Source: a virus (Duplodnaviria; Heunggongvirae; Uroviricota; Caudoviricetes). From it: a stretch of DNA of 40,875 bases. The position numbers were made by a program, and so were the translations under genes. Numbering within the stretch: the first letter of the stretch is position 1; the number at the start of each line of letters is the position of its first letter. The notes beneath the pieces are model-generated. The model was not told the DNA's origin, did not search any database, and saw nothing but the letters and a program-made list of their open reading frames with translations. Positions 1 through 40,875 of the stretch are shown here, piece after piece. The stretch is taken from IMG/VR virus record IMGVR_UViG_2563366845_000003, positions 1-40,875 of that record; one strand, 5' to 3'.

Positions 1-1284
1 TTACTTCTTCGCCTCTGCAACCACTTTGCTACCCACGCCGCGGTTATTGTATTCCCACATGCGGTTGTAGTTAGTGTCATTCAGATTGCGCTGTACTTCG
101 TCGTTATCATCAACGTTGCCAGTATTACCCGCAAACGGACGATTGGAAATCACCGCATCGGCCCACGGTTTCGCCGTGTTAAAACCTTCGTTGATGGCGC
201 TATCACGGATCACTACCTGACCGTTGGTATTGGCATCAACATCCAGCGAGCGGCCCAGTTGCGCCACGCCATCCCCGGAAGCATTGAAACGGCTGTTTAC
301 GGCGAGGAAACCGTAGTAAATGTTGGACAGCGTAGCCGGTGCAAACACATACGCTTCTTGCTGGGTACGGGAGTTCACCACGCGGAATTCGGTGTTATCG
401 AACACCACTGCGCCGCGACCAGAAACGATATCCACATCCCCTTCAATGTAGCTGTTAGTCACCAGGGTACGCGGCTGACGGTTGCTTTCCAGACGGTTTT
501 GCACACCGCTGTTGGTGACAAAGAAGGTATTCTGGCGACCGAGAATATTGACGTTATTGATCTGCACTTTGTCGCCATCAGTACGCAGTGCCACCGCCGG
601 ATGGTTACCCGCATCTACGCTATCGCCCAGTGTGTTTTCGATGGTCAGGTTTTGCAGTTGCAGGCCATTGTTTTGTGACCAGAAGACCGCAGAACAGAGC
701 ACGCCAATGCTGTCGCTGCGTTTGCTCTGGCAGCTATCGTACATATACCACGCTGGTTTACCCGGCATATATTTGCCGCGTGGGTTGACGTCGTGACGCC
801 AGTCGGCTGGGCTCATGCCCCCATCAAGGGAAAGCCCAATTTTCACATCAATCGGTTTTTCACCTGTACCGTACAGAGTAATTCCACCCGGAGCGGCAGG
901 GACATACACCGTTCCCTGATACTCACCAGGCATCACGGCAATATACTGGCGCTTGTTGGTACGCTTGATAATTGCCGCATCTACCGCCGCCTGAATCGTG
1001 GTATGCGTTACACCTTGAGTACCCGCCGGGCCGACAACAAAGTCAGGTTGTGCAGGCAGGGTAATCGGGGAAGGATTCCACGCTGCAGCACCTGGTGTCA
1101 GGGATGCAAAATAGTGTTGAGCATCGAAATTCTGCGCTTCTTTTGCCGACAGAATCGGGCGAGAAGAGGTACCAGGCGCGGTTTGATCAGAAGGACGTTG
1201 ATCGGGCGGTGTTGAGCTACAGGCGGTCAGCGTCACGCCAAAAGCCAATGCCAGCGCCAGACGGGAAACTGAAAATGTGTTCAC
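1..1284 (-). CDS. ybhC: Host lipoprotein YbhC (pectinesterase-like / acyl-CoA thioesterase family); the gene that flanks att-lambda in E. coli
   Basis: 427 aa ORF with lipoprotein signal (LTAC lipobox) and YbhC-like sequence; GTG start at 1282..1284; lies immediately outside the att core. Confidence 0.85.
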   Translation of the reverse strand: MNTFSVSRLALALAFGVTLTACSSTPPDQRPSDQTAPGTSSRPILSAKEAQNFDAQHYFASLTPGAAAWNPSPITLPAQPDFVVGPAGTQGVTHTTIQAAVDAAIIKRTNKRQYIAVMPGEYQGTVYVPAAPGGITLYGTGEKPIDVKIGLSLDGGMSPADWRHDVNPRGKYMPGKPAWYMYDSCQSKRSDSIGVLCSAVFWSQNNGLQLQNLTIENTLGDSVDAGNHPAVALRTDGDKVQINNVNILGRQNTFFVTNSGVQNRLESNRQPRTLVTNSYIEGDVDIVSGRGAVVFDNTEFRVVNSRTQQEAYVFAPATLSNIYYGFLAVNSRFNASGDGVAQLGRSLDVDANTNGQVVIRDSAINEGFNTAKPWADAVISNRPFAGNTGNVDDNDEVQRNLNDTNYNRMWEYNNRGVGSKVVAEAKK

Positions 1285-1330
1285 AGGTTGCTCCGGGCTA
1301 TGAAATAGAAAAATGAATCCGTTGAAGCCT

Positions 1331-1345
1331 GCTTTTTTATACTAA
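1331..1345. other. Prophage attachment site attL core (lambda att core GCTTTTTTATACTAA); lambda P' arm follows to about 1420
   Basis: Exact 15 bp lambda core at 1331..1345; sequence to its right matches the lambda P' arm (gcattataaaaaagcattgcttatcaatttgttgcaacgaacaggtcactatcagtcaaaataaaatcattatttg) and to its left reads as host (B arm, ccgttgaagcct). Confidence 0.9.
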
Positions 1346-1418
1346 GTAGGCATTATAAAAAAGCATTGCTTATCAATTTGTTGCAACGAACAGGTCACTA
1401 TCAGTCAAAATAAAATCA

Positions 1419-2489
1419 TTATTTGATTTCAATTTTGTCCCACTCCCTGCCTCTGTCATCACGATACTGTGATGCCATGGTGTCCGACTTATGCCCGAGA
1501 AGATGTTGAGCAAACTTATCGCTTATCTGCTTCTCATAGAGTCTTGCAGACAAACTGCGCAACTCGTGAAAGGTAGGCGGATCCCCTTCGAAGGAAAGAC
1601 CTGATGCTTTTCGTGCGCGCATAAAATACCTTGATACTGTGCCGGATGAAAGCGGTTCACGACGAGTAGATGCAATTATGGTTTCTCCGCCAAGAATCTC
1701 TTTGCATTTATCAAGTGTTTCCTTCATTGATATCCCGAGAGCATCAACATGCAATGTTGTTGGGATGGCAATTTTTACGCCTGTTTTGCTTTGCTCGACA
1801 TAAAGATATCCATCTACGATATCAGACCACTTCATTTCGCATAAATCACCAACTCGTTGCCCGGTAACAACAGCCAGTTCCATTGCAAGTCTGAGCCAAC
1901 ATGGTGATGATTCTGCTGCTTGATAAATTTTCAGGTATTCGTCAGCCGTAAGTCTTGATCTCCTTACCTCTGATTTTGCTGCGCGAGTAGCAGCGACCGG
2001 GTTTGTTGTTATATGGCCTTCAGCTATTGCCTCTCGGAATGCATCGCTCAGTGTTGATCTGATTAACTTGGCTGACGCCGCCTTGCCCTCGTCTATGTAT
2101 CCATTGAGCATTGCTGCAATTTCTTTTGTGGTGATGTCTTCAAGTGGAGCATCAGGCAGACCCCTCCTTATTGCTTTAATTTTGCTCATGTAATTTATGA
2201 GTGTCTTCTGCTTGATTCCTCTGCTGGCGAGGATTTTTTCGTAGCGATCAAGCCATGAATGTAACGTAACAGAATTATCACTGTTGATTCTCGCTGTCAG
2301 AGGCTTGTGTTTGTGTCCTGAAAATAACTCAATGTTGGCCTGTATAGCTTCAGTGATTGCTATCCTCCTGTCTCGGCCTAATCCAAACTCTTTACCCGTC
2401 CTTGGGTCCCTGTAGCAGTAATATCCATTGTTTCTTATATAAAGGTTAGGGGGTAAATCCCGGCGCTCATGACTTCGCCTTCTTCCCAT
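1419..2489 (-). CDS. int: Lambda-type tyrosine integrase Int
   Basis: 356 aa, begins MGRRRSHERRDLPPNLYIRNNGYYCYRDPRTGKEFGLG, essentially lambda Int; overlaps xis by 23 bp as in lambda. Confidence 0.97.
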   Translation of the reverse strand: MGRRRSHERRDLPPNLYIRNNGYYCYRDPRTGKEFGLGRDRRIAITEAIQANIELFSGHKHKPLTARINSDNSVTLHSWLDRYEKILASRGIKQKTLINYMSKIKAIRRGLPDAPLEDITTKEIAAMLNGYIDEGKAASAKLIRSTLSDAFREAIAEGHITTNPVAATRAAKSEVRRSRLTADEYLKIYQAAESSPCWLRLAMELAVVTGQRVGDLCEMKWSDIVDGYLYVEQSKTGVKIAIPTTLHVDALGISMKETLDKCKEILGGETIIASTRREPLSSGTVSRYFMRARKASGLSFEGDPPTFHELRSLSARLYEKQISDKFAQHLLGHKSDTMASQYRDDRGREWDKIEIK

Positions 2490-2685
2490 TTCTGATCCTC
2501 TTCAAAAGGCTACCTGTTACTGGTCGATTTAAGTCAACCTTTACCGCTGATTCGTGGAACAGATACTCTCTTCCATCCTTAACCGGAGGAGGGAATATCC
2601 TGCACTCGCGTACCCATCGACGAACTGTTTCAAGGCTTCTTGGGCGTCGCTGGCGAGCGTTCCACTCCTGAAGTGTCAAGTACAT
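2467..2685 (-). CDS. xis: Excisionase Xis (72 aa)
   Basis: MYLTLQEWNARQRRPRSLETVRRWVRECRIFPPPVKDGREYLFHESAVKVDLNRPVTGSLLKRIRNGKKAKS matches lambda Xis; ATG at 2683..2685 preceded by a GGAG Shine-Dalgarno. Confidence 0.9.
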   Translation of the reverse strand: MYLTLQEWNARQRRPRSLETVRRWVRECRIFPPPVKDGREYLFHESAVKVDLNRPVTGSLLKRIRNGKKAKS

Positions 2686-2955
2686 CGCAAAGTCTCCGCA
2701 ATTACACGCAAGAAAAAGCCGCATTGATGCGGCGATGAATTCAGCATTGGCCTGCTGTTCCATTTGGAAATCTTCATCGAAACCGCTTTCAGGATGCGCT
2801 CCTTCAATTCTGCAAATGGGAAGATATCCAACAACTTCACGATGAATTAGCGCATCACCAGCATCAAATCTCTCCTCTCCATATTCGAGCGACCACGCAC
2901 CACACGTTGCTTTTTCTGCTGCCTCACGCAGTGCCTGATAGTCAATCTTGTTCAT
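2686..2955 (-). CDS. Open reading frame in frame with and directly upstream of xis (90 codons, no intervening stop); hypothetical protein or N-terminal extension
   Basis: ORF 2467..2955 reads MNKIDYQALREAAEKATCGAWSLEYGEERFDAGDALIHREVVGYLPICRIEGAHPESGFDEDFQMEQQANAEFIAASMRLFLACNCGDFA then continues straight into Xis; ATG at 2953..2955. Confidence 0.35.
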
Positions 2956-2956
2956 G

Positions 2957-3256
2957 TCACATCACCCTGAAGCCGTTGCATTTACGTAAGAAATCGCAGA
3001 TATAGCCCTTCATTTTTTCATGCCAATCTCGATCATTCCCATTGCACCACCCATCAGGTGGAGTCCAGTTTTCTATCAGAGCAGCCATTTTCTTTGCTTT
3101 CGCCGGAGTAGCTGTTGCGGTATCGCAGTAATGACGAGTGTCAACAAACTTATCCATGCCATCGATATCAAGTACGCAAAACCATGTGTGATTCGGAATT
3201 CCTACAGGTGGTATTTGTTGCCCACGTCGGCGTTTATCAATGAGATATACACTCAC
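2957..3256 (-). CDS. Hypothetical Cys/His-rich small protein (99 aa)
   Basis: GTG start with strong AAGGAGGT Shine-Dalgarno 6 nt upstream; stop overlaps the next gene start; several C and H residues suggest metal binding. Confidence 0.6.
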   Translation of the reverse strand: MSVYLIDKRRRGQQIPPVGIPNHTWFCVLDIDGMDKFVDTRHYCDTATATPAKAKKMAALIENWTPPDGWCNGNDRDWHEKMKGYICDFLRKCNGFRVM

Positions 3257-3918
3257 TGGTTACCTCCTTTGCGAAGCTCTGCGGCGAACTCGTTAAGTGA
3301 TATGTAGCAATCTCCAAATGTTAACGAACCGCTCGACCGCATATGCTCCATAGCCATCTCCACGCCCTGCGCCCGTACTTCAGCCAGGAAAGCATCGGTG
3401 GCTGGCATATTTCCTGTTGCCTTCATGGCCTCCAAAATAACCAGAACGCCATCTCGCCCAACCACCTCAGCGATAACCTCGGTGTTGTCGCCAACAACAT
3501 CGCAGAATGCCTGAACTGCCTTACGAGCCAGCTCATTCTCCACTGCCAGCGCCGTGCGATTACCCTCCAGCTCTGCAATGCGCTGTTTTGCGGCATCCAG
3601 TTCAATCGACAATTTTTCCAACTGCTCTTGATGCTTCTTGTATTCCTGATATGCGTGCCAAGACTGACCTTTGCGCACACTATCAGTGATATCAGTAATC
3701 TGTTCTGGTGTTAGCGTGGTCAGTGGCTGTGATGGGAAAATAAGCACTTTCCCGGAATCCCAATCAAAACCAGCGTGAATTGACTGAACCTCAACTGAAG
3801 GTGTTGAACCAATGCTGCCAGGCGAATGAACAACGATTGTTACATCCATATCGCGACGATGGCTGTGGTTGTTGGACAAAATACGATTCACCAACTCAGA
3901 AAATTTGGAAAATTTCAT
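3253..3918 (-). CDS. Ea22-like early-left protein (coiled-coil; paralog 1)
   Basis: 221 aa, ATG with AAGGGG Shine-Dalgarno; coiled-coil segment (EQLEKLSIELDAAKQRIAELEGN); shares the [12 protein letters not shown] motif with the neighbouring gene; position matches lambda ea22. Confidence 0.55.
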   Translation of the reverse strand: MKFSKFSELVNRILSNNHSHRRDMDVTIVVHSPGSIGSTPSVEVQSIHAGFDWDSGKVLIFPSQPLTTLTPEQITDITDSVRKGQSWHAYQEYKKHQEQLEKLSIELDAAKQRIAELEGNRTALAVENELARKAVQAFCDVVGDNTEVIAEVVGRDGVLVILEAMKATGNMPATDAFLAEVRAQGVEMAMEHMRSSGSLTFGDCYISLNEFAAELRKGGNQ

Positions 3919-4709
3919 GCTGATTCCCCTTTCTCTGCTCTCTCCTGTCGGAACATCACTATCATCAGGTCGCCTTTTGTCGCTATCCTGGCTGTTGTAC
4001 CTGGTTCAATGCGGCTAAGCTCAAATGCGTCATAGAACGCTTCTAATGCCTTCTGGCGTAGTTCCTGTTTGCGCCGTTTTTTCCACTGTTTTAGGAAAAT
4101 GGAACCCAGCCATCGCCATGTACGGGACATGATGTAAAGCCAACCGCACTGGCTGCTTCCTTTGCGAATCTGTTCCGCCCATTCTTCAAGGGATTTCTCC
4201 GCATATTCACCAGACAGGCCATCAATCGGATGCGCTTCATTAGCCAACTCTTCTTTCGCTGACAAAATCATGCGTGTAACGTCGAAAACTTCACGCAAAG
4301 ACTTATTGATAAATCCGTGATTGAACGCAGCAGCAAGACGGCTGGCGGTATAGTTAATCCCCTCGTTGCGTGCTTCCGCACGAATTTCAGCCAGGAAAGC
4401 ATCGGTGGCTGGGGTTTCAGTAACATCATCTTCCCATTCGCTAAACTCCTCACGACAAAAGTCATTAAATTCCTTCTCAGATTGCTTAAGCGAGGTATTT
4501 TCAGCAGCCATCTTCGCGCATTTAGCCTCAAGGTTATCAATCGTGATTCCAGCAGAACGACACTCCAGCAACGCCGTTTCTAGTTTTGATTCAAGTTCAC
4601 CGAACTTACGCACCAGATATTCAGCGTTTGTTTCGTTAACCTTTAAATCTCTGGGGATGCATTTACCTTTCAGAAAACCATCCATCTCAATTAGTGACAT
4701 TTGTTTCAT
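3915..4709 (-). CDS. Ea22-like early-left protein (paralog 2)
   Basis: Track ORF 3915..4727 begins with GTG; ATG at 4707..4709 with GGAG Shine-Dalgarno is the preferred start; contains [12 protein letters not shown] motif; TGA/ATG overlap with the downstream gene. Confidence 0.55.
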
Positions 4710-4870
4710 TTCTTCCCACTCCGCCACATTGCATTCAGATATTTGTTGTCATTAACAGAGCCGAAACTATTTCTCTTAAGCAATTCCTCTCTCGATGGCA
4801 TTGGCTTTACGCGTTGGCGAATAATCATTTCTGCCGGAAGAATGCCGGGATTGTATGCAAGTCCTCTCAT
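4706..4870 (-). CDS. Small hypothetical protein (54 aa), translationally coupled
   Basis: ATG 4868..4870 overlaps the stop of the upstream gene (ATGA); GGAGAG Shine-Dalgarno; translation [54 protein letters not shown]; below the ORF-track size cut-off. Confidence 0.35.
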
Positions 4871-5148
4871 GATTTACTCTCCATGAACTGGTCAACAGCC
4901 ATGCTAAGTGATACACCTAAAGTCTCGATATGCTGCTGAATATCCTGTAGCGTCTGCGCCTGAGATAACAGGATTTCACGGTTGCATAACTCTTTGACCA
5001 GATGCTCAAACTTGCTGTAATAACCGATACGGCTTAGTGTTTCTTTCCCTGCATTCTCACCTTCTTTGATAATTCCTCTTTCGCTAAGAATCAGATCGTG
5101 TTTAGTTCCGGTAATAACGTATTTTCCGAGGTCGATGTTTAGCTTCAT
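4867..5148 (-). CDS. Hypothetical protein (93 aa)
   Basis: ATG-initiated ORF in the leftward early operon; no recognisable motif. Confidence 0.55.
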
Positions 5149-5164
5149 TGTTAATTACTCCATG

Positions 5165-5479
5165 TTAATTTATTCGTATGCCTGCTCTTTCTTCATCGAG
5201 TTTTTTTAGCTTGTATCGCATAGCTCTTACTGAATAAATTGAGCGGCAGGTTGCAATTGCTATTTCTTCTGCGGAGAACTTACCGAAAAGTGATACTTCG
5301 GCTCTTGTCCAGCGTCTTCCACGAAGTCGGCTAACAATGTCAGCTCCAATCCTTGTTGCTTTCGCCATTACTGCTTTTTCAGTCCTTTCCAGTTTTTCAG
5401 CGATAACTTCAACTGGCATTGTCGCCGCCACTTCGCGCAAGAAATCGACCTCCCATTTCTCCCATGGAGTCTTTTTCAT
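5165..5479 (-). CDS. Hypothetical protein (104 aa) with two tandem W-x-E-V motif repeats, possibly DNA-binding
   Basis: ATG-initiated; internal repeat (WEKWEVDFLREVAA / WTRAEVSLFGKFSAEEIA) resembles tandem helix-type DNA-binding repeats. Confidence 0.5.
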   Translation of the reverse strand: MKKTPWEKWEVDFLREVAATMPVEVIAEKLERTEKAVMAKATRIGADIVSRLRGRRWTRAEVSLFGKFSAEEIAIATCRSIYSVRAMRYKLKKLDEERAGIRIN

Positions 5480-5490
5480 AGGCGATACCG

Positions 5491-5973
5491 TTATTTGATA
5501 AGAAGTGAAGGTTTCCCAACTTTGAGTTGAGCGCCGGGGATATTTATTCCTGCTTTTAGTTGGTGTTTGATTGCCAGTTTGTCGGCTTTAATTGTCGTTT
5601 CAAACTCAACGTATTCAGGAGGAAGGGCGCTTGAGTCGATGATTTCTACAGTTTCTGACGGTTTGCGGATTGTTACCTGGTGAATACCTGCTCGAATCTT
5701 TTTCTTGCCAACCATTTCAAGCGATGACGCTATATACGCCATAATGCTGTCAATCTTGTTTTGAATTACTGCGGCTCGCTCATTTAGTGACTTTGCCTCT
5801 TCCTTGAGGCGTTCAGCATAACCAGATTCATTTTTAATAATGGCAAGAAGTTGCTCTATTTTATCGGTAAATTCTCCTTCCATGCCTTCTATTGTGTCAG
5901 CAATCATCTCTGGTTCTAAATCTGAATCCATTAATTTTGCGTATTCATTGGCAATTTCATACAGTTTGCTCAC
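5491..5973 (-). CDS. Recombination-associated protein, Gp157-like (partner of RecT/Erf in many phages)
   Basis: 160 aa; GTG start with GGAGG Shine-Dalgarno; sits immediately upstream of recT; family assignment from memory of sequence character only. Confidence 0.5.
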   Translation of the reverse strand: MSKLYEIANEYAKLMDSDLEPEMIADTIEGMEGEFTDKIEQLLAIIKNESGYAERLKEEAKSLNERAAVIQNKIDSIMAYIASSLEMVGKKKIRAGIHQVTIRKPSETVEIIDSSALPPEYVEFETTIKADKLAIKHQLKAGINIPGAQLKVGKPSLLIK

Positions 5974-6859
5974 TGGCAGCCTCCAGTTTCGCTTTGCATT
6001 CTATGTAAATGGCTTGTACGTTCTGCTGCAATTTCATTCCAGATGTCAGTCGATATGCTTCTGCAAAATATCGCTTCAAATCATCCATGTTTTCTGCCTG
6101 ATCCATTTCATCACAAAGAAGTTGTGCTTTTTCCATTATTTCCTGCTGGCGTTTCCGTTCATCTTCGCGGATATCTTCCTCTGATTTGTGCGGCATAACT
6201 GGTTCCTGATGCATACCTTCATCTTCGTTAAGCAGGTGAATGGCATTATCCAGTCGCTGGGCTTTAGGCCAGTATTTGCTGGCGCGTTTAACTATTGTTT
6301 TACGCGCCATCTCTTCCCAGAATGTTTTCCACGGTCCATTCTTTGCCTTGCTCGTTGCTTCCACAGCTTTAATTTCTGCCAGACTCATTTCTTCAGTCAG
6401 GTAGTCACCATCTGCTGTTTTAACCGTGCAATAACCTCCAACAATAGAGCCTCGCTCACCAAATGCGTTGTATTTGTGGGTTGGTGCTGAATCAAGGCCA
6501 TTTGATTCATAGGTGTCGTTTGAGTACACCAGTTTGCATTGCCCCCACTTAATTGATCCTGTCGATTGCGCAAGATGAAGTAATCCCATGTAACTGATAT
6601 CAAGGCACACCATGCCGTCGCGCGGAACCAGATAAGCCAGTTTGCTGGCCGGGTTTAAGGTGATGCCGATCGCCGCAACATTGATGATGGCGTTCTGTGC
6701 GCTGGTTGGATTTGCCAGTGCCGTTTTAGCCAGGTAATCGTTTTTCTGGAAATACTGAATTGCAAACTGGCTTTCCTTAGCCCATGTCACCGTCTGTTCA
6801 GTCAATGCTCCGCAGAATAACTGCTCTTGCTGTTTAACGAATTCAACGATATTGCTCAT
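5957..6859 (-). CDS. recT: RecT-family single-strand annealing recombinase (lambda Bet analog)
   Basis: 300 aa; motif GPWKTFWEEMARKTIVKRASKYWP matches the RecT signature (GPWVTHWEEMAKKTAIRRLFKYLP in Rac RecT). Confidence 0.85.
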   Translation of the reverse strand: MSNIVEFVKQQEQLFCGALTEQTVTWAKESQFAIQYFQKNDYLAKTALANPTSAQNAIINVAAIGITLNPASKLAYLVPRDGMVCLDISYMGLLHLAQSTGSIKWGQCKLVYSNDTYESNGLDSAPTHKYNAFGERGSIVGGYCTVKTADGDYLTEEMSLAEIKAVEATSKAKNGPWKTFWEEMARKTIVKRASKYWPKAQRLDNAIHLLNEDEGMHQEPVMPHKSEEDIREDERKRQQEIMEKAQLLCDEMDQAENMDDLKRYFAEAYRLTSGMKLQQNVQAIYIECKAKLEAASEQTV

Positions 6860-7167
6860 GCTGCTTCTCCAAAAATGTGTCTGCGTTTGAATATTGCGAA
6901 GGCATATTCAGCCTTAACTCTTTCGGTTATTGCATCCCAGAACCATTCAGCGGCTTTTTCCTGATAGTTACAGTCATCATCTTCCAGCCAGTCGATAGCG
7001 TCCTTAGTGTGTTCATCTGGTTTATATGAGCGAAGCATTTCGCTTATTGGGTCGCAACGTTTGCAGAGGCGATCAACTTCACTGTTGATTCGTTCGTAAT
7101 CTTCATCAGTAAAACTTGCGATGATTTGCGATATTTCACGCTTATCATTCAGAGTCAGAATCATCAT
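6856..7167 (-). CDS. Hypothetical protein (103 aa) in the position of lambda gam
   Basis: ATGATG start; stop overlaps recT start (ATGA); acidic with several Cys; no similarity to lambda Gam apparent. Confidence 0.5.
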   Translation of the reverse strand: MMILTLNDKREISQIIASFTDEDYERINSEVDRLCKRCDPISEMLRSYKPDEHTKDAIDWLEDDDCNYQEKAAEWFWDAITERVKAEYAFAIFKRRHIFGEAA

Positions 7168-7252
7168 CTTTCTCCTGTTCTTTGTGCTGATTGAGCATTT
7201 TGTTCATCTGACGAATGAATTCCTCGTCTGACCAGTTATCTGTAAAACTCAT
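7145..7252 (-). CDS. Very small hypothetical protein (35 aa), translationally coupled to kil-like gene
   Basis: ATG 7250..7252 overlaps the kil-like stop (ATGA); translation MSFTDNWSDEEFIRQMNKMLNQHKEQEKDDDSDSE. Confidence 0.25.
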   Translation of the reverse strand: MSFTDNWSDEEFIRQMNKMLNQHKEQEKDDDSDSE

Positions 7253-7401
7253 TTCCTGCGATACCACGGAAGGTTGATAGCTGATTTCATCGCTTTATTT
7301 GCTTCAAGCCACATTTTGGAATCACCAATAAATCTGGCTATTACTGCTTTGTTTTGTGCTGCACGAAGCATCTGGTGATTGATGGCTATTTCATTGCGCA
7401 T
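7249..7401 (-). CDS. kil: Kil-like small protein (lambda Kil family, host division inhibitor)
   Basis: 50 aa MRNEIAINHQMLRAAQNKAVIARFIGDSKMWLEANKAMKSAINLPWYRRK; FIGD-KM motif recalled for lambda Kil; GGAGG Shine-Dalgarno; between cIII and the recombination genes as in lambda. Confidence 0.45.
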   Translation of the reverse strand: MRNEIAINHQMLRAAQNKAVIARFIGDSKMWLEANKAMKSAINLPWYRRK

Positions 7402-7520
7402 AACGCCTCCAGTTGTTTCTTTGCTGCTCTGATTAATTGTTTAACTCGGCGTGATAATTCAGATTCGTGCGGGTAGAAAGCGGACATGACGCCGCTACCC
7501 GCGAGCTGAAAGTGCATCAT
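7386..7520 (-). CDS. cIII: CIII-like protein (FtsH inhibitor that stabilises CII)
   Basis: 44 aa MMHFQLAGSGVMSAFYPHESELSRRVKQLIRAAKKQLEALCAMK; resembles the lambda CIII core (AGWPVAGCPSESLLERITRKLRDGW); GGAG Shine-Dalgarno; the track ORF 7386..7625 is an upstream over-extension. Confidence 0.55.
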   Translation of the reverse strand: MMHFQLAGSGVMSAFYPHESELSRRVKQLIRAAKKQLEALCAMK

Positions 7521-7584
7521 GGGTAACTCCTTATATTTGATTGCATAACGAAAACGCCTCGAGTGAAGCGTTATTGGTATGCAT

Positions 7585-7610
7585 ATAAAAAAGCCCTCAC
7601 ATTGGAGGGC
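7585..7610 (-). terminator. Intrinsic terminator on the minus strand, about 65 nt upstream of cIII
   Basis: Minus-strand hairpin GCCCTC-caatgt-GAGGGC followed by TTTTTTAT. Confidence 0.6.
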
Positions 7611-7673
7611 AAAGAAGATTTCCAATAATCAGAACAAGTCGGCTCCTGTTTAGTTACGAGCGACATTGCTCCG

Positions 7674-7700
7674 TGTATTCACTCGTTGGAATGAATACAC
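7674..7700. repeat. Perfect 9 bp inverted repeat with 9 bp spacer (GTGTATTCA-N9-TGAATACAC)
   Basis: Read directly; lies in the non-coding stretch between the two leftward terminators. Confidence 0.6.
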
Positions 7701-7728
7701 AGTGCAGTGTTTATTCTGTTGTTAGTGC

Positions 7729-7754
7729 CAAAAATAAAGGCCGGCTATGCGGCC
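7729..7754 (-). terminator. Intrinsic terminator (tL-like) at the 3' end of the accessory gene
   Basis: Minus-strand GC-only 5 bp stem GGCCG-catagc-CGGCC followed by TTTATTTTTGG; overlaps the stop codon at 7745..7747. Confidence 0.55.
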
Positions 7755-8368
7755 TCGGAAGGAAGTCCAATCATCTTATTCAAATCTTCTACCCGTAAAG
7801 CAGGAAGTGCTGTACTTGCTTTATCTGCTTCTTTTGGTAGCAACTCTTTGCTTTCAGGCCAAACTTCAATAAGTCGCTTAACTGTTGTGACTGAGTTCAA
7901 AGCAGCCCATACATTTGATTTGATATCCTTTTTCTTGACTTCAAGTTTTTGTTGCAATGCGCAGATTTCATCAAACCTTTTTGTTATTTCGTGTTCTGCG
8001 TCAAACATGCATTTATCTTTTTCTGGGGTGGGGAGCAATATATCTTCACCGTTGCCGTCTTTTCCGTATGAATGCCAGCCAACTCTTCTGCCAGATACAG
8101 TCAGATAAATTGATGTAGAACGAACATCGTATGAGTAAAATGAACATCCCAGTTTTTTAAGTTCTTCACTTATAGCTACTAACTTGGATGATAACTGATC
8201 CACTTCCTCAGTTTTCTTTTTACCGCCAAACGCAATAACTCTGGCGTCAAGTGCAAGCTGGTTCTTTAACTTTGTTACTTCTTCAAGTTCAGTGAAAACC
8301 CCAGACTTAATTAAAGCGTTACGAGCGATTTCCTCTTTCATTCTCGTAGTTAAGCGGATTGATGACAT
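7745..8368 (-). CDS. Hypothetical accessory protein (207 aa, hydrophilic, Lys/Glu-rich, coiled-coil-like); function unknown
   Basis: ATG at 8366..8368 (MSSIRLTTRMKEEIARNALIKS) with GAGAGGAA Shine-Dalgarno; the track ORF begins upstream at a TTG; followed by its own terminator; occupies the lambda ral/sieB/ea10 position. Confidence 0.7.
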   Translation of the reverse strand: MSSIRLTTRMKEEIARNALIKSGVFTELEEVTKLKNQLALDARVIAFGGKKKTEEVDQLSSKLVAISEELKKLGCSFYSYDVRSTSIYLTVSGRRVGWHSYGKDGNGEDILLPTPEKDKCMFDAEHEITKRFDEICALQQKLEVKKKDIKSNVWAALNSVTTVKRLIEVWPESKELLPKEADKASTALPALRVEDLNKMIGLPSEAA

Positions 8369-8504
8369 ATTAATTCCTCTCAAATAAGTGGTTTGCTGCC
8401 TAATTTCATTTTCTGGCGACCAACACAAGTCACACCCATTTCACTGCGTGGCTTGCGGTAGTAAATAGGGTTATTTATGTCATTAAAAACCAGCATGAGC
8501 GTGG

Positions 8505-8783
8505 TTATTTTTTCTTTCCAAGAGATGGAAGCCCTCCAGAATAATCTGGACCACTTGAACGATGCATTTGATACAATATTGCGTTTTTTATTGCGTTTTT
8601 GTTGGCGTTTAGTGGCTTTGTTGCGAAAGAAATTTTTTCTCGTTTTACATCTCTTATCATCATCAACTCACGTTCTGATGCTTTTGGATGATAATCATTG
8701 ATATGCTTCCATGCTGCCTTGGCGCTGAATTTTCTTCCACATAAAGGGCAATAGCATTTATATGATACTTGTTTGCTAGTCAT
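8505..8783 (-). CDS. Small C2H2-like zinc-finger protein (92 aa)
   Basis: Motif C-P-L-C-x11-H-x4-H (CPLCGRKFSAKAAWKHINDYH); ATG 2 nt after the N stop codon. Confidence 0.6.
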   Translation of the reverse strand: MTSKQVSYKCYCPLCGRKFSAKAAWKHINDYHPKASERELMMIRDVKREKISFATKPLNANKNAIKNAILYQMHRSSGPDYSGGLPSLGKKK

Positions 8784-8785
8784 TT

Positions 8786-9094
8786 CTATCTCGCCGTAAT
8801 TGATTTCATTGACCTGTAACCAGCAGCATACAGTGCAACTTCAGGCAAACAAACGCTTCCGCCATTCGCATCTGTATTTGATTTACTGATGATGCCGAGT
8901 GATATTGCTTTTTCAGAAAGACTTAAACGCTTTCTCGGTTCTTCCTGAACAGCTTCCTCACTGTCTGTGCCGAAGATCGAATCGATGATGTTGCAGATGG
9001 AATCACGCTCGATAGCCAGCTTTCTGCGCCGCTCATGACGGCGAGTTTTGGCATTTCCTGCAAATGTTGATTTTCCGTACACGATTACCGTCAT
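8786..9094 (-). CDS. N: Antitermination protein N, P22 type (gene 24 homolog)
   Basis: 102 aa starting MTVIVYGKSTFAGNAKTRRHERRRKLAIER; GNAKTRRHERRRKLAIER is the P22 N arginine-rich boxB-binding peptide; GAGGA Shine-Dalgarno; the track ORF over-extends upstream. Confidence 0.85.
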   Translation of the reverse strand: MTVIVYGKSTFAGNAKTRRHERRRKLAIERDSICNIIDSIFGTDSEEAVQEEPRKRLSLSEKAISLGIISKSNTDANGGSVCLPEVALYAAGYRSMKSITAR

Positions 9095-9213
9095 GATGTT
9101 TTCCTCATGTGAAATGGCTTTGGTGGTGATGCGCCAGGTGCTGATCTTCTGGTTGCTGTCGTTGCAGCTGCAATTCACATCACCGCCAAACCCATCTCGT
9201 TTGGTATCTGTTT

Positions 9214-9247
9214 GCGCTTTGTCAGCGCCCCATCGAAGTTAAAGAGC
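9214..9247 (-). promoter_or_regulatory. nutL site (boxA GCTCTTTAAC, 9 nt spacer, boxB GCGCTGACAAAGCGC)
   Basis: On the minus strand boxB is identical to P22 nutL boxB; boxA matches the CGCTCTTTA-type consensus; lies in the pL leader upstream of N. Confidence 0.8.
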
Positions 9248-9293
9248 CTGCCAATCTGTTCCGTTTGGCTACCAGCGTCCTGCTGATGGCTAA

Positions 9294-9322
9294 ATAGTAC
9301 GATGTGTACTTTAATGAGTCAA
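9294..9322 (-). promoter_or_regulatory. pL promoter (-35 TTGACT, 17 bp spacer, -10 TACTAT) with overlapping OL operator palindrome AGTACGATGTGTACT
   Basis: Hexamers on the minus strand at 9317..9322 and 9294..9299; palindrome AGTAC-N5-GTACT at 9296..9310 overlaps the -10; a related element sits in OR. Confidence 0.6.
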
Positions 9323-9385
9323 TACAAAATGTTCTAAATGTGGTTGGTTTTTTATAACACTTTGTATTTTATTGATTTATATTTT

Positions 9386-9417
9386 GGAAAAAGAAAACCC
9401 GACGCTAAGGTCGGGTT
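9386..9417 (-). terminator. Intrinsic terminator downstream of cI
   Basis: Hairpin CCCGAC-loop-GTCGGG with a T-rich run on the minus strand (TTTTCTTTTTCC); T-rich on the plus side too, so possibly bidirectional. Confidence 0.65.
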
Positions 9418-9447
9418 ATTGTTGTGTGTTTTAGAGTGGTGAGGCTG

Positions 9448-10107
9448 TTAACTAAATGTCTCTTCAGGCCACTGGCTGGCGATAACTTTCCCTACTACGG
9501 AACAGCTATCATTGCATGGGATCATTGGATATTGCGGGTTTAGTGGTTGTAGGAACACCTGACCGCTATCCCTGATCAGTTTCTTGAAGGTAAACTCGTC
9601 ACCGCCAAGTCTGGCTATGCAGAAATCTCCTGGCTCAACAGCCTGCTCAGGGTCAACGAGAATTAACATTCCGTCAGGAAAGCTTGGCTTGGATCCTGTT
9701 GGTGCGGTCATGGAATTACCTTCAACTTCAAGCCAAAACGCACAATCACTGGCTTTTTTGGTTGTGCTGACCCATCTCTCCGCATCACCTTTGGTAAAGG
9801 TTCTAAGCTCAGGCGAGAACATCCCGGCCTGAACATGAGAAAAAACAGGGTACTCATATTGTTTTTTAACGGGGGCAGATGAGTATTCGCCAACAGGTGA
9901 AAATGTACCGTCGTGGTTGAATGAGACGTTATCAATACCAAGGTATTTAAACACCACACCAATCTCGTCAAGAGATGGATGACGAGATCCGCGCAACCAG
10001 TGACCAATTCCACCCTGCGTCATACCAAGCTCTTCAGCTAACTTCTCTTGAGTTATGCCGAGCTCTTTCATTCTGGATCTAGCCAGTTCATACCATTTCA
10101 TTTTCAT
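9448..10107 (-). CDS. cI: CI-type prophage repressor (HTH N-terminal domain plus lambda-like S24 LexA-type autopeptidase C-terminal domain)
   Basis: C-terminal 130 aa nearly identical to lambda CI ([38 protein letters not shown] ... QWPEETF); N-terminal DNA-binding domain is different; ATG 10105..10107 with AAGGA Shine-Dalgarno; the track ORF over-extends to 10182. Confidence 0.85.
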
Positions 10108-10163
10108 ATCCTTATTATTACGCTCTGTACTAAAACCATCCATGCACAAGATGTATTTTTTGT

Positions 10164-10192
10164 TTGCATTCCAAAAGTACATATCGTATTAT
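10164..10192 (+). promoter_or_regulatory. pR promoter (-35 TTGCAT, 17 bp spacer, -10 TATTAT) with overlapping OR operator-like element AGTACATATCGTATT
   Basis: Hexamers at 10164..10169 and 10187..10192; AGTAC-containing element at 10176..10190 resembles the OL palindrome. Confidence 0.55.
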
Positions 10193-10218
10193 TGTTTCAT
10201 GGTTACTATGGAGGGCAT

Positions 10219-10434
10219 ATGAGCAACCTACGAAAATATCGAGAGTCACTGAATATCTCTCAAACAACACTTGCTAAGGCAGTTGGATGCACACAGGGAG
10301 CTATCGGGCATTGGGAATCTGGTCGTCGCTTCCCAGACCTTAAAACATGCCGTGCTCTTGTTGCGTGCCTAAACAAGTTAGGCGCAAAAGTAAGTCTTGA
10401 TGACGTGTTCCCGCCTGAACACAAAGCCGCTTAA
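10219..10434 (+). CDS. cro: Cro-like HTH repressor (71 aa)
   Basis: MSNLRKYRESLNISQTTLAKAVGCTQGAIGHWESGRRF, an XRE/Cro-type HTH; GGAGGG Shine-Dalgarno; divergent from cI; the track ORF over-extends upstream. Confidence 0.8.
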   Translation: MSNLRKYRESLNISQTTLAKAVGCTQGAIGHWESGRRFPDLKTCRALVACLNKLGAKVSLDDVFPPEHKAA

Positions 10435-10444
10435 TAAGCGGATC

Positions 10445-10479
10445 CGCTCTTTATCAATCTGCACCGCCGACAACGCGGT
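10445..10479 (+). promoter_or_regulatory. nutR site (boxA CGCTCTTTA; boxB ACCGCCGACAACGCGGT)
   Basis: boxA at 10445..10453; boxB hairpin at 10463..10479 with a 5 bp stem and 7 nt loop, recalled as P22 nutR type; between cro and cII. Confidence 0.7.
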
Positions 10480-10543
10480 AACTAATTAATCACTCATCGA
10501 AAAATGAGTATTAGTGATTATTTACCTATGGAAATAGTAAGAA

Positions 10544-10840
10544 ATGGAACAAACAAGTTATAGCAAACTATCACAGCGCGACGTTGATCGCGCAGAAACA
10601 GATTTACTCATCAACCTGTCAACGCTTACCCAGCGCGGTCTGGCAAAGATGATTGGCTGTCATGAATCGAAGATAAGCAGAACGGACTGGAGATTTATTG
10701 CTTCGGTCTTGTGTGCTTTCGGAATGGCATCAGACATCAGTCCGATTAGCAGGGCTTTTAAGTATGCGCTTGATGAAATCACAAAGAAAAAATCCCCGGC
10801 CGCCACCGAGGATTTTAAGCAAATTGATATGCAATTCTGA
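10544..10840 (+). CDS. cII: CII-like transcriptional activator
   Basis: 98 aa; C-terminus [18 protein letters not shown] resembles lambda CII (KKRPAATERSEQIQMEF); HTH region [14 protein letters not shown]. Confidence 0.8.
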
Positions 10841-10863
10841 GGGAATTACTGGATCAATCCACA
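10787..10863 (-). ncRNA. OOP-like antisense RNA (about 77 nt) overlapping the 3' end of cII
   Basis: Minus-strand terminator CCUCGG-uggcgg-CCGGGG followed by AUUUUUU at 10787..10811; candidate pO -10 CATAAT at 10870..10875 puts the 5' end near 10863; the 54 nt overlap with cII mirrors lambda OOP. Confidence 0.45.
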
Positions 10864-10872
10864 GGAGTCATT

Positions 10873-11019
10873 ATGACAAAACAACTCAGTCCTTACCAGG
10901 ACAAAATTCACAAACACATACTACGTGATCGCTTCCTGTCCAGCTTCAAGCAGCCTGGTCGATTCCGGGCTGAGTTGGAAAAAGTGAAGCTGATGCAGAA
11001 GGAGAAAGGTCATGAGTAA
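10873..11019 (+). CDS. Small hypothetical protein (48 aa) between cII and O
   Basis: ATG at 10873 with AGGAG Shine-Dalgarno; [48 protein letters not shown]; stop overlaps the O start; overlaps the predicted pO/OOP 5' end, so uncertain. Confidence 0.35.
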
Positions 11020-11911
11020 CATATCTAATCTAGCCGAAGCCAGAGAGGCCAGAAGGCTACAACAACCGCATCAAAGCAGCGGTAAGGGGTATGCCTTGCT
11101 GCACCGTAAAATTATGGATGTGCCGTTTTACAAGGACGCAGAAGCAGCGCATCTGTGGGTTCACTTAATCCTCAAAGCAAAGCATACGCCTGAGTATGTA
11201 ATGACTGACGCAGGAGAAATTCTGGTAGGCAGAGGGAAGCTACTTGGCGGTAGAAACTCTCTGGCGTTTGAAACAGGACTCAAACCAGATCGCGTTCAGT
11301 ACCTGCTTAGAAAGTTCAAAAAACTCGGCATGATTGACTGGGTTTCACACGGTAAATTCTCAGTTTTCTCGGTAGAGAAATATGACGATTATCAGTCAAA
11401 TTTTGTACCAGCAGATTACCAGCAAATTACCACCTCAAAGCCAGCAATACCAATGGCTGCAAGCAATACTGTACCAGCAGATTACCAGCAAATTACCACA
11501 GATAAAGAATATAATAATATTATCTCTAATACTGACGTATTAGAGAGTACCGCAGCAGACAAAAAGTCTGACAAGAAAAAACCTTCCGTTAGCTGTCAGG
11601 ATGTTGTCGATGCTTACCACGAAATCCTTCCTGAAGCGCCAAGAATCCGCGCACTGAATGACAAGCGTAAAAACCAGATCCGAACGTTCTGGCGCAAAGC
11701 CGGAGTGATAACCCGCCAGCTTGACGGGCATGGGTTCACGATGCAGGACTGGAGAAATTATTTGAGCTACGTAGGCGAAAATTGTCGATGGATGTTCGAA
11801 GAGCGCCCAAACCATCAGCGCGGAACCGTCTGGCACAAAAAGGGATTTGATTTCCTGCTTAACGATAATACCTACCTGAAAGTTCGTGAGGGTGAACACG
11901 ATGACCGATAA
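11012..11911 (+). CDS. O: Replication initiation protein (lambda O / P22 gp18 functional class)
   Basis: 299 aa; position after cII; contains the ori-like iteron array; internal tandem [10 protein letters not shown] peptide repeat. Confidence 0.7.
11404..11537. repeat. Putative replication origin: two 29 bp direct repeats (iteron-like, ATTACC units) followed by an AT-rich block
   Basis: GTACCAGCAGATTACCAGCAAATTACCAC at 11404..11432 and 11470..11498; then gataaagaatataataatattatctctaatactg; same architecture as lambda ori inside O. Confidence 0.55.
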
Positions 11912-13337
11912 TTTTTATTCGCCGCCAAATAGCATCGAGGCAGAGCAGGCGGTGATTGGTGGATTGCTTCTGGATGATGACAGCAGTGAGCGCGTCCAGA
12001 AAGTTCTGGCGATGCTGAAGCCTGACTCATTTTACAGCCGGCCACACAAAATCCTTTTCGAAGAAATAACCAGAATGCACCGGGAGCAAAAGCCAGTAGA
12101 TGGCCTGACGCTTTTCGATGAACTGGAGCGTAAATCGTTAACGGCGTCTGTTGGCGGTTTTGCTTATATCGCTGAGATCGCAAAGAACACGCCAAGCGCA
12201 GCAAACATCGTTGCCTATGCAATGCAGGTTCGTGAAACCGCAATGGAACGCTACGCCATCAACCGCATGACTGAAGCGACGGAATTGCTCTATTCCCGCA
12301 ACGGAATGACTGCAACGCAGAAGTACGAAGCTATTCAGTCGATTTTCACGCAACTGACAGACCATGCAAAAACCGGATCGCGTCGCGGCCTTCGTTCATT
12401 TGGTGAGGTCATGGAAGACTGGGTTAGCGACCTTGAGAAGCGATTTGACCCATCAGGCGAACAACGGGGAATGAGCACAGGGATCCCATCGCTGGACAGG
12501 ATGCTGTCACCGAAAGGTCTGGTGAAAGGCTCTCTGTTTGTCATTGGCGCTCGCCCTAAGATGGGGAAAACGACGCTATACAGCCAGATGGCAATCAATT
12601 GCGCAGTGCATGAGAAAAAGCCCGCTTTGATGTTCAGCCTTGAAATGCCAGGTGATCAGATACTGGAAAAACTGGTAGGGCAGAAGTCTGGTGTTAACCC
12701 GAATATTTTTTACCTTCCGGCGACAAATGACGCTGATGACGGCTATCAGGGTGATTACGATGGTGACTTCAACAGGGCGATCGAAACAGCCAATCGCTTG
12801 AGTGAAATCGACCTGCTTTACATCGACGACACGCCGGGATTATCTCTGGCTCAAATCGTCAGCGAAAGTCGTCGAATCAAGCGAGAAAAAGGATGTGTTG
12901 GCATGATTCTGGTCGATTACCTGACACTAATGACCGCTGAGAAGGCCGATCGCAACGACCTTGCTTACGGCATGATCACCAAAGGACTGAAGAACCTTGC
13001 CAAAGAGCTTGATTGTGTTGTTGTGCTTCTGACACAGCTTAACCGCGCACTGGAAAGCCGAACCAATAAACGCCCATTACCAAGTGACTCCCGAGATACA
13101 GGGCAGATTGAACAGGATTGCGATTATTGGGTTGGGATCCATCGTGAAGGTGCTTTTGATGACAGTGTTCCACCTGGTGAAACTGAACTAATCCTTCGTC
13201 TCAATCGTCATGGCAATACCGGCACGGTGTATTGCATTCAGGCAAATGGCGCTATTTATGACACAGACCAACAGTCTGCTGAAATGCGCCGCCGTGAACG
13301 CGAGGAACCGCAATCCAAGAAGAAAGGAGGATTCTGA
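11901..13337 (+). CDS. Replicative DNA helicase, DnaB family (P22 gp12-like)
   Basis: Walker A GARPKMGKTT; DnaB-like N-terminal domain; ATG 11901 overlapping the O stop; the track ORF begins at an upstream GTG. Confidence 0.85.
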   Translation: MTDNFYSPPNSIEAEQAVIGGLLLDDDSSERVQKVLAMLKPDSFYSRPHKILFEEITRMHREQKPVDGLTLFDELERKSLTASVGGFAYIAEIAKNTPSAANIVAYAMQVRETAMERYAINRMTEATELLYSRNGMTATQKYEAIQSIFTQLTDHAKTGSRRGLRSFGEVMEDWVSDLEKRFDPSGEQRGMSTGIPSLDRMLSPKGLVKGSLFVIGARPKMGKTTLYSQMAINCAVHEKKPALMFSLEMPGDQILEKLVGQKSGVNPNIFYLPATNDADDGYQGDYDGDFNRAIETANRLSEIDLLYIDDTPGLSLAQIVSESRRIKREKGCVGMILVDYLTLMTAEKADRNDLAYGMITKGLKNLAKELDCVVVLLTQLNRALESRTNKRPLPSDSRDTGQIEQDCDYWVGIHREGAFDDSVPPGETELILRLNRHGNTGTVYCIQANGAIYDTDQQSAEMRRREREEPQSKKKGGF

Positions 13338-13364
13338 TGACCATCTACATCACTGAGCTAATAA

Positions 13365-13396
13365 CAGGCCTGCTGGTAATCGCAGGCCTTTTTATT
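13365..13396 (+). terminator. Intrinsic terminator between the replication genes and the nin region (tR2-like)
   Basis: AGGCCTGC-tggtaatc-GCAGGCCT followed by TTTTTATTT. Confidence 0.7.
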
Positions 13397-13413
13397 TGGG
13401 GGAGAGGGAAGTC

Positions 13414-13854
13414 ATGAAAAAACTAACCTTTGAAATTCGATCTCCAGCACATCAGCAAAACGCTATTCACGCAGTACAGCAAATCCTTCCAGACCCAACC
13501 AAGCCAATCGTAGTGATCATTCAGGAGCGCAACCGCAGCTTAGACCAGAATCGAAAGCTTTGGGCTTGCCTTGGTGACGTTTCGCGTCAGGTTGAATGGC
13601 ATGGTCGCTGGCTGGATGCAGAAAGCTGGAAGTGTGTGTTTACCGCAGCATTAAAGCAGCAGGACGTTGTTCCTAACCTTGCCGGGAATGGCTTTGTGGT
13701 AATAGGCCAGTCAACCAGCAGGATGCGTGTAAGCGAATTTGCGGAGTTATTAGAGCTTATACAGGCATTCGGTACAGAGCGTGGCGTTAAGTGGTCAGAC
13801 GAAGCGCGACTGGCTCTGGAGTGGAAAGCGAGATGGGGAGACAGTGCTGCATGA
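13414..13854 (+). CDS. ninB: NinB (Orf-family recombination mediator)
   Basis: MKKLTFEIRSPAHQQNAIHAVQQILPDPTKPIVV ... near-identical to lambda NinB; GGAGAGGG Shine-Dalgarno. Confidence 0.92.
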   Translation: MKKLTFEIRSPAHQQNAIHAVQQILPDPTKPIVVIIQERNRSLDQNRKLWACLGDVSRQVEWHGRWLDAESWKCVFTAALKQQDVVPNLAGNGFVVIGQSTSRMRVSEFAELLELIQAFGTERGVKWSDEARLALEWKARWGDSAA

Positions 13855-14378
13855 CTATCAAATCAAATACGCCAGCACACGACAAGGACTGCTGGCAAAC
13901 GCCGCTCTGGCTTTTTGATGCACTGGATATTGAGTTTGGATTCTGGCTGGATTCGGCAGCGAGCGACAAAAATGCTCTGTGCGCTCACTGGCTAACTGAG
14001 GCTGACAACGCGCTCAATTCTGAGTGGATAAGCCACGGTGCAATCTGGAATAACCCACCGTACAGCAATATCAGGCCGTGGGTGGAAAAAGCCGCTGAGC
14101 AGTGCATACAACAGCGACAGACGGTAGTGATGCTTGTGCCAGAGGATATGTCAGTCGGATGGTTCAGCAAGGCTCTGGAGAGTGTTGACGAAGTTCGTAT
14201 TATCACTGATGGACGGATTAATTTTATCGAACCATCGACAGGGCTGGAGAAAAAGGGAAACAGCAAAGGCTCCATGCTGCTGATTTGGCGACCGTTCATC
14301 AGTCCTCGACGGATGTTTACTACCGTATCCAAAGCGGCATTGATGGCGATCGGGCAGGGCGTCAGGAGGGCAGCATGA
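13851..14378 (+). CDS. dam: Phage DNA N6-adenine methyltransferase (Dam-like)
   Basis: NPPY catalytic motif (WNNPPYSN); ATG overlaps the ninB stop (ATGA). Confidence 0.75.
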
Positions 14379-14551
14379 GACGACAGCGACGAAGTATCAC
14401 CGACATCATCTGCGAAAACTGCAAATACCTTCCAACGAAGCGCTCCAGAAATAAATGCAAGCCAATCCCAAAAGAATCTGACGTAAAAACATTCAACTAC
14501 ACGGCTCACCTGTGGGATATCCGGTGGCTAAGACATCGTGCGAGGAAATGA
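14375..14551 (+). CDS. ninE: NinE
   Basis: [58 protein letters not shown] matches lambda NinE. Confidence 0.9.
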
Positions 14552-14913
14552 CAATGGATTATTCACAGTTAAGTGATTTTGAAATTAACGTGGCGGTATT
14601 CGAAGCCATTCATAACGGATCACCTGATTACAAAGAAGGTGAGAATGGCGATATGGTGTTTGTCTCATTTGAGGGAGACATTGTAAACGGAGACGCAGTT
14701 GAAGTAGAAGTTGAGCGCGGATCATTTAACCCATGCGTAAACCCAGCAGACGCATGGCCGATTATTGAAAAATACAGGATTAGCATTATCAATCTCGATG
14801 AAGACGAGTGGGGTGCACGCGGTGTGGCCTACTGTAAATCTAAGCGAGCTATACATGAAAATCCCCTCCGCGCCGCCATGATTGTCTTTCTCATGATGCA
14901 GAGAATCCAATAA
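14548..14913 (+). CDS. Nin-region protein (NinX / DUF2591-like), hypothetical
   Basis: 121 aa from ATG 14548 ([36 protein letters not shown]); family name recalled, not verified. Confidence 0.5.
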
Positions 14914-15089
14914 TGCTTAGCCCATCCCAATCCCTTCAATACCAGAAAGAAAGCGTCGAGCGAGCTTTAACGTGCGCTAACTGCGGTCAGAAGCTGCATG
15001 TGCTGGAAGTTCATGTGTGTGAGCACTGCTGCGCAGAACTGATGAGCGATCCGAATAGCTCAATGTACGAGGAAGAAGACGATGAGTGA
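14913..15089 (+). CDS. ninF: NinF
   Basis: 58 aa [50 protein letters not shown] matches lambda NinF; below the ORF-track cut-off. Confidence 0.85.
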   Translation: MLSPSQSLQYQKESVERALTCANCGQKLHVLEVHVCEHCCAELMSDPNSSMYEEEDDE

Positions 15090-15591
15090 TGTTAAAGAAA
15101 AAGATATCCCCGGCTTTGAGGGTATATATAAAGTAACTGAAAATGGAGACATCATTTCATGCCGTAAATCAAAAAAATTATCTCATGGTATTAAACCAGG
15201 AGGATATGCATTTGTCGGTCTGTATCCAGGTGGCGGGAAAAGACCATCATATAAAATGGTTCACAGAATTGTTGCAGAAGTATTTATTGATAACCCAGAT
15301 GGCAAACCGGAAGTTAATCACAAGGATGGAAATAAACTTAATAATAAAGTTGAAAATCTTGAGTGGGTAACGCGAACAGAAAATGCGAAACATGGATTTG
15401 ATTCCGGGTTGCTTGTTCATGGTTTTAATCATCACTTCTGCAAACTAACGCCAGAACAAGTGAAATCAATATATAAATCAAAAGGCAAATACAGAGATAT
15501 AGCCAAAGAATTTGGTGTTTGTGCGCAGACAGTGTGCAACATAAAAAACAAATCAGCGTACCGACGTTTTTTGGAGGGGATTGATGTTTAG
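15082..15591 (+). CDS. HNH homing endonuclease (NUMOD4-like N-terminus plus HNH_3-type nuclease domain)
   Basis: GFEGIYKVTENGDIIS N-terminal motif; HNH-type H/N residues (VNHKDGNKLNNKVENLEWVTRTEN); markedly AT-rich compared with neighbours. Confidence 0.75.
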   Translation: MSDVKEKDIPGFEGIYKVTENGDIISCRKSKKLSHGIKPGGYAFVGLYPGGGKRPSYKMVHRIVAEVFIDNPDGKPEVNHKDGNKLNNKVENLEWVTRTENAKHGFDSGLLVHGFNHHFCKLTPEQVKSIYKSKGKYRDIAKEFGVCAQTVCNIKNKSAYRRFLEGIDV

Positions 15592-15859
15592 AAGCAAAAA
15601 ATGGCTTCAGGCAGTCAGGGATATTGAGTTTTGCGTTCTTTGCGGAAGATACGGAGTTCAGGCCGCTCACAGAAATGAAGGGAAGGGGGTTGGGATTAAA
15701 GTAGATGATTGCCTTACTGCTGCGCTATGTGTTGATTGTCATTCAAGAATTGATAATGGGAGAGATATGAGCAGGGAAGAGCGAAGGGCTGAAATGGATC
15801 GGGCCATTGTGCTTACCCTTAAAAAATTGGTTAACAATGGGAGGGTGTTTGTCCAATGA
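15584..15859 (+). CDS. DUF1364-family protein (YbcO-like putative zinc-binding nuclease)
   Basis: Pattern C-x2-C ... AH ... C-x2-CH-x2-ID shared with E. coli DLP12 YbcO; GGAGGGGA Shine-Dalgarno. Confidence 0.55.
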   Translation: MFRSKKWLQAVRDIEFCVLCGRYGVQAAHRNEGKGVGIKVDDCLTAALCVDCHSRIDNGRDMSREERRAEMDRAIVLTLKKLVNNGRVFVQ

Positions 15860-16218
15860 ACGAATATCAGTTTGTGCTTCCATACCCGCCGTCGGTGAAT
15901 ACCTACTGGCGAAGACGGGGAAGCCAATATTACATAAGCGATAAAGGCCAGAAATACCGAAAAGACGTACAGCAAATCATCTGCCAACTCAAGTTAGACA
16001 TTTTCACCAAATCACGACTCCGCATCAAAGTCATTGCAGACGTTCCAGACTCCCGCCGCCGCGACCTCGATAACATCCTGAAGGGTTTACTCGACTCCCT
16101 TATCCATGCCGGATTTGCGGAAGACGACGAGCAATTCGATGACATTCGCGTAATTCGTGGTGTGAAAGTACCAGGCGGACGGCTTGGAATAAAAATCACT
16201 GAACTGGAGAACGTATGA
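15856..16218 (+). CDS. rusA: RusA-family Holliday junction resolvase
   Basis: LPYPPSVNTYWRRRG ... PDSRRRDLDNILKGLLDSLIHAGFAEDDEQFDDIRV ... GGRLGIKITE; conserved RusA catalytic aspartates and motif. Confidence 0.9.
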   Translation: MNEYQFVLPYPPSVNTYWRRRGSQYYISDKGQKYRKDVQQIICQLKLDIFTKSRLRIKVIADVPDSRRRDLDNILKGLLDSLIHAGFAEDDEQFDDIRVIRGVKVPGGRLGIKITELENV

Positions 16219-16403
16219 ACGCCACAATTCAAACGATACCAGAGCTTCTTATCCAGACACGAGGCAATCAGACCGAAGTGGCAAGGATGCTTTCCTGCGC
16301 AAGAGGAACAGTGCTCAAGTACAACCGAGACAGCAAAGGCGAGCGTCATGTAATAGTTAACGGCGTCCTGATGGTCAAACAGGGAAAGAGGGGAAGACGA
16401 TGA
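16215..16403 (+). CDS. Small hypothetical protein (62 aa), possibly DNA-binding
   Basis: ATG overlaps the rusA stop; basic C-terminus; HTH-like segment TEVARMLSCARGTVLKY. Confidence 0.5.
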   Translation: MNATIQTIPELLIQTRGNQTEVARMLSCARGTVLKYNRDSKGERHVIVNGVLMVKQGKRGRR

Positions 16404-17023
16404 GACTCGAAAGCGTAGCTAAATTTCATTCGCCAAAAAGCCCGATGATGAGCGACTCACCACGGGCTACGGCTTCTGACTCTCTTTCCGGTACTGATGT
16501 GATGGCTGCTATGGGGATGGCGCAATCACAAGCCGGATTCGGAATGGCTGCATTCTGCGGTAAGCATGAACTCAGCCAGAACGACAAACAAAAGGCTATC
16601 AACTATCTGATGCAATTTGCACACAAGGTATCGGGGAAATACCGTGGCGTTGCAAAGCTTGAAGGAAATACTAAGGCAAAGGTACTGCAAGTGCTCGCAA
16701 CATTCGCTTATGCGGATTATTGCCGTAGTGCCGCGACGCCGGGTGCAAGATGCAGAGATTGCCACGGTACAGGTCGTGCGGTTGATATAGCAAAAACAGA
16801 GCAGTGGGGGAGAGTTGTTGAGAAAGAGTGCGGAAGATGCAAAGGCGTTGGCTATTCAAGGATGCCAGCAAGCGCAGCATATCGCGCTGTGACGATGCTA
16901 ATCCCAAACCTTACCCAACCCACCTGGTCACGCACTGTTAAGCCGCTGTATGACGCTCTGGTGGTGCAATGCCACAAAGAAGAGTCAATCGCAGACAGCA
17001 TTTTGAATGCGGTCACACGTTAG
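16400..17023 (+). CDS. Q: Late antiterminator Q (lambda type)
   Basis: 207 aa MRLESVAKFHSPKSPMMSDSPRATASDSLSGTDVMAAMGMAQSQAGFGMAAFCGKHELSQNDKQKAINYLMQF ... essentially identical to lambda Q. Confidence 0.97.
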   Translation: MRLESVAKFHSPKSPMMSDSPRATASDSLSGTDVMAAMGMAQSQAGFGMAAFCGKHELSQNDKQKAINYLMQFAHKVSGKYRGVAKLEGNTKAKVLQVLATFAYADYCRSAATPGARCRDCHGTGRAVDIAKTEQWGRVVEKECGRCKGVGYSRMPASAAYRAVTMLIPNLTQPTWSRTVKPLYDALVVQCHKEESIADSILNAVTR

Positions 17024-17065
17024 CGGCATGATTGCCACGGATGGCAACATCTTTACGGCATGATA

Positions 17066-17094
17066 TTGACTTTTTGAATAAAGTTGGGTAAATT
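17066..17094 (+). promoter_or_regulatory. Late promoter pR' with overlapping qut site (-35 TTGACT, 17 bp spacer, -10 TAAATT)
   Basis: Hexamers at 17066..17071 and 17089..17094; sequence through the early transcribed region matches lambda pR'/qut, including the pause-inducing region. Confidence 0.8.
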
Positions 17095-17130
17095 TGACAT
17101 CAACGATGGATAAATGCACTCGTTAAGTAA

Positions 17131-17160
17131 AGCCCTGAGTTAATAGCTCGGGGCTTTTTG
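17131..17160 (+). terminator. Intrinsic terminator about 55 nt downstream of pR' (tR'-like, terminating a short 6S-like RNA)
   Basis: AGCCCTGAG-ttaatag-CTCGGGGCT followed by TTTTT; 9 bp stem with one G-U pair. Confidence 0.75.
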
Positions 17161-17176
17161 CGTTACAATCACAAAG

Positions 17177-17250
17177 GGAAGAGCGTTAGGTGAATCGGCG
17201 ATACTGCCCCACAAGCCCGTTAATCGATAGAGGTAGACTAGCGCTCTTCC
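17177..17250. repeat. Long-range 9 bp inverted repeat (GGAAGAGCG ... CGCTCTTCC) enclosing 56 nt
   Basis: Read directly; this block is the part of the pR'-to-S leader that differs from the lambda sequence as I recall it, while flanks match lambda. Confidence 0.5.
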
Positions 17251-17580
17251 TTTTGTGCTGAATTAAGCGAATGCCGGAAGCAGAACCGGATCACCAAATG
17301 CGTACAGGCGTCATCGCCGCCCAGCAAAAGCACAACCCAAACTGAGCCGTAGCCACTGGCTATCCTGAATTCATCAGTGATAGTTATGCTGCGGCCTTCT
17401 GCACATGACCTTCGTGAAAGCGGGTGGCATGAGGTTGCTCTAACAACCTCCTGCCGTTTTGCCCGTGCATATCGGTCACGAACAAATCTGATTACTAAAC
17501 ACAGTAGCCTGGATTTGTTCTATCAGTAATCGACCTTATTCCTAATTAAATAGAGCAAATCCCCTTATTGGGGGTAAGAC

Positions 17581-17904
17581 ATGAAGATGCCAGAAAAACA
17601 TGACCTGTTAGCCGCCATTCTCGCGGCAAAGGAACAAGGCATCGGGGCAATCCTTGCGTTTGCAATGGCGTACCTTCGCGGCAGATATAATGGCGGTGCG
17701 TTTACAAAAACAGTAATCGACGCAACGATGTGCGCCATTATCGCCTGGTTCATTCGTGACCTTCTCGACTTCGCCGGACTAAGTAGCAATCTCGCTTATA
17801 TAACGAGCGTGTTCATCGGCTACATCGGTACTGACTCGATTGGTTCGCTTATCAAACGCTTCGCTGCTAAAAAAGCCGGAGTAGAAGATGGTGGAAATCA
17901 ATAA
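17581..17904 (+). CDS. S: Holin S (lambda S107/S105 dual-start)
   Basis: [39 protein letters not shown] ... identical in character to lambda S, with the Met1-Lys-Met3 dual-start motif. Confidence 0.97.
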
Positions 17905-18364
17905 TCAACGTAAGGCGTTCCTCGATATGCTGGCGTGGTCAGAGGGAACTGATAACGGACGTCAAAAAACCAGAAATCATGGTTATGACGTCATTGTTGG
18001 CGGAGAGCTATTCACTGATTACTCCGATCACCCCCGCAAACTTGTCACGCTAAACCCCAAACTCAAATCAACAGCCGCAGGACGTTACCAGCTTCTTTCC
18101 CGTTGGTGGGATGCCTACCGCAAGCAGCTTGGCCTGAAAGACTTCTCTCCGAAAAGTCAGGACGCTGTGGCATTGCAGCAGATTAAGGAGCGTGGCGCTT
18201 TGCCGATGATTGATCGCGGTGATATCCGTCAGGCAATCGACCGTTGCAGCAATATCTGGGCTTCACTGCCGGGTGCTGGTTATGGCCAGTTCGAGCATAA
18301 GGCTGACAGCCTGATTGCAAAATTCAAAGAGGCTGGCGGAACGGTCAGAGAGATTGAGGTATGA
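17888..18364 (+). CDS. R: Endolysin R (lambda-type lytic transglycosylase)
   Basis: [51 protein letters not shown] ... matches lambda R. Confidence 0.97.
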
Positions 18365-18798
18365 GCAGAGTCACCGCGATTATCTCCGCTCTGGTTATCT
18401 GCATCATCGTTTGCCTGTCATGGGCTGTTAATCATTACCGTGATAACGCCATTACCTATAAAGAACAGCGCGATAAAGCCACGTACATCATCGCTGACAT
18501 GCAGAAGCGTCAACGTGATGTAGCAGAACTCAACGCCAGATATACAAAGGAGCTTGCTGATGCTAACGCGACTATCGAAAGTCTCCGTGCTGATGTTTCT
18601 GCTGGTCGTAAGCGCCTGCAAGTCTCCGCCACCTGTGCAAAGTCAACGACCGGAGCCAGCAGCATGGGCGATGGAGAAAGCCCAAGACTTACAGCAGATG
18701 CTGAACTCAATTATTACCGTCTACGAAGTGGAATCGACAGGATAACCGCGCAGGTTAACTACTTGCAGGAATACATCAGGACGCAATGCCTTCGATGA
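18361..18798 (+). CDS. Rz: Spanin inner-membrane subunit Rz
   Basis: [35 protein letters not shown]-terminus identical to lambda Rz; the C-terminal half diverges. Confidence 0.9.
18560..18745 (+). CDS. Rz1: Spanin outer-membrane lipoprotein Rz1, embedded in the +1 frame of Rz
   Basis: [20 protein letters not shown] lipoprotein signal with lipobox, Pro-rich mature part ([16 protein letters not shown]); embedded position as in lambda; track ORF 18554 begins at a TTG. Confidence 0.75.
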
Positions 18799-18972
18799 TA
18801 GCGATAATTTTACTCATCATCCTTCACATCTGGCTCTGCAGACAGGGTGGTGATCACTTCTGGAGTGAATCCAGATTAAACATCTCATTGCTGATGCTTG
18901 ATATTGAGCATCTGGCGCGCGGTAAGGGGCTGCGTTGAGATAAGAGCCAGTCATTACAAATACCAGGATTTA

Positions 18973-18996
18973 GCCTCGCATTCGCGGGGCTTTTTT
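18973..18996 (+). terminator. Intrinsic terminator downstream of the lysis cassette
   Basis: GCCTCGC-attc-GCGGGGC followed by TTTTTT. Confidence 0.65.
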
Positions 18997-19140
18997 ATAT
19001 CTGAATTTCACAGCGCATCTCACGCGCATATTAACGAGAGCCTTTCAGTAAGCGAGCCTGAGAAATGCCGTTATAGGTGGCGACCTCTCTCGGGCGGCTT
19101 TTCTGTGAGACAGGCTCACTTTCTAAAAGGTAAAGACGCT

Positions 19141-19659
19141 ATGAATCATCAATTGGCTAATCTCGATTTCCGGGACATGGTGGTTGTTTCTGGTGATCGC
19201 GTGATCACAACCTCCCGCAAGGTAGCAGCTTACTTCGACAAGCAGCATCACCACATCATTCAGAAAATCGAAAAGCTAGACTGTTCGGATGAATTTCTAA
19301 CCAGCAACTTTTCGCGGGTTACCTATGAACACAAGGGTAATCAGTATGTTGAATATGAAATTTCCAAAGACGGCGCGATGTACATCATCATGTCGTTTAC
19401 CGGCAAAAAAGCTGCCGCCATCAAAGAGGCGTTTATCAAAGCATTTAATTGGATGCGTGACAGGCTGATGGAGATGGCTCACTCATACCAAAGAGAGCAC
19501 AACGAGTTAATGCTGGAGTTCATGAAGGAAAAGGATGTTGCCAGTATGTCAGGACGCTTGCTGAACCGCTGGGGCAGGATCAAAAAACCGCAACTCATAG
19601 CAAGAATCGAAAGGCTTGAGCAGCAGGCGCAAATATCGATCCCCGGACTGCCAAAGTGA
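19141..19659 (+). CDS. rha: Rha-family phage regulatory protein
   Basis: 172 aa from ATG 19141 (MNHQLANLDFRDMVVVSGDRVITTSRKVAAYFDKQHHHIIQKIEKL ...); Rha N-terminal domain signature; the track ORF over-extends upstream. Confidence 0.7.
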   Translation: MNHQLANLDFRDMVVVSGDRVITTSRKVAAYFDKQHHHIIQKIEKLDCSDEFLTSNFSRVTYEHKGNQYVEYEISKDGAMYIIMSFTGKKAAAIKEAFIKAFNWMRDRLMEMAHSYQREHNELMLEFMKEKDVASMSGRLLNRWGRIKKPQLIARIERLEQQAQISIPGLPK

Positions 19660-19942
19660 CCATTCCAAAGCCCATCTACGGGTGGGCTTGATAATGAAAC
19701 CGTGATTTACATCCCCACAATCCGGGTATGTAAAAGATAGTTCAGGCGAGAACAGATTTAACTAAATCTGTGCACCACCAGTTACGGCAGTACCACGAAA
19801 CAACCCAAGCCAGTAAGTGGGGAAATAACACTGGCAGCCACTGAAAGATGAACCTCCAGCCTTATGGCAAAAAAGATTCTTTGTGGTGGCGGACTGATGG
19901 AAAGACATCCTAATCAAGCAACCACTCTACAGGGTCATAATT

Positions 19943-20323
19943 ATGAACGACCAGCAAATCGAAAAAGAAATCGTTGAGAAAGGCAAAACAGCCCCGCGAA
20001 TCACTCCTCAGCACATCGAAGACGTGATTAAAAGCGAGCATTACTTTACTGCTTATGATGGACGTAATGGTGCCATTTCCAGCAACGAATATTGTGGCAG
20101 GGAAAAACCAGAAGAAGACGATCGTGATTTATCACCATTGAAGTTGCTCACTTTCTGCGTACTGGTGCTGAAGAATGGCTTCACCGTCACCGGAGAGAGT
20201 GCCTGTGCAAGCCCGGAAAACTTTGATGCAGAAATTGGTCGGAAGATTGCCCGGCAGAATGCTGTAAACAAAATCTGGATGCTCGAAGGTTACTTGCTGA
20301 AGCAGAAGCTAAGCGAACAGTAG
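19943..20323 (+). CDS. Hypothetical phage protein (possibly Gp49/Sf6 gene-66 family)
   Basis: 126 aa ATG-initiated ORF; C-terminal ENFDAEIGRKIARQNAVNKIWMLEGYLLKQ; family assignment tentative. Confidence 0.5.
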   Translation: MNDQQIEKEIVEKGKTAPRITPQHIEDVIKSEHYFTAYDGRNGAISSNEYCGREKPEEDDRDLSPLKLLTFCVLVLKNGFTVTGESACASPENFDAEIGRKIARQNAVNKIWMLEGYLLKQKLSEQ

Positions 20324-20426
20324 TTATTACAAAAGCCATTCCCTACAGAGTGGCTTTGATAATGGCTTATACCCTACACGGGATAACTTAACTGATATCC
20401 CTTTTAACGGATAAACGGAGCCAACA

Positions 20427-20669
20427 ATGGCAGAGATTATTCCCATGACTGAAGAACAGAAATTCCAGTTAGAGATTTACAAACTGGTCATGAACCAGAA
20501 CGCAGCCGCAGAGGAAGCATTTCAGTTCATTGGTACTGACGAGCTGAAGCTTGAGCTATTCAAAATTCACTTCCAGTCAGGCGGCGCTAATTCAGATATC
20601 ACGACCCGCACTATCGAAGCGGTGCGTAAATCGAAGGAAGCGTTAGACCTGTTCACTACCGGAGCATAA
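20427..20669 (+). CDS. Hypothetical small protein (80 aa)
   Basis: ATG-initiated ORF with GGAG-like Shine-Dalgarno (aaacggagccaacaATG). Confidence 0.5.
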   Translation: MAEIIPMTEEQKFQLEIYKLVMNQNAAAEEAFQFIGTDELKLELFKIHFQSGGANSDITTRTIEAVRKSKEALDLFTTGA

Positions 20670-20748
20670 ACATGGCAACTCAAGGTTTCGACAACCCATC
20701 CAAATTCCGCGATGAATGGGATAAGCAAGCAGAAGGGAAATAATCAAT

Positions 20749-21237
20749 ATGGCAGCACCAAAGGGCAACCGATTTTGGGAGGCCCGCAGTAGTCATGGGC
20801 GAAATCCTAAATTCGAATCGCCTGAGGCGCTGTGGGCTGCTTGTTGTGAATACTTCGAGTGGGCTGATGATAACCCGCTATGGGAGGGTAAGGTATTTTC
20901 ATATCAGGGAGAAATAATTAAGGCTAATGTCCCTAAGATGCGAGCCATGACTATTTCAGGATTGTGTACCTTCCTTGATATCACCAGGCAAACATGGGGA
21001 ACCTTCCGGTCAATGGAAGGTTTTTCTGACGTCACATCACGAGCGGAAGACATCATCTACGACCAGAAATTCTCTGGCGCAGCCGCTGATCTTCTCAACG
21101 CTAACATCATCGCCCGTGATTTGGGCCTCAAAGAGCAGTCGCAAGTTGAAGACGTGACACCTGATAAGGGAGATCGCGATAAGCGGCGCTCTCGTATCAA
21201 GGAGCTATTCAACCGTGGAACTGGACGCGATTCTTGA
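20749..21237 (+). CDS. Terminase small subunit (P22 gp3-like)
   Basis: 162 aa, same length as P22 gp3; immediately upstream of and overlapping the large terminase gene. Confidence 0.65.
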
Positions 21238-22714
21238 TAACCTGAGCGACGAAGAGCAAATCGAATTGCTCGAGCTACTCGAAGAAGAAGAGAACTACCG
21301 GAACACACACCTGCTATATGAATTTACGCCATACAGCAAACAGCGTGAGTTCATCGACGCCGGGCATGACTATCCAGAGCGCTGTTTTATGGCTGGTAAC
21401 CAGCTTGGTAAGTCATTTACTGGTGCTGCTGAAGTCGCGTTTCACCTTACCGGGCGTTATCCGGGCACAAAAGGCTATCCTGCTGATGGTAAATATGGCG
21501 GTGAGTGGAAAGGTAAGCGTTTCTATGAGCCTGTTGTCTTCTGGATTGGTGGCGAGACAAACGAGACTGTAACCAAAACGACTCAACGCATCCTGTGTGG
21601 TCGTATCGAAGAGAATGGTGAGCCAGGCTACGGTTCCATACCTAAAGAAGACATCATTAGCTGGAAGAAGTCTCCTTTCTTTCCGAACCTTGTTGATCAC
21701 CTTCTGGTTAAGCATCACACGGCTGATGGCGTTGAAGATGGCATTTCAATCTGCTACTTCAAGCCATACTCGCAAGGTCGTGCTCGCTGGCAGGGTGACA
21801 CAATCCACGGCGTGTGGTTTGACGAAGAGCCACCATACAGCATTTATGGTGAAGGCCTTACCCGTACCAACAAATACGGGCAATTCTCAATTCTGACGTT
21901 TACCCCGCTGATGGGGATGTCTGACGTTGTTACCAAGTTCCTGAAGAATCCAAGCAAGTCGCAGAAAGTGGTCAACATGACCATCTACGACGCTGAGCAC
22001 TACACAGACGAACAGAAAGAGCAAATCATCGCATCCTATCCCGAGCATGAGAGAGAGGCGCGTGCTCGCGGTATTCCTACGATGGGTAGCGGTCGAATCT
22101 TCCAGATACCGGAAGAGACGATTAAGTGTCAGCCGTTCGAGTGTCCTGATCACTTCTACGTAATTGGTGGGATGGATTTCGGATGGGATCACCCACAGGC
22201 GCAGGTTCAGCTTTGGTGGGATAAGGACGCAGACACAATCTACGTTTCACGCGTGTGGAAGGCGAAAGAAAAAACAGCTGTTCAGGCATGGGGAGCTGTT
22301 AAATCATGGGCGCATAAAGTGCCAACCGCATGGCCTCATGACGGAAACCAGCACGAGAAGGGCGGCGGTGAGCAGCTCAAAGGGCAGTATGCAGATGCTG
22401 GTTTTATGATGTTGCAGGAGCATGCGACATGGCCTGATGGCGGTAATGCTGTGGAGCCTGGCATCACTGAATTGCGCGACATGATGCTCGATGGTCGCTT
22501 CAAAGTATTCAACACCTGTGAGCCATTCTTTGAGGAGTTCCGCCTCTATCACCGTGATGAAAACGGGAAAATCGTCAAGCTTAACGACGACGTTCTCTCA
22601 GCCGTTCGCTATGCATACATGATGCGCCGCTTCGCCAAAATGATGCGCGACATCAAAAAACCAAAAGAGAAAAAGATACCAGCCCCAATCAGGCCCATCG
22701 CACGGAGAACTTAA
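21215..22714 (+). CDS. Terminase large subunit (P22 gp2-like)
   Basis: 499 aa; GTG start with AAGGAG Shine-Dalgarno; ATPase and nuclease-type motifs; followed directly by the portal gene. Confidence 0.85.
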
Positions 22715-24880
22715 ATGGCCGACGAAAACAGACTCAATTCCATTCTGTGTAAGTTTGACGCGGACTGGATGGCGAGCGATGAAGCCAGAACCGAGGCGAC
22801 AAATGACCTGTATTTTAGCCGAGTGTCGCAATGGGATGACTGGCTATCAAACTACACTACCCTGCAATATCGCGGACAATTCGATGTTGTTCGCCCGGTG
22901 GTCAGGAAACTGGTAGCAGAGATGCGCCGGAACCCTATCGACGTTCTCTTCCGACCCAAAGACGGCGCTAATCCTGATGCTGCCGATGTGTTGATGGGAA
23001 TGTATCGTACTGATATGCGCCATAACACGGCAAAGATTGCCGTTAACGTTGGCGTTCGTGAGCAGATAGAGTCCGGCGTTGGTGCATGGCGTCTGGTCAC
23101 CCAGTACGAAGACAACGACCCAACAAGCAACAATCAGGTAATCCGACGACTGCCAATCCATGAAGCCTGCTCACACGTCATATGGGACGCCAACAGCAAG
23201 CAGATGGATAAGAGCGACGCTAAGCACTGCACGGTGATTAACGCCTTGTCGCGCAATGGCTGGAAAGAGTTCGCAGAGGATTACGGTATTGATCCGGACA
23301 CCTTGCCATCTTTCCAGAATCCGAACGATACATGGCTGTTTCCGTGGGTATCGAATGATGTCGTCTACGTCGCTGAGTATTACGAGGTCGAAGAGAAGAA
23401 AGAAAAAGTCTTCATCTACCGCGACCCGCTGACAGGTGAGCCGGTCAGCTATTACCAGCAGGATATCAAAGACGTCATCGACGATCTGGCTAATCGTGGA
23501 TTCATTAAGGTAGCAGAGCGTAAGGTCAAGCGTCGGCGTGTGTATAAGTCGATCATCACATGCACACAGATACTGAAAGACCGCGAGAAGATAGCCGGAG
23601 AGCATATTCCAATCGTTCCAGTGTATGGCGAATGGTCCTTCGCTGGTGACAAGGAGTGCTACGAAGGAGTGGTAAGGCTGACGAAAGACGGTCAGCGCCT
23701 TCGTAACATGATCATGTCATTCAACGCCGATATTGTTGCTCGTTCACCGAAGAAGAAACCGACCTTTTTCCCTGAGCAAATCGAAGGCTACGAATACATG
23801 TACGGTGGAAATGATGACTATCCGTACTATCTCCAGAACAGGACTGATGAAAACGGTAACGACCTGCCGATTGGTCCAATCTCCTACATGGAAAACCCTG
23901 AAGTGCCGCAAGCCAACGCTTACATGCTTGAGGCTGCCACCAACGCAGTGAAAGAGGTGGCTAGTCTTGGTGTGGATGCGCAGGCAGCAAACTCTCAGGT
24001 CGCTTTCGATACCGTCAATCAACTGAACATGCGGGCAGACCTTGAGACATACGTGTTTCAGGATAACCTGGCTACCGCAATGCGACGTGATGGCGAGATT
24101 TATGCCTCAATGGTCAACGATATTTATGACGTTCCTCGTCATGTAACGCTGACACTTGAAGATGGAAGCGAGAAAGACGTTCAACTCTACGCGCAAGTTG
24201 TAGATTACCATTCCGGTAATGTGGTCACACTCAACGACATTCGCGGTCGCTATGAGTGCTATACAGACGTCGGACCATCCTTCCAGAGTATGAAGGAACA
24301 GAACCGCGCAGAGATTCAGGAGTTGCTAACCAAGGTTCCGCAAGGTACTCCAGAGTTCCAGATGCTGATGCTGCAATACTTCACGTTGCTTGACGGTAAA
24401 GGCGTCGAGATGATGCGAGAGTACGCGAACAAGCAACTGGTGATGATGGGGCTGAAGAAACCAGAAACACCTGAAGAGATGGAGATGGTACAGCAGGCAC
24501 AACAACAGCCGCAGCAGCCATCAGCAGAGCAAATTCAGGCGCAGGGTATCCTTCTGCAAGGTCAGGCTGAATTGCTCAAGGCAGAGAACCAACAGGCGCA
24601 GATTCAGGTTGAAGCCGCCAAGGTTGAAGCCCAAAACCAACTCAATGCCGCGAAGATTGCAGAAATCTTCAACAATATGGACCTCGACAAGCAGGCAGAA
24701 CTGCGTGAGTACCTCAAGCTCGTAGGTCAATTCCAGCAACAGCGCAGCAAAGATGCTCGTGCTAACGCTGAGCTGCTTCTTAAAGATGCAGACCAGACTC
24801 ATTCACAACGCATGGATTTCGCGAATCTTATGCGTCAAGTTCAAATCCCCTCCGGCGGAGTAGCCGAGACACCTCAATAA
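22715..24880 (+). CDS. Portal protein (P22 gp1-like)
   Basis: 721 aa; [45 protein letters not shown] ... closely resembles P22 portal. Confidence 0.92.
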
Positions 24881-24893
24881 GAGAGAGTTAACC

Positions 24894-25805
24894 ATGGACC
24901 AAACCACCGACATTCAGGCTTCTGAAGAATTAACCCTGCCCGGCAATCATGCAGCGGCATCTGCTGATGGCTTAGTTGTCGATAATGCCAACGACAACGC
25001 AGGTCAGGAAGAAGGCTTCGAGATTGTCCTGAAAGACGATGAGAAACCAAAACAAGACCCGGCAACTAATGCTGAATTTGCCCGTCGCCGCATTGAACGC
25101 AAACGCCAGCGTGAGCTTGAGCAGCAGATGGAAGCGGTTAAGCGTGGAGAGTTGCCGGAGCACCTGCGGGTGAACCCTGAGTTACCAAAACAACCAGACC
25201 CTAACGATTATCTTTCCGAAGATGCACTGGCTAAGTACGACTATGACCAGAGCCGCGCACTGGCTGCCTTCCAGCAGGCAAACAGTGAATGGCAGATCAA
25301 GGCTATGGACGCACGAAGCCAGGCTGTCGCCGAGCAGGGTCGCAAAACTCAGGAGTTCACCCAGCAATCAGCGCAATACGTCGAGGCAGCCCGTAAGCAC
25401 TACGACGCAGCGGAAAAGCTCAATATCCCTGACTATCAGGAGAAAGAGGATGCATTCATGCAACTGGTGCCGCCAGCAGTCGGTGCCGACATCATGCGCC
25501 TCTTCCCGGAGAAATCCGCCGCTCTCATGTATCACCTTGGTGCTAATCCTGAGAAAACACGCCAGTTGCTGGCGATGGACGGGCAATCCGCGCTGATTGA
25601 ACTCACTCGACTGTCAGAACGTTTAACTCTCAAGCCTCGAGCCAAGCCTGTTTCAGAAGCCCCGTTACCTGATGAACCCATTCAGGGACACGCTGTTGCT
25701 GCAAATATTTCTGCGATTGAAAAGCAGATGGAAGCGGCAGCAAACAAAGGGGATGTAGAGACATACCGCAAGCTCAAGGCGCAACTGAATAAAGGAATTC
25801 GATAA
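24894..25805 (+). CDS. Scaffolding protein (P22 gp8-like)
   Basis: 303 aa; [50 protein letters not shown] ... matches P22 scaffold. Confidence 0.9.
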
Positions 25806-27103
25806 TGGCATTAAATGAAGGTCAACTGGTCACGTATGCTCTGGATGAAATCATCGAAACCATCCAGAACCTGACGCCAATGGCGTCTAAAGTGACAAAA
25901 TACACCCCTCCGGCAGAATCCATGCAACGTTCAAGCAATACCGTGTGGATGCCTGTTGAGCAGGAAGCGCCAACTCAGACTGGCTGGGATTTAACTGGCA
26001 ACGCTACCGGTATTCTGGAACTGTCCGTGAAATGCAACATGGGCGATCCGGATAACGATTTCTTCGAGCTTCGTGCAGATGACCTGCGTGATGAGCGTTC
26101 TTACCGTCGCCGCATCCAGGCATCAGCTAAAAAACTGGCGAATAACATTGAGTCAGCAATTGCCAAACAGGCAACTGAAATGGGCTCACTTGTTGTTCAC
26201 GATACCCGAGCAATTGGTCCATCTACTGGCCTGTCTGGCTGGGATTTTGTGTCTGATGCAGAGCGCCTGATGTTCTCCCGTGAGCTAAACCGCGATATGG
26301 GCATCAGTTACTTCCTGAACCCTGACGATTACCGCAAAGCAGGCCGCAACCTGGTAGATGGTGACATCTTCGGGCGCGTTCCTGAAGAAGCGTATCGCAA
26401 CGGTACTATTCAGCGTCAGATTGCTGGCTTTGATGAAATTCTTCGCTCACCGAAACTTCCGGCAGTTACCAAGTCAACCGCTACTGGTGTAACTGTTTCT
26501 GGTGCGCAGAAGTTTAAGCCGCAGGCATACACCCTTGATACCGATGGTAACAGAGAGAACGTCGACAACCGTGTTGCAACGGTAACCGTATCCTCCACCA
26601 CCGGATTTAAGCGCGGCGACAAAATCAGCTTCACTGGTGTGAAATTCCTGTCTCAGATGGCGAAGAACGTGCTGACTGATGATGCTACTTTCTCAATCAC
26701 CCGTGTGATCGATGATACTCACCTCGAAATCACTCCGAAACCGATTGCACTGGATGACGCGTCACTGACAAAAGAAGAGAAGGCTTACGCTAACGTAAAC
26801 ACCTCTCTTGCTGATACCACTCCGGTAAATGTTCTGAACGTGGCAACAACCACCGCTAACGTGTTCTGGGCTGATGACTCAATCCGTCTGCTGTCTCAGC
26901 CGATCCCGGTAACTCATGAACTGTTTGCTGGCATGAAAACTTCTTCCTTCAGCATTCCTGGTATTGGTGTTAACGGCATCTTCGCAACGCAGGGTGATAT
27001 CAACACTCTGTCTGGTAAGTGCCGTATTGCTGTGTGGTATTCAGCATGTGCTGTACGACCAGAGGCAATTGGTGTTGGTCTGCCTAACCAGACTGCGCGA
27101 TAA
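25805..27103 (+). CDS. Major coat protein (P22 gp5-like)
   Basis: 432 aa; [29 protein letters not shown] ... [31 protein letters not shown] matches P22 coat. Confidence 0.92.
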
Positions 27104-27107
27104 CCAG

Positions 27108-27131
27108 AGGGAGCTTCGGCTCCCTTTTTTA
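27108..27131 (+). terminator. Intrinsic terminator after the coat gene
   Basis: AGGGAGC-ttcg-GCTCCCT followed by TTTTT. Confidence 0.75.
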
Positions 27132-27144
27132 TCTGGAGACAAGC

Positions 27145-27369
27145 ATGACACACATGATCTTTCGTCATGGCGACATGAAGAAGTGGAAAGGCGTTGGCTA
27201 CGACTTTGAAATCGTGAAAGCCGAAGAGCTTCAGGAATATCTGGATGCTGGCTGGTTTTCACATCCTGATGACCTTTTGAAGGATGTTGCAGAGCCAGAA
27301 GAAAAACAGCGTAAAAAGCCCGGTCGAAAACCTAAGGCGGCAGCAGATGAACCTGACAACGAAGGGTGA
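27145..27369 (+). CDS. Hypothetical small protein (74 aa) between coat and gp4
   Basis: ATG with GGAG Shine-Dalgarno; acidic/basic C-terminus; overlaps the gp4 start. Confidence 0.5.
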
Positions 27370-27847
27370 TTTAGTTCTTGCGGCATTACGTAAGCTCGGT
27401 GTGGCATCAAATGCCACGTTAACCGATGTCGAACCGCAGTCTATGGAAGATGGCGTCAACGACCTTGAAATGATGATGGCTGAATGGCTTGGCGGTGATG
27501 CGTCACCAGGTATCAACGTTGGCTACATTTTCGCTGATGCAGATGTCGCTCCAGATCCTGGCGATGAACACGGTTTATCAAATAACGCTATCAATGCCGT
27601 CATTTTCAACCTTGCCTGCCGCATTGCTCCGGATTATGCGCTGGAAGCGTCTGCAAAACTTATAACCACTGCCAGATACGGGAAAGAGAGACTCGTCAAA
27701 CTGTCTGCAATGGACAGAGCAAAAGCCGCAAAATGTAAGTCCGGTTATCCAAACCGTATGCCTGTTGGTAGTGGTAACCAGTTGGCGAAGTGGAACGGTT
27801 GGAATTACTTCCACCGGAAGGAACCTTGCGATGACGGGAGCGAATAA
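27347..27847 (+). CDS. Head completion / tail adaptor protein (P22 gp4-like)
   Basis: [47 protein letters not shown] ... matches P22 gp4; the track ORF over-extends upstream. Confidence 0.85.
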
Positions 27848-29266
27848 ATGCCGATTCAGCAACTTCCGCTTATGAAAGGTGTCGGCAAAGACTTCCGAAA
27901 CGCCGACTATATCGACTATCTGCCAGTGAATATGCTGGCTACACCCAAAGAAATCCTGAACAGCAGCGGATATCTTCGCTCATTCCCGGGCATTGCCAAA
28001 CGTTCTGATGTGAACGGTATATCGCGCGGCGTCGAGTACAACATGGCGCAGAGTGCTGTTTATCGCGTGTGTGGTGGCAAGCTGTATAAGGGCGAAAGTG
28101 AAGTCGGTGATGTTGCCGGAAGTGGTCGTGTATCAATGGCGCATGGTCGGACATCTCAGGCTGTAGGCGTTAATGGTCAACTGGTCGAGTATCGCTATGA
28201 TGGCACGGTTAAAACCGTCTCAAACTGGCCTACTGATAGCGGATTCACTCAGTATGAGTTAGGTTCAGTCCGCGACATTACACGCTTACGTGGGCGTTAT
28301 GCGTGGTCAAAAGACGGCACGGATTCATGGTTTATCACTGACCTTGAAGACGAATCGCATCCTGACCGTTACAGCGCACAATATCGCGCAGAATCGCAGC
28401 CGGACGGCATCCTCGGCATCGGAACATGGCGAGACTTCATCGTCTGCTTTGGTTCATCGACGATTGAATATTTCTCCCTGACTGGCGCAACCACCGTTGG
28501 TGCTGCTTTGTATGTCGCACAGCCATCACTGATGGTGCAAAAAGGCATCGCCGGGACTTACTGCAAAACGCCGTTTGCTGATTCGTATGCGTTCATCAGC
28601 AATCCGGCAACGGGTGCGCCGTCTGTGTATATCATCGGCTCCGGTCAGGTGTCACCAATTGCCAGCGCGAGCATTGAGAAAATCCTCCGCTCCTACACTG
28701 CTGATGAACTGGCTGATGGTGTGATGGAATCGCTGCGGTTTGATGCTCATGAGTTGCTGATTATCCACCTTCCTCGCCATGTTCTCGTGTACGACGCATC
28801 TTCAAGCGCCAATGGTCCGCAATGGTGCGTACTGAAAACAGGCCTGTATGACGATGTGTACCGCGCTATCGACTTCATTTACGAAGGCAATCAGATAACG
28901 TGCGGCGATAAGCTGGAATCGGTGACCGGGAAATTGCAATTCGATATCAGCAGTCAGTACGACAAGCAACAGGAACACCTGCTGTTTACTCCGTTGTTCA
29001 AAGCGGATAACGCCAGGGTGTTTGACTTTGAGGTTGAATCGTCAACTGGCGTTGCGCAGTACGCCGACCGCCTTTTTCTCTCTGCAACCACTGACGGCAT
29101 CAATTACGGACGTGAGCAGATGATTGAGCAGAATGAACCGTTCGTTTACGACAAACGCGTTTTGTGGAAGCGAGTCGGGCGCATCAGGAAAAATGTCGGA
29201 TTCAAATTGCGCGTTATCACGAAGTCACCTGTCACTCTGTCTGGCTGCCAGATAAGGATTGAGTAA
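27848..29266 (+). CDS. Tail accessory / head completion protein (P22 gp10-like)
   Basis: 472 aa; [49 protein letters not shown] ... matches P22 gp10. Confidence 0.9.
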
Positions 29267-30219
29267 TGGCTGATTCGAATCTCAATGAGCCAGTAATCAT
29301 CCAGGCTACGCGGCTCGATACATCAGTCCTTCCACGCAATATCTTCTCGCAGTCATATCTGCTGTACGTTATCGCACAGGGTGCTGATGTTGGTAACGTG
29401 GCAAACAAGGCCAACGAAGCAGGGAAGGGGGCTTATGATGCACAGGTGAAGAATGATGAGCAGGATGTCACCCTTGCAAACCATGAATCCAGAATTGAAG
29501 CTGCTGAAGCAACTCTCATCAATCATGAACATAGAATCGCAGAAGCGGAAAGCACTCTTGCAGATCATGAAACAAGGATTACGGCTGCCGAAACAGAGCT
29601 GGCTGATCACGAAACGCGAATTGCTGCCAATGAATCTGAGTTAGCAAACCATGATGCGCGCATAACTCAGAATACAACCGATATCGACGCACTTGATACC
29701 AGGCTCACAGCGGCAGAGGGAAGTATTTCGACGCTACAAAGCACAGTTGGTGATCACTCAACAAGAATATCTGCGCTTGAGTATGCCACCACGCGCAAGA
29801 AATCAGAGGTTGTTTACTCAGGGGTATCGGTAACAATTCCGACAGCGCCTACCAACCTTGTTAGTCTGCTGAAAACGCTCACGCCGTCATCCGGCACGTT
29901 GGCACCATTCTTCGACACCGTTAACAACAAGATGGTTGTGTTCAACGAGAACAAAACCTTGTTCTTCAAGCTGTCGATCGTCGGGACGTGGCCCAGCGGA
30001 ACCGCCAACAGGTCAATGCAGCTAACCTTTTCCGGCTCTGTTCCTGACACACTTGTGAGCAGTCGTAATGCGGCTACAACAACCGACAACATCCTGTTAG
30101 CTACGTTCTTCAGCGTGGATAAAGACGGCTTTCTTGCCACAAATGGCAGTACGTTAACCATTCAGTCAAATGGTGCGGCGTTTACTGCCACAACCATCAA
30201 GATAATCGCGGAGCAGTAA
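29266..30219 (+). CDS. Tail needle protein (P22 gp26-like) with extended C-terminal domain
   Basis: N-terminus [39 protein letters not shown] matches gp26; heptad-type HE-RI repeats (coiled coil); 317 aa against about 233 aa for P22 gp26. Confidence 0.8.
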
Positions 30220-30674
30220 TGATTCAGTTCAAACCAACGCGAAACATCGACCTGATCGAAGCAGTCGGAAATCATCCTGACATTATCGCCGGGAGCAACA
30301 ACGGCGATGGATACGACTACAAACCTGAATGCCGTTACTTTGAAGTGAACGTGCACGGGCAGTTCGGCGGCATTGTTTACTATCAGGAGATTCAGCCGCT
30401 GACATTCGATTGCCACGCCATGTACCTGCCAGAGTTTCGTGGATTCAGCAAGGAAATCGGGCTGGCGTTCTGGCGATACATTCTGACTAACACCACTGTT
30501 CAGTGTGTCACATCGTTCGCTGCACGCAAATTCCGCCACGGGCAGATGTACTGCGCAATGATTGGCCTTAATCGTGTAGGAACCATCAAGAAATACTTCA
30601 AAGGCGTGGATGACGTGACGTTTTACAGCGCCACACGCGAAGAACTAACCGACTTCCTGAATCACGGGAGATAG
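30219..30674 (+). CDS. Virion protein in the gp14 position (P22 gp14-like ejection/assembly protein)
   Basis: 151 aa ORF directly after the tail needle gene, as in P22 gene order. Confidence 0.55.
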   Translation: MIQFKPTRNIDLIEAVGNHPDIIAGSNNGDGYDYKPECRYFEVNVHGQFGGIVYYQEIQPLTFDCHAMYLPEFRGFSKEIGLAFWRYILTNTTVQCVTSFAARKFRHGQMYCAMIGLNRVGTIKKYFKGVDDVTFYSATREELTDFLNHGR

Positions 30675-30676
30675 CC

Positions 30677-31369
30677 ATGTTATATGCATTTAAGCTGGGC
30701 AGAAAACTGCGCGGCGAGGAACCTTATTGCCCTGAAAAAGGCGGGAAAGGTGGCAGTTCTGATAAAAGCGCAAAGTATGCAGCAGAAGCTCAGAAGTATG
30801 CCGCAGACCTGCAAAATCAGCAGTGGCAGACGATCATGAAAAACCTTGCTCCGTTCACGCCGCTTGCGGAGCAGTATGTTAACCAGCTTCAGAATCTTTC
30901 CAGTTTAGAAGGACAGGGGCAGGCACTTAATCAGTATTACAACTCTCAGCAGTATAAAGACCTTGCAGGTCAGGCGCGTTACCAGAGTCTTGCTGCTGCG
31001 GAGGCGACTGGGGGACTTGGCTCGACAGCCACAAGCAATCAACTGGCCACGATTGCCCCGACTCTCGGTCAATCGTGGTTGTCAAACCAGATGAGCAACT
31101 ACAACAATCTGGCAAACATTGGCCTTGGTGCGCTGCAAGGTCAGGCGAACGCCGGGCAGACATACGCCAACAACATGAGCAGCATTGCACAGCAAAGCGC
31201 TGCACTTGCCGCTGCTAATGCCAATAAACCATCAAGTCTTCAGACCGCAATTAGCGGTGGAACGTCTGGTGCGATTGCCGGTGCAGGTCTCGCCAGCCTT
31301 TTGGGAACATCAACACCTTGGGGCGCTGGCATTGGTGCTGGTATCGGATTGCTTGGCTCGTTGATTTAA
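30677..31369 (+). CDS. Ejection protein (P22 gp7-like)
   Basis: 230 aa; MLYAFKLGRKLRGEEPYCPEKGGKGGSSDKSAKYAAEAQKYAADLQNQQW; Gly/Ala-rich C-terminus. Confidence 0.75.
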   Translation: MLYAFKLGRKLRGEEPYCPEKGGKGGSSDKSAKYAAEAQKYAADLQNQQWQTIMKNLAPFTPLAEQYVNQLQNLSSLEGQGQALNQYYNSQQYKDLAGQARYQSLAAAEATGGLGSTATSNQLATIAPTLGQSWLSNQMSNYNNLANIGLGALQGQANAGQTYANNMSSIAQQSAALAAANANKPSSLQTAISGGTSGAIAGAGLASLLGTSTPWGAGIGAGIGLLGSLI

Positions 31370-31378
31370 GGGGTAATC

Positions 31379-34224
<2,846 letters not shown>

Positions 34225-34634
34225 CGTTCAGCACCGCGCTTGATTCTCTCAACGAGATAGAGCAAAGCCCCGGCCTTTCAAAAGCAGTAGGAATTCGCTC
34301 AGCGTTTCCGACAGTCCCTGGCTCTGATGCGGCTAACTTTGAAGCAAGGCTCGACACCTTTAAAGCTCAAACATTCCTTCCTATGGTGCAGTCCCTGAAG
34401 GGTATGGGCGCTCTTTCAGATGCTGAGGGTAAAAAATTATCCGATGCGGTTGGTGCCCTAAGCCCCAAAATGAGTGAAAAGGCTTTTCGTGACTCTATCG
34501 GAAAGATTAGAAATCAGCTTGAAAGCAAGTTGAGCACTGTTAAAAAACAGTTTGATTATCAGGAGCCAGTACAGAATACGCCAGCGCAACAACCTACTAC
34601 TGGCAGTAACTTTTCTTCACTATGGGGTGATTAA
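34225..34634 (+). pseudogene. Ejection protein gene (P22 gp20-like), 3' fragment downstream of the IS
   Basis: Continues the gp20 frame (…GAVDTF | STALDSLNEIEQ…) after the right target-site duplication copy; stop overlaps the gp16 start. Confidence 0.7.
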
Positions 34635-36643
34635 TGGCTAAAGCATGGAAAGATGTTATCGCCTCTCCACAGTATCAGGCGTTAGCACCAGAACAAAAAG
34701 CGCAGGCTCAGGAGCAATACTTCAATGAAGTCGTGGCCCCGCAAGCCGGAGAAAATGCAGAGCAGGCTAAGCAAGCTTTCTATGCTGCCTATCCATTGCC
34801 ATCTGTGCAGCCAGTGGATACACAGCAACCAGTAGCACAGCAACAACCACAGCAACAACCACAGCAAAGTGGATTTATGTCTGATCTTGGTGAAGCCGTG
34901 AAAGAAACTGGTCGCGGACTGGTGCAGGCTGGCGTGAACGTGGCAAACATACCTGCATCAGTTGCCGATGCTGTAACAAGCGCGGCGGCTTGGGCTGGCG
35001 GTAAACTCGGAATTGGCGATGGGACATATCACCCAGCGCCACGAGTAACAACGCAGGGATTAGAGCAGGACTTTGGCCTTCAGCAAGGCGCGCTGACTCC
35101 ACAAACTACAGAGGGCAGGGTATTTGCTGAGGCATTGCCTTACCTCACTCCTGCTGGCATTGAGAGAGCGGCAACACAGGCACCAACACTCGCTGGTAGA
35201 ATCGCTCAGGGTGCAACTCGCCTTCTCGCTGAAAACGCAGTCGGGTCACTTGCTGCAAATAGTGCGAAAGATGATGCGGAAGCCCTCGCCACCGATTTAG
35301 GTGTTGGCGTTCTGGCAGGCGGCGCTATTAACGCTGCTGGACGTGGATTAGGTGCTGCTTATCGTGGCGTTAGTGGTGCTATTGCGCCAGAAGCGCAGCA
35401 GGCTATCAGATTTGCAGAGCGTGAAGGAGTTCCTCTGCACACCACAGACCTGTTACAGCCTACTTCCCGCGTCGGGAAAATGGCGCAGACGACAGCGGAA
35501 AATATCCCCCTGGCTGGCACAAGCGGAATGAGAGCAACGCAACAGGAAGCGAGAAGCCAGTTGGTGCAGAGATTTGCTGATAAATTCGGTGAGTATGATC
35601 CAGCTGTTGTTATTGACAGCCTTAAAGCGAAAACATCAGGAATTCGTCGTGCTGCAGGGAACCGTCTTGAGCAGGTTCAGAATGCAATGGCGGGAGTCAA
35701 TATCCAGCCTGCGCGAGCAATTCAGCAGATTGATACTGAGATATCTAACCTGCAGAAGCTTGGTAAGGTTGCTGATAACGAGACTATTTCAAAACTTCAA
35801 TCATATCGTGATGAACTTGTTCGCAATGCTGGTCCTGATGGTCCGGTAAATCTGGATTTGAAGCAATTAAGCGACCTGCGCAGCCAGTTCAGAATGGACG
35901 TGAAAGGTGAGCGACCAGTGTTACCAAACCGTTCCGATGCTGCCATTCAGCGCGTTTACAAGGCAATGACCGACGATATCAATGGTGCCATTGGTCAGAA
36001 TCTTGGCAACGATACTCTCCGTAAATATCAGCAGGCCAATGCCGTCTACGCTGACGAAGCGGCGAAACTAAAGAATACCAGGCTGAAGAATGTTCTCATG
36101 AAAGGCGACCTGACGCCGGAAGTTGTCAACAACATGCTATTCAGCAAGAACAAATCGGAAATTAAGACTCTGTATAACTCAGTTGGTCGTGTTGGCAGGA
36201 CGCAAATGCGCAATGGCATCATTGGAAAGGCGATGGAGAAATCTGGCGGATCCCCTGACCAGTTCCTTCGGCAGCTTAACATCCTGCAAAACCAGACTGG
36301 CATCACATTTAAGGGGCAGGACGCTGCTTATCTGAAAGGATTAAAAAACTACCTGCAATCCACGCAGCAGGCTGCAAAAGCGGCAGTAACAACACCCACA
36401 GGGCAGCAAACTATCCCGTTCATAATTGGGTATGGGACGGCAATGAACCCGGCTACAACTGGCGCAGCAGTAAGCTACGGACTTCTTACTCGCGCCTATG
36501 AGAGCGAGCCATTCAGAAATGCAATGCTCCGAATGGCAAACACCCCACGCGGATCAACAGCGTTTGAGAAAGCCATGCAGCAGGCGCAAAAGGCCATTAA
36601 CGCCCTTACTCAGGGGGCTAAGTCTGATGCGTTGTCAGAATAG
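34634..36643 (+). CDS. Ejection / DNA transfer protein (P22 gp16-like)
   Basis: 669 aa in the gp16 position; contains a Gln/Pro-rich low-complexity tract (QQQPQQQPQQ). Confidence 0.75.
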   Translation: MAKAWKDVIASPQYQALAPEQKAQAQEQYFNEVVAPQAGENAEQAKQAFYAAYPLPSVQPVDTQQPVAQQQPQQQPQQSGFMSDLGEAVKETGRGLVQAGVNVANIPASVADAVTSAAAWAGGKLGIGDGTYHPAPRVTTQGLEQDFGLQQGALTPQTTEGRVFAEALPYLTPAGIERAATQAPTLAGRIAQGATRLLAENAVGSLAANSAKDDAEALATDLGVGVLAGGAINAAGRGLGAAYRGVSGAIAPEAQQAIRFAEREGVPLHTTDLLQPTSRVGKMAQTTAENIPLAGTSGMRATQQEARSQLVQRFADKFGEYDPAVVIDSLKAKTSGIRRAAGNRLEQVQNAMAGVNIQPARAIQQIDTEISNLQKLGKVADNETISKLQSYRDELVRNAGPDGPVNLDLKQLSDLRSQFRMDVKGERPVLPNRSDAAIQRVYKAMTDDINGAIGQNLGNDTLRKYQQANAVYADEAAKLKNTRLKNVLMKGDLTPEVVNNMLFSKNKSEIKTLYNSVGRVGRTQMRNGIIGKAMEKSGGSPDQFLRQLNILQNQTGITFKGQDAAYLKGLKNYLQSTQQAAKAAVTTPTGQQTIPFIIGYGTAMNPATTGAAVSYGLLTRAYESEPFRNAMLRMANTPRGSTAFEKAMQQAQKAINALTQGAKSDALSE

Positions 36644-36733
36644 CTTTTCAAACACCAGGAACGTGCAAAAACCAAATATGTAGAACGCGAGGTTTATCGT
36701 ATCCCTCTGCATAGGCGATACCTTTGCTGATTG

Positions 36734-37219
36734 TTATCTGATGTTACTGCTACTGTTGCATGTGACTGTATTTCCAAACCCTGAATTGCAGTTTGTGTAA
36801 GTGTCAACGCGTGTTGGGTAAGGTTGAGTTATAACAGGCTGGCGCGCTTTTTGCTCGATAGCTTGCATTGTGTTTACAGCCTGATAATTCAATAAAGCCT
36901 GCTGGAATGCTTGGCTTTGTGCTATTTGTTGGGCTTGTTCTTGGCTTTGTAATTGAACATAAAGATTCTGAAGCTCAAGTCTTGCCTGCGCGTCACTTAT
37001 CTTGCCATCATCGACACCTTGCCCGAGCATCTTCGCAGCAAGGACATATAACTTAGGTGTTGGTGCTGATGCCATGCGTGAGTCGCTCTTCACGCTAGCA
37101 TCAAGGCAATTAGCCATATCGCTAAGCTTTGGATAGCGTTGTTCGCAACTTGCCTGATAGTCGCTAACCTTTGCACACCCTGCCAGCAGAAGCGGGATAA
37201 TTAACAGTGATTTTTTCAT
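36734..37219 (-). CDS. Hypothetical lipoprotein (161 aa) with Gln-rich central region
   Basis: ATG at 37217..37219 with strong AAGGAGAG Shine-Dalgarno; signal peptide plus lipobox LLAGC; track ORF begins 10 codons upstream. Confidence 0.7.
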   Translation of the reverse strand: MKKSLLIIPLLLAGCAKVSDYQASCEQRYPKLSDMANCLDASVKSDSRMASAPTPKLYVLAAKMLGQGVDDGKISDAQARLELQNLYVQLQSQEQAQQIAQSQAFQQALLNYQAVNTMQAIEQKARQPVITQPYPTRVDTYTNCNSGFGNTVTCNSSSNIR

Positions 37220-37353
37220 ATGATTAACTCTCCTTATCTTTGCCATCATGGCACTGTTGGGTGTAAATGAGTTATTAACTCAATCGACAATATCTTCACG
37301 AAAATACTTTTTATTATTAAGATCTTTCTGATTCTAACAAAACGGAAAGTAAT

Positions 37354-37773
37354 ATGAAGAGGATTATCGGCGTCGTTGCTGGCGCTATATTGTTATCTGG
37401 GTGCGCAACTATTGTTGGTGACGAAACACAGCTTGTGCAAGTGAACAGCAATCCTTCCGGTGCGAGCTTTAAGGTAAAAGACGAATCCGGCGTGATTGTT
37501 GCGCAAGGTAAGACTCCGCAAGGAGTAACTCTTGCCAAGTCAGATGGTAGTTATTTTGGCAAAAAGAGCTACCATATCACTATGGAAAAGGATGGGTACG
37601 AACCAGTTACCCTGCCAATCAAAGCCAATGCTAATGGTTGGTATATTGGTGGAAACCTTGTGTTTGGTGGGTTAATTGGTTGGCTTGCTGTAGATCCTTT
37701 TAATGGTGGGATGTATACCTTGAAGCCAAAAGAGGCAAACGCATCTCTTATACCATCAACAAAGCAAGACTAA
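37354..37773 (+). CDS. Hypothetical lipoprotein (139 aa), PEGA-like beta-rich domain
   Basis: Signal peptide with lipobox LLSGC; Gly-rich C-terminal segment; followed by a terminator. Confidence 0.7.
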   Translation: MKRIIGVVAGAILLSGCATIVGDETQLVQVNSNPSGASFKVKDESGVIVAQGKTPQGVTLAKSDGSYFGKKSYHITMEKDGYEPVTLPIKANANGWYIGGNLVFGGLIGWLAVDPFNGGMYTLKPKEANASLIPSTKQD

Positions 37774-37782
37774 TAAATAGGA

Positions 37783-37804
37783 CCCACCTTCAGGTGGGTT
37801 TTTT
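37783..37804. terminator. Bidirectional intrinsic terminator between the convergent lipoprotein and mnt genes
   Basis: CCCACC-ttca-GGTGGG followed by TTTTTT on the plus strand; overlaps the mnt stop codon. Confidence 0.7.
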
Positions 37805-38041
37805 GTACAAATCCTTCAGCGTATCAAACACCATCTTCTTAACAAGTTCAGACTGCTCATCAGCGATGCGTTCCGCATCGTCTCGATAGCCTGAAATTTT
37901 GGATGGCTTTGATACAGCATCAGTCACTATCTGAACTAATTCTGAATTAAGAGAGCGGCCATTGGATTTGGCTCGCTGTTTTAGTTTTTCCTTTAATTCG
38001 TAAGGTAGCCGCAGATTAAATTGCGGGTCATCTCTTCCCAT
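37790..38041 (-). CDS. mnt: Mnt repressor (P22 immI ribbon-helix-helix repressor)
   Basis: 83 aa MGRDDPQFNLRLPYELKEKLKQRAKSNGRSLNSELVQIVTDAVSKPS ... ERIADEQSELVKKMVFDTLKDLYKKPT closely matches P22 Mnt as recalled. Confidence 0.85.
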   Translation of the reverse strand: MGRDDPQFNLRLPYELKEKLKQRAKSNGRSLNSELVQIVTDAVSKPSKISGYRDDAERIADEQSELVKKMVFDTLKDLYKKPT

Positions 38042-38104
38042 TCTTGATGCCTCGCTTTTGTGAGTGGATCGGCATCTTATTATCTGCTGGTTGCATCCTC
38101 AATA

Positions 38105-38119
38105 AGACCACAGTGGTCT
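38105..38119. promoter_or_regulatory. Candidate Mnt operator: perfect palindrome AGACCAC-A-GTGGTCT
   Basis: 15 bp palindrome between divergent mnt and tailspike; resembles the P22 Omnt half-site (GGTCCAC); flanked by a second inverted repeat GATGCC-N19-GGCATC. Confidence 0.55.
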
Positions 38120-38187
38120 CTTTGTTTGATTAATAATGCATCACTGTGGCAATGCTGCGGCGATTCCTTGTATCTGGAGCAAATTAA

Positions 38188-40875
38188 ATGACAGACATTA
38201 CAGCCAATGTTGTAGTGAGTATGCCTTCGCAACTCTTCACTATGGCTCGTTCTTTTAAAGCCGTAGCCAATGGCAAAATTTATATCGGTAAAATTGACAC
38301 TGACCCGGTAAATCCTGAAAACCAGATTCAGGTTTATGTGGAGAATGAGGATGGTTCTCACGCTCCTGTATCGCAACCAATCATCATTAACGCTGCTGGT
38401 TACCCGGTATATAACGGACAGATTGCCAAATTCGTTACCGTGCAAGGCCATTCTATGGCTGTTTATGATGCGTATGGTGCGCAGCAGTTCTATTTTCCTA
38501 ATGTGCTGAAGTATGACCCTGATCAGTCATTGAAATATGTAGAAGGGGCATTGCTTGTTACTGACTTAGGTAATGGGACGTTTAAGAATAGTAGAAAAGA
38601 CGTTGCCATTGGGGATAATCTAACAGGAACCAATTTTATTAGAATAAACGGCGGCGTCTATAAATGCACTCCAGTTGCAACTGGAATTGTTACTGAGATC
38701 AAACATAGATACATTATCGCAGGCGGGGTTAAAAGCTACCTGTCTCATATTTCTAGGCATGTCAGTGGTACGCGTAGGCCGCTGAACTGGAAATTAGAAT
38801 TCAGCATCATAGACGATGAGATTACCGCAGATCTTAAAGATCAGTATGGTTACACGACCATGGGATTTCAGGGGATTTACATAGACAGCAATGATGGAAT
38901 GGTATACATCGGCTGGCAGACGCTAGACCCCGCATCGGTATGGGTTACGGTGCATGACTGGATAACAGGAGCATTGGTAACACGTCTTCATTTTCCGAAT
39001 AACGTTGGTGCACCAGAAGGCATCCACGTTTACCGAGTGGCAGGACAGCGTTACATCCTGCTGCCGTACAGCCCATCTCGCACTATCAGAATTTACCCTA
39101 TCGAAGATCCGCGTACGCTGGTTGATAAAACGCAGATTACAAACTTCACTGAATCAACACCCCTTGGAGTGCGATATCAGTTTAGTGGCTTTGGTAATAC
39201 CCTGATATACGAAAATGCGGATATGGGTTGGCCGAAAATTTTTGATGTTGAGACAGGTGTATCCAATATCTTTAACACACTGGATATTAACAGCCTTATA
39301 GAAGGATCTTACAGTCCAATGGGGACTATTACGGTTGATGCAAATGTTGGAGGTCGCGGAGCCGGTAAACCAAAACGGCAGGGTGTCGCTCTTGGTTCTC
39401 AACGGATATTTGCTGGTATTGGTGCATCTACCACGGCGGGATCTGGAAATACTTTCGCAGGGTTGCAGGGTTATATTGAGTACAGCCTTAATGGTTCAGA
39501 ATTAGGTCAGTACCTGCTGTCACCTGCAGATTTCAAAACATACTGGGATAGTTATTCAGGGAAGAGTGTTTACTCCACTGAAAATGAGGGGGTGCAGTCT
39601 TGTGATATTTCTGGCTCTGAGGAATTGTATCTTCTACAGTCTATTCGCTATGACAATGGGGGCGGATCAAATTATAGGACTTTAAACATCATTCGCGCTA
39701 ACTGTCCATCTAATGAACCTGGAACAGTAGACATGACTCCGCTATCCAATGCCTCATCACAGTTATTTAACCCTCGCGGAAGGGTGATTAACGCTGGCCG
39801 TCACCCTGTAAACCCGGCTGATGGTATTGCGCTATTTACATCGGCACAGGCTATTTGTGACTATTTGCGGAATACAGATGCAGGTAGATATGTGACATAT
39901 CTTGAACAGGATATGCCACTGTTTGAAGGTGGGCCATCTGCGCCAGGACAGATGACGCTGCCAGCATTCTGCCTATTGCAGATCGACTTCATCAACGGCG
40001 ATACCTGGGAAATTACAGTTAATGGAACTAACAGGGCTAATAATTATACAGGAAGGATTTCCAAAAACGGCGGGTACAACTCTTTTACTAAGGTGTCCTC
40101 CCGCAGCATGTCGATTCTCGGATCCCCTGGTCTGGTTGATGTATCAATTCGCTCACCTAACTCACTAAATCTTCCAGAATTTGCTGGAGACTGGTCTACT
40201 GGTGTAAGTGTAGGAGCTGCAGGTGGGGTGACAAACTGGCAGCCAGAAGGAACAGGTAACGGAGCATTATGGGAGTCAGGATATGCAAAAAACCGTGTGT
40301 TGCAGATATTCATGTCCACAACATCAAAACTGTTCTTCCGCTACGCAGACGATGCTATTCGCGCAGGTAACACAGGCTGGGCTGAGGCATGGTCGTCGCT
40401 GAACACGACCGTCGATTCAAGTGGTTTCATCAAAAAAGCCTCTCCGGTTGTGAAGATTTTCTCAGACGGTAGTAGTGAAACAAATCGCGAATCAGATGGG
40501 GTAACCGTCACACGGCTGGCATTGGGTGAATATCTGATTGAGGGTTGCGTAGGTCTGAATGCAGATGCTTCATGGGGGGGGATTGATGGTGGATTTGAAA
40601 TACCGCAGGACCGAAACAAGCAGCCGCTCATCTGGCTGGATTATGTTGTTAACCAAGATGGATCTGTGTTGGTGAAAACGTTTCACCGCACTCATGATAA
40701 CTCGCCCGTTTTTGCACGTAACGACATCCCTGGTGTTTCGAACGGTGACCCGATCGACATTCCTGCTAATCAATTCGTTTCTGTGCGAGTACAGATGCCT
40801 GAGGATTCTGCATGGAATAAGCTTAAGGAACAACTAAATAAGGCTGAATTGATAGAAGATGATGTTGTGGAATAG
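38188..40875 (+). CDS. Tailspike protein: P22 gp9-like N-terminal head-binding domain fused to a different receptor-binding domain
   Basis: First ~110 aa ([60 protein letters not shown] ... NVLKYDPDQ) match the P22 tailspike head-binding domain; the rest does not resemble the P22 endorhamnosidase domain; GGAG Shine-Dalgarno; stop codon is the last three bases of the window. Confidence 0.85.

Follow-up and report, generated by a model that had tools for sequence, protein, structure and literature searches.

What follows the late promoter in the leader between the antiterminator gene Q and the lysis genes of this phage, and does it bear on late-gene readthrough? The window, which is the whole 40,875-nucleotide stretch of caudoviricete virus DNA that was analysed (positions 1 to 40,875 of IMG/VR record IMGVR_UViG_2563366845_000003), was initially annotated from its letters alone as carrying a lambda-like pR' and qut/pause region, a strong terminator only about 55 nt past the predicted start, and then a segment bounded by a perfect 9 bp inverted repeat. 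The whole was taken for a replaced 6S RNA/tR' segment that might form a structured RNA or a protein-binding site and affect readthrough. The analysis separates two things that this reading had joined: an ordinary terminated leader and, past it, a hairpin with a conserved 48-base RNA motif, undescribed so far, at its tip.

The Q gene (16400..17023, plus strand, 207 aa) encodes a member of the lambda Q family (Pfam PF03589, Antiterm, E = 1.3e-57) that is identical to HK97 gp69 at 204 of 207 residues (99%). A promoter scan and alignment to lambda place pR', a sigma-70 promoter, at 17066..17094 on the plus strand, with the -35 hexamer TTGACT at 17066-17071 and the -10 hexamer TAAATT at 17089-17094. 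Between the hexamers, the 21-base Q-binding or qut sequence TTTTGAATAAAGTTGGGTAAA (17072-17092) agrees with lambda at 19 of 21 positions, and the homologous promoter stretch is labelled as a promoter or as "Qut site with 2 bp mismatch" in phages HK542, HK544, mEp235, and mEp234. The -10-like pause-inducing element AACGAT at the transcript start (17102..17107, plus strand) is identical to that of lambda in the alignment. It lies one base farther from the -10 hexamer than in lambda, with the same extra base found in HK97, and the predicted +1 position, about 17101-17102, is placed by comparison with lambda. The lambda-type character first attributed to this region holds, for the promoter, qut, and pause elements and for Q itself.

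An intrinsic terminator tR' of the HK97/HK022/P22 type is predicted at 17131..17159 (plus strand) from folding and from the annotation of homologues. Its hairpin, AGCCCUGAG/CUCGGGGCU at 17131-17155, has a G+C-rich stem of 9 bp (17131-17139 with 17147-17155), a 7-nt loop, and a U5 tract given by the T run at 17155-17159; the folding energy is -16.8 to -19.1 kcal/mol, and the 65-nt leader folds with z = -3.7. A simple terminator scan of the plus strand did not list this hairpin, which we accept as a terminator because of its fold and because the homologous sequence is labelled "terminator" in the record of Salmonella phage Emek. The terminated pR' RNA is predicted to run from about 17102 to about 17158, some 57 nt, in good agreement with the terminator position and transcript length first proposed. 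As novelties, however, these features do not survive comparison: positions 17026-17172 show 93-99% identity to 125 phage records, including HK022, mEp and HK phages, and P22-like phages, some with qut or terminator labels, and direct comparison with the HK97 sequence finds the terminator identical. What had looked like an unusual leader is the standard arrangement of known lambdoid phages.

Short terminated pR' RNAs are reported for lambda, 21, phi80, 82, and P22 (PMC7547250). Judged from its sequence, the stretch 17066-17159 is an ordinary HK97/HK022/P22-type module. Q, promoter, Q-binding and pause elements, the one-base difference in spacing, and the terminator all correspond, with no difference of substance; it is the sequence past the terminator that differs. 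Readthrough of the predicted tR' would depend on Q by the known lambda-type mechanism, transferred here by homology.

The 6S RNA of lambda, likewise the constitutive terminated product of pR' (PMC7547250), shares the promoter, the qut logic, and the Q family, but it is a transcript of 194 nt. About 137 nt of the 6S body is missing in the window and the terminator hairpin differs in sequence, leaving a leader that is both shorter and non-homologous. To this extent the proposal of a replaced 6S segment was right, since the lambda 6S body has been swapped for a short terminated leader. The repeat segment falls outside that replacement, because it is a separate, swappable hairpin that is present in lambda also, with a different apex. 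Regulatory pR' RNAs of the StxS and IsrK type resemble the leader of about 57 nt in origin, 5' hairpin, terminator, and U tail (PMC7547250; PMC4825925), but homology to them is limited to a sub-threshold Rfam match to isrJ (25.9 bits, against a gathering score of 37).

The inverted repeat, GGAAGAGCG at 17177-17185 and CGCTCTTCC at 17242-17250, is exact over 9 bp as described, although it is only the core of a 20-nt repeat that is 90% complementary. The 5' arm, CACAAAGGGAAGAGCGTTAG (17170..17189), and the 3' arm, CTAGCGCTCTTCCTTTTGTG (17238..17257), both on the plus strand, form the outer helix, P1, of a hairpin of 88 nt (17170-17257) that begins ten bases past the terminator. The arms were delimited as an inverted-repeat pair and by their homology to lambda, together with the fold and their covariation with each other. 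Folding of a 98-nt stretch gives -38.4 kcal/mol, compared with -22.9 +/- 3.5 kcal/mol for shuffled sequences (z = -4.4), and none of 200 shuffles folded as well. P1 is a stem of 20 bp with two G.U pairs. RNase III requires a stem of about two helical turns, and P1 has the size of such a substrate (about 20 bp, or two turns, of mostly Watson-Crick double-stranded RNA). A terminator scan finds none downstream of the hairpin. There follow a lambda-type untranslated leader to the lysis genes (17258..17580, plus strand), about 95% identical to lambda 44863-45185, and the gene for the S holin, first of the late genes (17581..17904, plus strand; Pfam PF05106, E = 2.4e-30). A lambda-like leader does resume after the repeat, as had been noted, but homology to lambda already covers both arms as well.

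The same comparison with lambda that finds the 6S body missing and the terminator different finds both hairpin arms homologous to a hairpin in the lambda late leader (J02459, 44787-44862), in which CACAACAGGTAAGAGCATTG matches the 5' arm and CAGTGCTCTTTCCGTTGTG the 3' arm. The lambda hairpin too stands immediately after tR' and ahead of the shared leader, and its 20-nt arms differ from those of the window by two compensatory pair changes while keeping a conserved U.G pair. Its apical core of 37 nt, however, is unrelated to the 48-nt core of the window; a covariance model of the window motif finds no match in lambda at E <= 10, and the idea that the lambda core is a diverged copy of the motif was rejected. 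Daniels et al. (1988), as cited in PMC7547250, are credited with sites at which RNase III processes the Q-dependent late RNA of lambda, and the hairpin at 44787-44862 is a candidate for a site of that processing.

The stem pattern extends well past these two phages: more than 120 viral contigs carry it, and at least 10 cargo sequences, unrelated to one another, occupy its apex. Hairpins of this family often begin 2 nt past a tRNA-Thr, as do most of the copies in tRNA arrays, and among 5426 complete E. coli genomes a single hairpin class is present in 341. In E. coli CFSAN004176 the identical short terminator is followed, at the same position, by the hairpin of lambda, which marks the hairpin as a discrete module. 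HK97 has about 110 nt after its terminator and no hairpin there, so the hairpin must be dispensable for lambdoid late expression. All of 32 distinct hairpins fold better as plus-strand RNA than as the complement, with a mean difference of -6.2 kcal/mol, a bias that fits G.U pairs in a transcript. The RNase III stems of rRNA operons and of T7 early RNA are similarly about 20 bp long, with wobbles or a bulge, in long untranslated or polycistronic transcripts and beside stable RNA genes (here tRNAs), but the putative RNase III site in the window differs in having at its apex a conserved cargo rather than mature rRNA or a simple loop.

That cargo, at 17190-17237, is a 48-nt motif composed of a conserved 14-nt strand, a covarying helix of 7 bp, and a conserved 19-nt loop. 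The single strand, J1/2, is GUGAAUCGGCGAUA (17190..17203, plus strand) as defined from the motif alignments, and includes CGGCG, invariant in all five of the five sequence classes. The inner hairpin, P2 (17204..17236, plus strand), is defined by compensatory variants; its strands CUGCCCC (17204-17210) and GAGGUAG (17230-17236) form the helix, in which a C.A mismatch is conserved, around the 19-nt loop ACAAGCCCGUUAAUCGAUA (17211-17229), in which the block CCGU-N-AAUCGA is invariant save for N. P2 occurs in five pair combinations (CUGCC/GGUAG, CAGCC/GGCUG, CUGAC/GUCAG, AUGAC/GUCAU, and GCGAC/GUCGC), and P1 in four unrelated sequences. Across P1 and P2, 92.7% of alignment cells are paired, versus 69.6% in shuffled and 28-40% in slid alignments, with double changes in 9 of 14 pairs; the covariation comes mostly from about five sequence classes, and so from few independent events or lineages, and a shuffle control of this kind is known to overstate significance among related sequences. 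Both helices were also predicted independently by RNAalifold. The 33 unpaired nucleotides are near-invariant across classes whose helices have changed by compensation, and across unrelated stems and hosts. These comparisons suggest that the 48-nt core is a structured RNA whose pairs have been maintained by compensatory change in independent contexts, and the structured RNA first suspected between the repeats is borne out by fold and covariation alike.

Copies of the motif are found in several settings. With an unrelated closing stem of 7 bp, it occurs upstream of tRNA-Asn in 293 Klebsiella plasmids (phage-plasmids); with the lambda-type stem, it occurs 2 nt past tRNA-Thr in 84 plasmids, 83 from E. 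coli and one from Shigella. A myovirus-like contig carries it on an unrelated 21-bp stem in an antisense non-coding unit of its own, and an Acinetobacter prophage has it between terS and terL. Wherever tRNA, late, or terL genes flank the motif, it shares their orientation. The exact arrangement of the window is rare (16 of 5426 E. coli genomes). A contig scan of genomes for relatives gave 40 matches, 39 of them chance 20-mers and one real, and a metagenome scan returned the same motif classes again, plus chance matches in coding regions. The closing stem of the Klebsiella copies, at 7 bp, is too short for RNase III, and processing by that enzyme is therefore not essential to the motif. We do not think that the 48-nt domain controls readthrough of tR', the effect proposed in the initial annotation: the hairpin is located past the terminator, and copies of the motif belong to tRNA arrays and to further non-coding transcripts of phages.

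A literature search with the motif and stem sequences turned up nothing pertinent, and the motif has neither an annotation nor an Rfam match. Rfam searches with the window (at E <= 1 and at E <= 10) and with the Acinetobacter copy (at E <= 10) gave no relevant family, ribozymes and riboswitches included, and at the gathering score seven related loci yielded tRNAs only. Matches to miRNA-precursor families were discarded as noise because of the long stem, and a JUMPstart/ops match (E = 8.3), which overlaps the covarying P2 arm, as chance. Resemblances to twister, pistol, HDV-like, fluoride, and preQ1 RNAs were rejected, their topologies being unfit and their models without a match. A tRNA or tRNA remnant was likewise rejected: ARAGORN finds no tRNA in the window, and the flanks of the anticodon-like block in the loop cannot form an anticodon stem. 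A small ORF of 23 codons with a GTG start runs through the motif and stops at 10 codons in the Klebsiella copies; it was rejected because substitutions fit pairing rather than coding.

The anti-sRNAs AgvB and AsxR (Tree et al. 2014) are also non-coding RNAs from the same insertion-tolerant region past pR' (PMC4104026), but they are 51-60 nt long, with promoters and Rho-independent terminators of their own. Lambda-type stems start with CACAACA, which is the GcvB R1 target motif (PMC4104026); the window arm has CACAAAG, and it is base-paired. The Rfam models for AgvB and AsxR find no match in the window, and, with no terminator past the hairpin, an anti-sRNA of this type was rejected.

We propose that the locus is a three-module mosaic late leader in which an RNase III-type hairpin presents or releases a small structured RNA, a proposal to which we give about an even chance of being right. 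It builds on sequence homology, fold, covariation, strand bias, and genomic contexts, all of which were observed. In the first module, the HK97-type cassette, a constitutive RNA would stop at about 57 nt unless Q modifies RNA polymerase. The second module is the 88-nt hairpin, whose 20-bp stem, together with that of lambda itself, is a member of a conserved family and may act as an RNase III-type site at which the read-through late transcript is cut. The third is the 48-nt domain at the tip, bounded by P1 and made up of the 14-nt strand, the 7-bp P2, and the 19-nt loop, probably under purifying selection as RNA. Processing would release or present this domain as a small stable RNA, whose activity might lie in contacts between its conserved unpaired nucleotides and a protein or a second RNA.

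Alternatively, hairpin and cargo together might be a hitch-hiking remnant, debris of a mobile tRNA cassette (tRNA-Asn/tRNA-Thr/hairpin) recombined into the moron site past pR' and functionless here, with the stems as homology patches for module exchange. Between tR' and S lies a known hot spot for insertions (PMC4104026), and in Kapi1 this site holds tRNA-Asn and tRNA-Thr. T-arm-like hairpins are included in two other cargo types, and the spacing of same-type hairpins behind tRNA-Thr in most tRNA-array copies, the missing hairpin of HK97, and the exchange of cores at a fixed position would also be accommodated. We nevertheless judge such an origin without function to be unlikely, because debris would not preserve pairing; near-invariance of the unpaired nucleotides despite compensatory helix changes, unrelated closing stems, and different hosts speaks against it, as does a strand bias in all hairpins of the kind expected for RNA.

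More speculative than the proposed mosaic leader, and rather improbable, is a general scheme of constant-stem, swappable-cargo RNase III-type hairpin cassettes in enterobacterial temperate phages and phage-plasmids, placed in late leaders and tRNA arrays, each of which would supply a small functional RNA of its own. The window cargo would then be a new RNA class, for example a G-U-N anticodon-loop mimic that blunts tRNA-targeting nucleases, or a ribozyme or aptamer.

Taken by itself, the notion of catalysis or ligand binding by the 48-nt core, either as a small self-cleaving ribozyme for late and tRNA transcripts or as an aptamer, strikes us as quite improbable. Size, a free closing helix, one covarying inner helix, and long invariant unpaired blocks are typical of such RNAs, and processing is called for in the tRNA arrays and operon leaders that harbour the motif. 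By inspection of the sequence, a pseudoknot could form between the invariant CGG of the 5' strand and the invariant CCG of the loop; AUCG and CGAU are further candidates. These pairings draw no support from covariation because the candidate partners either show no variation or have lost their pairing in the divergent copies. Against a ribozyme or riboswitch stand the Rfam result for two divergent copies, the lack of an expression platform, with the S start 330 nt away, and a narrow distribution, the genome and metagenome scans having added only chance matches to the classes already in hand.

The loop block also invites comparison with tRNA. Its C-C-G-U-N-A-A-U-C would copy the anticodon loops of G-U-N tRNAs and might serve as a decoy or competitor for an enzyme recognizing Y-G-U-N, for instance an anticodon nuclease like colicin E5, complementing the tRNAs that accompany it in phages. 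The block resembles the loop and first stem bases of Asn CUGUUAAUC and Tyr CUGUAAAUC tRNAs, the tRNA-Asn adjoining the Klebsiella copy reads CTGTTAATC where the window has CCGTTAATC, and the sole freely variable base of the 11-nt invariant block corresponds to position 36 of the anticodon (U, G, or A). YGUN in a loop is all that colicin E5 requires, with C accepted at Y (PMC1635277), and a role against anticodon nucleases has been proposed for phage tRNAs (PMC10264068). The likeness was noticed post hoc, however, and by rough estimate a match of 7 to 8 bases has a chance of about 0.03 over some 40 anticodon loops; the block lies within a loop of 19 nt rather than in one of 7 nt on a 5-bp stem, and tRNA models find no match. 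We know of no anticodon nuclease tied to these phages, and we regard such mimicry as very doubtful.

An element acting as DNA or through Nus factors, with the repeat as a site of recombination or of transposition (terminal inverted repeats, or attC-like) or with CGCUCUU of the 3' arm as a boxA loading NusB/NusE, is the least credible reading and far-fetched in our view: constant arms around variable cargo do resemble cassette boundaries, the arms start with CACAAC and finish with GTTGTG, and CGCTCTT at 17242-17248 contains the boxA core YGCTCTT, but the motif occurs also with unrelated stems, the hairpins are more stable as plus-strand RNA in 32 of 32 cases, are oriented with neighbouring tRNA and late genes wherever genes flank, and at the sampled loci stand behind late terminators or within tRNA arrays, and the 7-mer, which would be base-paired here within the stem, is too common to count for much (21 occurrences in the window versus 13.6 expected). 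A miniature inverted-repeat transposable element was rejected on the same positions of sampled copies and the same strand bias.

Few stretches of DNA have been studied as much as the lambda late leader; even so, the hairpin that follows its tR' belongs to a widespread, unannotated family with cassette-like exchange of the apex. The cargo carried in the window, absent from Rfam, is present also in about 380 clinical phage-plasmids of Klebsiella and E. coli, within their tRNA arrays. Should the proposed processing prove wrong, the first reading of the locus would still be corrected, in that nothing sets the "shortened 6S" apart from the usual arrangement and no part played by the repeat in readthrough is evident. 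If these hairpins are indeed processing sites that free small RNAs, they would represent an overlooked layer of phage non-coding RNA.

The window is a lambdoid prophage. Its lambda-family Q antiterminator ORF (16400-17023, 207 aa; PF03589, E = 1.3e-57) shares 204 of 207 residues with HK97 gp69, the S holin (PF05106) starts at 17581, and the 557-nt non-coding stretch between them holds the whole feature under study. A promoter scan places pR' (TTGACT-17-TAAATT) at 17066-17094. As the initial annotation had proposed, alignment to lambda (J02459 44400-45300) shows promoter, Q-binding element and AACGAT pause element to be nearly identical; the 21-mer termed the qut site by phage annotators has two mismatches, and an additional base separates the -10 from the pause element. 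The terminator expected soon after the start is likewise present as a stem, AGCCCUGAG/CUCGGGGCU (17131-17139 and 17147-17155), with a 7-nt loop and a U5 tract ending at 17159; its fold energy is -16.8 to -19.1 kcal/mol, the whole leader folds with z = -3.7, and the predicted transcript runs from ~17102 to ~17158, about 57 nt. A simple terminator scan of the + strand did not list the 17131-17155 hairpin; it is assigned as a putative terminator from the fold and from the label "terminator" in the homologous record of phage Emek.

Compared with lambda, the window is without ~137 nt of the 6S body and its terminator is a different hairpin. The predicted shortened 6S-like transcript noticed earlier is confirmed in the sequence, but it is ordinary, and the promoter/qut/terminator part already known. 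Matches to 17026-17172 come from 125 phage records, with identities of 80-99% and, in 118 cases, at least 90%; they include HK97, HK022, the HK and mEp series, N7, ECP1 and many P22-like Salmonella phages, and several of these records carry the annotations "promoter", "Qut site" or "terminator". HK97, inspected directly, shares the window's promoter, additional base and terminator; for this half of the feature, the arrangement is the standard one of a known lambdoid phage. Phages lambda, 21, phi80, 82 and P22 have all been described as making short transcripts from pR' that end at a terminator (PMC7547250). The region from the pR' -10 through the terminator (17087-17157) also gives a sub-threshold Rfam match to the Salmonella sRNA isrJ (25.9 bits against a gathering score of 37; E = 0.055). 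Because IsrJ sits in Gifsy-1 downstream of antQ-isrK-anrP (PMC4825925), this sRNA may in turn be the remnant of a module with a late promoter and terminator.

The perfect 9 bp inverted repeat (17177-17185 and 17242-17250) is exact and forms the centre of a 20-nt inverted pair, 90% complementary, at 17170-17189 and 17238-17257. For the 98-nt stretch the fold energy is -38.4 kcal/mol, whereas shuffled versions give -22.9 +/- 3.5 (z = -4.4); the hairpin is not a chance feature. It had been taken for part of a replaced 6S/tR' segment. In the window-lambda alignment, both arms instead align to lambda CACAACAGGTAAGAGCATTG and CAGTGCTCTTTCCGTTGTG (J02459 44787-44862), straight after tR', with compensatory changes at two pairs (one G-C to A-U, the other A-U to G-C) and one U.G pair retained. 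The repeat-bounded segment is a separate module shared with lambda, and the window hairpin is a new form of a feature present in lambda itself. The 37-nt lambda core is unrelated to the window's 48-nt core, whose covariance model found no match in lambda at E <= 10. E. coli CFSAN004176 has an HK97-type short terminator, then the lambda hairpin, then the same downstream leader, and therefore the hairpin is exchanged as a unit at a fixed position; HK97, unlike the window, has no hairpin at the corresponding site. The suggested effect on late-gene readthrough found no footing: nothing ties the hairpin to terminator readthrough, since it is transcribed after the terminator and its motif is equally at home in tRNA arrays.

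The window's exact arrangement is absent from the phage collection: with a 237-base query every record stays below 80% coverage, and with a 701-base query coverage reaches 84% at best. Sixteen complete E. coli genomes out of 5426 carry it, as do a number of contigs from IMG/VR and metagenomes. Phage Kapi1 (560-760 of its locus) passes from a lambda-type 6S/tR' directly to tRNA-Asn and tRNA-Thr, which take the place of the hairpin together with the initial ~90 nt of the lambda leader, and shows that the late-leader site is freely remodelled. A promoter-like TTAATA-18-TACAAT (17140-17169) overlaps the terminator loop, and its start would fall inside the hairpin 5' arm; the TACAAT box is part of the hairpin module, being found in all lambdoid late-leader copies of the motif but in neither HK97 nor CFSAN004176. 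This site is probably non-functional, because S would be driven constitutively. The 3' arm contains a boxA-like core, CGCTCTT (17242-17248), and similar cores are TGCTCTTT in lambda (44844-44851) and GCTCTTAC in phage-plasmids.

A pattern scan for lambda-type arms 30-60 nt apart found at least 120 viral contigs. Among the matches listed are 30 distinct sequences, with at least 10 unrelated cores in nearly the same 20-bp stem and T-arm-like hairpins in two core types. Three phage-plasmid tRNA arrays (L189, L186, L177) have these T-arm-like hairpins in two cargo types (AGGGTTCGAATCCCT; GTAGAGTTCGACTCTCTAC) and a conserved ~130-nt linker between hairpins with a hairpin of its own (GCGCAGGCTGATGCGC). 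In the tRNA arrays of the roughly 100-kb phage-plasmids the stem begins 2 nt past the tRNA-Thr CCA end, a spacing that, among the matches listed, one class keeps in 31 of its 35 copies and the motif-carrying class in 15 of its 16; two stem-family hairpins can stand there in succession. The commonest stem class stands behind another late promoter-terminator pair, and the matches listed show no tRNA close by; 341 of 5426 E. coli genomes contain it without annotation. For the stem-family hairpins Rfam offers no family, only tRNAs being matched at gathering score in seven related loci. The + strand RNA is predicted to be more stable than its complement in all 32 distinct hairpins, window and lambda included (mean difference -6.2 kcal/mol), the bias that G.U pairs in a transcript would produce, which argues against a purely DNA-level repeat. 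In L017, L054, L181 and other lambda-type stems the 5' arm starts CACAACA (CACAAAG in the window) and the 3' arm ends in a GcvB-like CGUUGUG; CACAACA is the consensus target of the GcvB R1 seed, used by the prophage anti-sRNA AgvB (PMC4104026).

The window's 48-nt core (17190-17237), hereafter the motif, came to light through a 45-nt match in Klebsiella phage pJN2-26, where it precedes tRNA-Asn by 18 nt and is closed by an unrelated 7-bp stem, GACACCG/CGGTGTC. In the window, the outer helix P1 (17170-17189, CACAAAGGGAAGAGCGUUAG; 17238-17257, CUAGCGCUCUUCCUUUUGUG) encloses a conserved strand, J1/2 (17190-17203, GUGAAUCGGCGAUA), the helix P2 (17204-17210 and 17230-17236, CUGCCCC/GAGGUAG, with a conserved C.A), its loop (17211-17229, ACAAGCCCGUUAAUCGAUA) and a linking A (17237). 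P2 variants comprise CUGCC/GGUAG, CAGCC/GGCUG, CUGAC/GUCAG, AUGAC/GUCAU, GCGAC/GUCGC and wobble forms. A model-based alignment of 23 distinct copies, which leans towards structure and draws its covariation from about five lineages, has 92.7% paired cells, against 69.6% when shuffled and 28-40% for slid partners, with both-sided changes in 9 of 14 pairs; a plain MAFFT alignment gives 82.7% against 62.8%, and RNAalifold recovered P1 and P2 independently. Together with the fold, this covariation bears out the surmise that the segment may form a structured RNA, and marks the window's cargo as a conserved structured RNA. Confidence in the anatomy and homology is high. The motif is undescribed in Rfam, in the annotations of the records searched and in a full-text sequence search.

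Pattern scans defined five sequence classes. Class A occupies lambdoid late leaders, on the window stem or three lambda-like stem variants; class B lies upstream of tRNA-Asn in Klebsiella-type phage-plasmids (293 plasmids, 291 from Klebsiella); class C follows tRNA-Thr in E. coli phage-plasmids (84 plasmids: 83 E. coli, one Shigella). Class D, in a myovirus-like contig (L053 2460-3100, - strand), places the motif on a 21-bp stem of unrelated sequence, directly past a terminator in a non-coding locus of ~750 nt that runs antisense to baseplate genes. A promoter-like TTGACA/GATACT is found there, with two tandem ~21-bp hairpins that have a common outer stem, GAATGTAACGG/ACCGATACATT, and different cargo; the motif is the cargo of the second, the same design of constant stem and variable cargo in unrelated sequence. 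Class E, from an Acinetobacter prophage (a MAG; L081 2840-3045), lies between terS and terL: the motif is preceded by terS, a terminator-like hairpin and a 20-nt inverted repeat, and terL follows after 45 nt. It has an additional hairpin between P1 and the conserved strand, which is ops element-like (GGCGGUAGCG); the JUMPstart match (E = 8.3) is probably chance. Scans of genome representatives and metagenomes added, beyond enterobacterial phages, only classes D and E, and the distribution is therefore narrow.

The best-supported reading overall, with about an even chance of being correct, is a processing hairpin with a cargo presented or released as a small RNA. The ~20-bp stems would be RNase III-type processing sites in long untranslated phage transcripts, and the conserved cargo, presented or released, would work through its 33 conserved unpaired nucleotides; for the processing and small-RNA steps our confidence is modest. 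A stem of ~20 bp fits the RNase III requirement, the hairpins lie beside stable-RNA genes and at the head of the late operon, and their strand bias fits RNA. A 1988 report, cited in PMC7547250, reportedly described sites of RNase III processing in the Q-dependent late transcripts of lambda. Against processing counts the 7-bp class B stem, unfit as an RNase III substrate.

That the hairpins are hitch-hiking debris of a tRNA cassette seems unlikely: morons are known to gather at this position (PMC4104026) and Kapi1 carries tRNAs there, but pairing and invariant loops are kept across hosts, as would not be expected of debris. It is less probable still that the motif is a new ribozyme or aptamer, whose conservation pattern it fits; but no model matches, an expression platform is missing and a pseudoknot is not supported. 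More doubtful again is an anticodon-loop mimic. Apart from position 33, the invariant block C-C-G-U-N-A-A-U-C reproduces the anticodon loops of tRNA-Asn and tRNA-Tyr, and its sole variable base corresponds to position 36; YGUN suffices for colicin E5, with C tolerated at Y (PMC1635277), and phage tRNAs have been proposed as a counter to anticodon nucleases (PMC10264068). The likeness, however, was spotted after the fact, and the block is not within a 7-nt loop. A DNA-level repeat or boxA site is very improbable, strand bias and orientation speaking against the former and the high chance frequency of the 7-mer (21 in the window, 13.6 expected) against the latter. A large family with exchangeable cargo, embracing lambda's own late-leader hairpin, would be a mild surprise to a specialist.

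Follow-up and report, generated by a model that had tools for sequence, protein, structure and literature searches.

In the window, the 40,875-nucleotide stretch of DNA analysed here (IMG/VR record IMGVR_UViG_2563366845_000003), the gap between the counterparts of P22 genes 16 and 9 carries two divergent genes for predicted outer-membrane lipoproteins, which we call Lp1 and Lp2, and an mnt gene next to the tailspike gene. The region comprises the following features.

34634-36643, plus strand: gp16-type DNA-ejection protein, whose gene closes the run of late genes ahead of the accessory region (phrog_770 "DNA transfer protein", 1.4e-239).
36734-37219, minus strand: Lp1, predicted outer-membrane lipoprotein, 161 aa, occupying the sieA slot on the strand opposite to the late operon.
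37220-37353: divergent spacer between Lp1 and Lp2, 134 bp, 31% GC, which should hold the promoters of both.
37354-37773, plus strand: Lp2, predicted outer-membrane lipoprotein, 139 aa, with a possible transthyretin/PEGA-like beta-sandwich and a conserved Gly-rich hydrophobic segment.
37782-37799: hairpin ACCCACC-TTCA-GGTGGGT between the convergent Lp2 and mnt, with a plus-strand T-run.
37790-38041, minus strand: mnt, ribbon-helix-helix repressor, 83 aa, N-terminal allele MGRDDPQFNLRLPY (Q6/L9).
38074-38102, minus strand: candidate promoter Pmnt, TTGAGG-17-TAAGAT, read from aligned sequences.
38105-38119: candidate Mnt operator, a perfect palindrome AGACCAC-A-GTGGTCT (AGACCACAGTGGTCT).
38188-40875, plus strand: tailspike, 895 aa, with a P22-type head-binding domain followed by a different receptor-binding body.

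The gp16-type protein is 33% identical to P22 gp16, and the tailspike matches the Pfam families Head_binding (1e-66) and Phage_tail_C_2 (2.1e-59). The hairpin between Lp2 and mnt is likely a bidirectional intrinsic terminator: the scan yielded a minus-strand match, the plus strand carries GGTGGGTTTTTTGT, and a rho-independent terminator is annotated at the equivalent place in epsilon34. When the window was searched by tblastn with P22 Arc, Ant and SieA (type A), no match except mnt was found. This agrees with the preliminary description, which had reported mnt without arc or ant, and relocated copies of the two genes were sought within the window and not found. Two further observations made there were also confirmed, namely the two divergent lipoprotein genes with lipoboxes, of which Lp1 lies exactly in the slot and orientation of sieA, and the perfect palindrome beside mnt, just upstream of the tailspike gene. 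No Rfam family (at gathering threshold, the presence of a sar family in the library being unconfirmed) and no tRNA was detected in the window.

On the other hand, calling the region remodelled was an overstatement, as the word implies an exceptional arrangement and this is one of many standard "ant moron" mosaics. The interval between genes 16 and 9 has been published as the hypervariable "ant moron", with 10 types in 16 genomes and an mnt-only type in L/ST64T. Moreover, the locus has already been deposited as part of Gally (OV696608), a prophage of the adherent-invasive E. coli (AIEC) strain LF82, where GALLYPH_13-16 are 99.8% identical to the window at the nucleotide level over 36600-38300. 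Gally and the window share the four genes, their order and orientation, the operator, and the terminator; they differ in the tailspike body (799 aa in Gally, 895 aa in the window) and in the head and early modules, and only the window has an IS100 in the gene-20 homologue. In the Gally annotation, both lipoproteins are "hypothetical" and the start of Lp1 is placed ten codons too early. The layout is common to at least 24 complete E. coli genomes and 15 IMG/VR contigs. Hence, this gap of a P22-like E. coli prophage is a known, naturally recurring variant and no new kind of system. What is new here is the restriction of Lp1 to P22-like prophages and the sieA slot, the breadth of the Lp2 family, the expression of these genes in Gally, and the covariation of Mnt alleles with operators.

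Similar to P22, the locus has mnt directed away from gene 9, a dyad operator abutting the -35 box of Pmnt, a first gene after 16 that is antisense to the late operon, and a conserved gene 9 leader (~45 bp upstream of the tailspike ATG) and ribosome-binding site, all in the same gene slot. By contrast, P22 carries sieA, orf59a, arc, sar, and ant, instead of which the two lipoprotein genes are found here, and its operator half-site is GGTCCAC as opposed to AGACCAC. The mnt-only morons of L, ST64T, ST104, ST160, and SE1 also place an orphan Q6 mnt directly ahead of gene 9; their operator reads TAAGACCAC-N-GTGGTCTTA. These loci show ~82% nucleotide identity, and their homologous spacer is 13 bp shorter; in place of Lp1 and Lp2 they carry a small unrelated ORF, orf62/orf64. 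In epsilon34, gene 15 is Lp2 (97% identical), followed by the terminator and the 3' half of mnt, whereas the N-terminus of Mnt and the operator are of the P22 type, arc, sar, and ant are kept, and hkcB stands where Lp1 stands here. The mosaic joint of epsilon34 lies inside mnt, near window position 37888.

The ORF of Lp1 spans 36734-37249 on the minus strand. Its true start is the ATG at 37219 (M11) rather than position 37249, because AAGGAG is located 8 nt upstream of this ATG, the PHROG profile covers ORF residues 11-171 at profile positions 1-161 of 161, and the protein is annotated as 161 aa in VSe13 and RefSeq. Lp1 belongs to phrog_6067 (function unknown; 9.8e-110). From M11, its signal reads MKKSLLIIPLLLAGC/AK with the lipobox LLAGC, in which Cys15 is invariant and followed by Ala at +2; four more cysteines are conserved. 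The model consists of a helical bundle at residues 18-100 and a Q-rich helix, with no transmembrane helices.

Homologues of Lp1 are found only in P22-like prophages and, within them, only in the gap between genes 16 and 9, that is, in the sieA slot. In Serratia, Yersinia, and Morganella they are antisense and lie between the gene for a gp16 homologue and that for a Head_binding tailspike. Some relatives have Lp1 in place of sieA on an otherwise P22-type sieA/orf59a/mnt backbone, and one locus with a 100% identical mnt has sieA in the slot that Lp1 occupies here. In a Yersinia locus and in another one (L134), mnt and Lp1 form a single operon.

Lp1 shares with SieA the location between genes 16 and 9, the orientation opposite to that of the late operon, and expression from the prophage, the last being seen for Lp1 in the Gally lysogen. 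The proteins are different, SieA being polytopic in the inner membrane, while in Lp1 a cleavable lipoprotein signal is followed by a modelled soluble helical domain. Exclusion determinants are often held in this gap, as exemplified by P22 SieA and the BTP1 antisense RNA STnc6030. Given this setting, it is plausible that Lp1 excludes superinfecting phages. We also considered the macrophage-linked st313-td of BTP1 as a homologue of the lipoproteins in the same slot and rejected it, as it is bstA, located downstream of cI.

The signal of Lp2 is MKRIIGVVAGAILLSGC/AT. Its family comprises ~5,300 representative clusters, mostly of non-phage origin, and is thus a very large family of bacterial envelope lipoproteins, of which Lp2 is a mobile member. 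Homologues occur in siphovirus tail modules and on chromosomes, including an Enterobacter copy; one relative carries a fused OmpA-like barrel, and four yield LPAM_1 matches. As the family is huge, mostly non-phage, and present in unrelated phage types, an exclusion role seems less reasonable for Lp2 than for Lp1. Matches of Lp2 to Cor (NCBIfam NF047972, phrog_1119) were limited to the signal peptide, residues 1-20 or 1-30, with E-values of 0.0035 and 0.19 and a score of 11.7 bits, below the 31-bit cut-off. Still, Cor of phi80/N15/HK022, Llp of T5, and Bor of lambda are small predicted outer-membrane lipoproteins encoded by morons that are expressed on their own and lie within or next to tail genes, and Lp2 homologues, as cor, are located in siphovirus tail modules; neither Lp1 nor Lp2 is related to these proteins in sequence or fold.

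The homology and structure searches proposed in the preliminary description did place the two lipoproteins in families, phrog_6067 and phrog_6823, while the fold and profile matches were generic only. Searches of Pfam, NCBIfam, PADLOC, and PDB sequences gave no match for either Lp1 or Lp2 that passed the cut-off; no paper found by our literature search mentions their accessions or locus tags, and no phenotype is on record for either protein. Both proteins have the basic n-region, the hydrophobic h-region, and a lipobox ([LVI][ASTVI][GAS]C) within ~25 residues that are expected of lipoproteins, and the lipobox cysteine is invariant in 39 homologues of Lp1 and 41 of Lp2. The E. coli rule on Ala at +2 predicts that both are sorted to the outer membrane by Lol. 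The dN/dS ratios are 0.04 for Lp1, 0.05 for Lp2, and 0.10 for mnt (vs ST160); purifying selection, strong on the two lipoproteins, thus marks all three as real genes.

The spacer between Lp1 and Lp2 is nearly invariant across 15 related loci and contains a palindrome, TGAGTTATTAACTCA, at 37268-37282. Promoters were sought by a consensus scan and by eye; the minus-strand candidates at this spacer are TTGTTA-16-AATAAT (37340-37313) and TTCATA-16-TAGAAT (37358-37331). Only weak matches to PhoP, CpxR, and RcsB boxes, compared by eye with consensus sequences, were seen in the spacer. The pair has the features of phage morons, with variable presence in 80 and 46 related loci, a terminator after Lp2, and expression from the prophage; the GC content of the moron is 44-45%, compared with 51% in gene 16.

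In the published RNA-seq data on Gally (S1/S4 tables, PMC9928086), given as log2(fpkm+5), Lp1 increases from ~6.1 in LB to ~10.3 at 1 h in macrophages, Lp2 from ~5.5 to ~11.0, and mnt from ~3.7 to ~9.0, with the neighbouring injection genes at 2.3-4.2. The Lp1 and Lp2 transcripts are thus up to ~100-fold above those of the adjacent late genes. That the Gally prophage transcribes both genes with its late neighbours at background argues against the lipoproteins being virion or lysis components, the possibility that the preliminary description had set against its own proposal. The authors of the Gally study described the prophage as moron-free in LB, where Lp1 and Lp2 are at 4.5x and 3.3x background, under their 5x cut-off. 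This holds for stationary LB only, as Lp1 and Lp2 are among the most macrophage-induced Gally genes.

These data bear on the possibility that both lipoproteins are host-fitness factors of lysogenic conversion, like Bor or Lom of lambda, and not anti-phage proteins; they would then alter or shield the envelope in host-associated niches and play no part in phage entry. The 6- to 15-fold induction of both genes in macrophages (MB6 vs LB) in AIEC LF82, and their high expression already in culture medium, would fit such a role, as would the mostly non-phage family of Lp2 with its chromosomal Enterobacter copy, its OmpA-barrel fusion, and its occurrence as a moron in unrelated phage types. However, the contrast between stationary LB and DMEM/macrophages may reflect the growth state and not the host niche, no virulence phenotype has been reported for Lp1 or Lp2, and adherence to a single slot, as seen for Lp1, would be surprising for a gene of general fitness. 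We consider lysogenic conversion by both proteins possible but on the unlikely side.

The mnt product matches the Pfam families Arc (PF03869; 2.8e-22, residues 3-50) and Repressor_Mnt (PF11423; 2.2e-18, residues 53-80) and is 76% identical to P22 Mnt, with the substitutions H6Q, F9L, and M11L. The mnt and tailspike genes are only 146 bp apart, and the candidate operator lies in this spacer, 68 bp before the tailspike ATG and 2 bp from the TTGAGG -35 box, the same geometry as in P22. It is present in a single copy in the window, with none near the lipoprotein genes; the one other operator-like site in the window has three mismatches, which is no better than chance. A 146-bp spacer should contain 0.009 perfect 7+1+7 palindromes by chance, but the palindrome alone is weak evidence, because the whole window has 6 of them, compared with 2.7 in shuffles. 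The operator arms, however, are conserved beside mnt in ~70 related loci (from sets of 29 and 46), with the central base free (A, T, C, or G). Moreover, the Mnt allele covaries with the operator: H6/F9 goes with GGTCCAC in 31 loci, all with arc, and Q6/L9 goes with AGACCAC in 29 loci, in each of which the tailspike gene follows directly. The latter pairing recurs in a separate lineage, which has a consensus TTGACA Pant with arc and ant, located inside a siphovirus tail module.

Candidate Pmnt has the geometry of P22 Pmnt (TTGAGA-17-TATCAT); it was not listed by the scan because it matches at 8/12 positions, just below the threshold. While this Pmnt-like promoter and its geometry relative to the operator are kept, the control of ant by P22 Mnt has no counterpart here, as ant and arc are absent from the window and the scan found no plus-strand promoter-like site. 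At the positions of P22 Pant the plus strand reads TCGGCA (38069-38074) and TGCATC (38092-38097), both degenerate. As these hexamers are degenerate and ant is absent, Mnt would regulate no antirepressor in cis.

The preliminary description suggested that Mnt had been rewired to regulate the tailspike or lipoprotein genes. A form of this idea is that Mnt, bound at 38105-38119, controls the tailspike gene via a promoter or as a roadblock on transcription into gene 9. Consistent with that, every locus of this type (sets of 29 and 42) has the operator 68 bp ahead of the tailspike ATG, purifying selection acts on orphan mnt, and Lp2, highly transcribed, is on the same strand as the tailspike gene, so that leakage through the terminator would reach it. 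However, no tailspike-facing sigma-70-like promoter was found in the spacer at the scan threshold, and with the degenerate Pant hexamers and the unique operator away from the lipoprotein genes, the suggestion has no support in either version. Tailspike-facing candidates picked by eye (TTGATT..., AATAAT) had no partner hexamer and were absent from the ST160-type spacer. Q-modified late transcription would be expected to pass small roadblocks. In Gally, the mnt and tailspike RNAs rise together in macrophages, a pattern that simple repression of the tailspike gene by Mnt would not predict. The P22 ant moron has been proposed in the literature to tune tailspike levels; for the present locus, we find a tailspike regulator doubtful. 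A further possibility, that mnt and its operator are functionless leftovers of a once complete immI region in decay, is very unlikely, as, despite the degenerate Pant hexamers and the unchanged survival of the LF82 mnt deletion mutant in macrophages, the mnt ORF is intact in every locus examined with the dN/dS of 0.10 between the E. coli and Salmonella versions, the operator arms are kept while the central base drifts and the DNA-contacting residues of Mnt covary with the half-site, and mnt is induced 40-fold in macrophages.

We favour, at roughly even chances that include the proposed roles, the explanation that the locus is an "ant moron" cassette comprising an orphan mnt with its cognate operator and two genes for outer-membrane lipoproteins that are transcribed independently and expressed from the prophage. 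In such a cassette, Lp1 would be a periplasmic protein anchored in the outer membrane that excludes superinfecting P22-like phages; by analogy with SieA at the inner membrane, it would obstruct the passage of the needle or of ejection proteins through the envelope. Lp2 may change envelope properties more generally, contributing to fitness under stress or in the host niche or to a broad block to phage entry. Mnt would bind AGACCAC-N-GTGGTCT next to the -35 box of its own promoter. The value of the orphan Mnt probably lies in one of two functions: repression in trans of Pant-arc-ant of incoming phages with the same operator type, or damping of transcription that would otherwise run on into the tailspike gene from Lp2 or the late operon. 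The generic results of the fold and profile searches count against the cassette explanation as a whole, and the presence of Lp2 in siphoviruses and Enterobacter chromosomes argues against receptor-specific exclusion by this protein.

A bolder version of the cassette explanation, which we regard as improbable, is that Lp1 founds a class of outer-membrane lipoproteins excluding P22-like podoviruses, an alternative to SieA, that Mnt(Q6) provides "immunity without antirepressor" in trans against arc-ant cassettes with the AGACCAC-N-GTGGTCT operator, including those of siphoviruses, and so keeps incoming phages from inducing the resident prophage, and that the lipoprotein-mnt cassette is switched on in host-associated conditions, for example in macrophages.

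The gap between genes 16 and 9 of P22-like phages has long been known as a hotspot for prophage-expressed functions such as sieA, immI, and the BTP1 antisense RNA, and knowing its cargo aids the reading of thousands of E. coli and Salmonella prophages. A description can now be given to the conserved unnamed families phrog_6067 and phrog_6823, as lipoproteins expressed from prophages with a predicted outer-membrane location, one of them tied to the sieA slot, and the macrophage induction of their genes was noted in a Crohn's-associated strain, the Gally host LF82. The clean pairing between operator half-sites and the amino acids at Mnt positions 6 and 9 amounts to a naturally occurring specificity code for a repressor that has long served as a model, and gives a testable reason for the persistence of orphan mnt genes. 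The general picture of phage mosaicism is unchanged. Elsewhere in the window, a Rha-type regulator is encoded at 18898-19659, in the same place as rha in P22.

The window represents a complete prophage, P22-like (Lederbergvirus-type), in which integrase and excisionase, early genes, C2-type repressor, Q antiterminator, lysis genes, rha, head and tail genes, ejection genes and tailspike follow each other from left to right. The features considered here are:

18898-19659, Rha-type gene (P22 has rha at the corresponding place)
34634-36643, gp16-type ejection gene, preceding the four-gene stretch
36734-37249, minus strand, ORF of lipoprotein Lp1 (true start, ATG at 37219)
37354-37773, plus strand, ORF of lipoprotein Lp2
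37782-37799, GC-rich hairpin with a T-run on the plus strand, between the convergent Lp2 and mnt
37790-38041, minus strand, mnt, 83-codon ORF
38105-38119, palindrome AGACCACAGTGGTCT, candidate Mnt operator
38188-40875, tailspike gene

As stated in the preliminary description, mnt is present without arc and ant: the 83-aa product matches Pfam Arc (2.8e-22) and Repressor_Mnt (2.2e-18) and shares 76% identity with P22 Mnt. Across the entire window, nothing corresponds to P22 Arc, Ant or SieA. The other elements described were also recovered, namely the pair of minus-strand Lp1 and plus-strand Lp2, each with a textbook lipoprotein signal, and the palindromic operator between mnt and the tailspike gene.

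The observation is thus correct. The layout itself is not new: it is one of the recurrent mosaic forms known from this hypervariable region, and a published phage with it has already been deposited. Over 36600-38300, the window is 99.8% identical to phage Gally, which is the most active of the prophages in the Crohn's-associated E. coli strain LF82 and has the same four genes (GALLYPH_13-16). Among 5,426 complete E. coli genomes, at least 24 have this layout, as do vB_EcoP-720R6 and 15 IMG/VR contigs. The interval between genes 16 and 9 was named "ant moron" by Villafane et al. (2008), who distinguished ten types among sixteen genomes and pointed out versions with mnt alone (ST64T, ST104, and Para1); the orphan mnt of phage L was called re-purposed or remnant in the paper on that phage. 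In our locus census, Lp2 and mnt occur together as a linked pair, accompanied by arc and ant (~32 loci), by Lp1 without arc and ant (15), or by neither (13).

Both lipoprotein genes and mnt are under purifying selection, as expected of real genes, with dN/dS in pairwise comparisons of 0.04 for Lp1 (vs. VSe13), 0.05 for Lp2 (vs. epsilon34) and 0.10 for mnt (window vs. ST160). The Lp1 start codon has AAGGAG 8 nt upstream, all 161 positions of the PHROG profile align to residues 11-171 of the longer ORF, and the length is 161 aa in both the VSe13 and RefSeq annotations. The N-termini are MKKSLLIIPLLLAGC followed by AK in Lp1 and MKRIIGVVAGAILLSGC followed by AT in Lp2, the cysteine being invariant across 39 and 41 homologues, respectively. 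By the E. coli rule, alanine at +2 predicts sorting of both to the outer membrane.

Expression of the region in Gally was taken from tables S1 and S4 of PMC9928086.

Expression in Gally, log2(fpkm+5): stationary LB; B1/B6; macrophages 1 h; macrophages 6 h
Lp1: ~6.1; ~8; 10.3; 8.6
Lp2: ~5.5; ~10.2; 11.0; 9.4
mnt: ~3.7; 5.7-7.1; ~9.0; 8.4
Tailspike: ~3.9; 4.8-5.7; 6.7; 7.8
Three injection genes just upstream: 3.4-4.1; 2.5-3.7; 2.3-4.0; 2.5-4.2

Samples B1/B6 presumably represent bacteria kept in cell-culture medium with no macrophages. Lp1 and Lp2 values are high while those of the upstream injection genes are low; transcription of both is independent of the late operon, and therefore a virion or lysis role is excluded. 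In macrophages, GALLYPH_13, 14, 15, and 17 are up 6- to 40-fold with late genes off (PMC9928086, tables S1 and S4). Gally was described as free of morons using a 5x cut-off on LB only, where Lp1 reached 4.5x and Lp2 3.3x (PMC9928086); that claim is valid only for the stationary-LB data set behind the cut-off. Deletion of mnt left macrophage survival unaltered (Gally paper). The cargo of the region, two lipoproteins that are conserved and expressed from the prophage together with an orphan Mnt and its matched operator, is uncharacterised, which gives it moderate follow-up value but little surprise.

Only 94 homologues of Lp1 turned up, all of them from Enterobacterales, and the gene is present in five phage records. 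In every context examined (E. coli, Salmonella, Serratia, Yersinia, Morganella), the gene is flanked by a gp16 homologue on one side and a Head_binding tailspike gene on the other, and runs antisense to the late operon. In three contigs with an otherwise P22-type backbone, Lp1 replaces sieA in the slot preceding orf59a-mnt; in one contig with mnt 100% identical to that of the window, the same slot is occupied by sieA. Lp1 follows mnt by 15 nt in a Yersinia prophage and by 5 nt in the related locus L134, where the two genes look like an operon. Since P22 SieA and the BTP1 antisense RNA STnc6030 show that this junction often hosts exclusion determinants, we favour, from position and analogy, superinfection exclusion of P22-like phages as the putative role of Lp1.

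Lp2 has 727 close homologues and, by exhaustive search (E ≤ 0.001), 5,299 representative clusters, some from Betaproteobacteria. Homologues with ~65-80% identity are morons in the tail chaperone/tape-measure gap of E. coli and Proteus siphoviruses; others in this range lie upstream of gene J in a Pseudescherichia prophage and in an Enterobacter chromosome in a non-phage context. A family this broad speaks for a general role in the envelope and against the masking of a single receptor. Residues 25-93 are confidently modelled as a transthyretin/PEGA-like sandwich with generic fold matches, and the invariant segment GWYIGGN..FGGLIGW..VDPFNGGMY, C-terminal of it, is poorly modelled. In a distant relative from the deep search, P0238, an Lp2-like domain is fused to an OmpA-like transmembrane beta-barrel, which fits an outer-membrane location of the family.

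For a perfect 15-bp palindrome in the 146-bp mnt-tailspike spacer the expectation is 0.009. Six occur in the whole window, compared with 2.7 in shuffles, so on its own the palindrome is little proof; comparison across loci decides the matter. Its arms are kept beside mnt, with all four bases seen at the central position, among 80 IMG/VR loci carrying Lp2 and 46 Mnt-linked loci found by operator scan. The operator is present as a single copy in the window, with none near the lipoprotein genes. The spacer aligns to P22 in the same overall frame: P22 Pmnt (TTGAGA-17-TATCAT) corresponds to TTGAGG-17-TAAGAT on the minus strand at 38102-38074, two bases from the operator; on the plus strand, TCGGCA and TGCATC stand where P22 has the Pant hexamers TTGACA and TATATT, and a promoter scan of the spacer detected no plus-strand promoter. 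An inverted repeat, GATGCC-N19-GGCATC (38046-38076), is located between the start codon of mnt and the candidate Pmnt -10, and is retained even where the operator differs, in divergent Arc-family variants (VSe13, locus L079).

The Mnt N-terminal allele MARDDPHFNFRM pairs with GGTCCAC-N-GTGGACC, arc always being next (31 loci), and MGRDDPQFNLRL with (A)GACCAC-N-GTGGTC(T), the tailspike gene always being directly next (29 loci). In a separate lineage, MARDDPQFNLRM (Q6, L9) is paired with AGACCACGGTGGTCT; alongside are a promoter with the consensus TTGACA, arc and two genes for antirepressors, all inside a siphovirus tail module. Mnt residues 6 and 9 appear to read the operator half-site, as the Q6/L9 allele tracks the same half-site in this lineage too. 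Three IMG/VR contigs (L161, L172, L108) carry a complete mnt(Q6)-operator-arc-ant-ant2 cassette with the operator type of the window in a siphovirus major tail/tape-measure gap; therefore, immI-like cassettes are mobile morons beyond P22-like phages. Since antirepressor cassettes under this operator type exist in other phages, a trans-acting protective role of the orphan Mnt is plausible. Alternatively, Mnt could damp read-through from Lp2 into the tailspike gene. At the place of the hairpin between Lp2 and mnt, epsilon34 has an annotated terminator. Homology to epsilon34 (locus L002) extends from Lp2 through this terminator into mnt, where it takes in the 3' (tetramerisation) half and ends at ~37888 inside the gene. 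It appears that the DNA-binding half of mnt is exchanged together with the operator and arc/ant as a single unit, the recombination joint lying inside mnt.

The 895-aa tailspike combines a P22-type head-binding domain with a tail-fibre-like domain (PF25670) at the C-terminus. Its first 119 residues are 93% identical to those of the Gally tailspike; the tblastn alignment ends there, and the swap point is near 38527-38544. An IS100 element (IS21 family, istA/istB; 1,954 bp, 32271-34224) is bounded by 28-nt terminal inverted repeats, with a target duplication of CGTTCA. It splits the homologue of gene 20 (ejection protein) into 31379-32290 and 34197-34634, and therefore this prophage copy is probably unable to make infectious particles. 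The element is absent from the closest complete E. coli genomes (SCU-109 and ECamp083, 99.2% identical).

A second perfect 15-bp palindrome, TGAGTTATTAACTCA, lies at 37268-37282 in the divergent Lp1-Lp2 promoter spacer and may be an operator for some regulator. The spacer is nearly invariant among related loci, so its conservation is uninformative on the palindrome either way. A copy with two mismatches is found at 17136-17150, ~110 bp downstream of the Q antiterminator gene. Elsewhere, an Nmad5 (nucleotide-modification-associated) domain protein is encoded in the early-left region (7745-8428, minus strand) and an HNH/NUMOD4 homing-endonuclease-like gene lies in the nin region (15082-15591, plus strand).

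Follow-up and report, generated by a model that had tools for sequence, protein, structure and literature searches.

Host serotype is predicted from prophage sequence with the help of P22-like tailspikes, which are textbook combinations of a virion anchor with a β-helix depolymerase. The locus analyzed here raises the question of what such an anchor carries when the β-helix is not there, and of what the resulting spike would recognize on its host. The window (the whole stretch of DNA analyzed, 40,875 nucleotides) is a chromosomal prophage of the P22-like, Lederbergvirus type, with structural genes about 96% identical to those of the P22-like phage IME10; at its left end, a pectinesterase-domain gene, which looks like host ybhC, is followed by an integrase-sized ORF. 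The tailspike gene, whose stop codon forms the final three bases of the window (Table 1), holds the position of P22 gene 9, being the last gene of the late region, where it follows the genes of the ejection proteins and of an mnt-like repressor. The same layout, mnt then tailspike, is found in the complete P22-like genome pB1.H1.18.c6. This sequence is already public, yet uncharacterized. Indeed, 11 complete Escherichia coli genomes carry copies of the tailspike with 98.6–99.6% of identity, all labeled only "phage head-binding domain-containing protein", its 90% cluster comprises 182 member sequences, and PHROG 20129 (function unknown) matches the 895-residue protein end to end, while a literature search returned no paper mentioning either its RefSeq accession or PF25670, the family that matches its C-terminal part.

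The tailspike gene itself is intact in the window, unlike the ejection-protein gene block, which is interrupted by an IS21-family element (istA and istB, Table 1). This insertion in an ejection-protein gene has probably disabled the prophage, and it is possible that no virion ever bears the tailspike encoded in the window. In two hospital-wastewater isolates, the gene is located on a separate circular 39.9-kb replicon, a P22-like genome found complete and with its cI-type repressor frameshifted, which suggests that a phage with this spike actively propagates.

The chimeric nature of this P22-type tailspike, proposed in a sequence-only reading of the same DNA, is confirmed. The first 110 residues or so had been assigned to the head-binding domain of P22 gp9, and PF09008 (Head_binding) indeed spans residues 1–113 in full with an E-value of 1e-66 (222.7 bits against a Pfam cut-off of 24), while the PDB sequences of Sf6 gp14 (7sg7) and P22 gp9 (2vky, 2xc1, and 1lkt) match residues 1–114 only, with 91% of identity to Sf6 and 75% to P22. 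These matches are far beyond chance. The remaining 780 residues or so had been said to differ from P22, and the DNA agrees: a megablast search of 50,697 phage records gave 27 matching records, including CUS-3, HK620, Sf6, IME10, Bas106, and the BASEL Lederbergviruses, which match nucleotides 1–340/345 of the gene only, at 85–95% identity, and none of which covers the rest of it. HK620, Sf6, and CUS-3, singled out for comparison in the sequence-only reading, thus share with this gene only its anchor-encoding part, and a "boundary sequence" is annotated under the CUS-3 match at the end of the shared DNA. As judged by these comparisons, the residues after the anchor appear unrelated to any sequenced P22-like tailspike, and no characterized tailspike of known specificity was matched over its full length in the PDB or among the phage records, so that the chimeric reading stands.

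The Lederbergvirus tailspikes (P22 gp9, Sf6 gp14, HK620 gp9, and CUS-3) have in common with this protein the head-binding domain (75–91% identity), a gene located last in the late operon, behind immI/mnt, and a recombination boundary around residues 113–115, which separates a conserved anchor from an exchangeable receptor module. However, they are devoid of sequence similarity to it past residue ~114. The receptor modules of P22, Sf6, and HK620 are right-handed β-helix endoglycosidases, and that of CUS-3 is a six-bladed endosialidase with an S74 chaperone. The right-handed parallel β-helix receptor domain typical of P22 gp9 was not found in the present protein, where a predicted propeller and a fiber-type tip are found instead.

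Table 1. Features of the tailspike gene and of its surroundings in the window (positions refer to the window, residues to the 895-residue protein).
Feature	Residues	Position	Strand	Basis or remark
IS21-family element		istA 32357-33376, istB 33376-34155		interrupts the ejection-protein gene block
Mnt/Arc-type repressor gene		37790..38041	-	PF03869 Arc and PF11423 Repressor_Mnt; immediately upstream of the tailspike gene
Tailspike/RBP gene, complete	895 aa + stop	38188..40875	+	ATG start; ORF list, translation
P22 gp9-type head-binding (virion anchor) domain	1-113	38188..38526	+	PF09008; Sf6 and P22 N-terminal domains in the PDB
Neck/linker β-domain	114-197	38527..38778	+	modeled strands, pLDDT about 70-84
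Predicted five-bladed β-propeller "platform"	198-515	38779..39732	+	predicted fold; conserved polar center
Polar center of the predicted propeller	Q228, D233, E277, Q331, K396, Q398, E465-N466-E467			also W252, Y303, P308, D515
β-rich distal part of the body	516-738	39733..40401	+	fold uncertain
PF25670 Phage_tail_C_2 distal domain	739-872	40402..40803	+	Pfam
Acidic C-terminal helix	873-895 + stop	40804..40875	+	predicted helix; varies between versions
Junction 1	~113-115			end of similarity to Lederbergvirus anchors
Junction 2	~175-181	38710-38730		match to 949-residue Uetakevirus-type proteins starts at gene nucleotide 523
Junction 3	~872			last ~25 residues diverge

The gene bears traces of exchange beyond this first junction. 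The neck is common only to the close relatives P0002–P0006, and at residue ~181 the identity to the 949-residue Uetakevirus-type proteins jumps to about 100%. Over residues 181–870, the proteins of XJ55 and S1-CAM-04-C differ from the present one by 3–4 amino acids, with 2–5 synonymous changes in the genes, so that the body must have passed from one prophage genus to the other very recently; in the last ~25 residues, identity to the 949-residue versions falls to 73%. Mobility is also apparent among P22-like prophages. Indeed, the identity of 99.5% between the window and the TO6 prophage is restricted to positions 37782–40875, that is mnt plus the tailspike gene, and upstream of 37782 the two are at most 85% identical or unalignable, which indicates that the block of both genes moves between different P22-like prophages.

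Sequence searches placed the body in a very small family. Residues 115–738 gave no match in Pfam, NCBIfam, or PDB sequences and no match to a PHROG with a function. A word-indexed search of 5.8 billion sequences yielded six clusters with 67–99% of identity, a word-indexed profile search returned the same six clusters with one fragment and nothing further, and an exhaustive HMMER search of 1.84 billion representatives retrieved 11 body-family proteins at E ≤ 1e-3. None of the 12 family members has a Pfam match when searched individually, even at E ≤ 10, and the best hit of the family profile (12 members) among PDB sequences has an E-value of 0.06, to unrelated proteins. As the family was not deepened by these searches, the alignment behind the structure model stayed shallow. 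All relatives are phage tail proteins in which the same body, with a conserved core running from about residue 198 to "LNTT" at about residue 741, is found on other anchors. At least four different virion anchors were found, namely the PF09008 domain of the present protein (residues 1–113), the Uetakevirus-type anchor of the 949-residue proteins, which is 87–89% identical to those of phiv142-3, HEMP4, and others, a Tail_spike_N domain (PF18668), of which one example lies in a siphophage contig, and PF26208; a tail-collar N-terminus also occurs. In the siphophage contig, the gene encoding the body directly follows an 840-residue gene, itself located after the tape-measure and NlpC/P60 genes. 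The C-termini that follow the body differ as well, with PF25670, nothing, or a Peptidase_S74 chaperone, the latter only in the distant relatives P0013, P0014, and P0016.

An AlphaFold2 monomer model of residues 115–895, computed from an alignment of only 13 sequences, has a mean pLDDT of 64; residues ~199–514 are modeled confidently (70–93) with 20 β-strands, and residues 516–738 are poorly modeled. A fold search with the confident core points to a five-bladed β-propeller closest to the φ11 Gp45-type receptor-binding proteins (RBPs). With Foldseek against viral predicted structures, the top match is a Staphylococcus phage tail fiber (8.6e-22), and the neck appendage protein of Bacillus phage GA-1 is also among the matches. 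The RBPs of φ11 and NF5 are described as a stem, a platform, which is a five-bladed propeller in whose central cavity the receptor sugar was proposed to sit, and a tower (PMC4901313, PMC12917162). On the basis of the fold matches and of this description, the body is referred to here as a Gp45-like platform, at the level of the fold only, and residues 516–738 are possibly tower-like, then knob-like. The β-helix, lyase, and esterase folds envisaged in the sequence-only reading were rejected for the body, given that residues 115–738 have no sequence match and that the fold search returned a propeller.

The alignment, which reaches down to 20% identity, holds 14 invariant columns (W252, E277, G278, Y303, P308, K396, Q398, G412, P446, E465, N466, E467, D515, and G629). 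When projected on the predicted strands, all five blades have, at the start of their inner (first) strand or close to it, a polar residue that is invariant or nearly so, with Q228/D233, E277, Q331, K396/Q398, and E465-N466-E467 from one blade to the next. The invariant E277, E465, E467, and D515 and the near-invariant D233 are on or next to inner strands, as given by strand order and not by measured geometry. Such conservation is the pattern expected of a functional site at the center of the predicted propeller, a site placed by strand order and not as a measured pocket. Acidic residues that are strictly kept from host to host would be no less compatible with catalysis than with binding.

An exception to the orphan status of the sequence is provided by the last ~200 residues of the protein, which match PF25670 and many phage tail fibers. 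The PF25670 match to residues 739–872 has an E-value of 2e-59 (199.8 bits against a Pfam cut-off of 27), and the last ~200 residues are 58–70% identical to the C-termini of the HK446, mEp234, HK544, phi80, and mEp390 side tail fibers and, likewise, of kuravirus fibers. The region has 351 homologues at E ≤ 1e-10, and 33 columns are invariant among 96 sequences. The matching PDB sequence, 7z47_D, is SU10 gp12, a proximal long-fiber protein built for residues 1–90 only, which therefore gives no structure for the PF25670 domain. The HK446 side tail fiber ends in this domain, with attP directly after and neither a chaperone nor a second fiber gene, and in kuraviruses a T-shaped distal fiber attaches to the proximal fiber that bears it. 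PF25670 is a fiber-tip module common to lambdoid and T1-like side tail fibers and to the SU10 proximal fiber. In the PF25670 fibers (HK446, mEp234, phi80, and SU10 gp12), the homologous ~135–200 residues are always at the extreme C-terminus of slender fibers on siphophage or kuravirus tails, whereas here the domain would cap a globular propeller on a P22-type anchor. A C-terminal intramolecular chaperone, also listed for checking in the sequence-only reading, was discarded: Pfam gave no Peptidase_S74 domain (PF13884) in the tailspike, the distal model has no S74-like structural neighbor, and the C-terminus is occupied by PF25670 instead.

Comparison with the φ11 Gp45-type RBPs (φ11, 80α, P68, and NF5) delimits what is shared. 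The five-bladed platform is common to both by predicted fold, with no detectable sequence homology; the triple coiled-coil stem of the Gp45 type, with its hinge and iron site, has PF09008 and a β-neck as counterparts here, and a PF25670 tip is present in addition. The Gp45 type ends in a tower of two similar β-domains, to which residues 516–738 may or may not correspond. Wall teichoic acid is excluded as ligand, since the host is Gram-negative. The other Gp45-like platforms described in the literature surveyed all belong to phages of Gram-positive bacteria. Five-bladed carbohydrate-active enzymes (GH43, GH32, GH62, and GH68), glutaminyl cyclases, and YjiK show no sequence or profile relationship to the body, and their structural scores are below those of the phage RBPs. 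The β-propeller "depolymerase" domains of Klebsiella prophages, which are defined by fold class alone with any blade number and are thus likened here by description, are likewise propeller RBP modules in Enterobacteriaceae prophages; their association with any one capsule type is poor, and what they do was called unclear (PMC12491483).

What the spike recognizes was approached through its carriers. Four of them were serotyped from their annotated rfb clusters, bearing in mind that the serotype of a lysogen is an imperfect proxy for that of the infected host. The P22-like version occurs with an intact O16 cluster in TO6 and, at 99.3% identity, with an O7 cluster in HCM-26C-1, and the Uetakevirus-type version with an O88 cluster in XJ55 and an O17/O44/O73/O77/O106 cluster in S1-CAM-04-C, that is four serogroups for four carriers. 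Reading the receptor from the lysogen serotype, for which a single O-type was expected, was abandoned, since near-identical bodies in four O-antigen backgrounds do not allow it. Moreover, as these bodies span four O-serogroups and two prophage genera, one specific O-antigen is an improbable receptor, and the data lean toward a conserved glycan or a broad specificity. Of the sequence-only reading, the chimera of a P22-type head-binding domain with a foreign receptor-binding body is supported, and the attribution of the specificity to a particular O-antigen or capsule is weakened by the four O-antigen clusters.

Altogether, we favor, with somewhat better than even confidence, a P22-like adsorption organelle built by domain shuffling, in which the propeller center would bind a surface saccharide and PF25670 would form the tip; our confidence is higher for the architecture alone. 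As in P22 and Sf6, the gp9-type domain would attach the spike to the tail hub, and by analogy with these two phages we infer a trimeric spike. From there, the receptor-binding part would proceed through the short neck, the five-bladed platform, and the β-rich distal region to the PF25670 tip. From the fold and the conservation pattern observed, we infer that the most likely mechanism is the binding of a surface saccharide in a central pocket of the propeller lined by family-invariant residues, the predicted lining being E277, K396/Q398, and E465-N466-E467, with Q228/D233 and Q331. The tip may provide a second contact or cap the trimer.

Other readings are not mutually exclusive with parts of this model. 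That the spike recognizes the lysogen's own O-antigen, as those of P22-like prophages usually do, with O16 as its natural target and the other serogroups arising from later switching or abortive lysogeny, appears quite improbable to us. It would be in line with the usual correlation between prophage RBP and host serogroup (PMC10408124), with the location of the prophage at nearly one coordinate (1.51–1.62 Mb) in six of the 11 full-length carriers, and with the intact O16 cluster of TO6, the only typed one of these six, whose prophage lies beside argW/yfdC. It is at odds with the O7 background of HCM-26C-1, which carries the same P22-like version, and with the bodies that differ by 3–4 residues in O88 and O17/O77-group strains. 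Furthermore, all characterized O16-specific tailspikes are pectin-lyase-type β-helices unrelated to the body, including that of the P22-like Bas106, which shares only the anchor with this gene, and for RBP subtypes common to several serogroups, a published survey considers a target other than the O-antigen probable (PMC10408124). At the opposite end, the protein could be a serotype-independent, non-enzymatic adsorption device, in which a Gp45-like lectin platform grafted on P22-like, Uetakevirus-like, and siphophage anchors would bind a conserved envelope glycan, a proposal that we hold as rather unlikely in this full form. Candidate glycans in that case are the LPS core, ECA, and colanic acid.

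The invariant carboxylates, together with what is known of podophage biology, speak for an enzyme, and the propeller may constitute a new five-bladed family (glycosidase, lyase, or deacylase) degrading O-antigen, capsule, or another exopolysaccharide, in which case the spike would act as a classical depolymerizing tailspike of another fold; we regard this as the main rival and a serious possibility but lean against it in view of how the structural neighbors rank, of the missing enzyme-family signal, and of the occurrence in several serogroups. It is unlikely, in our view, that the PF25670 tip is the true receptor-binding element and the propeller a structural spacer or an accessory lectin. While the domain is the most distal one here, is strongly conserved (33 invariant columns), ends the HK446 fiber with no separate chaperone or distal fiber gene before attP, and also ends many fibers of phages infecting K-12 (phi80, mEp234, and T1-like phages), an identity of 58–70% across different fibers is rather to be expected of a module for structure, assembly, or docking than of one that determines specificity. 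In addition, the domain is carried by the kuravirus proximal fiber, to which the distal fiber attaches, and the distant relatives of the body have no PF25670, or an S74 chaperone instead, which indicates that the body can serve as terminal domain alone.

Propeller RBPs are already known, with the endosialidases and the φ11 family as examples (PMC4901313), and modular exchange of tailspike receptor domains is well known. The novelty lies in the combination of a P22 anchor, a predicted Gp45-like five-bladed platform, and a PF25670 fiber tip, as well as in an orphan body family whose near-identical copies are found in four O-serogroups and on two prophage genera. The protein is an intact and recently mobile module whose architecture differs from that of the textbook tailspikes and which has no tie to a single O-serogroup. 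The family-invariant residues E277, K396, Q398, and E465–E467 provide targets for mutagenesis. If the propeller were an enzyme, it would represent a new depolymerase family. With a conserved glycan as receptor, the module would help to widen the host range of engineered phages or tailocins and would call for caution in RBP-based serotype prediction, and should adsorption be independent of serotype, podophages would have a way to pass the O-antigen barrier without a depolymerase.

The mnt-like repressor and tailspike genes (window 37782-40875) are 99.5% identical, as a single block, to positions 5594-8688 of the TO6 prophage locus, whereas upstream of this block identity falls to 85% or less, the two P22-like prophages being otherwise divergent. 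Since mnt and the tailspike are common to both as one block, the exchanged unit is larger than the receptor-binding domain. Between window positions 37700 and 38300, four terminator-like sites were found against 0.6 expected, and no σ70-like promoter was found there.

Features of the window prophage outside the mnt and tailspike genes
Feature	Window position	Strand	Remarks
Pectinesterase-domain ORF	1-1284	-	leftmost in window
Integrase-sized ORF	1419-2489	-	next after pectinesterase-domain ORF
IS21-family element	32291-34205		istA 32357-33376, istB 33376-34155; rve/HTH transposase and IstB ATPase (7.7e-112)
Small ORF	36734-37249	-	lipoprotein signal sequence
Small ORF	37354-37773	+	lipoprotein signal sequence
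Terminator-like hairpin with T-run	38105-38126	+	between mnt and tailspike start codon

The leftmost ORF looks like the host gene ybhC and adjoins the integrase-sized ORF; the window is therefore a prophage inserted next to ybhC, in contrast to the TO6 copy at argW/yfdC and to the lysogen HCM-26C-1, whose copy lies near sbcB. Its ejection-protein gene block is interrupted by the IS21-family element, whose ends carry inverted repeats of the type TGATCCAC...GTGGATCA, with ORF 31379-32290 on one side and ORF 34197-34634 on the other. The window's copy of the prophage is probably incapable of producing infectious particles. Located after the ejection genes and before mnt, the two lipoprotein-signal ORFs have lipoboxes LLAGC and LLSGC and no Pfam match; both are candidates for a role as moron or superinfection-exclusion lipoproteins.

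A complete P22-like genome encoding the tailspike is found as a 39,940-bp circular sequence (NZ_CP146561.1), and also in NZ_CP146567.1, both recorded as "plasmid" and derived from two E. coli isolates from hospital wastewater. A frameshift in this genome's cI-type (LexA family) repressor gene points to a phage that is lytic or in a carrier state, not to a plasmid.

The body also occurs outside P22-like phages. Tailspike residues 181-870 are almost identical to residues ~237-926 of a 949-aa tail protein encoded by two Uetakevirus-type prophages inserted adjacent to yfgI (L002, 7311-10160; L003, 7290-10139), where holin, GH19 endolysin, and DUF2514 genes directly follow. Moreover, a 30-kb siphophage-like contig (Logan SRR15706865), which encodes tape measure, NlpC/P60, RecT, SSB, and DnaB proteins, carries the same body on a Tail_spike_N anchor (P0004, 977 aa), with an 840-aa gene immediately 5' of the spike gene. 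This occurrence in a siphophage-like context shows that the body module has been transferred between tail morphotypes.
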